From an uncultured Thermoprotei archaeon (GTDB lineage: Archaea > Thermoproteota > Thermoprotei > QMSL01 > B3-G16), in assembly GCA_964517845.1 (NCBI GenBank), contig CAZFCQ010000003.1, forward strand, positions 35,978 through 99,977: 64,000 nt of DNA, given 5' to 3'. Under the pieces are notes generated by a model. The model had not been told where the DNA came from and searched no databases. It saw only the letters and a program-made list of their open reading frames with translations. Of the stretch, positions 1 through 64,000 are shown one piece after another. Position numbers and translations under genes: made by a program. Positions within the stretch are counted from its first letter, which is position 1, and every line of letters begins with the position of its first letter.

Positions 1-2
1 TT

Positions 3-110
3 AAACCTGAAAGTGCTAAAGCTACCTATAAGAATGGCGTACTAGAAGTCGTCTTAGAAAAAGTTGAAAAAGAACCTAAAGAAAAAGGTTTTCGCGTTAA
101 GATCGAATAG
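3..110 (+). CDS. Small heat-shock protein (Hsp20/alpha-crystallin family), C-terminal fragment; the 5' part lies outside the window
   Basis: The in-frame translation ...KPESAKATYKNGVLEVVLEKVEKEPKEKGFRVKIE* matches the conserved Hsp20 C-terminal strand ('Y.NGVL.V.L.K'). The stop is at 108..110. Confidence 0.5.
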   Translation, partial: KPESAKATYKNGVLEVVLEKVEKEPKEKGFRVKIE

Positions 111-127
111 TAGATGTAAGAGTAAGG

Positions 128-141
128 TTTAAATTTATAAA
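128..141 (+). promoter_or_regulatory. Putative archaeal TATA box (TTTAAATTTATAAA) upstream of the Alba gene
   Basis: An AT-rich TTTAAA-type element lies about 53 nt upstream of the ATG at 194. No TSS data are available. Confidence 0.3.
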
Positions 142-193
142 TCGGCAAGATCTAAAGCAATAGAGAACACAAGGTGCAGAGGGGTATAATAGG

Positions 194-478
194 ATGTCAG
201 CTCCTAAGGAGGGCGTAGTTCTTGTTGGAGCGAAGCCCACTATGAACTACGTATTAGCTACAGTAATACAGTTTAACCAAGGTGCAGAAAGAGTAATAAT
301 CAAAGCTCGAGGAAGAGCTATTTCTAAGGCTGTAGATACTGCTGAAATAACGCGTTTAAGATTTCTAGCTGGACAAGTAGAAGTACAAGAAGTACGTATT
401 GGAACAGAGAAAGTAGGAGAACCTGGCAAAGAACGAAGTGTCTCAACAATAGAAATAGTGCTTGTCAGAAAAACTTAA
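194..478 (+). CDS. albA: DNA/RNA-binding chromatin protein Alba (Sso10b family)
   Basis: The 94-aa product [52 protein letters not shown]... has the typical Alba length and motifs. Confidence 0.9.
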
Positions 479-534
479 AATAGTAAAATACCTTCTTGCT
501 CTGCAAGCATTTTTTCCCTTCTATTCTTTAAATC

Positions 535-843
535 CTACCCCCACATCTTCATCATTAGTACCCAAGTAAACCCTATAAGTCCAAATTCTAGAAGTAGCAC
601 TATTATTGTAATAATAGGATCTACCTCCCTCTTAGCGAAAGTTGTCTCGTAGAAAATCCACTCTAGAAATCCAACGAATACTCCGGCAAGGTAGATCGTT
701 ATAGCTTTAACCAAATTCTTCTGCTTAGGGACTTCCCAATCTTTACCAGTAGCTATAATTATAGGGATTATAACATAACCTAACGCTACTATGCCTACCC
801 ATAATAAATCCATAGGATTAAGAAATCCTTCGAGTCCTATCAT
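535..843 (-). CDS. Small integral membrane protein (hypothetical). The start is trimmed to the internal Met (MIGLEGF...) to avoid overlapping the upstream gene
   Basis: Hydrophobic TM helices are present. An alternative start at 912 would overlap the 846..1217 ORF. Confidence 0.35.
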   Translation of the reverse strand: MIGLEGFLNPMDLLWVGIVALGYVIIPIIIATGKDWEVPKQKNLVKAITIYLAGVFVGFLEWIFYETTFAKREVDPIITIIVLLLEFGLIGFTWVLMMKMWG

Positions 844-845
844 TT

Positions 846-1217
846 TCACTCCTCCTCTAGCCTTATAAACTCGGGTCTCTTCTCTAATCTTATTATCGGT
901 GCATGGAACCATCCCACTCTTGTACCTTTGGATATTTCAACTCTTTCTCCTCTCTCATCTACCTTTACGAGTATGTAATTACCATCTAACTCCCTATCGC
1001 CTATATAATAGTAGAAGAGTGGCACTCCGTAAAGATTGTAATAGTCTTTAAATATCATAAGAATTCCGTACACATTTCTATCTTTTTCTTTAAAGTGAAG
1101 CACATATGCTGGCTGTCCTAATGAGCAGAGATAAGCAGCTATCCTACCTAAATCCTTAAACTCCTTCACTTTAACAGTTCTTACAGGCTGTAACTCTATT
1201 CTCCTCATACAAGCCAC
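846..1217 (-). CDS. Hypothetical protein (123 aa)
   Basis: The ORF has protein-like composition and lies immediately upstream of, and co-directional with, the membrane ORF. I do not recognise a family. Confidence 0.35.
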   Translation of the reverse strand: MACMRRIELQPVRTVKVKEFKDLGRIAAYLCSLGQPAYVLHFKEKDRNVYGILMIFKDYYNLYGVPLFYYYIGDRELDGNYILVKVDERGERVEISKGTRVGWFHAPIIRLEKRPEFIRLEEE

Positions 1218-1294
1218 CTTAAATTCGATCTCTTATTCTCATATAGATCACTCTTTAATTAGCATTATCTGAAATGATTTAGGGGTAAGAAGAC

Positions 1295-1846
1295 ATGAAG
1301 GTACTAATTATAGGAGATTTTCATATACCTACACGTGCCAAGATGCTTCATCCAGTTATTCGATATGAGATAGAGTCTCATACCTATGAGATGGTCTTTT
1401 GTACAGGCGATCTTACATCGCCCCAAGTACTAAAGTGGCTTAAAGGCCTTGCGCCTCAAGTTAAAGTAGTTAGAGGAAATATGGATTATCTAGCCTTACC
1501 TAAGCGAGAGTTAGTAAAGATATTTGATAAAAGAATTATAATTACTCATGGTAATGAAATTCGCCCACGAGGAAATAAAGCTAAACTTAAGGAGTTAGCA
1601 ATTAGATTAAATGCGAATATGCTAATTCATGGACATACGCATGAACTTTCAATAGACTTTTACAAAAATGAAGGCTTACTATTACTTAATCCTGGGTCCG
1701 CTACCGGTGTATGGAGTGGGGGAGGCGGATCTCTTATACCTTCTTTCATTATACTGGAGTTCCTAAGTACAAACGAAGTAGTTGTAAATTCTTACGAGTT
1801 GAAGAGTGGTAGACTTCTTAGAACTTCGTCAATTTTTCGATACTAG
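1295..1846 (+). CDS. Metallophosphoesterase (YfcE/MJ0936-like phosphodiesterase)
   Basis: MKVLIIGDFHIP...GNMDY...ITHGN...HGHTH carries the metallophosphoesterase motifs (D-X-H, GD, GNHD/E, GH-X-H). Confidence 0.8.
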   Translation: MKVLIIGDFHIPTRAKMLHPVIRYEIESHTYEMVFCTGDLTSPQVLKWLKGLAPQVKVVRGNMDYLALPKRELVKIFDKRIIITHGNEIRPRGNKAKLKELAIRLNANMLIHGHTHELSIDFYKNEGLLLLNPGSATGVWSGGGGSLIPSFIILEFLSTNEVVVNSYELKSGRLLRTSSIFRY

Positions 1847-1883
1847 GGAACATTTATCTATGACAGAGATACTCTTATAGTGA

Positions 1884-2243
1884 GTGGTGAGTCTCTATAT
1901 GAGTACTATCTCTTTTAAGGCAACATTAGTTGGTAAAAACTTAGTATCTGATCCTTTTGGTGGTAAGAATGTTAAACTTGAGCTTGTTGAAGAGCGAGAA
2001 ATGCCTATGCCTATACTTATTGAGGGACAGGGTTCTAGACAAGAGCTAGCAAGAGAGCTAGCCCCAATAGTTCGGCAAGTCGTGAGATCATTACCTTTTG
2101 CTAGATCAGGAAAAGTTAGTATTCCTCGTCTTACACTATGGCTTACGGAAGATGAATGGGAAAGATTAGAGCCAAAACCCGATATAGGAGATGAAGTTCT
2201 AGTAGTAGTAAAAGGTAGGAATATAGAAATACAAAAAATTTAG
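1884..2243 (+). CDS. Hypothetical protein (119 aa)
   Basis: The ORF has coding-like composition. No family is recognised, and the start may be the internal Met at 1899. Confidence 0.3.
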   Translation: MVSLYMSTISFKATLVGKNLVSDPFGGKNVKLELVEEREMPMPILIEGQGSRQELARELAPIVRQVVRSLPFARSGKVSIPRLTLWLTEDEWERLEPKPDIGDEVLVVVKGRNIEIQKI

Positions 2244-2245
2244 GT

Positions 2246-2545
2246 TTAATATTTCTTGATTCGTGTTTTCTTTAAGAGCTCTCTTAAAGAAATATCTTGA
2301 TATCGACCATTAGGCAATTTTCTACGTACTATTATAGGAAGTACTCCCATCTCTAGTTCATAAAGTGCTATGTCTATTGGATCTTTTACATTTGGAGGGA
2401 GATCAATTAGTATGGGAGCTCCAAGTGATATTTGTAATGCTCTAGCCCCTACTATTCTTGCTAATTCATATCTTGTTAATTTTGGAGGTCCTATTATTCT
2501 TCTCTTATTATGTGAACTCTCCAGGCTTATAGCTCTCCTCCTCAA
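2246..2545 (-). CDS. rpoK: DNA-directed RNA polymerase subunit K (Rpb6/omega homolog)
   Basis: The signature [22 protein letters not shown]...[14 protein letters not shown] is characteristic of RpoK. The start region overlaps the thermosome 3' end, so the true start is uncertain. Confidence 0.75.
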
Positions 2546-4166
2546 ATTCTTTCTCCTTCCCTTTTCCTTCCTTCTCCTTCGGTGGTGCTGCTGCTATTAT
2601 ATCGTCGATCCTTAATATCATTATCGCTGCTTCAGTAGCGGACTTAATAGTCTGTTTCTTTACATTAGCTGGTTCTAAGACACTTAGGAGTGTCGTATCT
2701 TCAACTATCTTGCCACCTATTACGTCAACGCCTGCCCAAACTTTGCCCTTTTCATGTAGACTTCTCAACTCTACTATAGCATCTACGGGTTCAAGACCAG
2801 CACTTTGAGCAAGTATTATCGGTATTATTTCGAGCGCCTCAGCGAACTTCTGCATAGCTAATTGCACTTTACCTCTAAACTTCATCGCGTATTCTCTTAC
2901 CTTTCTAGCAACTTCCATCTCTGGAGCTCCTCCACCACCTAAAATCTTACCTTCTTGTATTACATTCCTTACTACACATAAGGCATCGTGGAGAGCTCTT
3001 TCTGCTTCATCTACTACGTGTTCTGCACCACCTCTGATTAGTATGCTTACTGCTCTTGGGTTCTTACAGCCTTCAACAAACACCATGCGTTCTTCAGCTA
3101 TTTTTCTTTCCTCAACTAGCTTAGCATAGCCTAAATCCTTCTCAGTAAGATCATCAACATTAGTAACTATCCTTGCTCCTGTTGCTCTTGCTAACTTCTC
3201 CATATCACTCTTCTTAACCCTCCTAACAGCTAAAATACCATGCTTAGCGAGATAATGTTGAGCCGCGTCGTCTATTCCTTTCTGGCAGAAGACAACATTA
3301 GCACCAACCTTCTTAATCTTCTCAACCATATCCCTAAGCATACGTTCTTGCTCTTCTAAGAAAGCACGCATTTGTTCAGGACTTCTTATTCTAATTTCTG
3401 CATCATATTCAGGCTTCTCAACTTCTAGTGGTGTGTTAAGTAATGCTATTTTTGCATCCTCAATCCTCTTAGGCATACCAGGATGAACAACTTCCTTGTC
3501 AAGCACGATTCCTTTAATTAACTGTGTTTCACTAAGTGATTCGCCCTTCTTCTTTTCAATCTTAACATTATCTATATCTACTACCCATTTATCTCCACGC
3601 TTCTCAGCTACGTTTAAAGCGGCTTCTACTGCTAGCTCTGCTAGGAAGTCCTTATATTCAGCTACAGCCTTACTACCTAGAGATGTCATTGCCACTTTCT
3701 TCAGTACATCTTTATTCAGAGGATCTACTTTTATTGCGATCTCATCTATTATGCCAAGAGAATATTCCATAGCTTTCTCAAAGCCTTCTATAACTATTGA
3801 AGGATGAATCTCTTGGTCAAGAAGTTCTGCAGCATGCTTTAGTAGTTCGCCTGCAAGTATTACTACTGTTGTTGTACCATCGCCTACCTCATCATCCTGA
3901 GCCTTAGCGACTTCAACCATCATTTTAGCTGCTGGATGCTGAACTTCCATCTCTTTAAGTATTGTTGCTCCATCACCTGTTATGGTAACATCACCAAAAC
4001 TATCGACTAGCATTTTGTCCATTCCTCTAGGTCCTAAGGAGGTCATTACTGCTTCTGCTAATGCTCTAGCTGCTAGTATATTTGCTCTACGTGCATCTCT
4101 TCCAGTAGTTCTCTGTGTTCCCTCTTTGAGTATTAAAACTGGTATTCCTACAGTCTTCTCAGACAT
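2508..4166 (-). CDS. thsA: Thermosome subunit (group II chaperonin, CCT/TCP-1 family)
   Basis: The 552-aa product has the GDGTTT ATP-binding motif, the N-terminal ...[31 protein letters not shown] and a charged C-terminal tail. Confidence 0.95.
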
Positions 4167-4218
4167 TGATAACCCCCCAATAAGGTGTGATACTGCGTGC
4201 TCATGTTACTTGCACTTC

Positions 4219-4232
4219 TATATAAATATTTT
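4219..4232 (-). promoter_or_regulatory. Putative TATA box / BRE for the thermosome gene (minus-strand reading GAAAATATTTATATAG)
   Basis: A strong TTTATATA element lies about 50 nt upstream of the thermosome ATG (4166) inside an AT-rich intergenic region. Confidence 0.45.
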
Positions 4233-4524
4233 CATATGATCTACTATGTTCTTCTTCTGGCCTCTAATATGAAAATCAGGAACGATATTACTGTCCCTAA
4301 ATGGAATACTAATAGCTCAAAATCTAATGCGAATAAAGGTCTACTAAAGAGTATCCTATTCATTAGTAGGAAACAACTTATAGTGAGTAATAATAAAAAT
4401 GATATTAATGCAGAGAGGAGATCTTCCCTCATTACGAGAATTATGGATATAAGAGATAGCAATTAAATCTTTCCTTTACTATTAGGTAAACCCAGTACAG
4501 TCAAGCCTATAGGAGTCTGAGAAA

Positions 4525-4980
4525 ATGAATGATGATAAAAAAATGTCTGAGATAGCGTATATAGTCATTTTTGGAGTGCTCGCTATATTTGTTCCAAGAG
4601 CTTTGCTACCCTTCCTTCTTAATACAGAAGTCCCACTAGCAGTAATAGAAAGTGGCAGTATGGAACCAACTATTCACGTAGGGGACTTAGTTATAATAAA
4701 GGGGACTTCGCCTAGGGAAATAAAAACAGGAGATATAATAGTATTCAGAGCTCGTTTTCTAGATGGAAGCCTAACAGTACATCGTGTAATTCAGGTAGTT
4801 AAAATCGGTAATAAGATATTTTATAGAACCAAAGGTGATGCTAATATCTTTCCTGATCCTGCAATCTATAATGGTATAGGAAGTGTTTCTGAAAGCGATA
4901 TTGTTGGTATTGTTGTTGCTAGGATCCCGCTAGTTGGCTATATTACGCTAGTATTTACCAAACTTTTACCACATATATGA
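4525..4980 (+). CDS. Signal peptidase I, archaeal/ER type (S26B)
   Basis: An N-terminal TM helix is followed by the catalytic Ser motif ESGSMEPT, and the size is 151 aa. Confidence 0.8.
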   Translation: MNDDKKMSEIAYIVIFGVLAIFVPRALLPFLLNTEVPLAVIESGSMEPTIHVGDLVIIKGTSPREIKTGDIIVFRARFLDGSLTVHRVIQVVKIGNKIFYRTKGDANIFPDPAIYNGIGSVSESDIVGIVVARIPLVGYITLVFTKLLPHI

Positions 4981-5015
4981 TACTCCTATAACTTTACCTT
5001 GAAGGACAAATACCC

Positions 5016-5023
5016 TTTAAATA
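5016..5023 (+). promoter_or_regulatory. TATA box (TTTAAATA) of the TBP gene
   Basis: A consensus archaeal TATA lies 37 nt upstream of the ATG at 5060. An SD-like AGGTGA sits at 5047..5052. Confidence 0.45.
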
Positions 5024-5059
5024 TACCTTTATACATTTTCAATCTTAAGGTGATCATTT

Positions 5060-5651
5060 ATGCGTACGCGTAAGAAGCCGTCATATAAGATTGAAAATGT
5101 AGTAGCATCTGTAAATTTGCATCAGAAGATCGATCTAAATGCTATAGCTGAAAACGTTCCTAATGCTGAATATAACCCAGAACAGCTAGGCCAATAAGGC
5201 CTAGCTCTGAGAGTTCCCAGGTTTAGTATTCAGACTATCGAAACCTAAAACAGCTACTTTGATATTTAGCTCTGGGAAGATGGTTTGTACAGGAGCAAAG
5301 TCTGAAAAGCAAGTATATAAGACTGTTAAGTCGATAATCCGTACTTTGAAAAAGTATGGTATAGTTATCGAGAAAGAGCCTGAGATAACAATTCAAAATG
5401 TTGTAGCTTCAGGTAATCTTCACGCTGAAGTAAATCTGGAAAAAGTAGCTTATCTCCTTGAAAATAGCATGTACGAACCAGAACAATTCCCTGGTCTCAT
5501 ATATCGTATGGATGACCCTAGAGTAGTTCTTCTGATCTTTAGTAGCGGTAAATTAGTATGTACTGGTGCTAAGCGGGAAGAAGAAGTTAAAAGAGCCGTA
5601 GGTAAGATGTATGAGAAGCTAAGGAACCTGGGTGTCCTATATGAAGAATAA
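5060..5651 (+). CDS. tbp: TATA-box binding protein (TBP), interrupted after codon 42 by a 28-nt stop-containing hairpin insert. Exon 1 is 5060..5185 and the remainder is 5214..5651. The joined product is 187 aa
   Basis: Exon 1 translates as [42 protein letters not shown]. After the insert the sequence continues [31 protein letters not shown]...(second repeat)...[36 protein letters not shown], giving both TBP direct repeats. Removing exactly 28 nt restores the frame and the canonical EQ|FPGL junction. Confidence 0.8.
5186..5213 (+). other. 28-nt insert inside the TBP gene. The stem is AGCTAGGCC / GGCCTAGCT (5184..5192 / 5198..5206), the loop is AATAA (5193..5197), with in-frame TAA at 5195..5197, and the 3' tail is CTCTGAGAG
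   Basis: This is a perfect 9-bp inverted repeat read directly from the sequence. The length (28) is not a multiple of 3. The boundaries can slide by 1-2 nt because of AG microhomology. Confidence 0.7.
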
Positions 5652-6162
5652 GGTGCCTACAGAGCGAAAAGCTGAATTAAATACTCCTCTAGGCAAAATT
5701 GTAATACGTAAATTCATACCTTCAGACTTGGAAGCTGTTATTAAAATTAATAGAAGCTGTCTACCTGAGAATTATCCTCCATACTTTTTTATGCAACATT
5801 ATAGAGAGTTTCCTGAAGCATTCCTTGTAGCAGAACTCAATGGTGAAGTAGTGGGATACGTCATGTGCCGAGTCGAATATGGAATCTCTAATCTGAAACC
5901 ATCTCTCTCCAAAAAAGGGCATATAATTAGCATTGCTGTAGTACCTGAGGTACGTAGAAAAAAAGTGGGAGAAACTTTAATGAAACTAGCTATGCAAGCT
6001 CTAAGAGACATTTATAATGTAAGTGAATACTACCTAGAGGTTAGAGTCTCGAATACTCCTGCAATAAATCTTTACCATAAACTCGGCTACAAGGAGATAA
6101 AGCGAATAATAGGCTATTATCTAGATGGAGAGGATGCTTGGCTTATGGCTAGGCCTGCTTAG
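5632..6162 (+). CDS. N-terminal acetyltransferase (GNAT family, Ard1/RimI-like)
   Basis: The product carries a GNAT fold with acetyl-CoA motifs (...[19 protein letters not shown]...). The start probably lies at Met 5641 and overlaps the TBP stop. Confidence 0.75.
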
Positions 6163-6603
6163 CTATTCTACCATAACCTCTACCTCTCTTACAATTTGTG
6201 CTTTAGGCATGTAAACTTCTAATATACCATTTTTAAGTACTGCTCTCACTTCGTGAGGTTTTATCTTAATTGGTAATTTAACTTTCTTTACTATGTCACC
6301 TTGCCAAAATCTTTCTCTTATCAAGTATTTACCATCCTTTAGTATCTTTTCATTATTACCTAAAGCCTTTATTTCAAGTAATTCTTCCGTTACCTTTATT
6401 TTTATCTGATCTTTATCAAAGCCAGGAAGATCCATTATCACAACGATCTCTTCACCTAAATCTATTATGTCAATAGGAGGATCATATGGCATCTCATAAC
6501 TTACTTTCTCTACAGGTAATGAACTCATAATACTTCTGAACATCATTTCAATTTCTCTTCTTAATTTAAGGATCGCCTTGTAGGCATCATCATAATTTTC
6601 CAT
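6163..6603 (-). CDS. Small heat-shock protein Hsp20
   Basis: An alpha-crystallin domain is present (...DLPGFDKDQIKIKV...KNGILEV...). Confidence 0.8.
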   Translation of the reverse strand: MENYDDAYKAILKLRREIEMMFRSIMSSLPVEKVSYEMPYDPPIDIIDLGEEIVVIMDLPGFDKDQIKIKVTEELLEIKALGNNEKILKDGKYLIRERFWQGDIVKKVKLPIKIKPHEVRAVLKNGILEVYMPKAQIVREVEVMVE

Positions 6604-6761
6604 AGATTATCATTCCTCATTTTAATTTGGTTTAAATATAAGAAGTTAATGAGTATTTCTCCCTTTCAAGGTTGCTATATAACGTTTATTCATATCAGTT
6701 GGCTGACTAAAACTTATTTTACCTAGCTCTCTTATGTTAAAGGACGAGGTGATAGTATCTG

Positions 6762-7334
6762 ATGATAGAAATTCGATGGCATGGTCGAGGAGGACAAGGA
6801 GTAGTCACTGTTAGCCGCCTCCTTGCTATGGCTGCCCTCTATGAAGGTAAGTATGTTCAAGCAATTCCTCAATTTGGCCCCGAAACGCCCTGAAAAAGGG
6901 CGCGGGAGAGAAGTGGTGCGCCAGTTACAGGGTTTACTAGAATCAGCACTGAACCTATAGAAGTACATACTGGTGTCTACAACCCTGACATAGTTGTTGT
7001 AATAGACCCCTTTGTAATTAAGACAGTAAAAGTAACTGAAGGCCTTAAGGAGACAGGCATCTTAATAGCAAATTCCTCTAAAACTCCCTCTGAAGTAAAA
7101 AGTGAGCTAAACATAGCTAATCCAGTTTACGTAGTGGATGCAACTAAAATAGCCCTAGACATATTCAATAGACCGTTCTTCAATACTCCTATGCTTGGCG
7201 CCCTTGTAAAGGTTACAAACGTAGTTTCCTTAAATTCTGTAGAAAAAGCTATCAAAGAAAGATTTAGAGCTGAAATTGCTGAGAAAAATATACAAGCTGT
7301 AAGACGAGCTTATGAAGAGGTGAAGAGTGAATGA
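6762..7334 (+). CDS. porG: Pyruvate/2-oxoacid:ferredoxin oxidoreductase gamma subunit, with an in-frame TGA (6891..6893) inside a 24-nt hairpin insert
   Basis: The N-terminus [41 protein letters not shown] is followed by [TP*KRARE], then [34 protein letters not shown]...[15 protein letters not shown]. Without the 8 extra codons the protein aligns colinearly with PorG (canonical FG.ERRGAPV). An SD-like GAGGTGA lies upstream. Confidence 0.8.
6885..6908 (+). other. 24-nt insert inside porG. The stem is CGCCC / GGGCG (6886..6890 / 6898..6902), the loop is TGAAAAA and begins with the in-frame TGA, and the 3' tail is CGGGAG
   Basis: This is a perfect 5-bp GC stem read from the sequence. The boundaries can slide over 4 positions (GAA/GAG microhomology). 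A flanking CCCG/CGGG pairing is also possible. Confidence 0.65.
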
Positions 7335-7627
7335 GTAAAAAGCCTGGTTGGAGAGAGATCCCTATCGGTGGCTTAATACTCGAGCCAGGATCAACAGTTA
7401 AAGTACGTACCGGTGACTGGAGAACTTTCCGTCCGATAATAGATCATGACAAATGTATAAAATGCCTCATGTGCTGGATATACTGTCCTGACGCTTCAAT
7501 CATCATAGTAGGTTCAGGAGATACCGTTGAGCGTGTTGAGATAGACTACGAACATTGTAAGGGTTGTGGTATTTGTGAAAGAGTATGTCCAAGAAAGGCA
7601 ATTAGTATGGTACCTGAAGGTGGGTGA
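7331..7627 (+). CDS. porD: Pyruvate:ferredoxin oxidoreductase delta subunit (2x[4Fe-4S] ferredoxin)
   Basis: Two CxxCxxCxxxCP motifs are present (CIKCLMCWIYCP, CKGCGICERVCP). Confidence 0.9.
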   Translation: MSKKPGWREIPIGGLILEPGSTVKVRTGDWRTFRPIIDHDKCIKCLMCWIYCPDASIIIVGSGDTVERVEIDYEHCKGCGICERVCPRKAISMVPEGG

Positions 7628-7633
7628 ATTATT

Positions 7634-8842
7634 ATGGTAGTTAGTAGTGAGAAGATTAAGAAAGTTCGTATATTAGGACTTACAGGAGATGAAGCAGTAG
7701 CTCAGGCAGTAAAACAGTGCGATGTTGATCTCATATCTGCATATCCAATAACTCCACAAACCATTATTGTTGAACGTTTAAGTGAATTTGTGGCTAATGG
7801 TGAGGTGGACGCAGAGTTCATCGCTGTAGAATCCGAACATAGTGCTTTATCAGTTGTAACAGCTGCTGCTCTAACAGGAGCGAGAGTATTTACTGCAACA
7901 AGTAGTCAAGGCTTAGCACTTATGTTTGAAATATTATATATAACTTCTGCATTACGTGCACCAGTAGTAATGGCTATCGTTAACCGTGCACTTTCCGCTC
8001 CAATAAATATTCACTGTGATCATTCAGATACCATGGGTGCCAGAGATTCTGGATGGATACAATTTTATGCCGAAAATGTACAAGAAGCGTATGATTTAGT
8101 GTTTCAAGCTTATAAGGTAGCTGAAAATAAGAGCGTCCTACTTCCTACGATGGTGTGTTTAGATGGCTTTACCCTCTCTCACACTTTAGAACGAGTAGAA
8201 CTAATAGATGATACTGACGCCTTAAAATATCTGCCCTCTAAGCCTACATATCCATTCCCGATAAATCCTGAAAAGCCAATAACGTACGGTCCACTAGCAC
8301 TTCCTGACTTCTACTTCGAATTTAAAGTACAGCAAGCAGAGGCTATGAAACAAGCCCTTAAAGTAATACCAGAGGCTATGGAAGAATTTGGAAGAATAAG
8401 CGGAAGAAAGTATGGCTTCTTTGAGGCCTACGGCTTAGAAGATGCTGATGTTGCTGTGATCTCTTTAGGTAGCACTTCAGGCACTATGCGTTATGTCGCT
8501 AAGGAGTTACGTAAAGAAGGATACAAAGTAGGTACTGTTAAACTCACTGTATACCGGCCCTTCCCTCAGGATGAATTAGCTAAAGCATTAGAGAATATTA
8601 AAGTTATAGTTGCTATGGATAGAACTCTAAGCTTTGGTGCTGTAGGAGGCCCATTGTTTGAGGATCTGCGTTCCCTATTCTATGATAGTGAACAGCGACC
8701 ATTAATAGCAGACGTAGTCTATGGTCTTGGTGGTAGAGATTTAACCCCAGATGATGCTCGTGCTATATTTAAGTATGGACTTGAGATATCTAAAACTGGT
8801 CATGTTCCTGAAAAGGTTAAATTCGTAGGGGTGAGAGAATGA
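7634..8842 (+). CDS. porA: Pyruvate/2-oxoacid:ferredoxin oxidoreductase alpha subunit
   Basis: The 402-aa product has the POR domain I/II. It sits in the operon position after delta and overlaps the beta gene by 4 nt. Confidence 0.9.
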   Translation: MVVSSEKIKKVRILGLTGDEAVAQAVKQCDVDLISAYPITPQTIIVERLSEFVANGEVDAEFIAVESEHSALSVVTAAALTGARVFTATSSQGLALMFEILYITSALRAPVVMAIVNRALSAPINIHCDHSDTMGARDSGWIQFYAENVQEAYDLVFQAYKVAENKSVLLPTMVCLDGFTLSHTLERVELIDDTDALKYLPSKPTYPFPINPEKPITYGPLALPDFYFEFKVQQAEAMKQALKVIPEAMEEFGRISGRKYGFFEAYGLEDADVAVISLGSTSGTMRYVAKELRKEGYKVGTVKLTVYRPFPQDELAKALENIKVIVAMDRTLSFGAVGGPLFEDLRSLFYDSEQRPLIADVVYGLGGRDLTPDDARAIFKYGLEISKTGHVPEKVKFVGVRE

Positions 8843-9786
8843 GTCTAACTTTAAAATCATTACCTAGGGAAGAATTATTCGCCCCTGGACATAGTGCTTG
8901 CCAAGGCTGTGGAGCATCAATGGCATTACGTATCGCCTTAAAGGCTTTAAGACCTGATGAGACAGCAGTACTTGTATTCGCTACAGGATGCATGGAAGTT
9001 ATTTCAACACTATATCCCTATACTGCATGGAGAGTACCTTTCGTTCACTTAGCTTTTGAAAATGCTGCCGCAGCTGCAAGTGGGATAGAATCAGCATTAA
9101 GAGCTCTTGAAAGAAAAGGCCTCTTTAAGAGTAAGAAGAAAGTTCATGTAATTGCCATTGGAGGAGACGGAGGAACCTTCGATATCGGATTACAAGCCCT
9201 CTCAGGTGCATTAGAGAGAGGGCATAAAATGCTGTATATATGCTATGATAATGAAGCATACATGAACACTGGGATTCAAAGATCTGGAGCTACACCCTTT
9301 AGAGCTTGGACCACAACTACACCAGTTGGAAAGGAGATACCCGGTAAACCTCAATTTAAGAAGAATCTTGTAGGCATAGCTGCAGCTCACGAAATACCTT
9401 ACGCTGCAACAGCTTCACCAGCATACTGGGCTGATCTAATATCGAAGGTTCGAAAAGCTCTTGACGCTAATGGTCCCTCTTTAATACACGTGTTAGCACC
9501 GTGCCCCCTCGGTTGGCGCTTTAATTCAGCAATTACAGTGGATATCGCTAGATTAGCTGTAGAAACTAGATTCTTCCCATTATATGAAGTAATAAATGGC
9601 AGAAAATATAGGATAACCATTAAAGTACCCAAACCTAAACCCGTTACAGAGTATATCAAACTACAAGGAAGATACGCGCACCTACTTAGGCCAGAGTATA
9701 GTGATTTACTTAAGATGCTACAAGAAGCTGTAGATTCGTTCTACACATGGCTCGAACACATGGAAAAAGCCACAGCTAATTTATAA
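8839..9786 (+). CDS. porB: Pyruvate/2-oxoacid:ferredoxin oxidoreductase beta subunit (TPP-binding)
   Basis: The protein carries CQGCGASMAL and the TPP motif IGGDGG. Confidence 0.9.
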   Translation: MSLTLKSLPREELFAPGHSACQGCGASMALRIALKALRPDETAVLVFATGCMEVISTLYPYTAWRVPFVHLAFENAAAAASGIESALRALERKGLFKSKKKVHVIAIGGDGGTFDIGLQALSGALERGHKMLYICYDNEAYMNTGIQRSGATPFRAWTTTTPVGKEIPGKPQFKKNLVGIAAAHEIPYAATASPAYWADLISKVRKALDANGPSLIHVLAPCPLGWRFNSAITVDIARLAVETRFFPLYEVINGRKYRITIKVPKPKPVTEYIKLQGRYAHLLRPEYSDLLKMLQEAVDSFYTWLEHMEKATANL

Positions 9787-9840
9787 ATTATAACCCTTTT
9801 TACTTAATTTGTATTATTTTTCATTATCTAGGGGCTTTAA

Positions 9841-10353
9841 ATGAGCGCTACACTCAGAATATACAGGACACTTAAGAATTTTAAGAAGCTAACATATGAT
9901 GTACTCCCTCTCTTCCTAATGCTTCCCTTACTTATCTTTCTCATTCCTTATAATCTCTTTCCAAATCCACCGGAAGGAGAATACTCTATATTTTCATTAA
10001 ATGTAATTGTACATGTAGTATTCCTAGTAATATCCTTCTTCTTATCGTTAATTGTTCCTCGTTATGATAGATGGATAGTTAGGCCTATAGTTTCTAGTTC
10101 TATAAGATTTCGTGAGCTTGCTCTTTATTGGTTAATAGAGCCACTAGCAGCGATAGGAATATGCTTTCTAGGATTTATAACCTCTCTTATATTCAAGTAC
10201 TGGTCCCCTATGATACCTTATGTGTTTATAAGCTATACATTGTTACTAATAACAATACTAAGACTTAAGTTTCATTTTGAAATAATTGATCAGAGACTGA
10301 CTAAATTAGGAGGTTATCTCGTTGAGAGACGAGATAGAAAAATATCTAAATGA
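9841..10353 (+). CDS. Hypothetical integral membrane protein
   Basis: Multiple hydrophobic segments are present, and no family is recognised. Confidence 0.4.
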   Translation: MSATLRIYRTLKNFKKLTYDVLPLFLMLPLLIFLIPYNLFPNPPEGEYSIFSLNVIVHVVFLVISFFLSLIVPRYDRWIVRPIVSSSIRFRELALYWLIEPLAAIGICFLGFITSLIFKYWSPMIPYVFISYTLLLITILRLKFHFEIIDQRLTKLGGYLVERRDRKISK

Positions 10354-10738
10354 GTGTAAAAGTTTTGAAGTGAAATATGATGATAACGGAAATCCTCTTA
10401 TCACAGATTATAGAGGTATTTCTAAAGGCACTATCGATAAAGATAAGAGCGTTTCAAAAATATTAAGGCGACGACGTCGACGACGTAGGGTACCAAAGAA
10501 AATTGTAGAAATTGTTAGACTTATTTCTTTTAAGCTACTTTCAGAAAAGATAAAACATAGGGTTATCTTTGGTAATAAAGATGTTATGATCTATCTAGAT
10601 TTCGATCACTTCATTCACATATATCCTGATAAGATCACGATAGCTGGTTTCAACTCTTTAGAGGAAGCCCCTCTAATATACCTGAGAGAGATACTAGAGA
10701 ACTATGGCCCTGTTAAGCTTCTTAGGCCTTTAAGGTGA
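10322..10738 (+). CDS. Hypothetical protein with a poly-Arg (R8) tract
   Basis: The ORF has coding-like composition. The R8 run is encoded by (CGACGACGT)x2. No family is recognised. Confidence 0.35.
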   Translation: MRDEIEKYLNECKSFEVKYDDNGNPLITDYRGISKGTIDKDKSVSKILRRRRRRRRVPKKIVEIVRLISFKLLSEKIKHRVIFGNKDVMIYLDFDHFIHIYPDKITIAGFNSLEEAPLIYLREILENYGPVKLLRPLR

Positions 10739-10811
10739 CACTTCTTAAAAAGTTTTATATCTTGATTTTTTCTTAAGTACGAGGAGAATGTAATCAAGGC
10801 GGGAAATACCT

Positions 10812-13241
10812 ATGCGTAACCTTAGATTTGCACCTAAAATCTTAGATAAACGATGGAATGTGAATGAAGAACTAACTTTATTGCAGAAGTGGAGAGAAGA
10901 AGGCCTCTATCGTTTCAATAAAAATACCAGTAAACCAATATTCTCTATAGATACTCCGCCGCCTTATGCTTCAGGAACATGGCATGTAGGTGCTGCTGCT
11001 CATTATGCTCAAATGGATATGATTGCTAGATATTTTCGTATGAAGGGTTACGAAGTTTACTTCCCCTTTGGGGTGGATAGAAATGGACTTCCTGTTGAAG
11101 TCCAAGTTGAGAAGAAATACAATATCAGTGCACATGAAGTACCTAGAGACAAGTTCTTAGCTTTATGCAAATCTTTTCTAGATGAAGTAGAGAAGGATTT
11201 ACTCAGAATTGTACAAAGATTAGGCCTTAGTGTTACTAATCTAGATGATCCTTATAGAACGGATAGCCCTAAGTATAGAACACTTACCCAAGCCACTTTT
11301 ATAGAATTATGGAAAAAAGGGCTAATCTATGAAGCTGAGAAACCGGTTATCTGGTGCCCTAAATGTAAGACGTCACTAGCTGAATCAGAAGTAGAATATG
11401 CCGAGCGAGAGACTGATCTTGTCTACATAAAGTTCACTGTAAAGGAATCAAATGAAGAGATAGTGATTGCGACTACTCGTCCTGAACTTCTCTGCACTTG
11501 TGGAGCAGTAATATACAATCCTGAGGATAAACGATATCAACATCTCCAAGGAAAGCATGCTGTAGTCCCAATCTTCATGCATGAAGTCCCTATAATTCCT
11601 CATCCTTATGCAAAACCTGAGTTTGGAACGGGACTAGTAATGGTTTGTTCCTTCGGGGATCAAAGTGATGTTAGGCTATTTCGTGAACTAAACTTGAAAC
11701 CTAAGATAGCGATAACCCCTGAAGGTATAATGAATGAGATTGCAGGTCCGTACAAAGGATTAAAGGTTGAAGAAGCTAGAAAGAAAATCATCAAGGACCT
11801 AAAAAGCAAAGATCTTATAGCTAAGATTGAGCGTATAATCCATAGAGTTCCTATATGTTGGAGATCTAAGGATCCTATTGAATTCGTAGCTATGAAGGAG
11901 TATTATCTTAAACAATTAGACTTCAAGAAAGATCTACTTAAGCTTATAGACAATATAAAATTCTTCCCTCCTGAGAGTAAAAGAATGCTAATAAATTGGA
12001 TAAATTCGATAAGCATTGACTGGCCTATTTCTCGCCGTAGATACTATGGTACTGAAATCCCTATATGGTATTGTAAGCGATGTGGTACACCTCATTTACC
12101 TAAACCAGGGAGATATTATAAACCTTGGTGCGAACCTGCACCATTTGAAAGGTGTAAAAATTGTGGTTCAAAGGAGTTCATAGGTGAGAGCAGAGTATTT
12201 GATACATGGATGGATTCAAGCATATCCCCATTATTCATATCAAACTACATGTATGACGAAGAATTCTTTAAAAGAACCTTCCCTTGTACCCTCAGGCCTC
12301 AGGGTTATGATATAATACGAACGTGGCTTTACTATACAATATTAAGAGTATTCCAGCTAACTGGAAAGCCTGCCTTCAAGTATGTTAGAATATCTGGTAT
12401 GGGACTTGATGAAAAAGGAGAAGCTATGCATAAATCCAAGGGCAATATTGTCTATCCAATGCCTATTATTGAAAAATATGGTGCTGACGCCTTTAGATTC
12501 TGGGCAGCATCTGAAGCTAAGTTAGGAGATGACTATAGATATTCTGAAGCAAAGATAAGAGCAGCAAGTCTATTTCTTACTAAACTCTGGAATATCGCAC
12601 GTTTTATATCAAGATTCCCAAAAGTAACGGAAGAGGATTATGTCCTCTTACCCTTAGATCTCATGCTCTTAGGTAATCTAAATGATATAATCAGACAGTG
12701 TAAAGACGGTTATGAAAAATTAGATCCATTTATTCCCTCTAATTTGATTAGGAACTTCACATGGAATGTATTTGCATCACATTATCTTGAAGCAGTCAAG
12801 CCTCGAGCTTATAATTTTAATAACGAGTTTACCGAAGAAGAACAGCATGGCGCATGGTTCACCTTATACACAGCTTTGGAAATTATACTAAAGTTATTAG
12901 CACCTATAGCACCTTTCATAACCGATAGCATATGGCGAAGACTATTCTCAGAAGAAAGCATTCATTCTCAAAAATTTCCAGAACCTAATCCTTCTTGGAA
13001 CACTGAGTACAAGTATATGATTTCTCCATTTATAGAATTCAATAGTAGCATATGGCGTTATAAGAAAGAACACGGTTTAGCATTAAGTCAAGAGCTAAAC
13101 ACGGTAGTTTATGCACCTAAAGAGTTAAAACCCTTTGAACGCGATCTAAAAGCTATGCATAAAATCAAGGAATTACATTTCGAGGAACCTACTGAAGAAG
13201 CCATTGAAATAGGTCCAAGGATCTATATTCTTAAAATCTAA
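10812..13241 (+). CDS. valS: Class Ia aminoacyl-tRNA synthetase, most likely valyl-tRNA synthetase
   Basis: The 809-aa product has a HIGH-region analogue (PPPYASGTWHVGAAAHY), a KMSKS analogue (MHKSKGN) and an editing/CP1 domain. The size fits archaeal ValRS. I cannot fully exclude a LeuRS/IleRS-type enzyme. Confidence 0.6.
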   Translation: MRNLRFAPKILDKRWNVNEELTLLQKWREEGLYRFNKNTSKPIFSIDTPPPYASGTWHVGAAAHYAQMDMIARYFRMKGYEVYFPFGVDRNGLPVEVQVEKKYNISAHEVPRDKFLALCKSFLDEVEKDLLRIVQRLGLSVTNLDDPYRTDSPKYRTLTQATFIELWKKGLIYEAEKPVIWCPKCKTSLAESEVEYAERETDLVYIKFTVKESNEEIVIATTRPELLCTCGAVIYNPEDKRYQHLQGKHAVVPIFMHEVPIIPHPYAKPEFGTGLVMVCSFGDQSDVRLFRELNLKPKIAITPEGIMNEIAGPYKGLKVEEARKKIIKDLKSKDLIAKIERIIHRVPICWRSKDPIEFVAMKEYYLKQLDFKKDLLKLIDNIKFFPPESKRMLINWINSISIDWPISRRRYYGTEIPIWYCKRCGTPHLPKPGRYYKPWCEPAPFERCKNCGSKEFIGESRVFDTWMDSSISPLFISNYMYDEEFFKRTFPCTLRPQGYDIIRTWLYYTILRVFQLTGKPAFKYVRISGMGLDEKGEAMHKSKGNIVYPMPIIEKYGADAFRFWAASEAKLGDDYRYSEAKIRAASLFLTKLWNIARFISRFPKVTEEDYVLLPLDLMLLGNLNDIIRQCKDGYEKLDPFIPSNLIRNFTWNVFASHYLEAVKPRAYNFNNEFTEEEQHGAWFTLYTALEIILKLLAPIAPFITDSIWRRLFSEESIHSQKFPEPNPSWNTEYKYMISPFIEFNSSIWRYKKEHGLALSQELNTVVYAPKELKPFERDLKAMHKIKELHFEEPTEEAIEIGPRIYILKI

Positions 13242-13323
13242 TCTGAGAATAAGGCCTTTATTCCTTTAACACATGTGAGAATAAAACTTAATTGAGATTT
13301 TTACCTTACTTTAGCGTACGATT

Positions 13324-16227
13324 ATGTCCAAGCTACAGGGTAGTGTAGAGGAAGTCTCTAAAAAGACTAATGTTTTCAAGTTATTAGCTGACTCCATAAG
13401 AGATGCATTACATGAAAGAGGATTCTTAGAAGCCACAGAGCCGCAGAAAAAAGCTATACCCTTAATATTACAAGGCTACAATGTACTACTTATCGCTCCT
13501 ACTGGCACAGGTAAGACAGAGGCAGCAATTTTACCTATTTTTAGTATGTTTCTTTCCCTTAAAAATGATAAGAAGCTAGAACCAGGAATTTATATACTTT
13601 ATATAACACCCTTACGCGCGCTTAATAGAGACCTCTTAGACAGGCTTACATGGTGGGGAGAAAAGTTAGGTATAAGTGTTGCTGTTCGTCACGGAGATAC
13701 TGAACAGTCAGAAAGAACTAAGCAAGCAAAGAAACCTCCCGAATTATTAATAACAACTCCTGAAACATTACAAGCTTTACTTTCAGGTAGACGAATGCGT
13801 GCTCATCTAAGTAAAGTACACTGGGTAATAGTGGATGAGGTACATGAATTAGCTGAAGACAAACGTGGCTCACAACTTACTTTAGCTCTTGAGCGCTTAC
13901 GCCTTGTATGCAACAGAGACTTTCAGATAGTAGGGCTTTCAGCTACAATTGGCTCCCCTCAAGAAGTGGCCCACTTCTTAGTAGGTGCAAATAGAGATGT
14001 TAGAATAGTTAAGGTCTCTGTAACGCGTCTTATGAAATTAAAGGTAGTATTTCCTAAACCTATGCAAGAAGATTATGAGCTCAGCTTAAAGCTTTATACG
14101 CATCCAGAAGTTGCAGCTAGACTTAGATATATTAAATCCCTTATTGAGAAGCATAGGTCTGCTTTACTTTTTGTTAATACACGCGCAATAGCAGAGGTGC
14201 TAGCTTCTAGGTTCCATGTATGGGATGTTAACTTTCCTATTAGTGTTCATCATGGTTCCTTAGCTAAGCCTTCAAGAATTGCAGCAGAGAAAGGTCTTAA
14301 AAGCGGAGAGTTAAAAGCGTTAGTTTCTACGTCCTCCCTAGAGCTTGGAATAGATATAGGCCATGTTGATCTAGTCATACAGTATATGTCCCCTAGGCAA
14401 GTGACCCGTTTAGTACAAAGAGTAGGGCGCTCAGGGCATAGAATAGGGGGTATCGCTAAGGGAATCATAATTACTGCCGATCCTGATGATACTCTAGAGG
14501 CTATGGTTATTTGTCGTAAAGCATTAAATGAAGAACTAGAACCTATTTCAATACCTAAAAAACCACTCGATGTACTTAATCATCAAATAGTAGCTCTCTT
14601 TATGTTAAAAAGTAGATGGACGATTGATGAAATACTCTCACTATATGGACGTGCGTATCCTTATAAGGATCTAACAAAAGATGATCTTCTCTTTGTATTG
14701 CGCTATATGCACAGCCGATATCCCCGACTTGCATGGCTTTCTGAAGAAGATGGAGTCGTGCTCAAACCTAGACGTAGTAGGGAAATGTACCAATATTTCT
14801 TTGAGGAACTCTCTATGATACCTGATGAAAGGCACTACCTAGTAATAAACCATGAAGATAACACCCCGATAGGCTTATTAGACGAGGCTTTTCTAGCTGA
14901 GTATGGAGAACCTGGGATAAAGTTCATATTTAGAGGAAGCGTATGGGTAATTAAGGAAATCACACATGATCGAGTTTTAGTAACCCCATCTACAGATCCT
15001 ACAGGTGCTATACCATCATGGGTAGGTGAGGAGATTCCTGTTCCCTTTGAGGTTGCTCATGAAGTAGGTATATTGAAACGACATGTCGTAGAGGAACTAG
15101 AGAAAGGTAAAAGCTTAAAGGAGATAGCCCAGGAATTGGTATCTAAATATCCTATAGACCAAGAATCTGCTTATAGAGCTCTTGCTGAGATAGAGGCCCA
15201 ATATAACAAGGGACTACCTGTGCCTTCAGATAAAGTTGTTCTCGTAGAGACGTGGGGAAATATTGCTATAATTCATACGCATCTAGGAACTTTGGCTAAT
15301 AGAGCCCTAGCCAGAATGATGGGAGAGATTTTAGCAGAGATGCTTGGATCGAGTATAGGAGTACAACAAGATGCTTACAGAATAGTGCTACAACTACCTA
15401 AGAGACTCAAACCAAGTTCTTTTAGAAATGTGTTCAGGAAGCTTTATATGAGCGATTTAGACAAACTTATGAGACGCGTAACTTTACGCTCCGGCCTCTT
15501 CAAACGACGCTTAATACATGTAGCTAGACGCTTTGGCGCTCTTAAAAAATCGATAGACTTTACTGAAATTAGCTTAAGACGCCTTGTCGAAATGTTTGAT
15601 GGTACTCCTATATATGAAGAAGCATACTCAGAATTCCTTCAAAAGGACATAGACATAGACTCTGTTAAACAGTTCCTACATAGAATTGAAGAAGGTAGGA
15701 TAAGGCTAGACTATATAGACTCTAAAGATCCCTCTCCCTTGAGTAGATTAGCTTTAGAGCGTATTGCACGAAGAACTGAATTGATACCCCCTAAGAAGTT
15801 GCATCGCATAATAATTGAAGCAGCTCGTGCACGTCTACTTAATGAAGCACAAATTTTTATATGTACAGAGAATTGGGACTGGCTGGATAATATCAGAATA
15901 AAAGACTTACCAGAAAAGGTTGCTTGTCCTAAATGTGGATCAAAAAGAATAGGTCTAGTTAAGGCTGATGAGAAAACAGCTATAAAATTATTAACCCTTA
16001 AAGGAAAGGTAAGAAGTAAGCGAGATCATAGAATAATTCAGGAAGTAAAGGAAAGTGCGCAACTTATAGAGAGGTATGGTAAAATAGCAGCATTAGTTCT
16101 TTCAGGGCGTGGTCTATCTGTCAGGGATGCTAAGCATATCTTAGAACGAGAATCAAAGCTCTCAGAGAAGCTTATAGAATTAATAATTCAAGCGGAGAAA
16201 GAGGCATTAAAAAGACGTTTTCTCTAA
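13324..16227 (+). CDS. lhr: Lhr-like large ATP-dependent helicase (DEAD/DEAH box, superfamily 2)
   Basis: The 967-aa product has Walker A (APTGTGKT), DEVH and helicase C motifs, plus a long Lhr-type C-terminal extension with a Zn ribbon (CPKCGS). Confidence 0.8.
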   Translation: MSKLQGSVEEVSKKTNVFKLLADSIRDALHERGFLEATEPQKKAIPLILQGYNVLLIAPTGTGKTEAAILPIFSMFLSLKNDKKLEPGIYILYITPLRALNRDLLDRLTWWGEKLGISVAVRHGDTEQSERTKQAKKPPELLITTPETLQALLSGRRMRAHLSKVHWVIVDEVHELAEDKRGSQLTLALERLRLVCNRDFQIVGLSATIGSPQEVAHFLVGANRDVRIVKVSVTRLMKLKVVFPKPMQEDYELSLKLYTHPEVAARLRYIKSLIEKHRSALLFVNTRAIAEVLASRFHVWDVNFPISVHHGSLAKPSRIAAEKGLKSGELKALVSTSSLELGIDIGHVDLVIQYMSPRQVTRLVQRVGRSGHRIGGIAKGIIITADPDDTLEAMVICRKALNEELEPISIPKKPLDVLNHQIVALFMLKSRWTIDEILSLYGRAYPYKDLTKDDLLFVLRYMHSRYPRLAWLSEEDGVVLKPRRSREMYQYFFEELSMIPDERHYLVINHEDNTPIGLLDEAFLAEYGEPGIKFIFRGSVWVIKEITHDRVLVTPSTDPTGAIPSWVGEEIPVPFEVAHEVGILKRHVVEELEKGKSLKEIAQELVSKYPIDQESAYRALAEIEAQYNKGLPVPSDKVVLVETWGNIAIIHTHLGTLANRALARMMGEILAEMLGSSIGVQQDAYRIVLQLPKRLKPSSFRNVFRKLYMSDLDKLMRRVTLRSGLFKRRLIHVARRFGALKKSIDFTEISLRRLVEMFDGTPIYEEAYSEFLQKDIDIDSVKQFLHRIEEGRIRLDYIDSKDPSPLSRLALERIARRTELIPPKKLHRIIIEAARARLLNEAQIFICTENWDWLDNIRIKDLPEKVACPKCGSKRIGLVKADEKTAIKLLTLKGKVRSKRDHRIIQEVKESAQLIERYGKIAALVLSGRGLSVRDAKHILERESKLSEKLIELIIQAEKEALKRRFL

Positions 16228-17406
16228 TTTCGAAATAATTAACAATAAGAACATGATACAAGAAAATACTATTACAAATATAACACATATTTCCAAAAGC
16301 CCTTGTAATGGATGATATACTTGCTGTAAGGAGCACTTCATCTTAACATTAATCCCCTTAGGAACTGTGAATATTAAGTATTCATTAGGATCAGATACCT
16401 TAACTAAAGCCGTAACAATTATTCTATCGGTCATTACTATAGCGGCTTTATTGATGTAATCCTCTGGTTCTTTTACACTCGCAGCTGTGCTGGTTAAGTC
16501 TATAGGTACCCACCCAATATAAGGAATAAATGCCATTGCAAAAGCGTGAAGAAGGAAACCTTCCTCATGTACAGTAATTCTATCTCCTTCTTGAGGATTT
16601 TTTGTATTTGGTTCGTAATACATTGCGATTGCAACATATGACGGTATTCCTAAGGCTCTTAACAGTGTAGTGATTAATGCTGCTTGATCAGCACAATCAC
16701 CGGCTTTCTTTTTTATAGTCTCTAATGGCGACAATACAGTAGGAGTCTCTGCATAAGCTATATGCTCCTTTATCCACTTCACTGCACTTATCACTCTATC
16801 TGCTACATTTTCACTTTTACTTATATTCCATATGATCTCTCCTATCACACTCCATTTATCATCAGTATTCCAGTCCCAATCATTCAATGGAACACAATAC
16901 TCCCTTAAGTTCATTGGTATATCCGCTATAGTCCCTCCCTTGCCTTTTCTGACTAAACTCTTAACTCTAATAGGTAATGATAGAAGGTTCGCTACAACCT
17001 TAATGTAGAAGATATATGTTATGTTTATCTTCTGACCTGGCTTTAATACTTTATATTCGTTTAACTCGATAACCTTGTTATCATCATTATTAAGTTTAGT
17101 TGGCACCTGTACTTTCCTTTCATTAATGTATATCGTATAGTTATCCAATTTTTGCCAGTCCTTAATATCTGGAGGAAGTATTATCCTTATGAGATCCTCG
17201 CTTAATTTGACTCTTTCTTTACTTAGATTAATGATCGTTCTTTCTTCGCGGTATTCATATACGCTGTAAAGTAACTCTATGTCTAAAAGATAGCTGATTA
17301 TGAGTGTAATTAATAGTGAAAATGTAAAAGCAAGGGTTAAAGTTTTCCTAATGAGAGACATCATAAATAAGTGAATAGTGTATAAGCTTAAGAAGGTATC
17401 TATCAT
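16207..17406 (-). CDS. Membrane-anchored transglutaminase-like cysteine protease domain protein
   Basis: N- and C-terminal TM helices are present, and the TGase core Cys (GDCADQA) is followed by His/Asp. Confidence 0.6.
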   Translation of the reverse strand: MIDTFLSLYTIHLFMMSLIRKTLTLAFTFSLLITLIISYLLDIELLYSVYEYREERTIINLSKERVKLSEDLIRIILPPDIKDWQKLDNYTIYINERKVQVPTKLNNDDNKVIELNEYKVLKPGQKINITYIFYIKVVANLLSLPIRVKSLVRKGKGGTIADIPMNLREYCVPLNDWDWNTDDKWSVIGEIIWNISKSENVADRVISAVKWIKEHIAYAETPTVLSPLETIKKKAGDCADQAALITTLLRALGIPSYVAIAMYYEPNTKNPQEGDRITVHEEGFLLHAFAMAFIPYIGWVPIDLTSTAASVKEPEDYINKAAIVMTDRIIVTALVKVSDPNEYLIFTVPKGINVKMKCSLQQVYHPLQGLLEICVIFVIVFSCIMFLLLIISKLEKTSF

Positions 17407-17881
17407 GAGTTTCTTATTTAAGAAGGCTGCTATTGGAGGAACTTTCGATATTCTTCATAAAGGACATGAAAGACTATTTAGAGAAGCATTTATGGTAGCT
17501 GAAAAAGTGTTAATAGGCATTACTAGTGATACCCTCGTTACAAGACTTAATAAATCCCATAAAGTTTCTTCATTTGATAGACGCTTAATTCAAGTAAAGA
17601 ACTTACTAAGCAAACGAGGGTGGATCAAAAGATCTATAATAGTAAGGATAGATGATCCTTATGGTCCTTCGGTTACAGATCCTGAGCTAGAAGTCATAAT
17701 AGTCAGTGAAGAAACACTACCTCGTGCTTTTGAAATAAACGAACTTAGAGTTTTAAATGGACTGAGACCATTAGCAATAGGAGTCGTACAGATGGTACTA
17801 GCAGAAAATGGAAAACCAATCTCAGCTACGAGAATTCGAAAAGGAGAGATCGATAGAAATGGACGTCTATTAATAGTCTAA
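17405..17881 (+). CDS. coaD: Phosphopantetheine adenylyltransferase (archaeal cytidylyltransferase-like PPAT)
   Basis: The nucleotidyltransferase motif GGTFDILHKGH is present. The start is set to MSFLFKK, giving divergently overlapping starts with the TGase-like gene. Confidence 0.75.
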   Translation: MSFLFKKAAIGGTFDILHKGHERLFREAFMVAEKVLIGITSDTLVTRLNKSHKVSSFDRRLIQVKNLLSKRGWIKRSIIVRIDDPYGPSVTDPELEVIIVSEETLPRAFEINELRVLNGLRPLAIGVVQMVLAENGKPISATRIRKGEIDRNGRLLIV

Positions 17882-17948
17882 TTCTGTCTCCTTACTCTAT
17901 AACGCTAAATACTGTATTTAGCCAGATAATTATTTTAGGTGCACTTTC

Positions 17949-18977
17949 ATGAGTGAGAAGCCAATAAAGGTGGCGATAGCTGGCTTTGGTTTCATGGGGC
18001 ATACTCATGCCTATGCTTGGCTTAGAATACCTGAAGCTCAAATTAAAGCTATATTTGAAACTCCAGAAAGAGCACGAGAAATATCTCACGAAGCTATAAG
18101 GCTAGGTACTAATGTAGTAACAGATTACGAGAAAATATTAGAGGATCCTGAGATTAATGTAGTCGATATATGCCTTCCCACATTCCTTCATAAAGAATTT
18201 GTTATTAAAGCCTTAAAAGCGAATAAGCACGTACTTTGTGAAAAACCTATTGCATTAAGTCTCAAGGATGCAAAAGAGATGATAAATACCTGGAAGGCAT
18301 CTAAATCTAAGTTCATGGTAGCGCATGTTCTTCGTTTCTTTCCAGAATATAGACGAATTAGAGAATTAGTTAAGCAAGGCGTTCTAGGTGAGCCTAGAAT
18401 AGCACGAGCATATCGCTACGGTACATTTCCTACATGGGGAGTCAAAGGATGGTTTGGAGAACAAAGACTAAGTGGCGGTGTTTTTGTAGATTTAGCAATT
18501 CACGATATAGACTTTCTTAGATGGATTTTCAATGATGAAGCTGCCTATGTTTATGCGCTCTCGCCAGAACGAAAGATTATAAAGGATATAACTGCGCAAG
18601 ATCATGGTATTGCTCTTATTAAATTCAACCATGGAGGATTAGCTTATGTTATGGCAAGTTGGGCCTATCCTAAAGCGACTCCTTTCTCTACATACTTTGA
18701 ATTAGCTGGAACTAAGGGTCTCTTACAATTTGATAATAGATCGACAGCTCCTCTAAGATTATTCACTAACGAGAGTTTTACTCCACTTCAAGCATATCCC
18801 GAAGATCCTTATTATCTAGAGATAAGGCATTTTGTAGATCATATACTTAAAGACTATGAACTATTAGTAACACCAGAAGATGCCTATAGAGCACTCGAAA
18901 TTTCTTTAGCTGCAGTTAAATCTTCTATAATTGGCGAGCCTGTACATCTTCCCCTTAAAGAGGAGGTGAAGTTATGA
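17949..18977 (+). CDS. Gfo/Idh/MocA family NAD(P)-dependent oxidoreductase
   Basis: The protein has an N-terminal Rossmann fold (IAGFGFMGHTHA) and the consensus EKP motif. Confidence 0.8.
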   Translation: MSEKPIKVAIAGFGFMGHTHAYAWLRIPEAQIKAIFETPERAREISHEAIRLGTNVVTDYEKILEDPEINVVDICLPTFLHKEFVIKALKANKHVLCEKPIALSLKDAKEMINTWKASKSKFMVAHVLRFFPEYRRIRELVKQGVLGEPRIARAYRYGTFPTWGVKGWFGEQRLSGGVFVDLAIHDIDFLRWIFNDEAAYVYALSPERKIIKDITAQDHGIALIKFNHGGLAYVMASWAYPKATPFSTYFELAGTKGLLQFDNRSTAPLRLFTNESFTPLQAYPEDPYYLEIRHFVDHILKDYELLVTPEDAYRALEISLAAVKSSIIGEPVHLPLKEEVKL

Positions 18978-20038
18978 GGAAATTTAAAGCTGCTATCATC
19001 AGTTTTGCCCATATTCATGCATACTCTTATGCCCGCGTACTTAAAGGGCTGGATAATGTAGAGTTTGTGGCTATATGGGACGATAGAAGAGAAAGAGGGG
19101 AGCTTGCTAAAAACCGTTATGCTATCAATAAGTACTACGATGACCTAGATAAGCTTTTCAAAGAGAATAAAGATCTAGACTTTGTTATAGTAACTTCAGA
19201 AAACGCTAAACATTATGAACATGTAAAGATCGCCCTTGAGAATGATATTCATGTACTTTGTGAAAAACCTTTAACCGTTGACTTGAAACAAGCAGACGAA
19301 TTAGTAGGCCTTGCTAGAAGAAAAGGATTAAAACTAGGCACTTGCTTCGTTATGAGATTCCATACTTCTACTATCCAGGCTTATAATATCCTCCGTGAGG
19401 AGAGAATAGGTATTCCTATGTCTATTACTACTACTAATCATGGTACATGTCCATATAAAGAAGCTCACTGGTTCGTAGAGCCAGAGTTATCTTATGGAGC
19501 TCGTATAAGACTAAGGGAAGGTGATTCTAGATTTAGAGGAGGATGTATTACAGATCATACTGTACATTGTGCTGATCTTTTAAGGTGGCTTTTAGGAAGT
19601 GAAGTAAGTGAGATATACGCAGAAGTCGGAGGGAATATCAGAAGTGAACTAGAAGTCGAAGATAATGCTCTTGTAATCTTAAAATTCCGAAACGGCGTAC
19701 AGGCATCTATAGACTGCAGTTGGAGTAGACCTGAGGGCGTTTATCCAACATGGGGAGACGTTAATCTCTACATAGTAGGAACTAACGGTGCTCTTGATAT
19801 AGAAGCTTTTAATCAAAACATATGGTTGGCCACATGGGACACTCAAAGATTAGTTTTCAATTACTGGGGTACTGATGTAGACTGGAACATGATTGTACAA
19901 TTCATAGAAGCTATTGAACGAGATGAGGAACCTCGAGCTAATGGTTGGGATGGCCGTCAAGCTACTGAAATAATGCTAGCAGCTTACGAATCAGTCTCTA
20001 GAAGGAAGCCAATACGATTGCCTTTAACCCATACTTGA
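18974..20038 (+). CDS. Gfo/Idh/MocA family oxidoreductase (paralog)
   Basis: The product has the same fold (...HVLCEKPL...) and is translationally coupled to the upstream paralog by a 4-nt overlap. Confidence 0.8.
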   Translation: MRKFKAAIISFAHIHAYSYARVLKGLDNVEFVAIWDDRRERGELAKNRYAINKYYDDLDKLFKENKDLDFVIVTSENAKHYEHVKIALENDIHVLCEKPLTVDLKQADELVGLARRKGLKLGTCFVMRFHTSTIQAYNILREERIGIPMSITTTNHGTCPYKEAHWFVEPELSYGARIRLREGDSRFRGGCITDHTVHCADLLRWLLGSEVSEIYAEVGGNIRSELEVEDNALVILKFRNGVQASIDCSWSRPEGVYPTWGDVNLYIVGTNGALDIEAFNQNIWLATWDTQRLVFNYWGTDVDWNMIVQFIEAIERDEEPRANGWDGRQATEIMLAAYESVSRRKPIRLPLTHT

Positions 20039-20257
20039 GATTAAACTACTTTATTTTTATAATAACCAAATATTATAAAGAGAATTCATAAGCCAAATAC
20101 ATCCTGCATTATTATAATCACTTTACCATCTCTCGCTATACTCTTTAACTTTAACATCCATAGTGCTCCGTCGATTTCTTATAATCTTATCCTACGTTAA
20201 ATTTAAAAGGGTTTGAAGTCTATTTAAACCAACAGAGCAATGTTATATCACCTTGAA

Positions 20258-20312
20258 TTATGATGAATAGGGACTATCTGAGCTAATGATGATCATGCGG
20301 ATGTGCTGACCT
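20258..20312 (+). ncRNA. Candidate C/D box sRNA (2'-O-methylation guide)
   Basis: C box AUGAUGA at 20260..20266. D' box CUGA at 20278..20281. C' box AUGAUGA at 20286..20292. D box CUGA at 20306..20309. Guide spacers are 11 nt and 13 nt. It lies in a convergent intergenic region. Confidence 0.55.
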
Positions 20313-20341
20313 TTGTCATAACCTAATGAAATTTTCAGCAT

Positions 20342-21547
20342 TTAGAATAGAAATCTCCTCTTTATCTTCCCATAACTGGTAATGCACTCTCTAATAAGTT
20401 CCATCTTGTCAATACTTGTTAAACTATAAGAATACACCATAATTCCTTTTCTCCATACTTTAAGTGCTCTTTCTACTTCTTTCTGAATTTCATTACTTCC
20501 CATACTCTTTAAGGCTACTACTCCAGGGTATCCTTCACTTTTTAATAAACGGCGCGCTCTTAAGCATTGTTTGCTAAACCATCTAATGTCTTTCCCTAAT
20601 ATTTTGTAAAATAGAACAGGTTTCACAAGATCTACTATCCTATCTATTTCCCTATAGTCAATTCCTAGAGCCTTAGATATATCTGGAGGAGGTAGAATAG
20701 TAGATACTCTTACTCCATAGTCATGAGCAATGCTGGTCATATCGTCAAGTAACTCTGTTACTATATCTGTTCTAAAATTAAAGAAATCCTCTATATTACC
20801 GAATTTACCTAACCACTTTAGCTTTTCATAATTCCTAAATGTAAAGGCTTCTTCGAATGGTTCCTCTTTATCTTCCCTATGCAGTATTATTTTTTGTATC
20901 TTTCTCATAACGTGTTCTCTGCTTATCCTACTTAGTACATCACTTAGATTGAGGTTTCTACTCTTAGCTTCTATTCTACAATACTTACAGAAACAGGTTA
21001 TCCTGTTTCTCATAAGTGGTGATATCGGATGCCAGAATTCTCCTAATTCAATTTCCATAATGTCCTCTCTTGTTGCTAAATCTTCTATTAGTCCGAGGAG
21101 ATATCTTCTTACTTCTGGATTTAAAGGACATACCCAGGCTCCACCGTAATTAATGGGCTCTTTCACATTATCTACCATATAATATTTCATATTGTTTAAA
21201 GTCATGTTAAGACAATTAATATGAGCTACTATTTCAAGTCCATAAGAATAAGCTCTGCTAATGACATGTCTTAAGTCGAAGCATAGTAACTCTTTATATC
21301 TCTGAGGTCTAATAGATGTGGCTCTATAGAAATCATGTCGTGGCTCAAAATATAATTTTCCTGCTTCGCTTTCTCGTCCTACACTTTTATTGTCGTATGT
21401 AAGGATTAGATTCATTTTAGTAAAATTCATATTATTAATAAAGACTGATATGGAGTTAGCTCCTAGGAACCCAACAACATCGCTTAATGTTCTCTCAAGT
21501 ACATCTAAACAAAGATGTCGTGGATGCACCCACATACCTATGTACAT
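20342..21547 (-). CDS. Hypothetical protein (401 aa), possibly a glycoside-hydrolase-like TIM-barrel protein
   Basis: This is a long ORF with coding-like composition and a Cys cluster (CFCKYC). No motif is recognised with confidence. Confidence 0.4.
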   Translation of the reverse strand: MYIGMWVHPRHLCLDVLERTLSDVVGFLGANSISVFINNMNFTKMNLILTYDNKSVGRESEAGKLYFEPRHDFYRATSIRPQRYKELLCFDLRHVISRAYSYGLEIVAHINCLNMTLNNMKYYMVDNVKEPINYGGAWVCPLNPEVRRYLLGLIEDLATREDIMEIELGEFWHPISPLMRNRITCFCKYCRIEAKSRNLNLSDVLSRISREHVMRKIQKIILHREDKEEPFEEAFTFRNYEKLKWLGKFGNIEDFFNFRTDIVTELLDDMTSIAHDYGVRVSTILPPPDISKALGIDYREIDRIVDLVKPVLFYKILGKDIRWFSKQCLRARRLLKSEGYPGVVALKSMGSNEIQKEVERALKVWRKGIMVYSYSLTSIDKMELIRECITSYGKIKRRFLF

Positions 21548-21853
21548 TAGACCACCTTACCTTATGGGAATATTACTATTACCATCGCACATTGCTACGA
21601 TGATATACATAACTCACTATAGTGTTAGCATTTACTCTCATCATTATGTATGCTGAGAGGTCACTTCATGTGGTATTTTAAGTTAAAGACTTTATGAGTA
21701 TTTTGTCTGACATGGTGTATTATCCGGACACTATATATTGTCTCTAATGACACTTTTCACGTAATGGGAAAAGAAGCTATATGAAAGACGTAATACTACA
21801 GTACTAATCTTAGAAATACCAACCTCTATCTGTCCTGTAGACTCTAAAATTAG

Positions 21854-22057
21854 TTGGGTGTTGTAATGCATAGAAAAAGTCACTTAAGACTAGTAAGTAT
21901 TCACCTCCCTGAAAGCTATGTTTATGGATTAGACGAACTCGTAGACAAAGGGTTATATCCCTCAAGAAGTGAAGCTATACGCGTAGCAGTGAGAGACCTA
22001 TTAATGCGTGAACTTTGGAAAAGAAGAAGGCATAGCTCAACAAGACTTGTTGGTTGA
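21854..22057 (+). CDS. Ribbon-helix-helix (CopG/Arc-like) DNA-binding protein
   Basis: ...LRLVSIHLPESYVYGLDELVDKGLYPSRSEAIRVAVRDLLMRE has the typical RHH beta-alpha-alpha arrangement. Confidence 0.55.
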   Translation: MGVVMHRKSHLRLVSIHLPESYVYGLDELVDKGLYPSRSEAIRVAVRDLLMRELWKRRRHSSTRLVG

Positions 22058-22136
22058 TGACGTTATCTTAGGTGCAAGGCATTAACGCAAATATATAGAA
22101 AATTTTTAGAGACACTACTAATTCTATACTACTCAG

Positions 22137-22433
22137 GTGGCAGTACTGACCTCATCAGATGAAATAAAGCAAAAGATATTTGAGAAATTAAAAGAGATAG
22201 TAGATCCTGAAATAGGGTTAAACATAGTAGAAGCTGGCTTCGTACGTAATGTGAAAATAGAAGATGGAAATGTCTTAATAGAAATAATGCTTACATCGCC
22301 TTTCTGTCCTTTAGCTTTCTTCTTGATAAATGCTATTAAAGAGAAAGCATTACTTATAGAAGGTGTAAAATCGGTAGATGTCAAAGTAATAGGCTTCGGA
22401 ATTCCTCCAGAACTAGAAGAACGCCTTAAGTAA
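22137..22433 (+). CDS. DUF59/MIP18-family Fe-S cluster assembly protein (SufT-like)
   Basis: The protein carries ...VDPEIGLNIVEAGFV...TSPFCPLA..., the conserved DUF59 core with a Cys. Confidence 0.7.
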   Translation: MAVLTSSDEIKQKIFEKLKEIVDPEIGLNIVEAGFVRNVKIEDGNVLIEIMLTSPFCPLAFFLINAIKEKALLIEGVKSVDVKVIGFGIPPELEERLK

Positions 22434-22459
22434 AAATAAAAACAGCCACTACTTTCCAA

Positions 22460-23314
22460 CTATGTACTATCGCCAAGTCGCCTTTCTATATTTTTCACAG
22501 CTTCAGTTATCTTTCTTAGGTATTCGCTCTCTTCAGTTCTTTTTATATGCTCTAAGATGATATTATAGACCTTCTCAGGATTTGGTATCCCATAGAGAAC
22601 GTATTGTGCTCTAGCTCTAGTGACTTTAATACTTTTTCCCCCTCCTACAGAAGCTTCAAGTCCACTCTTCTGTATTCCAGCAGAAGTGAAGGCAAAGTTG
22701 CTTCCCATTCCAAGCTCTGAAGGGGTTATTGGTATCACAGTACCATAATTGAATATTTTCCCTATGATTCCTTTCTTTAGTATAACGTCCACTATGCGAC
22801 TATAGAATATGCTACGCTCTTCTGTAGTGAGAAAAGCTTTAGTAGTAATGATCCTATAGTTTGTTAGGTAGTACTCATACCCTCGTCTTTGTATATCAGA
22901 GACTATCAAACCTACTATGCTTATAATGCATAATAATGATAGAATCCCTTTTACATCAGGATTGATATAATACGCGTAGCTTGTCACAATAAGACAGATT
23001 ATCATATAAATTATAGGTACTTTCCAGGTGATTTTAAAGACTCCCATAATTACTCCTGGGATCATCATTAAAAGCCAAAGTAATATTAAATAACTCATCC
23101 ATCTGCCTATGTATAATAGACTTGAAATACCTAGAAATATTGCAAGCTTTATCAATATAGGTCTTACATAGTCTAAAACCAAGTAGGAGAGTAGTCCAGC
23201 AATAGTGGGATACATGGCAATGGCATAGTTAGTGAAGAATGCTAATGCTCTAGGTTTACATTTAAGTATTATGCTTTCATCGTTTAATAAGTGAACTTTC
23301 ATATTACTTACCAT
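22460..23314 (-). CDS. Membrane protein with a bacterial PH (YdbT-like) domain
   Basis: Multiple TM helices are present, with a central ...YYLTNYRIITTKAFLTTEERSIFYSRI bPH-like segment. Confidence 0.45.
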   Translation of the reverse strand: MVSNMKVHLLNDESIILKCKPRALAFFTNYAIAMYPTIAGLLSYLVLDYVRPILIKLAIFLGISSLLYIGRWMSYLILLWLLMMIPGVIMGVFKITWKVPIIYMIICLIVTSYAYYINPDVKGILSLLCIISIVGLIVSDIQRRGYEYYLTNYRIITTKAFLTTEERSIFYSRIVDVILKKGIIGKIFNYGTVIPITPSELGMGSNFAFTSAGIQKSGLEASVGGGKSIKVTRARAQYVLYGIPNPEKVYNIILEHIKRTEESEYLRKITEAVKNIERRLGDST

Positions 23315-23448
23315 ATATATGATGACAATAAGATGTACTTGAACATAACGCTACGTTTATATTCTTCCTAAGCTGATAAGCTATCAGTTTCAAGGAATAC
23401 CCTAGAGCGAAGTTCCAGCCGAGGTTTAGTATCAAAATTACCTTCTCA

Positions 23449-25035
23449 ATGGAGGGTCATAATATGACAGTCCTTGATGAAATACTCTCTCGTGAAGAAT
23501 TCCGGGGACTAAGCCCTGCTGAGTTCTTCTATAGGAATCGTGAAATAGCTGGCTTCTCTAATCCTAGTAGAGCACTATATCAGACTGTAAGAGAGCTAGT
23601 AGAAAATAGCTTAGATGCTACTGAACTTTATAGTATTCTACCCAATATTGATGTAGGCATTTCTATCGTCTCTGAGGAAAAGAATATAGTTAAGGTATCA
23701 GTGCGAGATAATGGAGTCGGTATACCTCCCAAGGAAGTTCCTAATGTCTTTGGAAAAGTTTTTTATGGCTCAAAGTATAAGTTAAGGCAATCAAGAGGTG
23801 TATTCGGCCTTGGCGTTAAGATGGCTGTACTCTATGCACAAATGACTACTGGTAGCCCAACACTTATTCGTACGGCATTACCTAAGTCTAAGAATGTCTA
23901 CGAATATCGGATACTTATAGACATAAGTAAGAACCAACCCATTATAGTTTCTAACAAAGTTTATAAGAATAAAAGTAAGTGGCATGGTACCTTTGTTGAA
24001 CTTACACTTGAGGGAAATTGGTCCAGCGCTAGATCTCGTATAATGGAGTACGTAAAAAGGACTGCCTTAATAACGCCCTATGCTACTATACGTTTCAAAG
24101 CACCAGGTATCGAATTTAGCTTTAAGAGAGTAACAAGAAAGCTTCCTCCTCCCCCTGGTGTAGGAAAGCCTCATCCTAAAGGAGTAGATATCGAACTTCT
24201 TAAACAGCTAATAGGCTCAGCTCTTGCTAATGATAACTCTTTAACGCTTCATGAATTTCTAACTCAGGTATTTGATAGTGTCGGAACGAAGACCGCACTA
24301 AGTTTTCTAAAATGGGCAGGTTATGATCCGAGGACTCCCATATCGAAACTAAGTATAAGTCAGTTAGATGATCTAGCACGAAAAATGAAGAATTATACTA
24401 AATGGAGAAGGCCGAAGCCGCATTCCTTATCTCCCTTAGGCGAAGAGCTATTAATGGAGGGAATTAAAGGCATACTAAAGCCTGAATTTACAAGTGCTGT
24501 AACTAGGAAACCCTCTAGTTATGGAGGCCATCCATTCGTGATAGAAGTTGCTATTGCATGGGGAGGTCAAATACCAGCTTCTGATAAACCAATACTCCTA
24601 CGTTTCGCTAATAAGATTCCCTTACTTTATGATGAAGGTGTTGATGTCTCTAGGAAAGTTATAGATAGCATTGATTGGAATTTATATAAAGTTAGATTCC
24701 CTGCCCCTTTAGCTGTTGTAACTCATATATGCTCGACAAAAATACCGTTCAAAGGAGTTGGTAAAGAGGCTATAGCTGATGTACCTGAAGTAGAGCGAGA
24801 GATAGAAATAGCCCTACGAGAAGTAGCTAGAAGACTGAAAAGATACTTATCTCGTATAGAGAGACAACTTGAAGTTAAAGTTAGATACGTAACAATATCG
24901 AAGTATATTGGGGAGATCTCTAGGGCTCTTTCAATAATAACTGGAAAAGATAGTAAACTCTTTGAAAAGAGGCTTAAGTTAATGGTTAATCAGAAAATCC
25001 TACGTAAGGAGGTGAAAGTTCATGAGACTAAGTGA
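23449..25035 (+). CDS. top6B: DNA topoisomerase VI subunit B
   Basis: A GHKL ATPase (Bergerat) fold and a transducer domain are present. The 14-nt overlap with top6A is typical. Confidence 0.9.
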   Translation: MEGHNMTVLDEILSREEFRGLSPAEFFYRNREIAGFSNPSRALYQTVRELVENSLDATELYSILPNIDVGISIVSEEKNIVKVSVRDNGVGIPPKEVPNVFGKVFYGSKYKLRQSRGVFGLGVKMAVLYAQMTTGSPTLIRTALPKSKNVYEYRILIDISKNQPIIVSNKVYKNKSKWHGTFVELTLEGNWSSARSRIMEYVKRTALITPYATIRFKAPGIEFSFKRVTRKLPPPPGVGKPHPKGVDIELLKQLIGSALANDNSLTLHEFLTQVFDSVGTKTALSFLKWAGYDPRTPISKLSISQLDDLARKMKNYTKWRRPKPHSLSPLGEELLMEGIKGILKPEFTSAVTRKPSSYGGHPFVIEVAIAWGGQIPASDKPILLRFANKIPLLYDEGVDVSRKVIDSIDWNLYKVRFPAPLAVVTHICSTKIPFKGVGKEAIADVPEVEREIEIALREVARRLKRYLSRIERQLEVKVRYVTISKYIGEISRALSIITGKDSKLFEKRLKLMVNQKILRKEVKVHETK

Positions 25036-26131
25036 TGAGGAGATCTTAAAAAGGCTTGAATCCCTTGCAAATAGAGTAGCTGAGCAAATACTCCGAGGAA
25101 AACCCCCTCGTATAGAAATTCCTGTAAGAACTCTCTCAAATACTATTTGGGATGAAAAGAGGAGAATCCTTCGGTTAGGACCGGCTAAGGCTAAACGAGA
25201 GTTCCTAGATGCAAGAGAAGTTCGGAAATTTATGCAAACACTTCTAATGTTAAGCTTGATAGTTATGGCAAGACGTGAAGGTGATTATCCAACAATACGT
25301 GACTTATACTACATGGGTAAACATACAATATCGTATGTAGATATTAGCGGTAGAACTAGGAAGGAAGAAACCTGGAATGATCAAAGAGAATCTAATAGTA
25401 TAATTGAGGATATAGAAGTTGCCACAGGGATTCTTAGAGAAGAAATGGGCATAATGCATGATGCTAAAGGGAAGATGGTAGGCAATATTATTATAAGGTC
25501 TAAAGGATACTTAATTGATTGTTCTAAGATGGGTAGTGGAGCTTATGCTATACCCCCCAATCCTGACAGACTCGAGATAGTAAAAGTTGAAGCTGATTAT
25601 GTACTAGTTATTGAAAAAGACGCTATATTTGAGAGGTTAAATGAGGAAGAGTTTTGGAGGAGAGAAAACTGCATATTGATAACAGGTAAAGGTCAGCCTG
25701 ATAGATCCACTAGAAGAATGGTGAGGCGCCTTTGGGAAGAGTTCGGCTTACCCATCTATGTACTTACTGATGCAGACCCCTATGGATGGTACATATATAG
25801 TGTATATAGAAGTGGTAGTATATCATTATCTTATGAAAGTGAGAAATTAGCTTGCCCTGAAGTACGTTTCATAGGAGTCACTACATCTGATATAGACAAA
25901 TACAACATTCCCCGTAATTACATAATTGCAGCTACTGATCGTGATTTAAAACGCGCAAATGAAATGTCAAAGTATCCATGGTTTCAGAGTAAAGCTTGGC
26001 AATACGAGCTTAAACTTTTCCTCAAAAGAAAAGAGAAAATCGAAATTGAGGCTCTTAGCGGTCATGGTTTTAAATTCCTATCTAATGTATATATTCCTGA
26101 GAAGATAGAGAAACGCCTCTGGATAGTGTAA
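25022..26131 (+). CDS. top6A: DNA topoisomerase VI subunit A (Spo11 homolog)
   Basis: The winged-helix (CAP) catalytic Tyr region and Toprim domain are present (...DADPYGW...). Confidence 0.9.
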   Translation: MRLSDEEILKRLESLANRVAEQILRGKPPRIEIPVRTLSNTIWDEKRRILRLGPAKAKREFLDAREVRKFMQTLLMLSLIVMARREGDYPTIRDLYYMGKHTISYVDISGRTRKEETWNDQRESNSIIEDIEVATGILREEMGIMHDAKGKMVGNIIIRSKGYLIDCSKMGSGAYAIPPNPDRLEIVKVEADYVLVIEKDAIFERLNEEEFWRRENCILITGKGQPDRSTRRMVRRLWEEFGLPIYVLTDADPYGWYIYSVYRSGSISLSYESEKLACPEVRFIGVTTSDIDKYNIPRNYIIAATDRDLKRANEMSKYPWFQSKAWQYELKLFLKRKEKIEIEALSGHGFKFLSNVYIPEKIEKRLWIV

Positions 26132-26141
26132 GGGTGACCTT

Positions 26142-27122
26142 ATGAAATATGTAATTGGCGTTGATGGAGGTGGGACAAAGACTATCGCTTTAATTTCTGA
26201 TTTCCAAGGAAGATTATTGAGTGTAGGTTTCTCAGGCCCCTCCAACTATCATATCGTTGGTATAGAGAATGCTAAAAAAGCTATAGCAAAAGCTATATCG
26301 AATGCGATTTCTAAGGCTAAAATAAGAAACGAACAAGCTCATGTTGCTTGTTATGGATTAGCTGGACTTGATTCGCCTAAAGATATACGTACTATGAAGC
26401 CGCATTTGGAAAGCTTAAATTTTTCAAAGAAGACCATAGTCGTGCACGATTCCCATATAGCATTGATGGGAGCTACGGCAGGTTCTCCTGGCGTTATAGT
26501 TATTGCAGGTACAGGTTCTGTTGCTGCAGGTATAGATGAAAAAGGAAATTATGTAAGATCCGGTGGTTGGGGTCCAGTTATAGGTGATGAGGGTAGTGCT
26601 TTCTATATAGCTAGAGAAGGGATAGTTGCTGCATTAAAATATTACGATGGAAGAGGAGCTCCAACTAAGTTGCTTGAAGCGATCCTTGAGGAACTTAACT
26701 TGGAAGCTCCTGAAGATATAATAGGTTTCATTTACACTCCTGTAGTAGACTTTAGCAAAATCGCTAAGCTAGCCCCCCTAGTTGCTAAAATAGCCTCAGA
26801 GGGAGATACTGTAGCTCAGGATATACTCAGGAGTGCTGGAAAAGAGCTTGCAAAAATAGCAATAGCAGTAATAAAGCGCTTAGGATTTGAAGAAAGATCA
26901 TTTCCCTTAGCGATAATAGGGGGTGCTTTTAAAGCAGGAGAGCATTTAATAAAAAGTTTCAAATCTGAGGTCTTAAAAACAGCTCCTAATGCTGTAATCT
27001 TAAGACCTCGTTTTCCACCTGTTGTAGGTGCCATATTTATCGCTCTTAAAGAAGCCGGTGTAGAAATCAGCAATGAAATTATAAATAACATAGAAACTTC
27101 ATTAACTAATGTAAAAATATAG
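26142..27122 (+). CDS. BadF/BadG/BcrA/BcrD-type ATPase (N-acetylglucosamine-kinase-like sugar kinase)
   Basis: An ASKHA fold is present, with the N-terminal GVDGGGTKT and the motif ...VIAGTGS... Confidence 0.7.
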   Translation: MKYVIGVDGGGTKTIALISDFQGRLLSVGFSGPSNYHIVGIENAKKAIAKAISNAISKAKIRNEQAHVACYGLAGLDSPKDIRTMKPHLESLNFSKKTIVVHDSHIALMGATAGSPGVIVIAGTGSVAAGIDEKGNYVRSGGWGPVIGDEGSAFYIAREGIVAALKYYDGRGAPTKLLEAILEELNLEAPEDIIGFIYTPVVDFSKIAKLAPLVAKIASEGDTVAQDILRSAGKELAKIAIAVIKRLGFEERSFPLAIIGGAFKAGEHLIKSFKSEVLKTAPNAVILRPRFPPVVGAIFIALKEAGVEISNEIINNIETSLTNVKI

Positions 27123-27130
27123 CATCATAA

Positions 27131-28228
27131 TTGTGGTGTAGGGTAATGAGTGCTTTACCCTTCTCAAGAAAAGCTCTCGAGGAATACCTTTATTCTATCT
27201 ATAAAACTGATAAACTTCAAGTCCTTGAGATTTCCCTATTAGGTAAAGGATGGCATGCAGAAGCATGGCGGATAAGAGTAATGATAGGCTCTGAAACAAG
27301 AAATCTAGTAATGAAATTCCTGAAAGGAGAAAAAGGTTTTGGACACGATTATCCTGCTGATAGAGCACAAGTGCTTCTTTTAGCTCATAAAGACTTTAAC
27401 GAATTACCTAATCATATAAAGTCAATAGATGTAGGCTATATTGACAGGGATAATAAACTCCACAGTGTAGGTGATTATGAAGAGTTCTTCATCTTAATGG
27501 AAGAGGCTATAGGTCGTCCTTATATAGAGGATCTTAGAGAGATTAAATCTCGTGGTTACCTCATTGAACACGACCTTAAACGTGTAGAAATACTAGCAAA
27601 TTACCTCGCTTCAATCCATAGAGAAAAGTTCTTTGGAGATGATGAAACGAAGATGAGACTTTACTTCAGGAGAATACGTGACCTTGTTGGACATGGTGAA
27701 ATGATATTCGGTGTCATAGATTCAGCATATCCTTATCAAAATCCCTATACTAAGCAGCTAAAAACTGTTGAAAGAAAAGTTATTGAATGGCGATGGAGGC
27801 TTAAGCAATATTGGCATAGACTATGCAATGTACATGGTGACTATCATCCGTTTAATATACGATTTACTGAAAAGGATGAATTAGTATTAATGGATAGATC
27901 TAGAGGAAGATGGGGTGAAGCAGCGGACGATGTGTCATGCTTAGCTATAAACCTACTGTGGTTTGCACTTCTGGATAAGGGCTCTTTCAAAGGTCCTTTT
28001 GCAGAACTCTTCTCTTCCTTTATTAATCATTACATAAAAGAGACGAACGATGAAGAGTTATTAAAAGTAATTCAGCCCTGGTTTGCCTTTAGAGCCTTGG
28101 TTATAGCAAGCCCGTTATTTTACCCTGAAAATCCAGAAAGTGTACGTAATGCTCTAATAAACTTCGCAGTAAACGTACTCGATTTAGATCTCTTTGAGAT
28201 AGATAAATTGCAAGAGTTATTGGTGTAA
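27131..28228 (+). CDS. Protein-kinase-like (APH/choline-kinase fold) phosphotransferase
   Basis: The Brenner motif HGDYHPFNI and a downstream Asp are present. The substrate is unknown. Confidence 0.55.
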   Translation: MWCRVMSALPFSRKALEEYLYSIYKTDKLQVLEISLLGKGWHAEAWRIRVMIGSETRNLVMKFLKGEKGFGHDYPADRAQVLLLAHKDFNELPNHIKSIDVGYIDRDNKLHSVGDYEEFFILMEEAIGRPYIEDLREIKSRGYLIEHDLKRVEILANYLASIHREKFFGDDETKMRLYFRRIRDLVGHGEMIFGVIDSAYPYQNPYTKQLKTVERKVIEWRWRLKQYWHRLCNVHGDYHPFNIRFTEKDELVLMDRSRGRWGEAADDVSCLAINLLWFALLDKGSFKGPFAELFSSFINHYIKETNDEELLKVIQPWFAFRALVIASPLFYPENPESVRNALINFAVNVLDLDLFEIDKLQELLV

Positions 28229-28233
28229 TCATC

Positions 28234-28755
28234 ATGCCTTTTGTCCTGTGGTTAACCGGAATCCCTGCAAGCGGAAAAAGTACTATTGCAAAGATACTTA
28301 AATTTAAGCTAGAACAGGAAAATGTGAAAGTAGCTGTGTTAGAGAGCGATGAAATTAGAAAAGTACTGACTCCTAACCCTAAATACACTGAGGAGGAAAG
28401 AGACTGGTTTTACTCAACCTTAATTTGGATTTCTAGCCTTCTTTATAGAAATGGTATTAACGTTATTATTGATGCTACTGCTCATAAGAGAACATATAGA
28501 GAGAAAGCTCGCTCTTTATTTGGTAAGGACTTCATAGAGGTTTATTTAAGATGTCCCCTTAAGGTAGCTATGAAGCGTGATCCTAAAGGTCTCTACAAAC
28601 GTGCTTTAAGAGGCGAGATAAAAACTCTCCCTGGACTACAGGTTCCTTATGAAGAGCCTTGTAATCCTGAGTTGATTGTAGATACCAGTAAAGAAGCTCC
28701 TAATGAAATAGTTAAAAAGATAATACTTTTCCTAAGATCCTCGGGGTACCTTTAA
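28234..28755 (+). CDS. P-loop kinase, adenylylsulfate (APS) kinase-like
   Basis: The N-terminal VLWLTGIPASGKSTIAKIL P-loop is present, and the size and motif spacing resemble APS kinase (CysC). The substrate is not established. Confidence 0.55.
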   Translation: MPFVLWLTGIPASGKSTIAKILKFKLEQENVKVAVLESDEIRKVLTPNPKYTEEERDWFYSTLIWISSLLYRNGINVIIDATAHKRTYREKARSLFGKDFIEVYLRCPLKVAMKRDPKGLYKRALRGEIKTLPGLQVPYEEPCNPELIVDTSKEAPNEIVKKIILFLRSSGYL

Positions 28756-28980
28756 TACACGTCTTTTATAATATAAAATAGTCCCCTTCCACCACATCAT
28801 AAGCCATAATGCTAGTAATGTGAATGCAGTTCCTACTCTAAATATTCCTCTAATAATGGGTTCATTGATCTTTATAGGCATTATGATATTTTCGATAAAG
28901 ATCAATATTCCAAGTAATATAATCCATGTGAAGATCACTAAGCAAGAAAGTTCAAGTGCTCTCTTAACACATCCTTTCAT
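28732..28980 (-). CDS. Small hypothetical membrane protein upstream of aglH
   Basis: Two predicted TM helices are present. The gene is co-directional with and adjacent to AglH, and overlaps the 3' end of the kinase gene. Confidence 0.3.
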   Translation of the reverse strand: MKGCVKRALELSCLVIFTWIILLGILIFIENIIMPIKINEPIIRGIFRVGTAFTLLALWLMMWWKGTILYYKRRVLKVPRGS

Positions 28981-28986
28981 TTCCCT

Positions 28987-30006
28987 TCACCCACTTATCA
29001 TCATTAGGAATGCGAGGAATATCCCTACTAGGGCTGAAATAAGCTCCATTATAGTTAACGAAACTACTATATCCACTTCTTTAGCTCCTTCGCTCCCAGC
29101 GATCATCCTTACTAATGTTATAGGAGCCTTTGGATCCTTTGAATCAATAATAGTACCATCTCTAAGAACTCTTGTAGGACGTGGTATTTTTCTATGTTCT
29201 TTGAACCCTTTTACAAATGCTACTACATAGAAGGCATTCATTATATGAGGAGAAAGAGCCGCCATTGCAATTATTTCTAGTCGGGATATTACTGCAATAG
29301 CTCCAATAGCAGCTCCTACGCTAAGACTACCTACATCACCACTAAAAACTTTCGCTGGATATTTATTATATGGTAAATAGGCAACTAATGTTGCTAATAG
29401 TATAGCACTTAATAATATGCCTTCCAAACGCTGTAACATTATAGCACTCACAAGTAGGCATAATGTAGCTATGCTACAAGTTATCGGCATCACTCCGTTA
29501 AGAACCTCAAGCATATTGACTGCATTAGCTGGCCCAGCAATCGCTAGTGGTAGTAGTAACCAATAAATTATCGTTAACCGCAATCTCCCTAAAATAGGAA
29601 TCTCAGGTCTTCCTAATATAATGATCTTCGGAAATCTTAATGAGAAGTATATAATAGGTATTATAGAGATAACTGTGGCAAGCATCTTTACCCTTCCACT
29701 TAATACTTTTAGATCATCAATAAAGCCTATTATAGCGTTTATAATAACTGGGAGTAGAAATGTCAAAACCTTAATCTTTAGTACATTACTTCCTCCCATA
29801 TACACGATAAGGCATCCTATCGTCAAACCTAGAATAATACTTAAACCACAGGATGTGGGGACCTCATTCTTCTCTGGTTTATGTACATCAATTCCTATAT
29901 GTCCTCTTGCCTTCATATATCTTGCTATAATTGGCGTACTAAAGTAAGTTATTAAAGCCGAAACTATGCTCGAGGTTAATATCAGTGGAATCATTATCTT
30001 TCGCAC
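28987..30006 (-). CDS. aglH: UDP-GlcNAc:dolichyl-phosphate GlcNAc-1-phosphotransferase (GT4 / MraY-WecA family)
   Basis: This is a polytopic membrane protein with the MraY/GPT signature (...DDLKVLSGRVKM..., NAVNMLEVLNG). Confidence 0.8.
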   Translation of the reverse strand: MRKIMIPLILTSSIVSALITYFSTPIIARYMKARGHIGIDVHKPEKNEVPTSCGLSIILGLTIGCLIVYMGGSNVLKIKVLTFLLPVIINAIIGFIDDLKVLSGRVKMLATVISIIPIIYFSLRFPKIIILGRPEIPILGRLRLTIIYWLLLPLAIAGPANAVNMLEVLNGVMPITCSIATLCLLVSAIMLQRLEGILLSAILLATLVAYLPYNKYPAKVFSGDVGSLSVGAAIGAIAVISRLEIIAMAALSPHIMNAFYVVAFVKGFKEHRKIPRPTRVLRDGTIIDSKDPKAPITLVRMIAGSEGAKEVDIVVSLTIMELISALVGIFLAFLMMISG

Positions 30007-30041
30007 CTCTTATATTATATGAGGCTAAAAGAAGATAGACA

Positions 30042-31022
30042 GTGATACTTATGAAGTCTTCGGAGAATATACGAAAAGAGTTATTAAAGGAAAGCGTAAA
30101 GGACTATAAAGTAGACAAGGATACAACAATTGCTCAACTAATTGAGTTCTTTAAAGAAAGTGGAGGTTTCACCTGTGTCGACATAGCTAAAGCTGTAGAT
30201 ATACTTACAGAGGCATATTCTAAGGAAAACTGTATAAACTTCTTATCCTTTCCTGCATGTATAATTGCTACAGGTTTAAGAGGTTTGCTAGCTGACCTCA
30301 TTAAAAGAGACTTAATACACGTAATCATAACTACAGGAGGAACTATAGATCATGACTTAGCTAGAAGTTTTGGAGGAAAATACTATAGTGGAAGCTTCGA
30401 TTTAGACGATGTCATGCTTAAAGACCTTAATATACACAGATTAGGCAATGTTTTAGTACCTTTAGAAAATTACGGACCCCTAATAGAGAAAGTAACTTGG
30501 CAATTAGTAGGTGAAATCTCCTCCTTAACTAGTAAAAGTGTCTTTGGGGTAAGAGAACTACTTTATGAGATAGGTAAGCGGATAAGTGATGAAAATTCAA
30601 TATTAGCTCAGGCAGCTAAGCATGGTGTGCGTGTATATGCACCCGGAATACTGGACTCAGCTTTTGGGACAAGCCTCTTCACATACTCTCAATTACATAA
30701 TTTCAAGCTTGATTTATTTAAGGATATGAAAGAGTTAGCGGATATAGTGTGGGAGGCAAAATGCTGTAGCGCTCTCATGATTGGTGGTGGTATATCAAAA
30801 CATCATACAATTTGGTGGAACCAATTCCGAGGGGGCCTTGACTATGCTGTTTATATAACTACGGCAATAGAGTATGACGGCAGTCTCTCAGGCGCTCGTT
30901 TAAGAGAAGCAATAAGTTGGGGTAAACTAAAAAGAAATGCAAAACATGTTACAATACATGGAGAAGCCACAGTTATATTACCTCTCATCCTTGCAGGTGT
31001 TTACGCAAGATTATCTCTATGA
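30042..31022 (+). CDS. dys: Deoxyhypusine synthase
   Basis: Family-typical motifs are present (...ITTGGTIDHDL..., ...GGGISKHH...). The size is 326 aa. Confidence 0.85.
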   Translation: MILMKSSENIRKELLKESVKDYKVDKDTTIAQLIEFFKESGGFTCVDIAKAVDILTEAYSKENCINFLSFPACIIATGLRGLLADLIKRDLIHVIITTGGTIDHDLARSFGGKYYSGSFDLDDVMLKDLNIHRLGNVLVPLENYGPLIEKVTWQLVGEISSLTSKSVFGVRELLYEIGKRISDENSILAQAAKHGVRVYAPGILDSAFGTSLFTYSQLHNFKLDLFKDMKELADIVWEAKCCSALMIGGGISKHHTIWWNQFRGGLDYAVYITTAIEYDGSLSGARLREAISWGKLKRNAKHVTIHGEATVILPLILAGVYARLSL

Positions 31023-31110
31023 CCTATACTGGCAAAGAAAATCTTCATAATGTTGTGACTTATGCTTTAGCAAAAAACAAAAATTTAAGACAAAACTGGA
31101 AATGTTTAAC

Positions 31111-31584
31111 TCATTTTTGAACTTTGTATAAGTATATCTTATGATTTCGCCAATCCTCATTTAATTCTATTACTTTAATTGGAGTCCATCCAGGTATTTC
31201 AAAGTCATGTGAAACAACCCTGGTGCCTGGTCTTAGTTCTTTTTCTAGTTTTGGTCTTAATCTCTCATTAACACTAGTTAGGAGATACATAGTTACGACG
31301 TCCGCCTCACTGATACTAATTTCGAAGAAGTCTCCATGAATTATTTTTATCTGGTTCTCTAAGCCTAATGCTTTAACTCTCTTAATTGCTTCCTGAACTA
31401 GGTCTTTTCTAATCTCGATACCTACACATTTAGCTCCGAACTCCTTAGCGGCTATAATTAATATTCTACCATCACCCGATCCTAGATCATATACGATTTC
31501 GCCTGGTCTTACCTCAGCTAGCTTTAACATGAATCTTGCAACATTTTCAGGAGTAGATACGAATGGTACTAAGTAGCGATACAT
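31111..31584 (-). CDS. Class I SAM-dependent methyltransferase (small, stand-alone)
   Basis: SAM-binding motif I VYDLGSGDGRI is present, with a GDFFE-type motif IV. Confidence 0.7.
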   Translation of the reverse strand: MYRYLVPFVSTPENVARFMLKLAEVRPGEIVYDLGSGDGRILIIAAKEFGAKCVGIEIRKDLVQEAIKRVKALGLENQIKIIHGDFFEISISEADVVTMYLLTSVNERLRPKLEKELRPGTRVVSHDFEIPGWTPIKVIELNEDWRNHKIYLYKVQK

Positions 31585-31811
31585 ATTCTCTTTCCCTCTT
31601 CAAGTTCTTCACTACCTATGCTATAAGCTTTTTCCTTTCCAAAATCCTCTATAAGCTCCTTAAGATAGGAGATGTCGCTATTTGCGTCGCAATGTTTTCC
31701 ATTATTTCCATAGTTTAGGTAATCCTGTACAGCTTGTCTTCTGCTTACTGTGATTATTAACAGAAAAGGTTAAAACACTCGATGTTTATACTCTTTCGAG
31801 GCGTGTAGAAT

Positions 31812-32234
31812 ATGAGCTCTTCACGAGAACCTCTTATCCTTAAAAATTTAAGGGATTGGATAGAAGAACAGAAACGTATTTTAAAGACCCTTAAGATGAG
31901 TGAGCGGGAACTTGAGGATGCTGACAGGTTAATGCTAATACTAGCTGCAAGAGTTGCTTGTTATCACATTTCTAGAACCATAAGAGGATTTGAAAGCTGG
32001 CTTCAGAATCCATTAGTAATAGGCTTAATGCCTAAAGAGATAGTTAGAGAGATGCAAAAACGTTTATGGAATATAATGTATGAACTCGTGGAGTATGACA
32101 TAAAGCATACAGGAGAATACCATGACTTCCTTCAGAAGATTATGAAAGAAGGCAAACTCCCTCCACTACTTTTCCAAGCAAGAGAAGGAGTTCGTAGACG
32201 AGGAGGAGCACCTCAAGTACCATACACTCTATAG
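31812..32234 (+). CDS. Hypothetical protein (140 aa)
   Basis: The ORF is coding-like, immediately precedes the Trm5-like gene and may be co-transcribed with it. Confidence 0.35.
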   Translation: MSSSREPLILKNLRDWIEEQKRILKTLKMSERELEDADRLMLILAARVACYHISRTIRGFESWLQNPLVIGLMPKEIVREMQKRLWNIMYELVEYDIKHTGEYHDFLQKIMKEGKLPPLLFQAREGVRRRGGAPQVPYTL

Positions 32235-32236
32235 CC

Positions 32237-33124
32237 TTGAAGAAAGAGCGAGAAAGATTAATGGAAAGAATCGCGAGGGAGATACTCTCTCCCGATGAAC
32301 GTGACTATTTATTAAAGCGTATTGATATAATTGGCGACATAGCTATAATAAAGATTCATCCATTTCTTGAACATAAACGTTTCGAGATAGCTAACTATCT
32401 ACTAAAAATTATGTCTAATATAAAAGTCGTTTATAGGCAAGTAACTCCCACTAGAGGCGCCTATAGGATTAAAGGCTTAGAATGGTTAGGTGGAGAGAAA
32501 AGAAGCTGGACTATAGTTAAGGAATATGGTTGCCCATTATTCGTTGATATTAAGAAAGTCTTTTACACTCCCAGGTTATCGTTTGAACACATGCGTATAG
32601 CAAAAATGGTCGCTCCCAATGAAGTAATACTAAACATGTTTGCAGGTATAGGTTCCTTCTCAATAATGATAGCCAAGTATGCACGACCTAAGCGTATTTA
32701 TTCAATTGACATAAATCCCTATGCTTATAAGTTAATGATAAAGAATATACGACTAAACAGAGTAGAGAATGTAGTTGTTCCTATCCTGGGTGATGCTGCT
32801 GAAATTATCCTACATCATAGACTGATAAATTTATGTGATAGAATACTAATGCCTTTGCCTTTCCTAGCTTTGAAATATTTACCTTTCGCGTTGCTTTCTC
32901 TTAAACCAGAAGGAGGTTATATACATCTATATCTAAACGTATTCGTACCTAGAGGAGTGAAAGCATGCCACCGTGCTATAAAGTTATGTGATTTAGCCTT
33001 TAAATCATTAAACTTAGATTATGAAATAACCTCTTGTAGAAAAGTGAGAAGCGTAGGCCCCCGCTTGTTACAAGTTGTACTTGATGTGCATATTAGAAAA
33101 GGTTTCTATTTTGATTTAGATTAG
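32237..33124 (+). CDS. tRNA methyltransferase, Trm5/TYW2 (Met-10+) family
   Basis: A class I MTase core is present (MFAGIGSFSI, DINP) with the Met-10+ topology. Confidence 0.65.
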   Translation: MKKERERLMERIAREILSPDERDYLLKRIDIIGDIAIIKIHPFLEHKRFEIANYLLKIMSNIKVVYRQVTPTRGAYRIKGLEWLGGEKRSWTIVKEYGCPLFVDIKKVFYTPRLSFEHMRIAKMVAPNEVILNMFAGIGSFSIMIAKYARPKRIYSIDINPYAYKLMIKNIRLNRVENVVVPILGDAAEIILHHRLINLCDRILMPLPFLALKYLPFALLSLKPEGGYIHLYLNVFVPRGVKACHRAIKLCDLAFKSLNLDYEITSCRKVRSVGPRLLQVVLDVHIRKGFYFDLD

Positions 33125-34245
33125 TACCTCCTCATATATTCCCGTACTCGTACTCCTGTTCCGATCAATCTTTTGATTATATCTTCCACAAATTTTATGT
33201 GCTTAGCTCTCTGACCCATAAATGGCCCCATGCCTTTTCTTCTAATGACTATTTGAAGCTCTGTACCTGCTAAATCTACATCAATGATTTGATTAACAGC
33301 CCAAGGTACAGGATGTATCGCGGTAAGTAATTCTATAAAATCTAAACTAAGCTCTATTACACGTGCCCTTAACGCTAGATCTTTCTCTATCGCTTGTATT
33401 CTTTCCCCTCCCTTGCCTACCACTCTTCCTAGATGTCCTGTCTTAGCTATTATAAGAACGTCAGGTACGTGTTCACTTCTTATATCGTATTTTTGCTTTG
33501 CACTTCTTAAATCGATTATAGTAAGTACATCAGCGTCAGGGGCTTTTTCCTTAATTATATCAAAGACTCTTTGCTCGTTATCGTTCATTTCTCTTTTTCG
33601 CATCTTTACCTCAAGAAGTAACCTTATTCCACGTAATGCACCTGGCCTAGCTATATCTTTCAATCCAAGATCTACTACTTCAGCTCTCTCTTCTCCTAAT
33701 AGCGACTCTCGTATTAAAGTAGCTCCATCTTTTTCTAATGGAATATCTTTCTGAAATATAGGATCCCCTGCTACTACAAATTTAGAACCCCGTCCTATTC
33801 TCATTAATACTTCACAAGCACTCTCGGGTTTTAAATTCTGAGCATCATCTAAGAATATTATGTCCTCATCAAAAGTCCTTCCTCGTAGAAAGTGAGAATC
33901 TGCTATAACTAATCTCCCTTCTTTTATAAGCTTCTTTACATCCTCAAAGTCGATTATTCCCTTAAGTACGTCTCTTAGATACGATGAAGCTGTCTCATAA
34001 AACATCTCTCCTAGTTCGACTATTGTCAGTTCTTTTCCGCTTGTAACATCAATAATAGGTCTAACTAATACGAATCTATGATACCTTCCTTGTAATGTCG
34101 CATCTATGGCATAAGCACAGGTAAGAAGACTCTTTCCTGTTCCAGTAGGTCCAAATACTCCTACGATTTCGTTCCTATCATTACTTAAAGCTCTTAATAG
34201 CCTCTCCTGACCTTTAGATAAAGGCTTAACTTTCTCAAGTAGCAT
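33121..34245 (-). CDS. PhoH-like ATPase with a C-terminal KH domain
   Basis: The P-loop is GPTGTGKS and the Walker B motif is present. A C-terminal KH-like segment carries (GKGGERIQ). Confidence 0.75.
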   Translation of the reverse strand: MLLEKVKPLSKGQERLLRALSNDRNEIVGVFGPTGTGKSLLTCAYAIDATLQGRYHRFVLVRPIIDVTSGKELTIVELGEMFYETASSYLRDVLKGIIDFEDVKKLIKEGRLVIADSHFLRGRTFDEDIIFLDDAQNLKPESACEVLMRIGRGSKFVVAGDPIFQKDIPLEKDGATLIRESLLGEERAEVVDLGLKDIARPGALRGIRLLLEVKMRKREMNDNEQRVFDIIKEKAPDADVLTIIDLRSAKQKYDIRSEHVPDVLIIAKTGHLGRVVGKGGERIQAIEKDLALRARVIELSLDFIELLTAIHPVPWAVNQIIDVDLAGTELQIVIRRKGMGPFMGQRAKHIKFVEDIIKRLIGTGVRVREYMRRY

Positions 34246-34274
34246 ATTTTTCTCCTCCTCTTAATCACTCTCCA

Positions 34275-35465
34275 TTATTGAATTACTATTCTCCTTCTGT
34301 AAAGAGTAGAGAGCATCCTTAGCTTTGCTAAGGTATTGGAATTATATGAAATTTTCCTATCAACATAGGCAATTATCTCTTTATCTATTATCTCCAGTCT
34401 CAGGATATTCACATTAAGTTCCTCCCTTAAAGCAGTTTTAACATCTTCCTCGTTTATATCTGGTAATTTCTTACCACATTGATTATTACAGTATATAGGG
34501 CTCGTACACATTCTCCCTGTGAAACATATGTTAGCACATGGAAGAGTATATCCCTGCCTATTAATCACATATGTCATGGCACAACAGGCCGAAAGCACTC
34601 CTCTTAGTCCTCTTTCTTTAGCAATCATTAAAGTCCTAACCTTTATATCTCTAAGACTCAAGTTTATCTGCTTCCTATTAGATAGTCTTCTAGTGTTTAC
34701 CCTTTCTAGGATATCCTTCACATTAAAGCCTGCTTTTCTTAGTCTATACAGTATGTTCTTAGTTACTCTAAATCCCCCTACAACTACCCCTATTGCCCCA
34801 TACTCTTTTGCTTCTTGGAGTATGTCATCTATTTCATCCTCGTTTATACCCGGAATTAAAGGTCTTAAAAAGAGAAATGGATAAAACCCTGCTTTCCTCA
34901 AATTCCTTATACTCTCTAATCTAAGTTCAGGCCTAAGAGCATTTGGCTCTAATCTCTTCCACTTACGGAGAGTGACTATCGTTATTAATGGACTTACATT
35001 TGTTGAGATATTTCTTAGCATTTCCGCCTCTTCTTGAGATATATACTCTTTAGTAGAGAACTGCATAGGATTCCTTAGATACTTGGAAATGGCTAGCATG
35101 TACTCTAGTGTCTTACTTTTAATATCCTTATTAAAGGGATCTGTAATACTTCCAAAAGCTAAGTACGTGCCTCCTACTCCTGGTATGAAGTAAGGGTTAT
35201 TAATTAGTGCGTAAACAAACTCTTTACCTTTAAGCCTATAAGGAACCGCTTTTCTAAAGGTAAACCCCATATCTTGTATGTAACAATAAACACATGCGTT
35301 AGGGCATCCAATCCCTGTATGGACTGTGATTCCACAAGGTCTAGGCTTCCTCTTACTGTGCGGGTCATTAATGGCAAGTTCACGTGCTCTAGAGTCCAAC
35401 ACTTCATTTAGTTTACGTATAAGTTTCCTCCTTTCCGAGATAACGATCTGATAATTACATATCAC
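34275..35465 (-). CDS. Radical SAM protein (Cys-rich C-terminal region)
   Basis: The CxxxCxxC cluster is CPNACVYC. The C-terminal Cys cluster is CCAMTY...CANICFTGRMC...CNNQCG. Confidence 0.7.
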   Translation of the reverse strand: MICNYQIVISERRKLIRKLNEVLDSRARELAINDPHSKRKPRPCGITVHTGIGCPNACVYCYIQDMGFTFRKAVPYRLKGKEFVYALINNPYFIPGVGGTYLAFGSITDPFNKDIKSKTLEYMLAISKYLRNPMQFSTKEYISQEEAEMLRNISTNVSPLITIVTLRKWKRLEPNALRPELRLESIRNLRKAGFYPFLFLRPLIPGINEDEIDDILQEAKEYGAIGVVVGGFRVTKNILYRLRKAGFNVKDILERVNTRRLSNRKQINLSLRDIKVRTLMIAKERGLRGVLSACCAMTYVINRQGYTLPCANICFTGRMCTSPIYCNNQCGKKLPDINEEDVKTALREELNVNILRLEIIDKEIIAYVDRKISYNSNTLAKLRMLSTLYRRRIVIQ

Positions 35466-35521
35466 AGAATCTCCCTAAAGCATTGTTAGTTATTTTTGTA
35501 CAATTTCCTTAAACTTATTAA

Positions 35522-36316
35522 TTGTTTATTAAGGTGTATGCCTCATTAAAGCTTGAAACTGAGGTTTCGCTTATGTTACTTGATTCATCTACCAAACGTG
35601 AAATAGCAATAAGAATTGCAGGAGACATAGTCCTCTCAGATAATGTAGGAGAAGCTATGAGATTATGGCGTGAACGTTTTGGCTTTACTCAAGCTCAAGT
35701 TGCTAGAAAGATGTCTGTCTCCTCCTCTGTAATTTCTGATTATGAAAGTGGACGTAGAAAATCTCCTGGTGTCAATTTAATACGCCGCTATGTTATGGCA
35801 CTAATCGAAATAGATGAAGAGCGTGGATCTAGAGTCACATCTATGTTATCAAGACTTTTAAGTGGTTCTGAAATGCTTAAGGAGGCGATACTTGATATGC
35901 GTGAATTCACAAAGCCTATTAGCATAGGTGATTTCTGTAGGTTAATAGGCGCTGTGTTATTAACTTGTAAGCACTCTTCTTCACAGCCAATATTAGGTTA
36001 TACGCTTGTAGATGGACTAAAGGTGCTTATTGATGTCCCTGCTTATGATTATCTAAGATTGTATGGTCATACCACTCAAAGAGCTGCTATTTTTACAAAT
36101 GTTTCAAGAGGCCGATCTCCAATAGTAGCTATAAAATCTATGCAAGCTGGCGCAGGCGGTATAAGACCTTCTCTTGTTGTGTTACATGGTATATCTGAAA
36201 AAGAAATCGATCCTATAGCCATTAAAGTTGCAGAAAAAGAGCGATTACCCCTAGCTACCGTTAGTGATATTGATATTGAAGAGTTAATAAGACGTTTGAG
36301 GTCTATACATGCTTAG
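35522..36316 (+). CDS. XRE-family HTH transcriptional regulator with a C-terminal domain of unknown function
   Basis: The HTH is FTQAQVARKMSVSSSVISDYESG. The true start is probably at MLLDSS (35573). Confidence 0.6.
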   Translation: MFIKVYASLKLETEVSLMLLDSSTKREIAIRIAGDIVLSDNVGEAMRLWRERFGFTQAQVARKMSVSSSVISDYESGRRKSPGVNLIRRYVMALIEIDEERGSRVTSMLSRLLSGSEMLKEAILDMREFTKPISIGDFCRLIGAVLLTCKHSSSQPILGYTLVDGLKVLIDVPAYDYLRLYGHTTQRAAIFTNVSRGRSPIVAIKSMQAGAGGIRPSLVVLHGISEKEIDPIAIKVAEKERLPLATVSDIDIEELIRRLRSIHA

Positions 36317-37386
36317 TACTCTCTCTGTATAACGTAGTCCGCGAGATCTACAAAATATTCTTTTGCCTCATCTCTAATGCTTAACTTACTTATAATCTTC
36401 TTCGCCTCTTCTGCAAGATTGTAGCTTACCTTTCTCACGTATTCAAGTATTCCTTTTTCCCTTAATATTTTACGTACTTTCTTAACTTCGCTAAGACTTA
36501 TATTCTCCTTTCCTAAAACTTGTAGAAAGACTCTCTTCTCCTCGTCATTAAGGGTGCGTATTGCTTTTATAACCAGAAGTGTAGCTTTTCCTTCTCTTAA
36601 ATCACTACCTATAGGCTTACCTAACACTTTTTCATCTCCATAAATCCCTAGGATATCGTCTTGAATTTGGAATGCTTCGGCTACCAGAACAGCATATTCC
36701 CTTAATTTAAGAAGAGTCTTCTCGTCGATACCTGCTAACACACTCCCAATACATATTGATTTCTCGAATAATGCTGCAGTCTTTAAACGTATCATTTTAA
36801 GATATTCTTCTTCACTTAACTTTTCATAATCTGTTATTGAAAACATCAAATCTAGTAACTCTCCATTAACCACCTCTCTATATGCTGAGACATAATACTC
36901 TAATGCTCTAGATACTCTTTCTCTATCAAACTTGGCGGTTAGTAAAGTTTCAAATCCTATGTTGAAAAGTTCATCTCCACCTAAAATTCCCATTGCAATT
37001 CCAAGTATCTTAGCCCTATGTGGGACTTCCTTCTCAAATAATTGTCCATAAAGTGTATGGAAAGTAGGCCCTCCCCTTCTTAGCTCATCTTGATCTATTA
37101 TATCATCGTGAATTAATGTTGAGTTATGAAGTAATTCAACACATGTAGATGTTCGTATTAGTTCATTAAGTTCTGTAGTGGGCTCTTTAACTGCAGAGTA
37201 TGCCATTATAAGTGTAATAGGCCTTAATCTTTTACCTCCTCTAAGTACAAATTCTTTCAAATTCTCGTAGAATTTCACGTTATCTTTATTCAACTTTCCT
37301 GCTTCACTTATTTTCTCGTCAAATATCTTCTTAAGAGCTTGTTCAATAGGTTGTTTATAAGTTTCTACAGCTTCTTTAAGCCTCAA
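36313..37386 (-). CDS. idsA: Geranylgeranyl diphosphate synthase (trans-polyprenyl diphosphate synthase)
   Basis: The first Asp-rich motif is LIHDDIIDQD and the second is DDILG. Confidence 0.85.
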   Translation of the reverse strand: MRLKEAVETYKQPIEQALKKIFDEKISEAGKLNKDNVKFYENLKEFVLRGGKRLRPITLIMAYSAVKEPTTELNELIRTSTCVELLHNSTLIHDDIIDQDELRRGGPTFHTLYGQLFEKEVPHRAKILGIAMGILGGDELFNIGFETLLTAKFDRERVSRALEYYVSAYREVVNGELLDLMFSITDYEKLSEEEYLKMIRLKTAALFEKSICIGSVLAGIDEKTLLKLREYAVLVAEAFQIQDDILGIYGDEKVLGKPIGSDLREGKATLLVIKAIRTLNDEEKRVFLQVLGKENISLSEVKKVRKILREKGILEYVRKVSYNLAEEAKKIISKLSIRDEAKEYFVDLADYVIQREY

Positions 37387-37401
37387 AGCGCATTTCCCTC
37401 T

Positions 37402-37857
37402 TTACTCTATTTTAATTCTATATCCTTTTACTTTCTTAGGGAGCCTTATTTCTAATATCCCTCCCCTGAAACTTGCCCTTGCTTTCATAGGATCAACTTT
37501 ACTCGGTAATCTTAAGACTTTTCTGAAGCATGTAAATCGTAATTCTTCTCCTAAATACCTTGGTCCTTCTACTTTAAATCCCTCTTTAAGCTGTGCCTCT
37601 ATTTCTACTGTATCTTCAGTGGCATTGATCTTTATATTGTTTTTATCAACCATTGGTAGATCAAAGGTAACTATTACTTCATTCTCGCTCTCTTCTATTG
37701 TACATAAGGGCTCTAAGCTTTTACTTTTATAATCCCACATTGGTCTATTAAGTTCTAAATCTCTCTCAATATCCTCTAGAAGCCTTCTAATCTCTCTCCT
37801 TATTTCTTCTACTATCTCACTAATTCTTCTGAAAGCCATATCCATCCCCTTATACAT
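37402..37857 (-). CDS. Small heat-shock protein Hsp20
   Basis: An alpha-crystallin domain is present (...FDLPMVDKNNIKINATE...GGILEIRLPK). Confidence 0.8.
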   Translation of the reverse strand: MYKGMDMAFRRISEIVEEIRREIRRLLEDIERDLELNRPMWDYKSKSLEPLCTIEESENEVIVTFDLPMVDKNNIKINATEDTVEIEAQLKEGFKVEGPRYLGEELRFTCFRKVLRLPSKVDPMKARASFRGGILEIRLPKKVKGYRIKIE

Positions 37858-38593
37858 ACATCATGGGTGGTACTTCAAATTCATGACTTTTCTGCATTCT
37901 ATTTAATGCGGTATTCGTTCTTCTCATAAGCTCTCTCAGCTTTATTCTTATCTGTTCTTCTTCCTTTAGGAGCTGGGTTACATCGATATTTAATCCTAGC
38001 ATTTTGTTTAAGACTTTTAATATGGAGGCTGCCGCTCCTGGATCAGGATACCCTCTATGAGATTGTGCTAATAATAAAACACTTGGTATTCTACGCTCCA
38101 AGCATTCCTTTAATATCATTGCATAGATGCCTACAATATATCCCTCTTCAAGTGGAAGTATGTTAGCTTCACTAAGTATTCTTTTTCCCTCTTCATGTAT
38201 AGCTATACCAAAGACTTTTGGTTCTTTTATTTCAACCCTATTTGGAGTAGCAAGCCCTCCTACAGAGACTACTGCCTTTACATTCTTCTCTACAGCATAG
38301 TCTACTATTGATTTAGCTAATGATCTAATAAGCTCTACTGAAGGAATAGCGATCTCTGAAGTTATTACATAAAATGTATCACGTCCGTAGACTCTTATTG
38401 GCATTTTAGGCTCTCCTCTATGAAGAACTATCACAGGAGGTAACATTTCTGAGTCAAAATATGCTACCTCTTCCATTTTCATTTGACTTATAATATGATA
38501 TGCGGCTATAGTCCCGACAAGTCCAACATCTGGTAAACCGTTTATAAGGTATGGACTCTCTACCAGAAGGCTCTTCTTCTCAACAATACGCAT
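37850..38593 (-). CDS. PAC2-family proteasome assembly chaperone (ATP-grasp-like fold)
   Basis: The N-terminal ...LINGLPDVGLVGTIAAYHI... is characteristic of archaeal PAC2-like proteins. Confidence 0.6.
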   Translation of the reverse strand: MRIVEKKSLLVESPYLINGLPDVGLVGTIAAYHIISQMKMEEVAYFDSEMLPPVIVLHRGEPKMPIRVYGRDTFYVITSEIAIPSVELIRSLAKSIVDYAVEKNVKAVVSVGGLATPNRVEIKEPKVFGIAIHEEGKRILSEANILPLEEGYIVGIYAMILKECLERRIPSVLLLAQSHRGYPDPGAAASILKVLNKMLGLNIDVTQLLKEEEQIRIKLRELMRRTNTALNRMQKSHEFEVPPMMYV

Positions 38594-38694
38594 TTCATGA
38601 CTCCCCTAGCTCTCTATATCTGCATTACTCTTTTTCTAGTTGTCGCTTTCTTGAGAAGAGAAAAACTTATAGAGTTAAAATCAATGAAGTAAGA

Positions 38695-38982
38695 ATGGAT
38701 AGAGAGATGTCGCGTGGAGAAGGTGAGAGATCTCTCTTAACTAAAATAGTTCTTGATGTACTTAAACCACATAAACCTTCAATAATCGAAATGGCTAATA
38801 CCTTGATCAATGTTGATGGAGTAAAGAAAGTTAATATCATTATAAGAGAAATGGATGCTGAAACAGAGACAGTAAAAGTAGTTATAGAAGGAAAGAGCAT
38901 CAACTATAATAGAGTAGAGGAGTCAATAGAGCATTTAGGAGCCTCCATACATAGCGTAGATGAAGTAGAAATGGAGAAATAG
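38695..38982 (+). CDS. DUF211-family small protein
   Basis: The 95-aa product is MDREMSRGEGERSLLTKIVLDVLKPHKP...IEGKSINYNRVEESIEHLG. The start is set at the internal Met. The longer ORF from 38551 would overlap the PAC2 gene. Confidence 0.5.
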   Translation: MDREMSRGEGERSLLTKIVLDVLKPHKPSIIEMANTLINVDGVKKVNIIIREMDAETETVKVVIEGKSINYNRVEESIEHLGASIHSVDEVEMEK

Positions 38983-38995
38983 TATTCATTGCCTC

Positions 38996-40180
38996 CTATA
39001 ATAATGCTCTTGCTATTTTTGCAAAGAAAACTGGATGCTTCATTAACTTCTGCGCCACTCTTTTCACATTTAATCCATTTGCTAAGTCTATTATATCCTT
39101 ACCTTCAAGAATTCTAGCTAATTCATTTAACTCATTATCGTTAAGTCTTTCCACAACTCTTAAAACTTTAAGACTTCGAGAAATCCTAATTCCCCAGTAC
39201 TTATCATACTCACTAACATACTCTTTAAGCTTATTATAAGTGATGTTATTCTCTACAATAGCTTCTCTCGCTATCCGTCCAGCTATCTTACCAGCTATTG
39301 ATGCTGAATGTATACCACCACCTGTTAAAGGTATAACCTGTCCAGCTGCATCACCGCAGAGCATTACATTACCTTTTACTCTCTCTTTAACCTGTCCACT
39401 TATAGGAACTGCTGAAACACCAAATTCAAGCTCTACGCTTCTCTTAAATCGTTCAAAATTCTCTTCTATAAATTTATCAATATATCTTCTAGGTATATCT
39501 CCTCTAACTCCTGCGCCAATTCCTACTTTTTCTTCTTCACGTGGGAATATCCATAAGTAACCTCCAGGTGCAATTCTTGTGCCTACCCTTATTTCCAATA
39601 CATGCTTATCAATAAGTTCTACATCATTCAGTATATACTGAGCTGTAGGTATAACTTCATATTCCTTTCTTCTAAAGAATGCCCTTCCTATCTTAGATCC
39701 TATTCCATCACATGCTATGACAATCTTCGGCTTAACTCTAATAAGCTCCCCTCGTTTAGATATTATGACATCTTCAACAAACCCTTTTTCATTAACTTTA
39801 TAATCGACTACAGGACTGTTGATCCATAAGAGTGCTCCATTTCGTCTAGCTCTTATAGCTAAGGTCTCTAACAACGCTCTTTTATTGATAATATATCCTT
39901 CACCCATTCTACTACTAATTTCAACATAATCTTTACCATTAGGCGCAAATACTAATACGCCTCTAATTTCATTACGTACTATGTTCCTATCTGGCTTTAC
40001 CTCTAGATCTCTTAATGTTGCGGCTGAAACTGCTTCTCCGCAAGGTTTCTTAGCTAGTTTATTTTCTTTTTCTACTATTAATACCTCTACTTCCCCTTTT
40101 TTAGAAGCTTCAATACTGGCTGAAAGTCCTGCAGGTCCTGCTCCTATTATGAGTATATCAACAACTCTTTCATTCAACAT
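38996..40180 (-). CDS. Geranylgeranyl reductase (digeranylgeranylglycerophospholipid reductase, FAD-dependent)
   Basis: The FAD-binding motif is DILIIGAGPAGL, and GDAAG is present. The start is set to MLNERVV. A start at 40288 would overlap endA. Confidence 0.8.
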   Translation of the reverse strand: MLNERVVDILIIGAGPAGLSASIEASKKGEVEVLIVEKENKLAKKPCGEAVSAATLRDLEVKPDRNIVRNEIRGVLVFAPNGKDYVEISSRMGEGYIINKRALLETLAIRARRNGALLWINSPVVDYKVNEKGFVEDVIISKRGELIRVKPKIVIACDGIGSKIGRAFFRRKEYEVIPTAQYILNDVELIDKHVLEIRVGTRIAPGGYLWIFPREEEKVGIGAGVRGDIPRRYIDKFIEENFERFKRSVELEFGVSAVPISGQVKERVKGNVMLCGDAAGQVIPLTGGGIHSASIAGKIAGRIAREAIVENNITYNKLKEYVSEYDKYWGIRISRSLKVLRVVERLNDNELNELARILEGKDIIDLANGLNVKRVAQKLMKHPVFFAKIARALL

Positions 40181-40229
40181 TGAACACCTACACCTATTTC
40201 TCCATAGACTTATCTTTAAAAATTCCTTG

Positions 40230-40787
40230 TTATGCTTTAAACCACTTGAAGACATAATAGCGTATAGCACGTGTTTGTGGATGTACAACTGCTATTACAA
40301 ACCTCTTTCTAACACTATGAGAAAGTCTTCCTGCTCTTATTATTTCGATAGGATCCATTTTTGCCTCATATGGCATTACATGCACTAAAAAAGGTGCGTG
40401 GTCTATACCTGGCCCGTATCTATATACAGCAAATGTACTTCCAAACTTTAATCCTGGTCTAACTACATATCCTTTGCTTCTTAAGTCTTTATAAACCTCA
40501 TAAACATCATCAAACATATAGTATATCTTCCTTGCATATTCTCTCACATCCTCAGGCTTAAGGCTTCTCCCTTGAGAATCGAAAACCTCAATTCTCCCTT
40601 TTTCGAGAAGATAGAGAGCTTCAAGTAATGAGAGCTCGACAGGTCTCTCTATGTCTAGTTCCTTAGGTTTGCTTATGCCTACTAATTTCCCATAAAATCC
40701 CTCTTTATAAAGCCTAGGAGCTTCTCTCTTATCCCAAGCTATAATTCGAGAGCCTATGAGCACAGCTTTTATCTTATCTTCGCTCAT
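40230..40787 (-). CDS. endA: tRNA-splicing endonuclease, catalytic subunit (EndA)
   Basis: The 185-aa product has the C-terminal catalytic domain ...YRYGPGIDHAPFLVHV...RLSHSVRKRFVIAVV (Tyr/His/Lys triad context). Confidence 0.8.
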   Translation of the reverse strand: MSEDKIKAVLIGSRIIAWDKREAPRLYKEGFYGKLVGISKPKELDIERPVELSLLEALYLLEKGRIEVFDSQGRSLKPEDVREYARKIYYMFDDVYEVYKDLRSKGYVVRPGLKFGSTFAVYRYGPGIDHAPFLVHVMPYEAKMDPIEIIRAGRLSHSVRKRFVIAVVHPQTRAIRYYVFKWFKA

Positions 40788-40874
40788 AAATAGCCCTACT
40801 TTAATATCTATCGTCTGGGAAAAATATTAAGAAAGAGAGACTAATAAATAAAACTTTCGAGGACGTGATTTTAT

Positions 40875-41930
40875 ATGTTCCAAACTAGTGAACTACTTGA
40901 AATCTCAAAGACTGTTTCAAAAATTAAGAAAAAGCAAATGATTCTGCTCTCACTTGCTGGTATAGCTACTCTGATAGCTTTCATATACCTTCTAGGAGGA
41001 CCAGAAGAAGCTTTAGGCTTAATCCTTCTAATAACCCCCATGACGCTCACTACTATGGTTTTGCTTGAATTAGTTAATATTACGCTCTACGGTATTGCGT
41101 GGTGGCTTATTTTACGAGCGATTCGTGGAAAGGTAAATTTAAAAGAGTGTGTAGTTGCTGGCTATGTTAGCATTCTCGGAGATATGTTAGTTCCTACTGG
41201 TATTACGGGTGAAGCACTCTGGTATTTGTATGCTACTCGTCGACTTAAGGTAAAATCTGGCGAAGCGGCAGTAAGCATTATAGTTCATAGATTAATCGAT
41301 AGTCTCCTTTTTACCTCAATAGTGTTGATAAGCTGGATACGTCTTTCTCTTCTTTATCACTGGCGTACGCATCCATTAGGTCAGTACGTAAGTTTAGTTG
41401 TACTTGCATCAATATTTTGTTTTTCTTGCCTCTACATTTTACTACATGTAGACTTAGTTTCAGATCATGTAGAAAATATACTTACTAAGATATCGCATAA
41501 GCTCTCGAAATACAAGATGTTCTCTAGAATTGAGGTTCTCAGATTCTTCAATGATTTCCAGAATGCCGCTCTTTTAATAAGACATAACATGCTAAGTACT
41601 ACCTTAATAACACTTGTGTTATTAACACGCTGGCTCTCTGGCATCTCTATACCTTATGTTGTATTTAATTCCCTAGGATATAAAGTAAGTTTCTGGTTAA
41701 CGGCATTAGCATATCCACTTTATGGGCTTACATTATTACTACCAGGGGGTATTCCTGCTATGATAGGTATACTAGATGTTACTATGATATCAATTTTCCT
41801 TCTTCTAGGCATAAAGAAGGGTGTAGCTATTGCTGTATCATTTATAACACGTTTAGTTACTATAGTTACAGATCTTCTATTCATTTCTATAATTTCAGCC
41901 TATATGGGTATTAGTGAATTTATCAAGTAA
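40875..41930 (+). CDS. Integral membrane protein, UPF0104 / lysylphosphatidylglycerol-synthase-TM-like (flippase-like) family
   Basis: It has about 8 TM segments and is 351 aa. Confidence 0.5.
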   Translation: MFQTSELLEISKTVSKIKKKQMILLSLAGIATLIAFIYLLGGPEEALGLILLITPMTLTTMVLLELVNITLYGIAWWLILRAIRGKVNLKECVVAGYVSILGDMLVPTGITGEALWYLYATRRLKVKSGEAAVSIIVHRLIDSLLFTSIVLISWIRLSLLYHWRTHPLGQYVSLVVLASIFCFSCLYILLHVDLVSDHVENILTKISHKLSKYKMFSRIEVLRFFNDFQNAALLIRHNMLSTTLITLVLLTRWLSGISIPYVVFNSLGYKVSFWLTALAYPLYGLTLLLPGGIPAMIGILDVTMISIFLLLGIKKGVAIAVSFITRLVTIVTDLLFISIISAYMGISEFIK

Positions 41931-42621
41931 ACCTATGTAATGCTATCATCATCACATCGTCAGATGCATCTTCAAATAAATCAGCTATATTTTCGAGAAA
42001 CTCTATGATGAGTCTTATAATATGAACATGTGGTTTGTTTAGCTCTTCTAATGTTAATAAATCAGTCTCTCTATAAGCTAAATCTGCCTTTTTCTCAGAA
42101 TCGCTTACTTCTTTACAAAATTCTAGAACCTGGTTTAAGTTATATCGTAATGCAAATACGGCTCTTCTAAATGCATCATAAGCTTCTATCACACTACCTA
42201 CAAATTCTCTTAAAGGTTCTAATAGGCTAAATGGTATCCCCCATCCTTTTTCTTCTAATCGTTCTAACCTATATGCAATACCCTCTAGATAATCTGCTAC
42301 CTGAACAATTTTGCCTGTAAGTCGAATCCAATCTTCCCGTATCTCTAGTCCAGGTGTAGTTCTAGCTATATAATTGTATAGGTCACGTTTTATTCTGAGT
42401 ACTTCTTCTCTGCTTTCTCTAATTCTCTCTAATCTCTTTCTGAAATCTTCCTTCTTTCTCTCGTATTCTAATAAGCATTGATATAATTCATGTAGTGCTT
42501 CCCCGATATTTCTTGTCTGTTCTTCTATCATGTCAAGTATTCGCCTTGTAGCTTCGTCCTCTCTAGATATAAACATTCTTTCTTTATTTTCATCGATGTT
42601 AATTATACTCACAGATGCCAT
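41923..42621 (-). CDS. DUF47 (PhoU-like) family protein
   Basis: The architecture is an all-helical bundle of paired helices, typical of TIGR00153/PhoU-like proteins. Confidence 0.55.
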   Translation of the reverse strand: MASVSIINIDENKERMFISREDEATRRILDMIEEQTRNIGEALHELYQCLLEYERKKEDFRKRLERIRESREEVLRIKRDLYNYIARTTPGLEIREDWIRLTGKIVQVADYLEGIAYRLERLEEKGWGIPFSLLEPLREFVGSVIEAYDAFRRAVFALRYNLNQVLEFCKEVSDSEKKADLAYRETDLLTLEELNKPHVHIIRLIIEFLENIADLFEDASDDVMMIALHRFT

Positions 42622-42680
42622 CTCCTAGAGCTTTGTTTTCAGACATATAGGGTTTAAAGTATGATTTATTTAAAAGTTTA

Positions 42681-42956
42681 TTACCTTGCCGTAGTAGTTA
42701 GCGGTCTCCTTACTGTAGCTATAGTTCTATCTGCTACACCTCTCTCTCTTAACTCTTGGGCATTAGCCCAAACTTCATTTTCAGGAACGGTATCTAGGCC
42801 AATAACTTTAAAGCGTATTTTCTTCTTACCAGCTATAACTATCTCTACCATATCCTCTATACCTAAGTATCTCATAGTCTTTGGATTCATCTTAGCCATT
42901 CCTCTATCGACGTCATTCCTTTGCCTAATCCTTAATCTCTTCTCGACTCTCTTCAT
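42681..42956 (-). CDS. Stand-alone Cdc48/VAT N-terminal-like (double-psi beta-barrel) domain protein
   Basis: ...RLRIRQRNDVDRGMAKMNPKTMRYLGIEDMVEIVIAGKKKIRFKVIG resembles the VAT-Nn substrate-recognition domain. Confidence 0.45.
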   Translation of the reverse strand: MKRVEKRLRIRQRNDVDRGMAKMNPKTMRYLGIEDMVEIVIAGKKKIRFKVIGLDTVPENEVWANAQELRERGVADRTIATVRRPLTTTAR

Positions 42957-42962
42957 AACTCT

Positions 42963-44711
42963 TCACCTGCTAGGATACCTTTTTTTCAAATCTTTAAAGG
43001 ATACTTTAAGATTTATGTAGCTTTCAATAATAGGTATTACTTCATTTTCAGGTATTCTTATCTGTTCCCATGTATCTCTATCTCTTAATGTAACTGTCTT
43101 ATCTATCAAAGTTTGACCATCTACTGTGATTGCTAAAGGCACTCCTATTTCATCAGCTCTTGCATATCTTCTCCCTATTGAGCCTGATATATCATAGAAA
43201 GCTGCTATTCCTCTATTTTTTAGCCCCTTGTATATCCTTAGAGCTTCACGCTTCATGTCTTCATTATCTATGAGTGGAAATACTACTGCTTTTATTGGAG
43301 CTACATCTGGTGGTAGCTTTAAAACCACTCGACCTCGTACTTCATAGTATGCATATTCTAATGTAGCATATACAAGTCTATCAGCACCATATGAAGGCTC
43401 TACTACATGAGGTATGAACCTTCTCCCTGTCTCCTTCACCTCTTCAAGGCTTATATCAACCATATCTCTAGTAACTCTCTTTCCATCAACTATAGCAAAA
43501 CCTCTTTCTTTAAGTTCTTTGATGAATTTCATATCTTTACTTTTCTCTTCTATTAATCTTGCAAGCTTTTTTGCTTCCTTCTTGAACTTAGGTCCTATTA
43601 TCTCCATGCGTGGTCTTACTCTATAAACCTTAAGAATTTTTGGATGTTCATATTCCTGAAAGACTCTTAGATCTTGCCTACTGTATTCCATATGTCTTGA
43701 GAGATCGTAGTCTGTCCTATAAGAGTGACCTGCTACTTCAACCCATCCCCATCTTTCAAGCCAAACTGTCTGATCGAAAGTTTGCAAGGCATAATGTGCT
43801 CTCTCTTCAGGCAATTTTTCTACGAACATCTGTTTATCACTCGGTATGCCTAGGCTCCTAACAAACCTTTGACCTAAGCCCATGTAGAAAGCTAACCATT
43901 CATTCTTTACGATATCTTTTTCAAGTAGTTCTTTAACTCTAACTTTAATGGGTTCTTCTTTACCCTCCAAAATTCTCTTTATGGGTAAAACTTGAATCAC
44001 CTCATCTTCTACTTCATTCAATACAGGGCATTTAGGATCTTCAGGATCAAAGAAGAGCTCTAATTCCATTATGGTGAATTCCCTTAATCTTATTGGTCCT
44101 TGTCTAGGCGATATCTCGTTCCTCATAACCTTACCTATTTGAGCTATGCCTAGAGGTAATCTACGTCGTGCTGCTTCGAAAACTCTCTTGAAAGAAATAA
44201 ACATCCCTTGAGCTGCTTCAGGTCTAGCATAGCCTATATTACCTTCATAAGGTCCAATAGTTGTCTTAAATAACAGATTAAACGTTCTCACTTCTCCTAA
44301 CTCACCTTGACACTCAGGGCACCTTATGTTATATTCTCTTATAATCTTAGTAAGTTCCTCTGGAGTAAGCTTTTCTAATCCCCCTAATTTTGTTACTTCC
44401 TCGATTAAATGATCCGCCCTATATTTTCTGTGACATTTAGTGCATTCAACTATCATATCAGTAAAGTGCTCTAAATGGCCTGAAGCATTAAAGACTATCT
44501 CAGGCATTATTATTGGAGTCTCTATCTCAACCATAAATTCTTGGTACTCATATATGAACGTACGTCTCCACTTTTCCTCAATATTTCTCTTAAGTAATGT
44601 TCCTAAAGGACCAAAATCTAGGAAGCCTCTTACTCCGCCATATATCTCTACAGATGGCCAGAAGAACCCTCTTCTACGAGCTAATTCTACTATTTTATCA
44701 TATTTATCCAT
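42963..44711 (-). CDS. glyS: Glycyl-tRNA synthetase (archaeal/eukaryotic alpha2 type)
   Basis: The N-terminal MDKYDKIVELARRRGFFWPSVEIYGG... is followed by class II motifs. The size is 582 aa. Confidence 0.9.
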   Translation of the reverse strand: MDKYDKIVELARRRGFFWPSVEIYGGVRGFLDFGPLGTLLKRNIEEKWRRTFIYEYQEFMVEIETPIIMPEIVFNASGHLEHFTDMIVECTKCHRKYRADHLIEEVTKLGGLEKLTPEELTKIIREYNIRCPECQGELGEVRTFNLLFKTTIGPYEGNIGYARPEAAQGMFISFKRVFEAARRRLPLGIAQIGKVMRNEISPRQGPIRLREFTIMELELFFDPEDPKCPVLNEVEDEVIQVLPIKRILEGKEEPIKVRVKELLEKDIVKNEWLAFYMGLGQRFVRSLGIPSDKQMFVEKLPEERAHYALQTFDQTVWLERWGWVEVAGHSYRTDYDLSRHMEYSRQDLRVFQEYEHPKILKVYRVRPRMEIIGPKFKKEAKKLARLIEEKSKDMKFIKELKERGFAIVDGKRVTRDMVDISLEEVKETGRRFIPHVVEPSYGADRLVYATLEYAYYEVRGRVVLKLPPDVAPIKAVVFPLIDNEDMKREALRIYKGLKNRGIAAFYDISGSIGRRYARADEIGVPLAITVDGQTLIDKTVTLRDRDTWEQIRIPENEVIPIIESYINLKVSFKDLKKRYPSR

Positions 44712-44832
44712 GTTTTCCTCCTCGTTCTTAATGTCTCTATATCGCAGAGCATTTCTAGGGTTAAATATAGATATCCTAATTTAAGCATAAAGAATGAATT
44801 TCCTCAAAAAGATTAAGAGAAGGTAACGCATT

Positions 44833-45741
44833 ATGAACGAGTTCGAAGGCTTAGTATACCCTATGGGGCCACCATTAAGAGGGTTTAATCATCCATGGAA
44901 TGAAGCAAGATATATTATTATAGGTTTTCCTTTTGATGGTACTAGTAGTTATAGACCAGGTACTCGATTTGGCCCTCTAAACATAAGATTGTCTTCTTTA
45001 ATGATAGAATCCATGAGCTTATTTTCGAAACTTAGTATAGATGAGATACCTATCTATGATATAGGCGATGTCACTGTAGTACATGGTAATGTTACTGAAA
45101 GTTTAAAGAGGCTAAAAAGTGTCATTGAATTAGTATTAAATAAAAATAAGAAGCCTATGGTAATTGGTGGTGAACATACACTCACTTTAGGAGTATTGAA
45201 CGCTCTTAAAAGGCATATTAAACAAGATGAATTCTGCTTAGTATCCTTAGATGCTCATATGGACTTATATGATGAATGGCCCTTAGGTCAGAGGGTTTCT
45301 CATGCAACTACTCTACGCAGATCTTATGAACTATTAGGAAATAGTGATATCATAATCGTAGGTGTTAGAGCCTGTGATCCTGAAGAAATAACCTTTGCAG
45401 AGGAGCACAATATAAAGTATATTTCTTCTTTCGATATTGACTCAAAATCTACTAGAGAGGTGCTTCTAGAAAGAATTAAAGATAAGCAAGTCTATTTGAG
45501 CCTAGATATTGATGTACTCGACCCTTCTATAGCCCCAGGAGTTGGAAATCCTGAAGCTGGTGGGCTAAACTATCATACTTTACTGAAATTACTCAAACTA
45601 ATAATACAACATTCTAAAGAGATGTTAGGCTTTGATTTAGTAGAATTTAATCCACTAGTTGATATGACTGGGACTACAAGTGTTATCGCTACTAGGCTTC
45701 TGTATGAAGTCCTTTCACTTGATTATCCTCGTAGTCATTAA
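44833..45741 (+). CDS. speB: Agmatinase (ureohydrolase / arginase family)
   Basis: Mn-binding motifs are present (GGEHTLT, DAHMDL, SLDIDVLDP). Confidence 0.85.
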   Translation: MNEFEGLVYPMGPPLRGFNHPWNEARYIIIGFPFDGTSSYRPGTRFGPLNIRLSSLMIESMSLFSKLSIDEIPIYDIGDVTVVHGNVTESLKRLKSVIELVLNKNKKPMVIGGEHTLTLGVLNALKRHIKQDEFCLVSLDAHMDLYDEWPLGQRVSHATTLRRSYELLGNSDIIIVGVRACDPEEITFAEEHNIKYISSFDIDSKSTREVLLERIKDKQVYLSLDIDVLDPSIAPGVGNPEAGGLNYHTLLKLLKLIIQHSKEMLGFDLVEFNPLVDMTGTTSVIATRLLYEVLSLDYPRSH

Positions 45742-45744
45742 GGC

Positions 45745-45888
45745 TTATACTCCTTTAACTTTCTTAGCAATAGGCGGACGGACTTTATATATTATCCTAT
45801 ATCCGCAGAAAGGACACATTATGCTAGGGATTAGCTTGAGATCTTCTAGCTCAAAGGTCTTTCCGCATCTTCCACACTTATAAGTCAT
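45745..45888 (-). CDS. rpoP: DNA-directed RNA polymerase subunit P (Rpb12/RpoP homolog). It is absent from the supplied ORF track because it is only 47 aa
   Basis: Manual minus-strand translation gives MTYKCGRCGKTFELEDLKLIPSIMCPFCGYRIIYKVRPPIAKKVKGV. This is the Cys4 zinc ribbon with the conserved CPxCGxRI motif. Confidence 0.75.
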   Translation of the reverse strand: MTYKCGRCGKTFELEDLKLIPSIMCPFCGYRIIYKVRPPIAKKVKGV

Positions 45889-45999
45889 ACTTATTTCCCT
45901 TCTACAAACTTCACTTCTCTGCTTTTTAGTATTTCGGAGTAAACGGTTAGATTTAAATAGTCTGCTAGACTAATCACAACAAGGAGTTGATGGGAGAGA

Positions 46000-46311
46000 A
46001 TGAGTGAGGAGATCTCCCCTATAAGGGGGTTGCCAAAGGAACTATACGACTATGAAGAGATAATTAAAGAGCAACAACGTGTAAGAGTGCGTGTTGAAAG
46101 ACGACGCTTTGGAAGAGAAGTAACTATAATTGAAGGTATAGACAGTAGAGATGTAGATTTAAGAAAAATCGCTAAAGTTCTTAAAGGTAAATTAGCTTGC
46201 GGAGGTACTGTTAAGGAAGGCAGAATAGAGCTACAAGGTGATCATAGAACTAAGGTAAAGGAAATTCTTATTAACTTAGGATTTTCGGAAGATCAGATCT
46301 TCATAGAGTGA
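46000..46311 (+). CDS. Translation initiation factor aSUI1 (eIF1 homolog)
   Basis: The SUI1 domain is present (...[18 protein letters not shown]...). Confidence 0.85.
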
Positions 46312-46317
46312 AAGCTC

Positions 46318-46509
46318 TTGCCATTAAAGAGGAGAAGTGTAAGAGAAGAAACTATTTTATGTTGTCCAGTATGTGGTTCTATAAATATAGAACGGATTAG
46401 AGTTCTAGGAGTGACTCCTACGCTTTACTTATGTAAAAATTGTGGTTACAAAGGCTACATAGTACTTGAATTAGATATTAATAACTTTAAGAGGGAAACA
46501 AATGCCTAA
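46318..46509 (+). CDS. Small zinc-ribbon protein
   Basis: CPVCGS...CKNCGY (Cys4) is present, and the gene is immediately downstream of aSUI1. Confidence 0.45.
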   Translation: MPLKRRSVREETILCCPVCGSINIERIRVLGVTPTLYLCKNCGYKGYIVLELDINNFKRETNA

Positions 46510-46996
46510 TCCTTTCTACACCCTTTATTTCCTCTATAACTCTTATCACTTCCTCTGGAACATATTTTCTCCACTCATCACCTTTAGCCATTAACTCCCT
46601 AATCCTAGTAGCATTATATAGCTCCCTCTTATAGAAAGGTATTCCCTCAACACGATATCCTTCTTCTTCAAATAACCTTCTTGAAAGAGAATCATTTGTA
46701 AATACTATATCGAACTTTGGCGTATATAATCTAACCATGGCTACCCATAACGAGTGCACTCTATCAGTATCAGGAACTGCAACAATAATACATTTATCCA
46801 GCAGTTCTCTCGACTTTAATACTCTCCATATCATCTCTATTCTCTCGCCTACTGTAAATGGGTTCTCCCATGTATGAGAAAATTGTGCGCTTCCTATTCC
46901 TATTACTAGTTCGTGCACTTTACTTAAAATCCACTCTATGGCCTTTAAGTGTCCATAGTGGAATGGCTGAAATCTACCTATGTAGAAGCCCCTCAT
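46487..46996 (-). CDS. nadM: Nicotinamide-nucleotide adenylyltransferase (archaeal NMNAT)
   Basis: MRGFYIGRFQPFHYGHL carries the (H/T)xGH nucleotidyltransferase motif. The size is 169 aa. Confidence 0.85.
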   Translation of the reverse strand: MRGFYIGRFQPFHYGHLKAIEWILSKVHELVIGIGSAQFSHTWENPFTVGERIEMIWRVLKSRELLDKCIIVAVPDTDRVHSLWVAMVRLYTPKFDIVFTNDSLSRRLFEEEGYRVEGIPFYKRELYNATRIRELMAKGDEWRKYVPEEVIRVIEEIKGVERIRHLFPS

Positions 46997-47141
46997 TGAA
47001 GCTGTTCACCAGTTGATGATTCATTATCATGACTTATTTATATCCTTTTATGATCTTTACTAAGAGTGTACTAAAGAATACCAAAAAGCAAGAGGCTTTC
47101 TTATTGGTAAAAACCATTAAAACAAGGGAATTAAGGAAAAA

Positions 47142-48119
47142 CTAACGAACTGGTATCTTTATTTTTAGCTCTCTAGCAAGTTCTTTATACCTATTTCTTA
47201 CAGTTACCTCTGTAACTTGAGCAGCCTGTGCAACTTCTTTTTGCGTTCTTATATCTCCTTTAAGTAATGACGCTATGTATATCGCTGCAGCTGCTAATCC
47301 TGCAGGATCTTTTCCTGCTGTAAGGCCTTTCGCCCTTGCCGCTTTAAGTATTGAAATGGCCTCCCTTATAACTGTTCCATCTAGCTTTAATGCTTCAGCT
47401 ATTCGAGGTACGAAATCTACAGGATCTGCTAATGGTACCTTAACTGCTCCCTCTCTTAATAAGAGTCTATAGCATCTAGCAACTTCTTTCTTTCCTCCTC
47501 TAGTATACTTGGCTATTTCATCAAGTGTTCGAGGAATTCTTAACTCTCTACATGCAGCGTATATCGCTGCAGCCATTACAGACTCTATGCTTCTTCCTCT
47601 TACTAACCCTTTCTCTACAGCACGTCTATAAATCTCCATCGCTTGTTCCTTAACGCTTTTAGGTAATCCTAACTGAGAGGAAATTCGTTCTAACTCTATA
47701 CTTGCTTGTTGCAAATTTCTCTCTAATGAGGTTTGTACTTTACTTCTCATTTGCCACTTTCGAAGTCGAAGCATCTCTAATCTACGTTTGTATGTTATCT
47801 CTCTTCCTAATGCATCCTTGCCTCTCCAATCTATGACGGTAGTAAGATTGTCGGGTGTAGCTCGAGTAAGCGGAGCACCTACACGACTTCTCCTAAGTTT
47901 CTCCTCCGGAGTGAAAGCTCGCCATTCAGGTCCTAAATCTATAAGCTTCTCATCTAGTACTAAACCACAGTTAGTACAGACTACTTCTCCTCTTTCATAA
48001 TTATAAGTGAAGGTATCATTACCACATGCAGGACACTTAATAGGTAAGGTTATTAACTCATCCGGTGAAGAGTGAGCATGCCTTCTTCTATTAACTTCTC
48101 TCACAATAACCACCTCCAT
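47142..48119 (-). CDS. tfb: Transcription initiation factor IIB (TFB)
   Basis: An N-terminal Zn ribbon CPACG...CTNCG is followed by two cyclin-like repeats. Confidence 0.9.
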
Positions 48120-48160
48120 AAGACTTATATATACGTATGCATATGAAAAGAGCCATAATA

Positions 48161-48170
48161 TATTTAAACC
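48161..48170 (-). promoter_or_regulatory. Putative TATA box (minus-strand TTTAAATA) for tfb
   Basis: The element lies about 45 nt upstream of the TFB ATG (48119). Confidence 0.3.
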
Positions 48171-48253
48171 TTTCGGTTAGAGGCAACTATAAATATCTAC
48201 TCGCATGATTAAAAGTTTTTCGCATCATTAATCTAATGTAGGTTTATAGTTTT

Positions 48254-49582
48254 TCATAACTCTACTTTACATCTAATAACACCTGCGTTCTTTCGCTCAC
48301 TCATAGTTATCTTAAAAAGCTCCATTATAAGTCTTCTCTCTTCATTACTCATTATACGACCCTTTCTTAGCACGAATTTTCTATATATCCTTAATATATC
48401 ATTTAAATCGAGTTCAATAGCTCCTATTCCTAATTTCTCTATCCATAGTGTAAAGGAAGGCACATCTTTTATTATCATACCATGAAGTTGAGAAGCTACG
48501 CCTATTCTTTTTCCTGGGTATATTATCACTCCTGCGGAAGTTTTGACCATATCGCCCATAATGCATCCTAGCCTAGGTAGTCTAGTGTCTACCTCTTTAC
48601 CTCTTATAAGAACCTTTACATTCCTGTAATTGCTTTTTAAACTGAAAATTATAGTACCCACTTCAAGATAGATCCATTCACCCAAATAGGAATACTCTAT
48701 ATGGCTGTAATGCTCTACATCACTAAATCCATGTATTATTGTCTCCCTTACTTCTCCTCCTATCTTACATTTGGGCCCTATATTGCTTCCTCCTCTTATG
48801 GAGGTTCCCTTTAATAACCTACTTCCTGCTCCTATATATGAGGGTCCTTCTATTCTAACGGTAGCTTCTATATCGACATTCCTATCTATAAAGATAGGGC
48901 CGTACTTAGTATTAAAAACTACATTTGGCTCTACTTCAACATCCTCTGAAATATGAATATATTCCTCACTCCCTATTAGATAACTTCCTTTAGGAATTTC
49001 CTTTTCTTCTTTCTTCGCAGATCTCTTGAAATCTTCAAAAAGCAATTCACCATTGTGCTTTATGAGATCCCATACGTAATCTACTATTAAGTACTTCTTT
49101 ACCTCAATAATAGGTATACCCTTCTTACGTAGTCGTTTAATGGCTTCTACTGTCGACCCTTCTACTAAGTTACTACTAATTAGCTGGAAACTGGCTTCTT
49201 TAAGTCTGGCAATAAGGAGTGTCTCTCCATCTACTAGAATTAATTCCTCTCTTGGAATTTTCTCTAATAATCTTAAGGAAGCTCCATAAGCTAATAATCT
49301 ACCGTTAATCAACAATACATCTTCATCAATCTTGTGGGGTTCATTGATTATGTATCCACTAAGTTTCTTACGAAATAACGGAGCGAGATAATTTCTCATA
49401 AAAAGAGCTCTTCTATCGATTTTATAGCCAAGGTTGAAAAGAACATTCTCTATTCTTTCTCTTAAAGTGAACATACCCGTCTTGAGTTCATATACAGGTC
49501 TCGTATAGGTTAACGGTATGAAATTTTCATATTTTTCATCTTCAAAAAGTAAGAAGATAGTCATGCTTAGTCCCTTTTTCAC
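48254..49582 (-). CDS. Sugar-phosphate nucleotidyltransferase with a left-handed beta-helix (GlmU-like) C-terminal domain
   Basis: An N-terminal NTP-transferase fold is followed by hexapeptide repeats. The protein is 442 aa and lies adjacent to a GlmS-like SIS protein. Confidence 0.6.
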   Translation of the reverse strand: MKKGLSMTIFLLFEDEKYENFIPLTYTRPVYELKTGMFTLRERIENVLFNLGYKIDRRALFMRNYLAPLFRKKLSGYIINEPHKIDEDVLLINGRLLAYGASLRLLEKIPREELILVDGETLLIARLKEASFQLISSNLVEGSTVEAIKRLRKKGIPIIEVKKYLIVDYVWDLIKHNGELLFEDFKRSAKKEEKEIPKGSYLIGSEEYIHISEDVEVEPNVVFNTKYGPIFIDRNVDIEATVRIEGPSYIGAGSRLLKGTSIRGGSNIGPKCKIGGEVRETIIHGFSDVEHYSHIEYSYLGEWIYLEVGTIIFSLKSNYRNVKVLIRGKEVDTRLPRLGCIMGDMVKTSAGVIIYPGKRIGVASQLHGMIIKDVPSFTLWIEKLGIGAIELDLNDILRIYRKFVLRKGRIMSNEERRLIMELFKITMSERKNAGVIRCKVEL

Positions 49583-50667
49583 CTGGCTTTGACGACTTTA
49601 ACCAATCCTCTAGGTTCATCAGGATCTAATCCCTTGAAGATTGCTGTATAATAGGTTAATAACTGGCAAGGAACTGCATATAGTATCTGGCTAAATAATG
49701 AGTCAAATGTTGGTACCTTTAAGGCTAAGTCTGCGTAATTTAATGGTTCCTGGTCTTTCTCAACATGGATTATAAGGACTGTAGCGTTTGTATCCTTGCA
49801 TCTCTTAATTACCTTAAGGAAGATTTCATGAGCTTTTTCTCTTGAGGGAGGTGGGCAAAGGGCTAGAACAAGCGATGTAGCATCAAGTAGACTTATTGGT
49901 CCATGTAGAAATTCTGCAGCTGAGAATGCCTCAGCATGAATTAATGTTCCTTCTTTGAGCTTTAACGCTCCTTCAATAGCTATAGGATATGTAATATCTG
50001 CTCCTAAGATGTATGCGTGTTTAATCATCTTCATGACTTTAGCTATTTCGGGAATCGTGTTTTCGTAATATCTTTGAGCTTTTTCTATAATTTCAGATAG
50101 TCCGTACAGTATGTTCCAAAACTCCTCCGTTTGCTTTTTACTTATGACATTTCTAGCATAAGCATATTCTATCGAGAAGGCATAAAGCGCTACGAGCTGG
50201 GCTATATAAGTTTTAGTTGCTACTATGGCTCTCTCTTCGCCTGCTTCAGTTAGTATTAGATAATCGGATATCTTGGCTAATTTGCTTTCTTTGAAATTAG
50301 TGATCCCTAGAATCTTTACCCCTTTCTCTTTGGCCATCTTAGCCGCATCTATTACATCGATAGTTTCTCCACTTTGACTTATAGCAATAAGTAAGTCTCT
50401 CTCATGTAGGCTTCTTAAAGGCGAATATATTAGCTCACTAGCATAAATAAGGTAAGGTAAATTCTTACTTACTTCGCTTAAGATGTAACTTGCAGCAATC
50501 CCTGCGTGAAAACTAGTTCCGCATCCTGTTATAATCACTCTCTTATACTCATTTTCACATATCCTTTTAGCTATATCCTTAAAATTCTCCCTCTTTTCTA
50601 GCGTCTTCCTTATAACCTCTGGTTCTTCTCTTATCTCTCTAAGCATGTAATGATTTTCCTTTCTCAA
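49579..50667 (-). CDS. SIS-domain protein (glucosamine-6-phosphate synthase isomerase domain-like / sugar isomerase)
   Basis: Two SIS domains are present (...ITGCGTSFHAG..., ...ISQSGET...) and there is no glutaminase domain. Confidence 0.7.
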   Translation of the reverse strand: MRKENHYMLREIREEPEVIRKTLEKRENFKDIAKRICENEYKRVIITGCGTSFHAGIAASYILSEVSKNLPYLIYASELIYSPLRSLHERDLLIAISQSGETIDVIDAAKMAKEKGVKILGITNFKESKLAKISDYLILTEAGEERAIVATKTYIAQLVALYAFSIEYAYARNVISKKQTEEFWNILYGLSEIIEKAQRYYENTIPEIAKVMKMIKHAYILGADITYPIAIEGALKLKEGTLIHAEAFSAAEFLHGPISLLDATSLVLALCPPPSREKAHEIFLKVIKRCKDTNATVLIIHVEKDQEPLNYADLALKVPTFDSLFSQILYAVPCQLLTYYTAIFKGLDPDEPRGLVKVVKAR

Positions 50668-50723
50668 AATCTCACCTACTATTCTCCTCTATAGTCTCCT
50701 CTTAATTTAAAGAAAAATAGAAA

Positions 50724-50799
50724 TGGTAGCCCGGCGGGGATTCGAACCCCGGTCGGCGGGGCCAGAGCCCGCCATGCTTGGCCGCTACACCACCGGGCT
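50724..50799 (-). tRNA. tRNA-Gln (anticodon CUG), 76 nt including a genomically encoded 3' CCA
   Basis: The cloverleaf was derived by hand. The acceptor is AGCCCGG/CCGGGCU. The T-arm is CGGGG-UUCGAAU-CCCCG. The anticodon stem is GCGGG/CCCGC with loop CUCUGGC (U33, CUG, G37). Confidence 0.85.
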
Positions 50800-50925
50800 T
50801 TTCATATTCGTACTAATAGCTAGATCTTCAAACGAGGATTTAAGCTTTCTTACTTTAAAGGCTTATGTACTCTTTATATGTCTAAAGAGAATAAAAGAGA
50901 ATACTATCAAAATATAATGACTATC

Positions 50926-52230
50926 TTATGCTCCAAGTCTTTTGAAGACCTCCCAACCTAAATACTCTGCCTCGTCTCCTAGAATCTCTTCTATTCTTAA
51001 TAACCTATTATACTTCGCTGTCCTCTCTCCTCGTGCTGGTGCTCCAGTCTTAATTAACCCTGCATTAAGCGCTACCGATAAATCGGCTATAGTAGTATCC
51101 TCAGTCTCACCAGATCTATGACTAACTATTACGTTATATTTATTCCTTAAGGCTAACTCAGCAGCATCTATTGCCTCAGTTAGTGTTCCTATTTGGTTTA
51201 CTTTAAGTAATAAGGCATTAGCAGCACCAAGCTTTATCCCTTTACTTAATCTCTCTATATTAGTTACAAAGAGATCATCACCTACTATTTGTACTCTATT
51301 ACCAAGCTTCTTAGTTATTATGCTAAACCCTTCATAATCCTCTTCGTAGAATGGATCTTCTATAGATTTAACAGGATACTCGTCTATAATTCCTAAATAG
51401 TATTCCAATAACTCATCTCTACTCAGAAGCTTATTATCGATCTTATACTTATTGCCGTCATAGAAACTCGAGGCAGCAGCGTCTAGTGCTAGTACTATAT
51501 CGTTCTCAGGATCGTAACCTGCTTTTTTAATAGCGTTTACTAATGCATCTAAAGCCTCCCTTGTTTCCTTCATAGGTGGTGCAAAGCCTCCTTCATCACC
51601 AACGTTGATTGCTGCAAGTCCATACTTTTCCTTTAGGTAATTTTTAAGTTCGTGATATACTTCACTTCCTATTCTTAATGCTTCACTAAATTTGTCTACT
51701 CCTAATGGCATTATCATGAACTCTTGAATGCTTAGCTCATTCCCTGCATGCTTTCCTCCATTGAGTATATTCATCATAGGAACTGGCAATATATGAGCTC
51801 TTACGCCACCTAAATACCGAAATAGCTCTACTTGGAGAGTGTTAGCTGCTGCTTTAGCATTAGCTAACGAAACACCAAGTATTGCATTTGCACCTAATTT
51901 TGACTTATTTTTAGTTCCATCTAACGTTAGAAGTGTTTTGTCAAGTTCTCTTTGTCTCCTTGAATCCATACCTGTGATTATCGGTGCGATTATAGTGTTA
52001 ACATTATCGATAGCTTTTCTTACTCCTAATCCATGATATCTTTCATCCCCATCTCTAAGCTCTATAGCTTCATGCACTCCTTTAGAAGCTCCAGCTGGTA
52101 CTTCTGCTATTCCTTTTCCTCCTCCTTTTGTTCTTATCTCAACTTCTACTGTAGGATTCCCTCTGGAGTCTAAGACTTCCCTAGCCTTGACATAGGCTAT
52201 TTTAAATAGATCCTCAGGTATCCATATCAT
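50926..52230 (-). CDS. eno: Enolase (phosphopyruvate hydratase)
   Basis: The product is 434 aa and carries the enolase signature ...SHRSGETED... Confidence 0.95.
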
Positions 52231-52240
52231 GATATATCAC

Positions 52241-53077
52241 CTAACTAATTTTACTCCTTAAGAAGATAAGTATACTCCTCAAGTCATCAATTGATACGCG
52301 TTTATTCCTACTTAGCCAGAACATTTCTAGTAAAATAAAGTGGGCTTTGCTATTGTTTATAAGATTCACCATATTATCGATATCAATATCTCCCTTTCCT
52401 AATAGGAAGTGATCTCGTACTTTTTCTCCTTCAACTCTGTAATCGTGAATGTGAATTACTTTGACTTTATCTCCTAATGTCCTAAACCATTTTTCAAGTT
52501 CACTAGTCTCTTTTAGTTCTTCTTTCTTAGTATTAGCAACTATCATGTGCCCTATATCAAGGCACATGTAGAGGTTTCCTATTTCATGAAGTATAGTATT
52601 TATTTCCTCTATCTTACCAAGGAATTCCGTTGGGTTATTTTCCAGCGTAGGTTTCACTCCTGCTTCATTACATAACCTAACGATTTCCTTTATGGATCTC
52701 TTAGTAGCTTGATAAACTGCTTTATAGACTTCTTCATACTCCGTAGCTTCTTTAGTAAAGATATGAAAATTAAAATATTCACTCTCTAGCTTCTCTGCAA
52801 AAGATATGCACTTTTTATATACCTTAAGAGATGCTACTCTTAAATTCTCTCTAGGGCTAGCTAAGCTTATATCTCTCCAAGGAGCATGAATCCCAACCTT
52901 GAAGTCATACTCTTTAATAAGCTTCTTCACTCTATTAAAAACGATCTCATCGATAATTTCTGGCCATGGATAGTCCAATGAAATTTCTACATAATCGAAT
53001 CCCTTTTCGTAGGCTATCTGTAAGACATCATCTATTCTACCACTTCCATACCATATAGGTAAACCAAAATATCTCAT
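52241..53077 (-). CDS. Sugar phosphate isomerase/epimerase (xylose-isomerase-like TIM barrel)
   Basis: AP-endonuclease-2 / XylA-like TIM barrel motifs are present. Confidence 0.6.
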   Translation of the reverse strand: MRYFGLPIWYGSGRIDDVLQIAYEKGFDYVEISLDYPWPEIIDEIVFNRVKKLIKEYDFKVGIHAPWRDISLASPRENLRVASLKVYKKCISFAEKLESEYFNFHIFTKEATEYEEVYKAVYQATKRSIKEIVRLCNEAGVKPTLENNPTEFLGKIEEINTILHEIGNLYMCLDIGHMIVANTKKEELKETSELEKWFRTLGDKVKVIHIHDYRVEGEKVRDHFLLGKGDIDIDNMVNLINNSKAHFILLEMFWLSRNKRVSIDDLRSILIFLRSKIS

Positions 53078-53126
53078 TCTCCTCTCCTATAATTTAGATT
53101 TAATATAAAAGATTAGGACTTTTAGA

Positions 53127-53522
53127 TTAAGTAAAAACTGGCCTAAACTTTATACCATACTGTATTATTCCTTCCTCTCCATTCTCACAGATCTTTCTAA
53201 GTACTGCTTCTACTTCGATACCTATATTTACTTCCTCAGGTTCTATGTCGGTAAGCTGTGCTAGTACCCTGGTACCATCTATAAGCTCTACTATAGCTAT
53301 AACATATGGTGCGTACTTTTCATATCCTCTAGGAGGAACTCTGATTACTGTAAATGTTAAAACCTTACCCCTTTCAGGGAGCTTTACATCACGAAGGTTC
53401 CTACTATGACATATAGGACATACTTTTCTTGGTGGATAATATCGTTTTCCACAGGAGAGACATTCACTACCAATAAGTCTATAATGGTATTTTATTCCTC
53501 TCCAATATCTGGGGACACTCAT
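53127..53522 (-). CDS. DUF35 OB-fold/Zn-ribbon protein (scaffold of the archaeal thiolase/HMG-CoA synthase complex)
   Basis: A Zn ribbon (CLSCGKRYYPPRKVCPICHS) is followed by an OB fold. The gene is adjacent to thiolase and HMGCS. Confidence 0.8.
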   Translation of the reverse strand: MSVPRYWRGIKYHYRLIGSECLSCGKRYYPPRKVCPICHSRNLRDVKLPERGKVLTFTVIRVPPRGYEKYAPYVIAIVELIDGTRVLAQLTDIEPEEVNIGIEVEAVLRKICENGEEGIIQYGIKFRPVFT

Positions 53523-53533
53523 ATTTACACCTC

Positions 53534-54691
53534 CTAATCTCTACGTTTTAATATATGTATCACCACAGTTCCTCCCACTCCTCCTGTAGACTGAAGAAGA
53601 GCAGTCTCAGCCTTAGAAATCTGATTCTTTCCGGCTTCTCCTCTTAATTGAAGAGTAGCATCTATGACTTGAAATATTCCTGTAGCTCCTACTGGATGTC
53701 CTCTAGCTTTAAGGCCACCCATGGTATTTACAGGTATTTTCCCATCCCTAGCTATTTCTCCTTCCCTAACGAGTAAATATCCCTCTCCCTTCTTAGCAAA
53801 TCCAAGATCCTCAAGTGCTAAAACTCCTAATATAGTGAATGCGTCATGTACTTCTAGTAGATCTATATCTTTAGGCTCTAGCTTAGCCTGTCCATAAGCT
53901 TCTTTTGATGCTACTACTGTAGCTCTTAATGTCAATATATCGTCACGCTCATGTATCGATAGATAGTCTGTAGCTGCTGAAGATGCTATAATTTCTACTG
54001 GAGTATCAGTTAATTTCTTAGCTCTATCTAATGTTGTTATGACTAATGCTGCAGCCCCATCGCTGATGGGAGCGCATTCTAGCAAATGAATTGGATCAGC
54101 TATAAATGGAGATCTCAAAATATCTTCAAGTTTAATAGGATTCCTATATTGAGCATAAGGGGTATTACATGCATTCTCATGCATGTAGACAGCGAAAGAA
54201 GCGATATCCTCTTGTTTTACATCAAATTTATGCATATAATATCTATAGATTAATGCATTTAGTCCAACAAAAGTAGCACCAGAGTAAACTACATACTCCC
54301 TATCATCTGCCATCGCCAAGGATAACGTCACATCAGGAGTTAGTTTATCTGTCATCTTCTCCACACCTCCTGCTATTACCATATCGTAAAGACCTGAAGC
54401 TACTGCTAGGTAAGCTTGATGTAAACTCATACCCCCCGAAGCACATGCTGCCTCAACTTTAGTAGCCATTATGCCTGGTCGACCTATATGACTAGCTAAG
54501 AGGGCTCCTAAATGCTCTTGTTCTTGCAAGCTACCACTCATCATATTACCTACGTACAGTGCTTCTACCTTATCCACTCCTGCATCGTCCATAGCTTTAA
54601 GAGCTGCTTCAACGAAGAGATCTCTTAATGATCTTTCCCATAATTCACCTATTTTTGTGTAGCCTATCCCAGCTATAGCTACCCTTCTCAT
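53534..54691 (-). CDS. Acetyl-CoA C-acetyltransferase (thiolase)
   Basis: The thiolase fold has the active-site Cys region (...VEAACASGG...) and C-terminal His/Cys motifs. Confidence 0.9.
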   Translation of the reverse strand: MRRVAIAGIGYTKIGELWERSLRDLFVEAALKAMDDAGVDKVEALYVGNMMSGSLQEQEHLGALLASHIGRPGIMATKVEAACASGGMSLHQAYLAVASGLYDMVIAGGVEKMTDKLTPDVTLSLAMADDREYVVYSGATFVGLNALIYRYYMHKFDVKQEDIASFAVYMHENACNTPYAQYRNPIKLEDILRSPFIADPIHLLECAPISDGAAALVITTLDRAKKLTDTPVEIIASSAATDYLSIHERDDILTLRATVVASKEAYGQAKLEPKDIDLLEVHDAFTILGVLALEDLGFAKKGEGYLLVREGEIARDGKIPVNTMGGLKARGHPVGATGIFQVIDATLQLRGEAGKNQISKAETALLQSTGGVGGTVVIHILKRRD

Positions 54692-54702
54692 AAGGATCCT
54701 AC

Positions 54703-55752
54703 CTATGTCCTAATTTTATTACGATATACAGCATAGAGTGCATAATCTACATATTTACGTCTCTTAACATAGTCTAATACTTTAGGAGCAAGATCTCTCT
54801 TACTTTCAATTGCATCCTGGACTACAATACTGAAAGCATCACTTCCAGCACCTGAGCCAAATGAAACTGCTAAGATTCTGTTACTTGGCTTAGCGATATC
54901 TAGAATACCTGCTAGACCTATTAATGTCGAAGCAGCATATGTATTCCCTATTTCTCCACATAGCAGGCCTGGTTTTAGTTGATCTACTTTAAAGCCTAGA
55001 ATACGCGCAGCTGTCATAGGGAATTTAATATTTGGCTGATGAAAAACTACATAATCAAAGTCAGAAATCTTAAGCCCAAGATTTTCCATTAAGCCTTTCG
55101 CTGCCTCAACAATATGCTTGAAATAGGCAGGTCTACCTGTAAATCTACCAGTATGCATTGGATAAAATTGCCCCTCTCGCCTCCAGAAATCTGGAGTATC
55201 CGTTACATAGGAGTACGATCCTTCTATATAAGCTATAGTTTCATAAGATTTTGGAGCTAGAATATAAGCCGCAGCACCACAGCCCGCAGTATACTCTAAC
55301 GCATCTCTAGGTCTTCCTTGAGCTGTATCGACTCCTATTGCTAACGCATAATTAACCATGTTTGATCCTACTAATGCTATAGAAGCCTCAAATGCCTCTG
55401 TTCCAGCTTTGCATGCAAATTCTAAATCTGCAGCTAGGCTTACTGGAGTTATACCTAATGCCTCGGCGATTATAGTCGCACTCGGTTTTACAGCATAAGG
55501 TTTACTTTCTGTACCGATTCGTATGGATCCTATATCACGTGGATCTATTTTTGCTCTTTTTAATGCATTTTTTGCAGCTTCAATAGCCATGGTAACAGAA
55601 TCTTCGTCAGGTCCTACGATACTCTTCTCCTTTACTGGAATAGTAGAACTCTTCCATATCCTGGAAATTTCTTCTCCTTTTATCCTATACATTGGGATAT
55701 AGACTCCATAGCCTATTATACCTACTTCCCTTGAAGGTCTCATATAGTTCAC
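54703..55752 (-). CDS. Hydroxymethylglutaryl-CoA synthase (archaeal type)
   Basis: A thiolase-like fold is present, with ...[11 protein letters not shown]... around the catalytic Cys. Confidence 0.85.
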
Positions 55753-55809
55753 GAGAAAATACTAAGTAAGTAGAGAAGATAATATAACTTACGTTTCCTG
55801 TCGAAGGAT

Positions 55810-56358
55810 TTATTCGACAAGTTTTAATATCTCTTCTAGACGAGAATTCAGATCTCTTAACATTTCCTTTATCCTATTTACTCTTCTTTCTAACTCCTTC
55901 CTCCTAGATCTCTCTTCACTATATTTTGAAAGAAGATTTTCTCTCTCACTCTCTAACTCCCTAATTCTCTTTTCTAACTCTTGGGTACTTTCTGCTAGAA
56001 GTTCTCCTGGTAAAGTTACCTTAAAGCCCTCCTTGCGTATTTTCTCATAAGTTTCTCGTACTAATCTACCAGCTTTAGTTCTACCACTAAGGTGATTTCT
56101 TATTGTACCCTCAGATCTGCCTAGGTCATCTGCTATCTGACTTACACTCATGCCTGCTCTTTCCCTTGCTAAGGCCCCTGCGGCTACTGCTAAAGAGTCT
56201 ATCCATGTTAATCTCTCTTCGCTCTCCCTAATCTCCTTAATTACATCTTCCCTTAATAGAGTTCCGATCAAAAGTGCTGTCTCAAGTTTGTGAATCTCCT
56301 CTCTACCTAAAGGTCTTAGAGGTATCTCCTCATTATTCATAATTATCACCTTACTCAT
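55810..56358 (-). CDS. HTH transcriptional regulator with a C-terminal coiled coil
   Basis: A putative HTH (MSVSQIADDLGRSEGTIRNHL) is followed by a charged heptad-like C-terminus. The gene is upstream of and co-directional with the KaiC-like gene. Confidence 0.5.
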   Translation of the reverse strand: MSKVIIMNNEEIPLRPLGREEIHKLETALLIGTLLREDVIKEIRESEERLTWIDSLAVAAGALARERAGMSVSQIADDLGRSEGTIRNHLSGRTKAGRLVRETYEKIRKEGFKVTLPGELLAESTQELEKRIRELESERENLLSKYSEERSRRKELERRVNRIKEMLRDLNSRLEEILKLVE

Positions 56359-56388
56359 ATTACTAGAAATAATAGGGGATATTTAGTA

Positions 56389-57147
56389 TTATTCCTCCTC
56401 TAATATTCCTCTTCGTATCCGCAGGGTCTTATCTGCATAAATTATTATACCTTTGTCTGTTATATCGAATGGATGTCTTCTCATACTATGCGATGTCCCT
56501 CGCATTTTCCACACTATAACACTTCTCTTTAATTCTCCCTCATATTCGTCCAGATCAAGTCTTATAATACCATCAGCTGCATGCTCAACTCCAGGTCCAC
56601 CGAATCCTCTCTCTGTAGAGCTTACTTGACTTACTAATATTGATGTACATCCCATACCTGAAAGCATTCTCTTTAATTGCATTACTACACTCCTTGCGAC
56701 TGATGGTTTAGTTAAATACAATGTAGATACAGAATCTATAACTACCCTTTGAGCATTTACCTCCCTTATAGCTCTTCTTAATACATCGACTAACTCATGT
56801 ACATCGTCTGGATTCTTAACAACATACTTCTCCCTTTTTGCATACTCTCCTATGCCTCCTGTAAAAGCATCTACTATGGCAAAAAGCCCTTCTATTTCGT
56901 AATCTTTAACTTCCCAACCAAATTTTGCCATATTATCTATTATCTGTTTAGGATGTTCCTCTAAAGCAACAAGTATTCCTGGCTCCCCATTTAATAGTCC
57001 ATAATACAGAAATTGTTGCCCTAATATTGACTTACCTGTTCCCGGCCCCCCAGATAAAAGGACTATATTCCTTCGAGGAATACCACCATGTAATACTTCA
57101 TCCAATCCAGGTACTCCAGTCTTAACTCTCTCTATCCTTTTTGGCAT
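56389..57147 (-). CDS. KaiC-like RecA-superfamily ATPase (single KaiC domain)
   Basis: The N-terminal [31 protein letters not shown] carries Walker A, with Walker B (VVIDS). Confidence 0.8.
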
Positions 57148-57216
57148 CCCTTATTCCCGAGTAATATGTCTCCTAAAAGCGTATTATTAATCTTTAGAAA
57201 TTTGTGATGATATCTA

Positions 57217-57852
57217 CTACTTACAGTACCTCTTAGTTATGTAATCCTCTATAGCCTTGAATATCGTTTCCATGGCATCGTATCTTAATAGCTCTCTACT
57301 GCCCTTAGCCACATAGTAGATACCAGGCTTCTCTATGAAGCCCATTAGAAGAAGTTCTCCTTCTAAAAATTCTATCAAAAAGTGTTTCCCTCCTGCGGAT
57401 ACCTTAAGTACCTCATCAATTAATTCCTTTATAAGAGCAGCTTCCGCTTCTCCCTTCTCTTTATTCCCTTCTGTAGTTTCAATAAGTAGACCAGAAGCAT
57501 CTGCTATTGTTATACCCTTAAGTTCGTATCCTTTAGCTAGTTCCTCTATTGAATTAGCTTGTATTAATGTTATCTTTCTTTCCTTTTCTACTTCGTGTCG
57601 TAATGTACCTTGTGTAAAGCTCCCTAAAACCATTCTAGCTAATAATCTTATAGAGCTTGAATACTCCATTATGAATTTCCCGAGTACCCTATTCGTTTCT
57701 CTTAGGTCTTTAATAAGCTTCCTACGTAAATACGTACTGACAAGTAATAACGTTAAGGCGTATATTATGATCATAAGCACGTCTTTAGGGGTAAAAGAAA
57801 GCAGATCTTTTATTATAAAATCCCATAAGTTACTCAGAAACTTCACCTCCAA
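57217..57852 (-). CDS. Membrane-anchored Roadblock/LC7 (MglB-like) domain protein
   Basis: An N-terminal TM helix is followed by a C-terminal roadblock-like ...ITIADASGLLIETTEG... Confidence 0.5.
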   Translation of the reverse strand: MEVKFLSNLWDFIIKDLLSFTPKDVLMIIIYALTLLLVSTYLRRKLIKDLRETNRVLGKFIMEYSSSIRLLARMVLGSFTQGTLRHEVEKERKITLIQANSIEELAKGYELKGITIADASGLLIETTEGNKEKGEAEAALIKELIDEVLKVSAGGKHFLIEFLEGELLLMGFIEKPGIYYVAKGSRELLRYDAMETIFKAIEDYITKRYCK

Positions 57853-58165
57853 ATATCTTCCTTAGTATAACATATATCTTACCTAGGTTAGGTTTAACTC
57901 TGGTCTTGCTTACAATATACTCTTTTCCTTTTTTAACAATTATGATATGACTCTCATCCTCTAACATGATATCTACATGCTTTATGTTATGAGGAAAAAT
58001 CTCGCTTTTTATGATCTTTATTATTTCATTTAGAGTTTCCTCGCTTATGTCTCTAGGGGAAAATTTACCAAGTACATCACCATTACTACTTAAGACTATT
58101 ATCCACTCTATGTCCTTTCTACTCTCTACTAATACTCTTTTAATTAGAGTCTCCCATGATTTCAC
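57830..58165 (-). CDS. Roadblock/LC7 domain protein
   Basis: The 111-aa product has ...IIVLSSNGDVLGKF... with an alpha-beta-alpha sandwich-like pattern. Confidence 0.5.
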   Translation of the reverse strand: MKSWETLIKRVLVESRKDIEWIIVLSSNGDVLGKFSPRDISEETLNEIIKIIKSEIFPHNIKHVDIMLEDESHIIIVKKGKEYIVSKTRVKPNLGKIYVILRKIFGGEVSE

Positions 58166-58273
58166 TTTAAGCCCTCTTTATTAACCTTTAAATCTAAGTT
58201 GAACTAGTATTAATCACGCATTTATGTATATTTACCCATAGTATGTCTTCCATGTACTTATAAGGGGGACTTT

Positions 58274-59434
58274 ATGCCTGCTAATCTGCCTGCTGAAGCA
58301 AAAGCTAAATGGATTAAAGTTATGGAAGCTAGAACTCCTGAAGAGAAATTAAAAGCATTACAGGAATTCCTCTCTTGTGTCCCTAAACATAAGGGAACTG
58401 AAAAGCTTATAAGTCGAATTAGACGTCAAATGGCTCTATTACGTAGAGAGATAGAGGAGCGACGACGAAAGAAACATAGTACTTATTCTCCTTTTTCTAT
58501 ACCACGAGAGGGGAATCTTCAATTAGTACTTATAGGTATGCCTAACTCTGGTAAAAGTTTACTACTTAGAAGATTAACTAATGCTAAACCTAAGGTTTCT
58601 CCTATACCCTTCTCTACTAACATACCTGTACCTGGTATGTTTATTTATAAAGGCGTCCTAATACAGATCATAGAAGTTCCTTCGTTTTTCCTCCTCTCAA
58701 GTAAGGGTTCTCTAGCCTCTCAATCATTAGCACTTATAAGAAATAGTGATGGTATCCTCATGGTTCTTGATGCTAGTGAAGATCCCTTAGAACAATTCAA
58801 TAGGATAACTAAAGCCCTTGAAGGAGCACATATCAACATAGTTAGATCATCATGCTTAATTGAAATAAAACGTACAAGAGAGGGGGGTATAAGGATTTTT
58901 GGTAAGCTTAGAGGGTGCACTCATAACGATGTCATAAAACTTTTGAATTCTTATAGAATCTTTAATGCAGTAGTTCATATATGGGGCGAAGCAACCCTTG
59001 ACGATATAGAGAACTCCATATTTGAAAGTTACGTATACAAGCCTACTATTGTCTTAGTAAATAAAGTCGAAGATAAATCTGCACATTATAAAGCTATTAA
59101 GGTAAAAGATCTATTAGAGGAGAAAGTACCTACTCTCCTTATCTCAGCTAAAAGTGGTAGTGGCTTAGATCCCGAAAAACTAGGTTCCTTAATATTAAAA
59201 ACATTAGATGTTATTCGCGTATACACCAAAGAGCCTGGTTCGCCCCCATCTCCTAAGCCACTTGTTTTACCAAGAGGAGCTCGAGTAATAGATGTAGCTC
59301 GTAGAATTCATAGCCATTTTGAAAAGTATTTTAAGTACGCTAAGGTATGGTCAGAATACTTACCTTATTCTCCTCAAAGAGTAGGTGCTGACTTTGAATT
59401 ACATGATGGGGATATAATTGAGATACGAGTATAG
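58274..59434 (+). CDS. DRG-family (Obg-like) GTP-binding protein with a C-terminal TGS domain. The G3 motif is divergent
   Basis: G1 is GMPNSGKS. A YKG..IQ.. block is present as in DRG, but the G3 site reads EVPS instead of DxPG. The C-terminal TGS is ...LHDGDIIEI. Confidence 0.65.
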   Translation: MPANLPAEAKAKWIKVMEARTPEEKLKALQEFLSCVPKHKGTEKLISRIRRQMALLRREIEERRRKKHSTYSPFSIPREGNLQLVLIGMPNSGKSLLLRRLTNAKPKVSPIPFSTNIPVPGMFIYKGVLIQIIEVPSFFLLSSKGSLASQSLALIRNSDGILMVLDASEDPLEQFNRITKALEGAHINIVRSSCLIEIKRTREGGIRIFGKLRGCTHNDVIKLLNSYRIFNAVVHIWGEATLDDIENSIFESYVYKPTIVLVNKVEDKSAHYKAIKVKDLLEEKVPTLLISAKSGSGLDPEKLGSLILKTLDVIRVYTKEPGSPPSPKPLVLPRGARVIDVARRIHSHFEKYFKYAKVWSEYLPYSPQRVGADFELHDGDIIEIRV

Positions 59435-59498
59435 CATTTAGCTATTTTAAGAAATACCTTAACTTTTCTTAAGTTTTTAGAAGTAGTAGGGTCTTACA

Positions 59499-61244
59499 AT
59501 GAGAAGAGCATCCAGAGATACTAACGCTAAGGAATTATTTCTCTTACGAGCTGGTACTATGTTAGCAGTCTCCTTACTTACTTTTTCATCACTATCCTCA
59601 TCACCTTTATCATTAAGCCTAGCATTCATAGCTCCTCTTCTAGCCCTAAAAAGCATGTCGTATGCAGTTATCTACGACCTCATAGCTTATTGGTTCTTAT
59701 GCTTTCTTTATCAGACACCTTTAGCTGTAATACTGCTACCCTCAATCATAATAATTATTTTACAATCTCTAAATACATGGATTAGCGGTCTAGGATTCAT
59801 TTCAATAATGTTATCAGCATTGAATAATCGCTTTACGTTTTTTGCTCCGTCTATTCTTTTAATCACATCCTCCTTTATGCCTGCAAAGGAAGCTCTAATA
59901 TTCTCCATATTTACTTCCATCTCTTCTCTCTGTTTATTAGTATGGAGTGGCTCTTATCAATCTTTACTAATGGTGATTCCTCCTTTCATGAATTTCTCAA
60001 TACCCACTGGTATGCAGTTTAATGGAAGTATAGTTGATACGATTCTTCAATCCTACCCTTTCATTTCTAGTCTTCTACGGATATTCCTAGCTGATTTAGT
60101 AGTACCATTACAATTCTCCCTCTACGTCTCCTCCTCCTATATATCATCAATGATTCATGAAAAGATGAAACATAGATTAGGCGCATTTTTATCGTTGCTA
60201 GCATCCACATTTTTACCCTTGGTTTTGATTATTGCAAATCATGGATTTCTCTTAGCTAAATATGGGCTTTCAATCCCTTATCATAACTACTTGCTCTTGC
60301 TAATAGTAACTTTAGCTTTATGCTATACTTTAACTCAAATCTCGCTTCTTTCAGAGAGACTAGCATATGCCTCTAACTCCTCTAACTATGGTTATTATCA
60401 AAGTAGCCCTTTAAATAAAACCCTATCTCTCGATGATGTAGGAGATATGGAATGGCTTAAGGAAGAGCTTTATGAATCAATAGTACTTCCACTTATCGAA
60501 TCTAAATTAATGCGATATTATAATGTAAAGCCTGTTAAAGGTATACTTTTATTTGGCCCTCCGGGATGTGGTAAGACTCTAATAATGCGTGCATTAGCTT
60601 CATCGATAAGAGCTAATTTCCTTTACATCAGGTTTAGTGATATCCTCTCTAAATGGTATGGAGAAAGTGAGCGTAGAATAGCTGAAATCTTTGAGAAGGC
60701 AAGAAGTATGAGACCTTGTATAATATTTCTTGATGAGATTGATGCGCTAGGACGTAGTCGTGATTCATATTCATCTGATGATGTAGCGCCTAGGATACTA
60801 AGTGTTATATTAAGCGAGATGGATGGTCTGGATCCAAGCGAAGGCGTTATCGTCGTAGCAGCTACAAATACTCCTCACCTCTTAGATCCTGCACTCTTAA
60901 GACCAGGTCGTTTCGATAAACTAATATACGTTCCTCCTCCTGACTTAAAAGCTAGAGCTGAAATCCTTAGAGTTCACCTCCGTAATATGCCCCTAAGTGA
61001 AGATGTAAGTATAGAGAAATTAGCTTCACTTACGGATGGTTTTTCTGGCGCAGATTTAGCGATGTTATGTCAGGAGGTAGCTAGAAGAGTGGCTCTAGAA
61101 GCTGCTAAAACTAAGCATTACCGTAGAATTACAATGGAAGACTTTCTCAAGGTCCTTTCTCGCATGAAGCCAAGTATAACATCAGAGCTTTTAACTAAGT
61201 ATGTAGAATTTCAGCGATTTTATGAAAGGAGATTTCTAATATAA
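59499..61244 (+). CDS. Membrane-embedded AAA+ ATPase (N-terminal polytopic TM domain + single AAA module)
   Basis: The protein has about 300 aa of TM helices, then Walker A (GPPGCGKT), Walker B (IIFLDEID), SRH and sensor 2. Confidence 0.75.
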   Translation: MRRASRDTNAKELFLLRAGTMLAVSLLTFSSLSSSPLSLSLAFIAPLLALKSMSYAVIYDLIAYWFLCFLYQTPLAVILLPSIIIIILQSLNTWISGLGFISIMLSALNNRFTFFAPSILLITSSFMPAKEALIFSIFTSISSLCLLVWSGSYQSLLMVIPPFMNFSIPTGMQFNGSIVDTILQSYPFISSLLRIFLADLVVPLQFSLYVSSSYISSMIHEKMKHRLGAFLSLLASTFLPLVLIIANHGFLLAKYGLSIPYHNYLLLLIVTLALCYTLTQISLLSERLAYASNSSNYGYYQSSPLNKTLSLDDVGDMEWLKEELYESIVLPLIESKLMRYYNVKPVKGILLFGPPGCGKTLIMRALASSIRANFLYIRFSDILSKWYGESERRIAEIFEKARSMRPCIIFLDEIDALGRSRDSYSSDDVAPRILSVILSEMDGLDPSEGVIVVAATNTPHLLDPALLRPGRFDKLIYVPPPDLKARAEILRVHLRNMPLSEDVSIEKLASLTDGFSGADLAMLCQEVARRVALEAAKTKHYRRITMEDFLKVLSRMKPSITSELLTKYVEFQRFYERRFLI

Positions 61245-61319
61245 AAACCTCTTAATAACTTATTTAAAGAATTTCCCTTTGAAAATATCTTAGAGAAAAG
61301 ATCTTGTGGTGAATTTCTA

Positions 61320-62807
61320 ATGAAAAGGAGAAAATATGCATTCTATAATGGAAATAACAAGTGCATCATCTTTGGATTCTCTCTGTTAATACTTGTCCTA
61401 TCTATCTATGGTCTCCTAATGATAGCCAGTACTTTACGTGGTGCTAGTGCTGAGCATGTTTACTATGGTTATGTTCCTCCTAGTACTGATATCGAGAATA
61501 TTGATGAGCTGATTAATGGTGAGATAAGAAACTACACACCACCCCCTGGAACAGCACTACTAGACATAATAGGCACAGAGGATAATACAAAGGTTGAAGT
61601 CTACGATATATCAACTGGTGAAAAGATAGTAAGCATTACTGTAGATAGGTTAGAGAAGAAGACACTATTCATACCATATGGTACTTATTTCAAAGTAGTA
61701 AGTAATAAGAGAGTAATAGCCCACCTAGTCGGAGGAAATGATGGTCCCAGTATGGATCGTGGTGAAGCAGGCTTCTACCCATCAGTAGAGGGAGGGTTTA
61801 GAGGTAAAGAGTTCATATTCATACCTATGTCAGTATCTGACAGCTATGTAACGGGGCACTCTAATGGTTATAATGCTTATATTCTTGGTCTAACAAAAGC
61901 AGACTTTGAGCTAGTAGACTCATCTGGTGTTTGGTCCTCAAAGAGTACTGTTGATCAACACGGTGCTAAAATGTACTTATTATGGGGTAGAATTAATCAT
62001 GGAGATGCAGCGATGGGCGCTGGGAACTCCATGATATTCCATCTAACCGCTAGTGATGATGTGATGGTAGCCTCAATGAATAGTGGTGCTTTAATAGCAG
62101 TACCAGCAGTTACAGGAGGTTTTGTTGGTAAGTTATTCCTAGCACCAGTACACATGTCGTTCCGCCCAGGAGTAGGTACTGCTGGCTTGCTAATTATTCC
62201 TTGTGAGCCTGGTAAGGTTGAGATTTATGATGCTTCTAGTGGTGAGAAAGTCGCTGAGAAAAGCTTTAGTGAGAGTGATGTAGCCCAAAACACCTACTGG
62301 TTTAGAAAATTCGGTCAAACTAGGGAGAAGGAGTACATAATTAAGAGTACTGGTAATATTGTTGTTTATACTGGTGTTACTGATGGTAGTGAGGATCCTC
62401 AGGATATGGGTCCTGATGTTACTATTGTTGGTGCTAGACCTAATGAACTCATTAAAGTCTTCGTACCAACTATTGGTATAATTTTCGCTCCTGAGGATGT
62501 TAAGGTTACGATTGATGGTGTTATGAGGAGGCTTAAGAAGGATGAGTTTACACTACTCGATATGGGTGTTCACTCAATTAAAGCAGATGCTCCCATAATA
62601 ATCGAACTAGTCTGCACAAAAGGAACACCATGGGCTTGGGGAGAGTATCTGATTGAGCCTGCTGATATTCTCAAATCATACGAAATACCAGAAGGCTTCG
62701 GTGAAATCAAAGCCGGTTTAAACATTACAATGATAGTCGGAATAGCAGTTGTGGTCATTATTGTAGCTCTTGCTGTATTTATAATGATGCGAAGGAGAAG
62801 AAGATAG
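61320..62807 (+). CDS. Secreted/cell-surface protein with an N-terminal signal anchor and a C-terminal TM anchor + poly-Arg tail
   Basis: An N-terminal hydrophobic segment is present. The C-terminus is ...ITMIVGIAVVVIIVALAVFIMMRRRRR. Confidence 0.55.
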   Translation: MKRRKYAFYNGNNKCIIFGFSLLILVLSIYGLLMIASTLRGASAEHVYYGYVPPSTDIENIDELINGEIRNYTPPPGTALLDIIGTEDNTKVEVYDISTGEKIVSITVDRLEKKTLFIPYGTYFKVVSNKRVIAHLVGGNDGPSMDRGEAGFYPSVEGGFRGKEFIFIPMSVSDSYVTGHSNGYNAYILGLTKADFELVDSSGVWSSKSTVDQHGAKMYLLWGRINHGDAAMGAGNSMIFHLTASDDVMVASMNSGALIAVPAVTGGFVGKLFLAPVHMSFRPGVGTAGLLIIPCEPGKVEIYDASSGEKVAEKSFSESDVAQNTYWFRKFGQTREKEYIIKSTGNIVVYTGVTDGSEDPQDMGPDVTIVGARPNELIKVFVPTIGIIFAPEDVKVTIDGVMRRLKKDEFTLLDMGVHSIKADAPIIIELVCTKGTPWAWGEYLIEPADILKSYEIPEGFGEIKAGLNITMIVGIAVVVIIVALAVFIMMRRRRR

Positions 62808-62871
62808 GTAAACTTATATAAACTACTCTATTGTTTTTTTATCTTAGAGATTCATTTGAAAGGGGATTTTC

Positions 62872-64000
62872 ATGCGAATTAGGCTATTAATCATTAGTTT
62901 CATATTGATAACTTTACTGTCATTAACAGTACCATACACTTCCTTAATAAAAGCCCAGCAAAGTTCTGTAAGGACACCTCATGGTTTCGAAAAAATAATA
63001 GAGAGCTTGAATAAGACGGCCATAATGGAGCATGTCCGTTTCTTCTCAAGTCTTGGTTCTAGGGTTACAGGATACCCTGGTTTCTTTAAGGCTGCTGAAT
63101 ATATAGTCGCAAAACTCCGTGAATATGGTGTTCAACCCTATGGTGATAGCTACTTTGAGTACTTCAATATAACAGTACCTATTGACAAAGGTTGCTATGT
63201 AGAGCTAGAGAATGGTACAAAGATAAAGGCATATGCGCTTTGGCCTAATCTAGTAAATCCTAGCCCATACGAGAGCCCTGAAGAAGGAGATATCTTAGTA
63301 TATATTGGTAAAGGTACTTTCGAAGAACTAAAGGGTATTAACGTAGAAGGGAAATTTGTTCTAATGGATTTCAATTCACGCTGGTACTATAAGATCCCAT
63401 TGTTACATGGTGCTAAAGGTGTGATATTTGTACCTGAAATACCTGAGCTAATAATGCGTCCAGAAGCTGAACAGAAGTTACTGCTTATACCATTACCTTT
63501 CCCAAGGCTTTATGTCCCATTAGAAGAAGGTGGCGAACAACTACTTAGACTATGTAAAAGTAAAGGAAGTGAAGGTATCCGTGTTCATATCAGGCTAAAT
63601 ATGCAGTGGGAGAGTATCCAAGTTCCAAATATTGTTGGTTTCGTAAAGGGCACAGATCCAGAACTTTCTGAAGAAATAGCTGTAATAACTGCTTTCTATG
63701 ACTCATGGTCTATTGTACCAGCTATTTCCCCTGGAGCTACAGACTCTTTAGGAATAGCTTTCTTACTAGAATTCGCTAAATATCTCGCACAAAATCCTCC
63801 ACGTAGATCTGCTCTAATAGTAGCATTAGCAGGACACTGGGAGGCACTATGGGGGGCTAGAGAGTTTGTTGAAAGACACTTTGATGAATTAGATAGAATT
63901 GTAATGTTCGCAGGTTTAGATCTTGCTAGCGATTCTAATACAGTAGCGTTATGTGGTGTAGGCTATACGTATTCATTCATTTACCAGTACATCGTTAACT
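62872..64000 (+). CDS. Secreted M28-family metallopeptidase with a PA domain (3' end outside the window)
   Basis: A signal peptide is present (MRIRLLIISFILITLLSLTVP). The open frame is uninterrupted to the window end. M28-like ...ALAGHWEALWGARE... is present. Confidence 0.6.
   Translation, partial: MRIRLLIISFILITLLSLTVPYTSLIKAQQSSVRTPHGFEKIIESLNKTAIMEHVRFFSSLGSRVTGYPGFFKAAEYIVAKLREYGVQPYGDSYFEYFNITVPIDKGCYVELENGTKIKAYALWPNLVNPSPYESPEEGDILVYIGKGTFEELKGINVEGKFVLMDFNSRWYYKIPLLHGAKGVIFVPEIPELIMRPEAEQKLLLIPLPFPRLYVPLEEGGEQLLRLCKSKGSEGIRVHIRLNMQWESIQVPNIVGFVKGTDPELSEEIAVITAFYDSWSIVPAISPGATDSLGIAFLLEFAKYLAQNPPRRSALIVALAGHWEALWGAREFVERHFDELDRIVMFAGLDLASDSNTVALCGVGYTYSFIYQYIVN

Follow-up and report, generated by a model that had tools for sequence, protein, structure and literature searches.

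Probable Roadblock-like pair, KaiC-type ATPase, DRG GTPase and membrane AAA+ ATPase genes at one divergent archaeal locus: a single module or two adjacent units?

Introduction

Do the genes around a divergently transcribed DRG-family GTPase gene of an uncultured Thermoprotei archaeon work together, or do they belong to two units lying side by side? The locus is part of a 64,000-nucleotide stretch of DNA that was analysed as a whole (the window). The original prediction saw it as a membrane-associated signalling or remodelling module in which two Roadblock proteins serve a DRG GTPase with a degenerate G3 motif. Roadblock/MglB proteins classically regulate GTPases (Koonin and Aravind, 2000, as cited in PMC3149612). 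According to published surveys, KaiC-family ATPases and Roadblock/LC7 proteins (arCOG02603) both have accessory or regulatory roles at archaeal loci (PMC4858521).

Gene content and layout

All six predicted open reading frames were found at their proposed coordinates and the cluster is indeed compact, with successive gaps of 30, 69, −23 (an overlap), 108 and 64 nt. Four co-oriented genes are located on the minus strand. The first is s111 (57830..58165), encoding a probable soluble Roadblock/LC7-like protein of 111 aa, and its stop overlaps by 23 nt the TTG start of TM211 (57217..57852), which encodes a membrane-anchored, probable Roadblock/LC7-like protein of 211 aa. After 69 nt follows the gene for a single-domain KaiC-like RecA-superfamily ATPase of the PH0284/UPF0273 type (56389..57147, 252 aa), and after another 30 nt that for a protein with an HTH and a C-terminal coiled coil (55810..56358, 182 aa). 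A divergent intergenic region of 108 nt (58166..58273) separates this group from the plus strand genes for the DRG-family GTPase (58274..59434, 386 aa) and the membrane AAA+ ATPase (59499..61244, 581 aa). Among the original domain assignments, those for KaiC, the HTH/coiled-coil protein, DRG and AAA were correct, whereas the two Roadblock assignments are probable only (profile E-values of about 1e-4).

The 69-nt gap ahead of the KaiC gene contains a TATA-like stretch, thus the KaiC and HTH genes may be transcribed apart from the Roadblock-like pair. The spacer between the DRG and AAA genes contains T-runs and TATA-like boxes and is likewise compatible with separate transcription. Alignment of the divergent intergenic region with the same region of four relatives revealed no conserved motif.

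The KaiC-type ATPase and its HTH/coiled-coil partner

The KaiC-like protein matches Pfam KaiC with E=1e-88 and NCBIfam TIGR03877 with 445 bits (cutoff 307), and its nearest solved structure is PH0284 (2dr3, E=1e-117). Its identity is 88% in lineage L001 and 72% in Bathyarchaeon L011. The HTH/coiled-coil protein reaches 74.3 bits against TIGR03879 ('near_KaiC_dom', cutoff 65.1); this domain covers aa 38–110 and is followed by a coiled coil at about aa 115–182, while Pfam matches for HTH and coiled coil are weak. The protein is a conserved partner of PH0284-type KaiC: as in the curated pair TIGR03877 + TIGR03879, both proteins score above the cutoffs and their genes are adjacent and in the usual order. 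In Bathyarchaeon L011 the pair is translationally coupled, without adjoining Roadblock or DRG genes. The window pair differs from this copy in being preceded by two Roadblock-like genes, one of them for a membrane-anchored protein. KaiB- or KaiA-like genes are absent here.

The probable Roadblock-like pair

Neither s111 nor TM211 of the window gave a Pfam Robl_LC7 match above threshold. With family profiles of four sequences each, both led to solved Roadblock/LC7 proteins. The s111 profile (A2) has 9jue_D as its top match (E=8.9e-5) and 7f8m_A as its second (E=0.0088); the TM211 profile (A3) has the Robl_LC7 protein 7f8f_A as its top match (E=1.5e-4) over only 53 positions (124–176), which is part of the domain, and a weak match to LAMTOR5 (E=0.14). 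In addition, the L081 ortholog of s111 matches Pfam Robl_LC7 at 2e-5. Judged from these similarities, s111 and TM211 are probably Roadblock/LC7-like proteins. TM211 has one predicted hydrophobic segment, an N-terminal transmembrane helix at about aa 17–43, followed by a helical linker and the probable Roadblock/LC7-like domain at about aa 100–211. Its orthologs in L001, L081 and L083 are 23–38% identical, and the TTG start is supported by the conservation of the N-terminus among them.

The resemblance might also be a false positive, s111 and TM211 being lineage-specific proteins with another role and the whole juxtaposition functionally meaningless. The missing Pfam matches would fit this explanation, as would the weak profile-profile comparison between the two families (E=0.12), the low confidence of single-sequence AlphaFold (AF2) models (pLDDT 47 for s111 and 39 for TM211) and a word search of 5.8 billion proteins, which returned only the query itself; close kinship would account for the synteny. 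We regard this as unlikely, because two independent family profiles each have a solved Roadblock/LC7 protein as top match, one ortholog is matched by Pfam, and the pair has been kept together. In the four aligned genomes the two genes either overlap or lie end to end, and L091 has a 111-aa and 214-aa pair with a 6-nt gap. Coupling that is kept in five lineages despite 23–40% identity (four genomes aligned) argues for selection on the pair.

Two Roadblock-like subunits that are encoded together suggest a dimeric platform. In this, and in the adjacent GTPase gene, the locus resembles MglA/MglB and Ragulator-Rag, and the membrane tether of TM211 loosely recalls LAMTOR1 anchoring in Ragulator. It differs from both systems in that the adjoining GTPase is of the Obg/DRG class and encoded on the opposite strand, and in that the sequence similarity of s111 and TM211 to Roadblock proteins is marginal.

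The reading that we favour, to which we give about an even chance, is that the locus consists of two adjacent divergent units: a regulatory operon of the KaiC type that includes a Roadblock pair specific to the lineage, and an ordinary DRG gene with a lineage-specific membrane AAA gene. The minus strand unit would be built on the PH0284-type KaiC and its TIGR03879 HTH/coiled-coil partner, ahead of which one Thermoprotei lineage would have placed two fast-evolving, translationally coupled Roadblock-like genes. We infer that s111 and TM211 might form a membrane-anchored heterodimer, tethered by the N-terminal helix of TM211. The heterodimer could act as input or adaptor for the nucleotide or phosphorylation state of a KaiC hexamer, and the HTH/coiled-coil protein could be the output. 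To our knowledge, no Roadblock domain has been tied to a KaiC-type ATPase by experiment or structure. A KaiC-HTH transcript of its own, if it exists, and the E-values of about 1e-4 behind the Roadblock assignment speak against the two-unit reading.

Conservation of the neighbourhood

The gene order is kept in related Thermoprotei, namely in five further lineages with 57–70% DRG identity (L001, L081/82, L083/84 and L091, and in part L085/86). The full cluster was found only in relatives with a DRG identity of at least 57%, which belong to a single small group of uncultured thermophilic archaea; at 52% or less the neighbours differ completely. The original prediction held that the association would be coincidental if the GTPase were the genome's only DRG and lacked conserved neighbours in other genomes. 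As to the neighbours, this largely applies outside the narrow clade, but inside it they are retained. The divergent arrangement of Roadblock and DRG genes is present in five lineages (the window, L001, L081, L083 and L091). L085/86 has lost the Roadblock pair together with the HTH gene and is rearranged upstream; KaiC, DRG and membrane AAA genes are still contiguous. Synteny in the clade extends from enolase right through to HMG-CoA synthase, and since enolase and the mevalonate genes are equally syntenic, conservation within the clade says little about function.

The DRG GTPase

The DRG protein (MMR_HSR1, MMR_HSR1_Xtn and TGS matches) aligns over residues 21–384, its full length, with yeast Rbg1/Rbg2. 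It has the domain order of these Obg-class TRAFAC GTPases (COG1163/arCOG00358): an N-terminal helical region, an MMR_HSR1 G domain with Xtn (S5D2L) insertion, and a C-terminal TGS domain (here aa 314–384). Its motifs are G1 GMPNSGKS (aa 88–95), G3 EVPS (aa 134–137) and G4 NKVE (aa 263–266). In contrast to Rbg1/Rbg2, it carries a conserved N-terminal extension of roughly 20–30 residues (MPANLPAEAKAKW...), VPKHKGTEK where TPKNKATE is expected, an Asn in the P-loop (GxxNxGKS), E-V-P-S instead of D-x-P-G in switch II, and NKVE as G4. The N-extended clade as a whole differs from Rbg1/Rbg2 in lacking the G3 glycine; Lys-to-Arg exchanges or loss of the P-loop occur in some of its members. A DFRP-like partner gene, as in DRG/Rbg systems, is not apparent here.

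The degenerate G3 had been taken to mean that the GTPase may depend on partner proteins such as the Roadblock pair. This does not hold, since the DxxG glycine is missing family-wide: all 90 family members (from 91 loci) lack it, 50 of them reading EAPA, and among 150 diverse representatives it is present in 9 and absent from about 140. Homologs of the Roadblock pair were found by profile searches beside DRG genes in the window clade only, thus the motif long predates the neighbourhood. Nor was the view confirmed that this is not a housekeeping DRG. The family is a broad archaeal clade with a vertical distribution, represented in at least 587 species genomes, and this is a housekeeping pattern. 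Members with the conserved N-terminal extension occur in Thermoproteota, Bathyarchaeia, Thermococcus and Nanoarchaeota, nearly all without Roadblock neighbours.

That the Roadblock pair is nevertheless a membrane-anchored GAP/GEF-like partner of this DRG, forming a signalling or remodelling module that also takes in the membrane AAA and might include KaiC, appears rather improbable to us. Such a partnership would suit the classical role of Roadblock/MglB proteins, the conserved divergent order, the absence of an MglA-like gene, and two further changes in the window DRG, which has NKVE in place of NKxD and has lost the EGA..G.AWG stretch after switch II (a loss common only to it and L001). However, besides the age of the G3 change and the lack of Roadblock homologs beside DRG at every locus beyond the clade, it is with KaiC, not with DRG, that the Roadblock genes share orientation and coupling, L085/86 has lost both of them and keeps DRG and membrane AAA, the common intergenic region lacks a conserved element, and the synteny reaches unrelated metabolic genes. 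Moreover, the GTPases known as partners of Roadblock proteins are of the small Ras-like or Rag type and not of the Obg/DRG class.

According to the two-unit reading, the window DRG would be this lineage's normal representative of a broad archaeal clade with a conserved MPxNLP N-terminal extension and [E/D]-x-P-[A/S/P] replacing DxxG in switch II, and like Rbg1/DRG it would presumably be ribosome-associated. The DRG is the only GTPase encoded in the 64-kb window, which contains no MglA-like, Rag-like or small Ras-like GTPase gene; this speaks against two separate units, as does the fact that the established partners of Roadblock/MglB are GTPases.

The membrane AAA+ ATPase

The AAA protein (Pfam AAA, E=3e-42, plus AAA_lid_3 and Vps4_C) has one classical AAA domain with lid and a Vps4_C-like helix. 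The Walker A (GPPGCGKT), pore loop (KWYG) and Walker B (IIFLDEID) motifs are intact, and the best PDB matches of the domain are the D2 domains of Cdc48/VAT/p97. The N-terminal polytopic domain (about aa 1–290) has seven predicted hydrophobic segments between residues 32 and 275, and no Pfam match was obtained for these roughly 290 aa. With its pore loop, SRH arginines, lid and terminal helix the protein resembles the classical-clade ATPases Cdc48/VAT D2, FtsH and Msp1/ATAD1, and it is membrane-attached like FtsH and Msp1/ATAD1. It differs from Cdc48/VAT in having a single AAA domain and no Cdc48 N-domains, and from FtsH in lacking the M41 protease domain. Orthologs with 5–8 TM segments are confined to the window clade. 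The DRG-AAA pairing in Thermofilaceae was rejected as a parallel, the neighbour there being an ordinary Cdc48 of 717–720 aa without TM domain.

A further possibility is that KaiC, DRG and membrane AAA are the functional core, for instance a unit for translation or protein quality control close to the membrane, to which the Roadblock pair and the HTH protein are dispensable accessories. The contiguity retained in L085/86 hints at such a link and is not explained by two units. The DRG and AAA genes are co-directional with short gaps (54–89 nt) in four lineages, the ATPase motifs are intact, and in L082 the DRG gene is followed by one for a separate membrane protein of 293 aa, a homolog of the AAA membrane domain (hhalign E=0.0033). 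We nonetheless consider this core quite improbable. Since all these genomes come from a single narrow clade, common descent may be enough to account for the adjacency; in the other 76 loci KaiC was not found near DRG, save for a single one where it lies at a distance of 7 kb; the DRG-AAA spacer allows separate transcription; and L081/82 lack the AAA domain altogether.

In the two-unit reading, the gene after the DRG could encode a lineage-specific membrane AAA+ unfoldase with an ATPase domain derived from Cdc48 D2. Its membrane domain is fast-evolving, with 37% identity vs 81% for the AAA domain.

Gene Organization of the Locus

All six open reading frames that the original prediction had described are present where it had placed them, with the Roadblock identity of two of them being probable. 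Four genes are located on the minus strand: those for a soluble Roadblock-like candidate (s111, 57830-58165, 111 aa), a membrane-anchored Roadblock-like candidate (TM211, 57217-57852, 211 aa, TTG start), a KaiC-type ATPase (56389-57147) and, 30 nt downstream of the latter, an HTH/coiled-coil protein (55810-56358, 182 aa). A divergent spacer of 108 nt separates them from the plus strand genes for a DRG-like GTPase (58274-59434, 386 aa) and a membrane AAA+ ATPase (59499-61244, 581 aa). The Roadblock pair is tightly packed on the same strand as the KaiC and HTH genes, and the DRG gene is encoded on the opposite strand. A plus strand reading frame of 176 aa (57335-57865) was rejected as a gene, it is the antisense shadow of TM211. 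An alignment of the divergent intergenic region from five lineages revealed no conserved regulatory motif. The operon limits are putative, as a TATA-like stretch precedes KaiC, and T-runs together with TATA-like boxes precede the AAA gene. A PADLOC search detected only generic AAA, HTH and P-loop likeness (IetA, TRIP13, Csa3-like HTH) and no specific match to a defence protein; the interpretation as a defence system was therefore rejected.

The KaiC Protein and Its HTH Partner Are a Known Unit

The KaiC protein matches the Pfam KaiC profile at positions 1-230 of 231 (1e-88), carries the Walker A motif GGPGTGKS and belongs to the NCBIfam subfamily TIGR03877 (thermo_KaiC_1; 445 bits, cutoff 307). 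Its closest solved relative is the Pyrococcus protein PH0284/UPF0273 (2dr3, E = 1e-117). The cyanobacterial clock KaiC, in contrast, consists of two tandem domains and comes with KaiB and KaiA, whereas the protein analysed here has a single domain (252 aa), reaches only 117-151 bits with the circ_KaiC models (cutoffs 408-546) and has no KaiB-like gene in its neighbourhood. The HTH protein belongs to TIGR03879 ("near_KaiC_dom", 74.3 bits, cutoff 65.1), which is the curated partner domain of PH0284-type KaiC proteins. The KaiC-HTH pair is a known unit. In locus L011 from a Bathyarchaeon the pair is present alone, translationally coupled and without Roadblocks, about 6 kb downstream of the DRG gene (about 7 kb from the DRG start).

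Identity of the KaiC protein is 88% to L001, the locus of a relative with 70% DRG identity, and 72% to the Bathyarchaeon (window 56389-57147; L011 16861-17763). This conservation is far above that of the DRG protein (48-70%) and of nearby metabolic enzymes. Against this conserved KaiC, the Roadblock pair evolves fastest of all parts (38-40%), which is consistent with a lineage-specific accessory that has joined a conserved core. Genome surveys describe the KaiC-family ATPases as predicted regulators, the second components of which are mostly unknown (PMC4858521). That a PH0284-type KaiC pair comes with added, probable Roadblock genes is new relative to curated knowledge. If the Roadblock pair works with this KaiC, it would represent a membrane-linked input for a very conserved archaeal ATPase, and the targets of Roadblock "NTPase regulator" proteins would then include RecA-type ATPases in addition to GTPases.

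Two Probable Roadblock Proteins Are Restricted to a Narrow Group of Thermoprotei

Neither s111 nor TM211 of the window matches a Pfam or NCBIfam model, and word-indexed searches in 5.8 billion proteins returned nothing beyond the query itself. We used profiles containing the orthologs from L001, L081 and L083, three loci of the same narrow Thermoprotei group with a DRG identity of at least 57% (the window clade), resulting in four sequences each including the window proteins. Identities to these orthologs are 31-40% for s111 and 23-38% for TM211. The two best PDB matches of the s111 profile are Roadblock/LC7 proteins (9jue_D, 8.9e-5; 7f8m_A, 0.0088), and the s111 ortholog from L081 matches Pfam Robl_LC7 (PF03259) at 2e-5. 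The top match of the TM211 profile is likewise a Robl_LC7 protein (7f8f_A, 1.5e-4), but it is partial, covering only profile positions 124-176, which correspond to the beta1-beta2-alpha2 part. TM211 of the window itself gave a faint match to LAMTOR5 (E = 0.14), and the s111 and TM211 families align in register, although weakly (hhalign E = 0.12). Single-sequence AlphaFold2 models were unusable (pLDDT 47 for s111 and 39 for TM211); the low-confidence s111 model contains only the first H-E-E-H elements of the alpha-beta-beta-alpha-beta-beta-beta Roadblock fold. Taken together, a Roadblock-like fold is regarded as probable for both proteins, with s111 being the better supported one.

The two genes overlap by 23 nt in the window, by 29 nt in L001 and by 1 nt in L083; they are separated by 5 nt in L081 and by 6 nt in L091, where the pair is 111 and 214 aa long. 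Such overlapping or abutting genes argue for translational coupling and for a heterodimer. A metagenome scan with the s111 profile identified four loci, all from the window clade, and HMMs for both proteins detected no homologs outside this clade in all open reading frames of at least 50 aa from 91 fetched loci carrying DRG relatives.

Roadblock/MglB proteins are classically regulators of GTPases. When the 68 non-overlapping open reading frames of the window were all scanned for motifs, the GTPase signature (P-loop plus NKx[DE]) was found in the DRG protein only, and this sole signature in 64 kb speaks, together with the classical role, for a link between the Roadblock pair and the DRG protein. 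In the MglA/MglB system, an adjacent small Ras-like GTPase of the MglA type is present, whereas the scan revealed none in the window. In archaeal type IV pilus loci, Roadblock/LC7 proteins (arCOG02603) have also been noted as accessory genes that recur (PMC4858521).

The Switch II Glycine Is Missing from Nearly All Members of the N-Extended DRG Family

The GTPase contains the domains PF01926 (MMR_HSR1, 2e-15), PF16897 (MMR_HSR1_Xtn, 3e-14) and PF02824 (TGS, 5e-15), all above the gathering scores, and aligns in full length, from residue 21-24 to 384, with yeast Rbg2 (7nrc, 3e-38) and Rbg1 (4a9a). Its architecture is that of the Obg class (COG1163), in which the G domain carries an Xtn/S5D2L insertion and TGS forms the C-terminal domain. 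Domains and alignment show that the protein belongs to the DRG family, and the homology to Rbg1 and Rbg2 predicts that it associates with ribosomes and hydrolyses GTP. The canonical set of G motifs (GxxxxGK[ST], DxxG, NKxD) is incomplete: G1 is intact (GMPNSGKS), G3 and G4 deviate (EVPS and NKVE). The protein is a member of an archaeal DRG clade, the N-extended DRG family, with the hallmarks MP[AT]NLPxEAKxKW, a conserved N-terminal extension, and [VI]PKHKGTEK. This family is found in at least 587 species-level genomes (Thermoprotei, Bathyarchaeia, Nezhaarchaeota, Sulfolobales); Nanoarchaeota have it as well, and so does Thermococcus, where it is named "GTP-binding protein 2".

The original prediction had centred on the degenerate G3 motif as a sign that the DRG protein may depend on partner proteins for hydrolysis. 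The DxxG glycine is absent from all 17 aligned relatives from Thermoprotei and Bathyarchaeia, and none of the 90 family members from the 91 loci has it; 50 of them read EAPA and the remainder [E/D/K]-x-[P/M]-[A/S/P/D]. Searching 1.84 billion cluster representatives exhaustively with HMMER yielded 407 proteins at E ≤ 1e-30, and among the best 150 of these the glycine is missing in 141 and present in nine. Four of the nine are canonical DRGs without the extension (TPxNKATE, GxPSVGKS, DLPG), with scores at the lowest end of the list; only for two of the four are source names available (P0237 and, through a cluster member, P0253), and these indicate Nanohaloarchaeota and Hydrothermarchaeota. The lysine of the P-loop is replaced by arginine (Walker A GxxxxGRS) in 15 of the 90 locus members, and about 10 of the best 150 of the 407 representatives lack the P-loop altogether, which suggests a repeated drift of the clade towards pseudo-GTPases. 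NKVE instead of NKxD is present in eight of the 90, mostly from the window clade, yet L083 keeps NKVD together with the full cluster. Judged from these alignments, the non-canonical switch II is an old trait of the whole clade, and as such it is neither explained by local Roadblock neighbours nor evidence for them, so that a dependence on the Roadblock pair is not supported by the G3 motif.

The clade-wide loss of the DxxG glycine is new relative to curated knowledge, and a limited literature search found no published description of it in N-extended archaeal DRGs. Many archaea contain a DRG-like clade that systematically lacks this glycine, which may matter more than the cluster itself. The loss concerns users of archaeal DRGs as models of DRG/Rbg function in eukaryotes and prompts the question by which route N-extended DRGs hydrolyse GTP.

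According to reviews, each archaeon has a single DRG (PMC3064805, PMC8629797), and neither the 64 kb of the window nor any of the 91 loci contains a second one. In some archaea, a canonical and an N-extended copy may occur together, as the name "GTP-binding protein 2" in Thermococcus hints. In the part of a Sulfolobus islandicus gene table with rows reaching M164_1500, and not M164_2000, one COG1163/arCOG00358 gene is listed, M164_0198, which is located directly upstream of the TadC pilus-assembly gene M164_0199 and tolerated 18 transposon insertions (PMC6249222). From these insertions, the gene appears to be non-essential.

The Membrane AAA+ ATPase

In the AAA protein, seven hydrophobic segments (residues 32-275) precede a single classical AAA domain with its lid and a Vps4_C-like helix. 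Matches to PF00004 (3e-42) and PF17862 (AAA_lid_3, 6e-11) identify it as a classical AAA+ protein, and Walker A (GPPGCGKT), pore loop (KWYG), Walker B (IIFLDEID) and the SRH arginines (RPGRFD) are intact in the translation. The AAA domain is nearest to the D2 domains of VAT/p97/Cdc48. Cdc48 and VAT, however, have N-domains and two AAA domains, whereas the window protein has one AAA domain and no CDC48_N/2 match; it also differs from FtsH in lacking a match to the Peptidase_M41 domain. Its scores with the curated models are accordingly far below the cutoffs (CDC48, 282 against 803; FtsH, 229 against 600).

Membrane AAA proteins with 5-8 TM segments and one AAA domain were found in the window clade only, and such a polytopic AAA protein is new relative to curated knowledge. 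Compared with L001, the AAA domain is 81% identical and the membrane domain only 37%, by which measure the latter evolves fast. In L082, a locus of the relative with 62% DRG identity, the DRG gene is followed by a stand-alone polytopic reading frame of 293 aa (9218-10099, plus strand), which is colinear with the membrane domain of the window protein (hhalign E = 0.0033, 201 columns), and a Cdc48 gene lies convergently behind it (10305-12470, minus strand). Duplication of the Cdc48 D2 domain and its fusion to such a membrane protein may have given rise to the membrane AAA protein. Matches (tblastn) in Thermofilaceae that resembled a conserved pair of DRG and membrane AAA genes were discarded, since they represent Cdc48 proteins of 717-720 aa without TM segments. 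Cdc48 genes are located directly after the DRG gene in two Thermofilaceae loci (L002, 4635-6788; L003, 11287-13449) and in an unclassified Thermoprotei MAG (L004, 8758-10911).

Conservation of the Gene Neighbourhood

Among 80 species-representative loci around DRG family members, only L001 (70% DRG identity) contains the whole cluster. Closer metagenomic relatives were looked up in addition (L081/82, L083/84, L085/86 and L091). L083/84 (58%) has all six genes. L081/82 (62%) encodes the HTH protein, KaiC, a 237-aa protein and a 129-aa Robl protein divergently from DRG and has no membrane AAA gene; L091 (57%) covers the small pair, DRG and the start of one downstream gene. At a DRG identity of 52% or less the neighbours are unrelated: the Bathyarchaeia DRG has its own conserved gene context, and in L092 (51%) the neighbours are PTH2, TruD, L13e, LSM and RIO2. 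The gene order is kept, in full or in part, in related Thermoprotei of the window clade and not beyond it. The upstream order is also kept in this clade (enolase, an AP-endonuclease-2-fold protein, a DUF35/OB protein, thiolase, HMG-CoA synthase). Because these metabolic genes are equally syntenic, the gene order can be put down to relatedness and speaks only weakly for a function.

Most economically, the minus strand side is interpreted as a regulatory operon of KaiC that includes a membrane-anchored Roadblock pair specific to the lineage and lies back to back with the DRG and AAA genes. The plus strand side would then combine the ordinary N-extended DRG of the lineage with a lineage-specific, Cdc48-derived membrane AAA protein. 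L085/86 (57%) retains only KaiC, divergent from DRG, and the membrane AAA gene behind DRG, having neither the small pair nor the HTH gene; that these three stay together after loss of the small pair speaks for a link between KaiC, DRG and AAA. We nevertheless regard a functional link of either kind, Roadblock to DRG or KaiC to DRG and AAA, as rather unlikely even when both are counted together. Quite improbable is a more elaborate arrangement, in which the N-extended DRG would be a partner-regulated or non-hydrolysing sensor that recruited the membrane-anchored Roadblock heterodimer as a GAP/GEF-like platform and the Cdc48-derived AAA protein as a membrane unfoldase. It would build on a DRG clade from which the canonical switch II glycine has disappeared, in some lineages along with the P-loop. 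If true, this would be the first pairing of Roadblock proteins with a GTPase of the Obg/DRG class; ribosomes at the membrane might thereby be connected with protein extraction, and KaiC would be the ATPase in control. At present, the cluster is a lineage-restricted neighbourhood with a putative joint function.

Genes flanking the cluster were also inspected. HMG-CoA synthase, thiolase and a DUF35/zinc-ribbon-OB protein are encoded in a row on the minus strand (53127-55752), and correspond to the archaeal mevalonate-pathway trio, for which assembly into a channelling complex is known; this order is ordinary and kept in L001, L081 and L083. On the other side, a plus strand gene (61320-62807) encodes a 495-aa protein that is hydrophobic near its N-terminus and has a TM helix with adjoining RRRRR at its C-terminus, features which suggest that it is surface-anchored. 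Pfam gave no match for it, and neither did tblastn in any of the fetched loci. At the equivalent position, L001 encodes a different protein of 503 aa with a similar layout.
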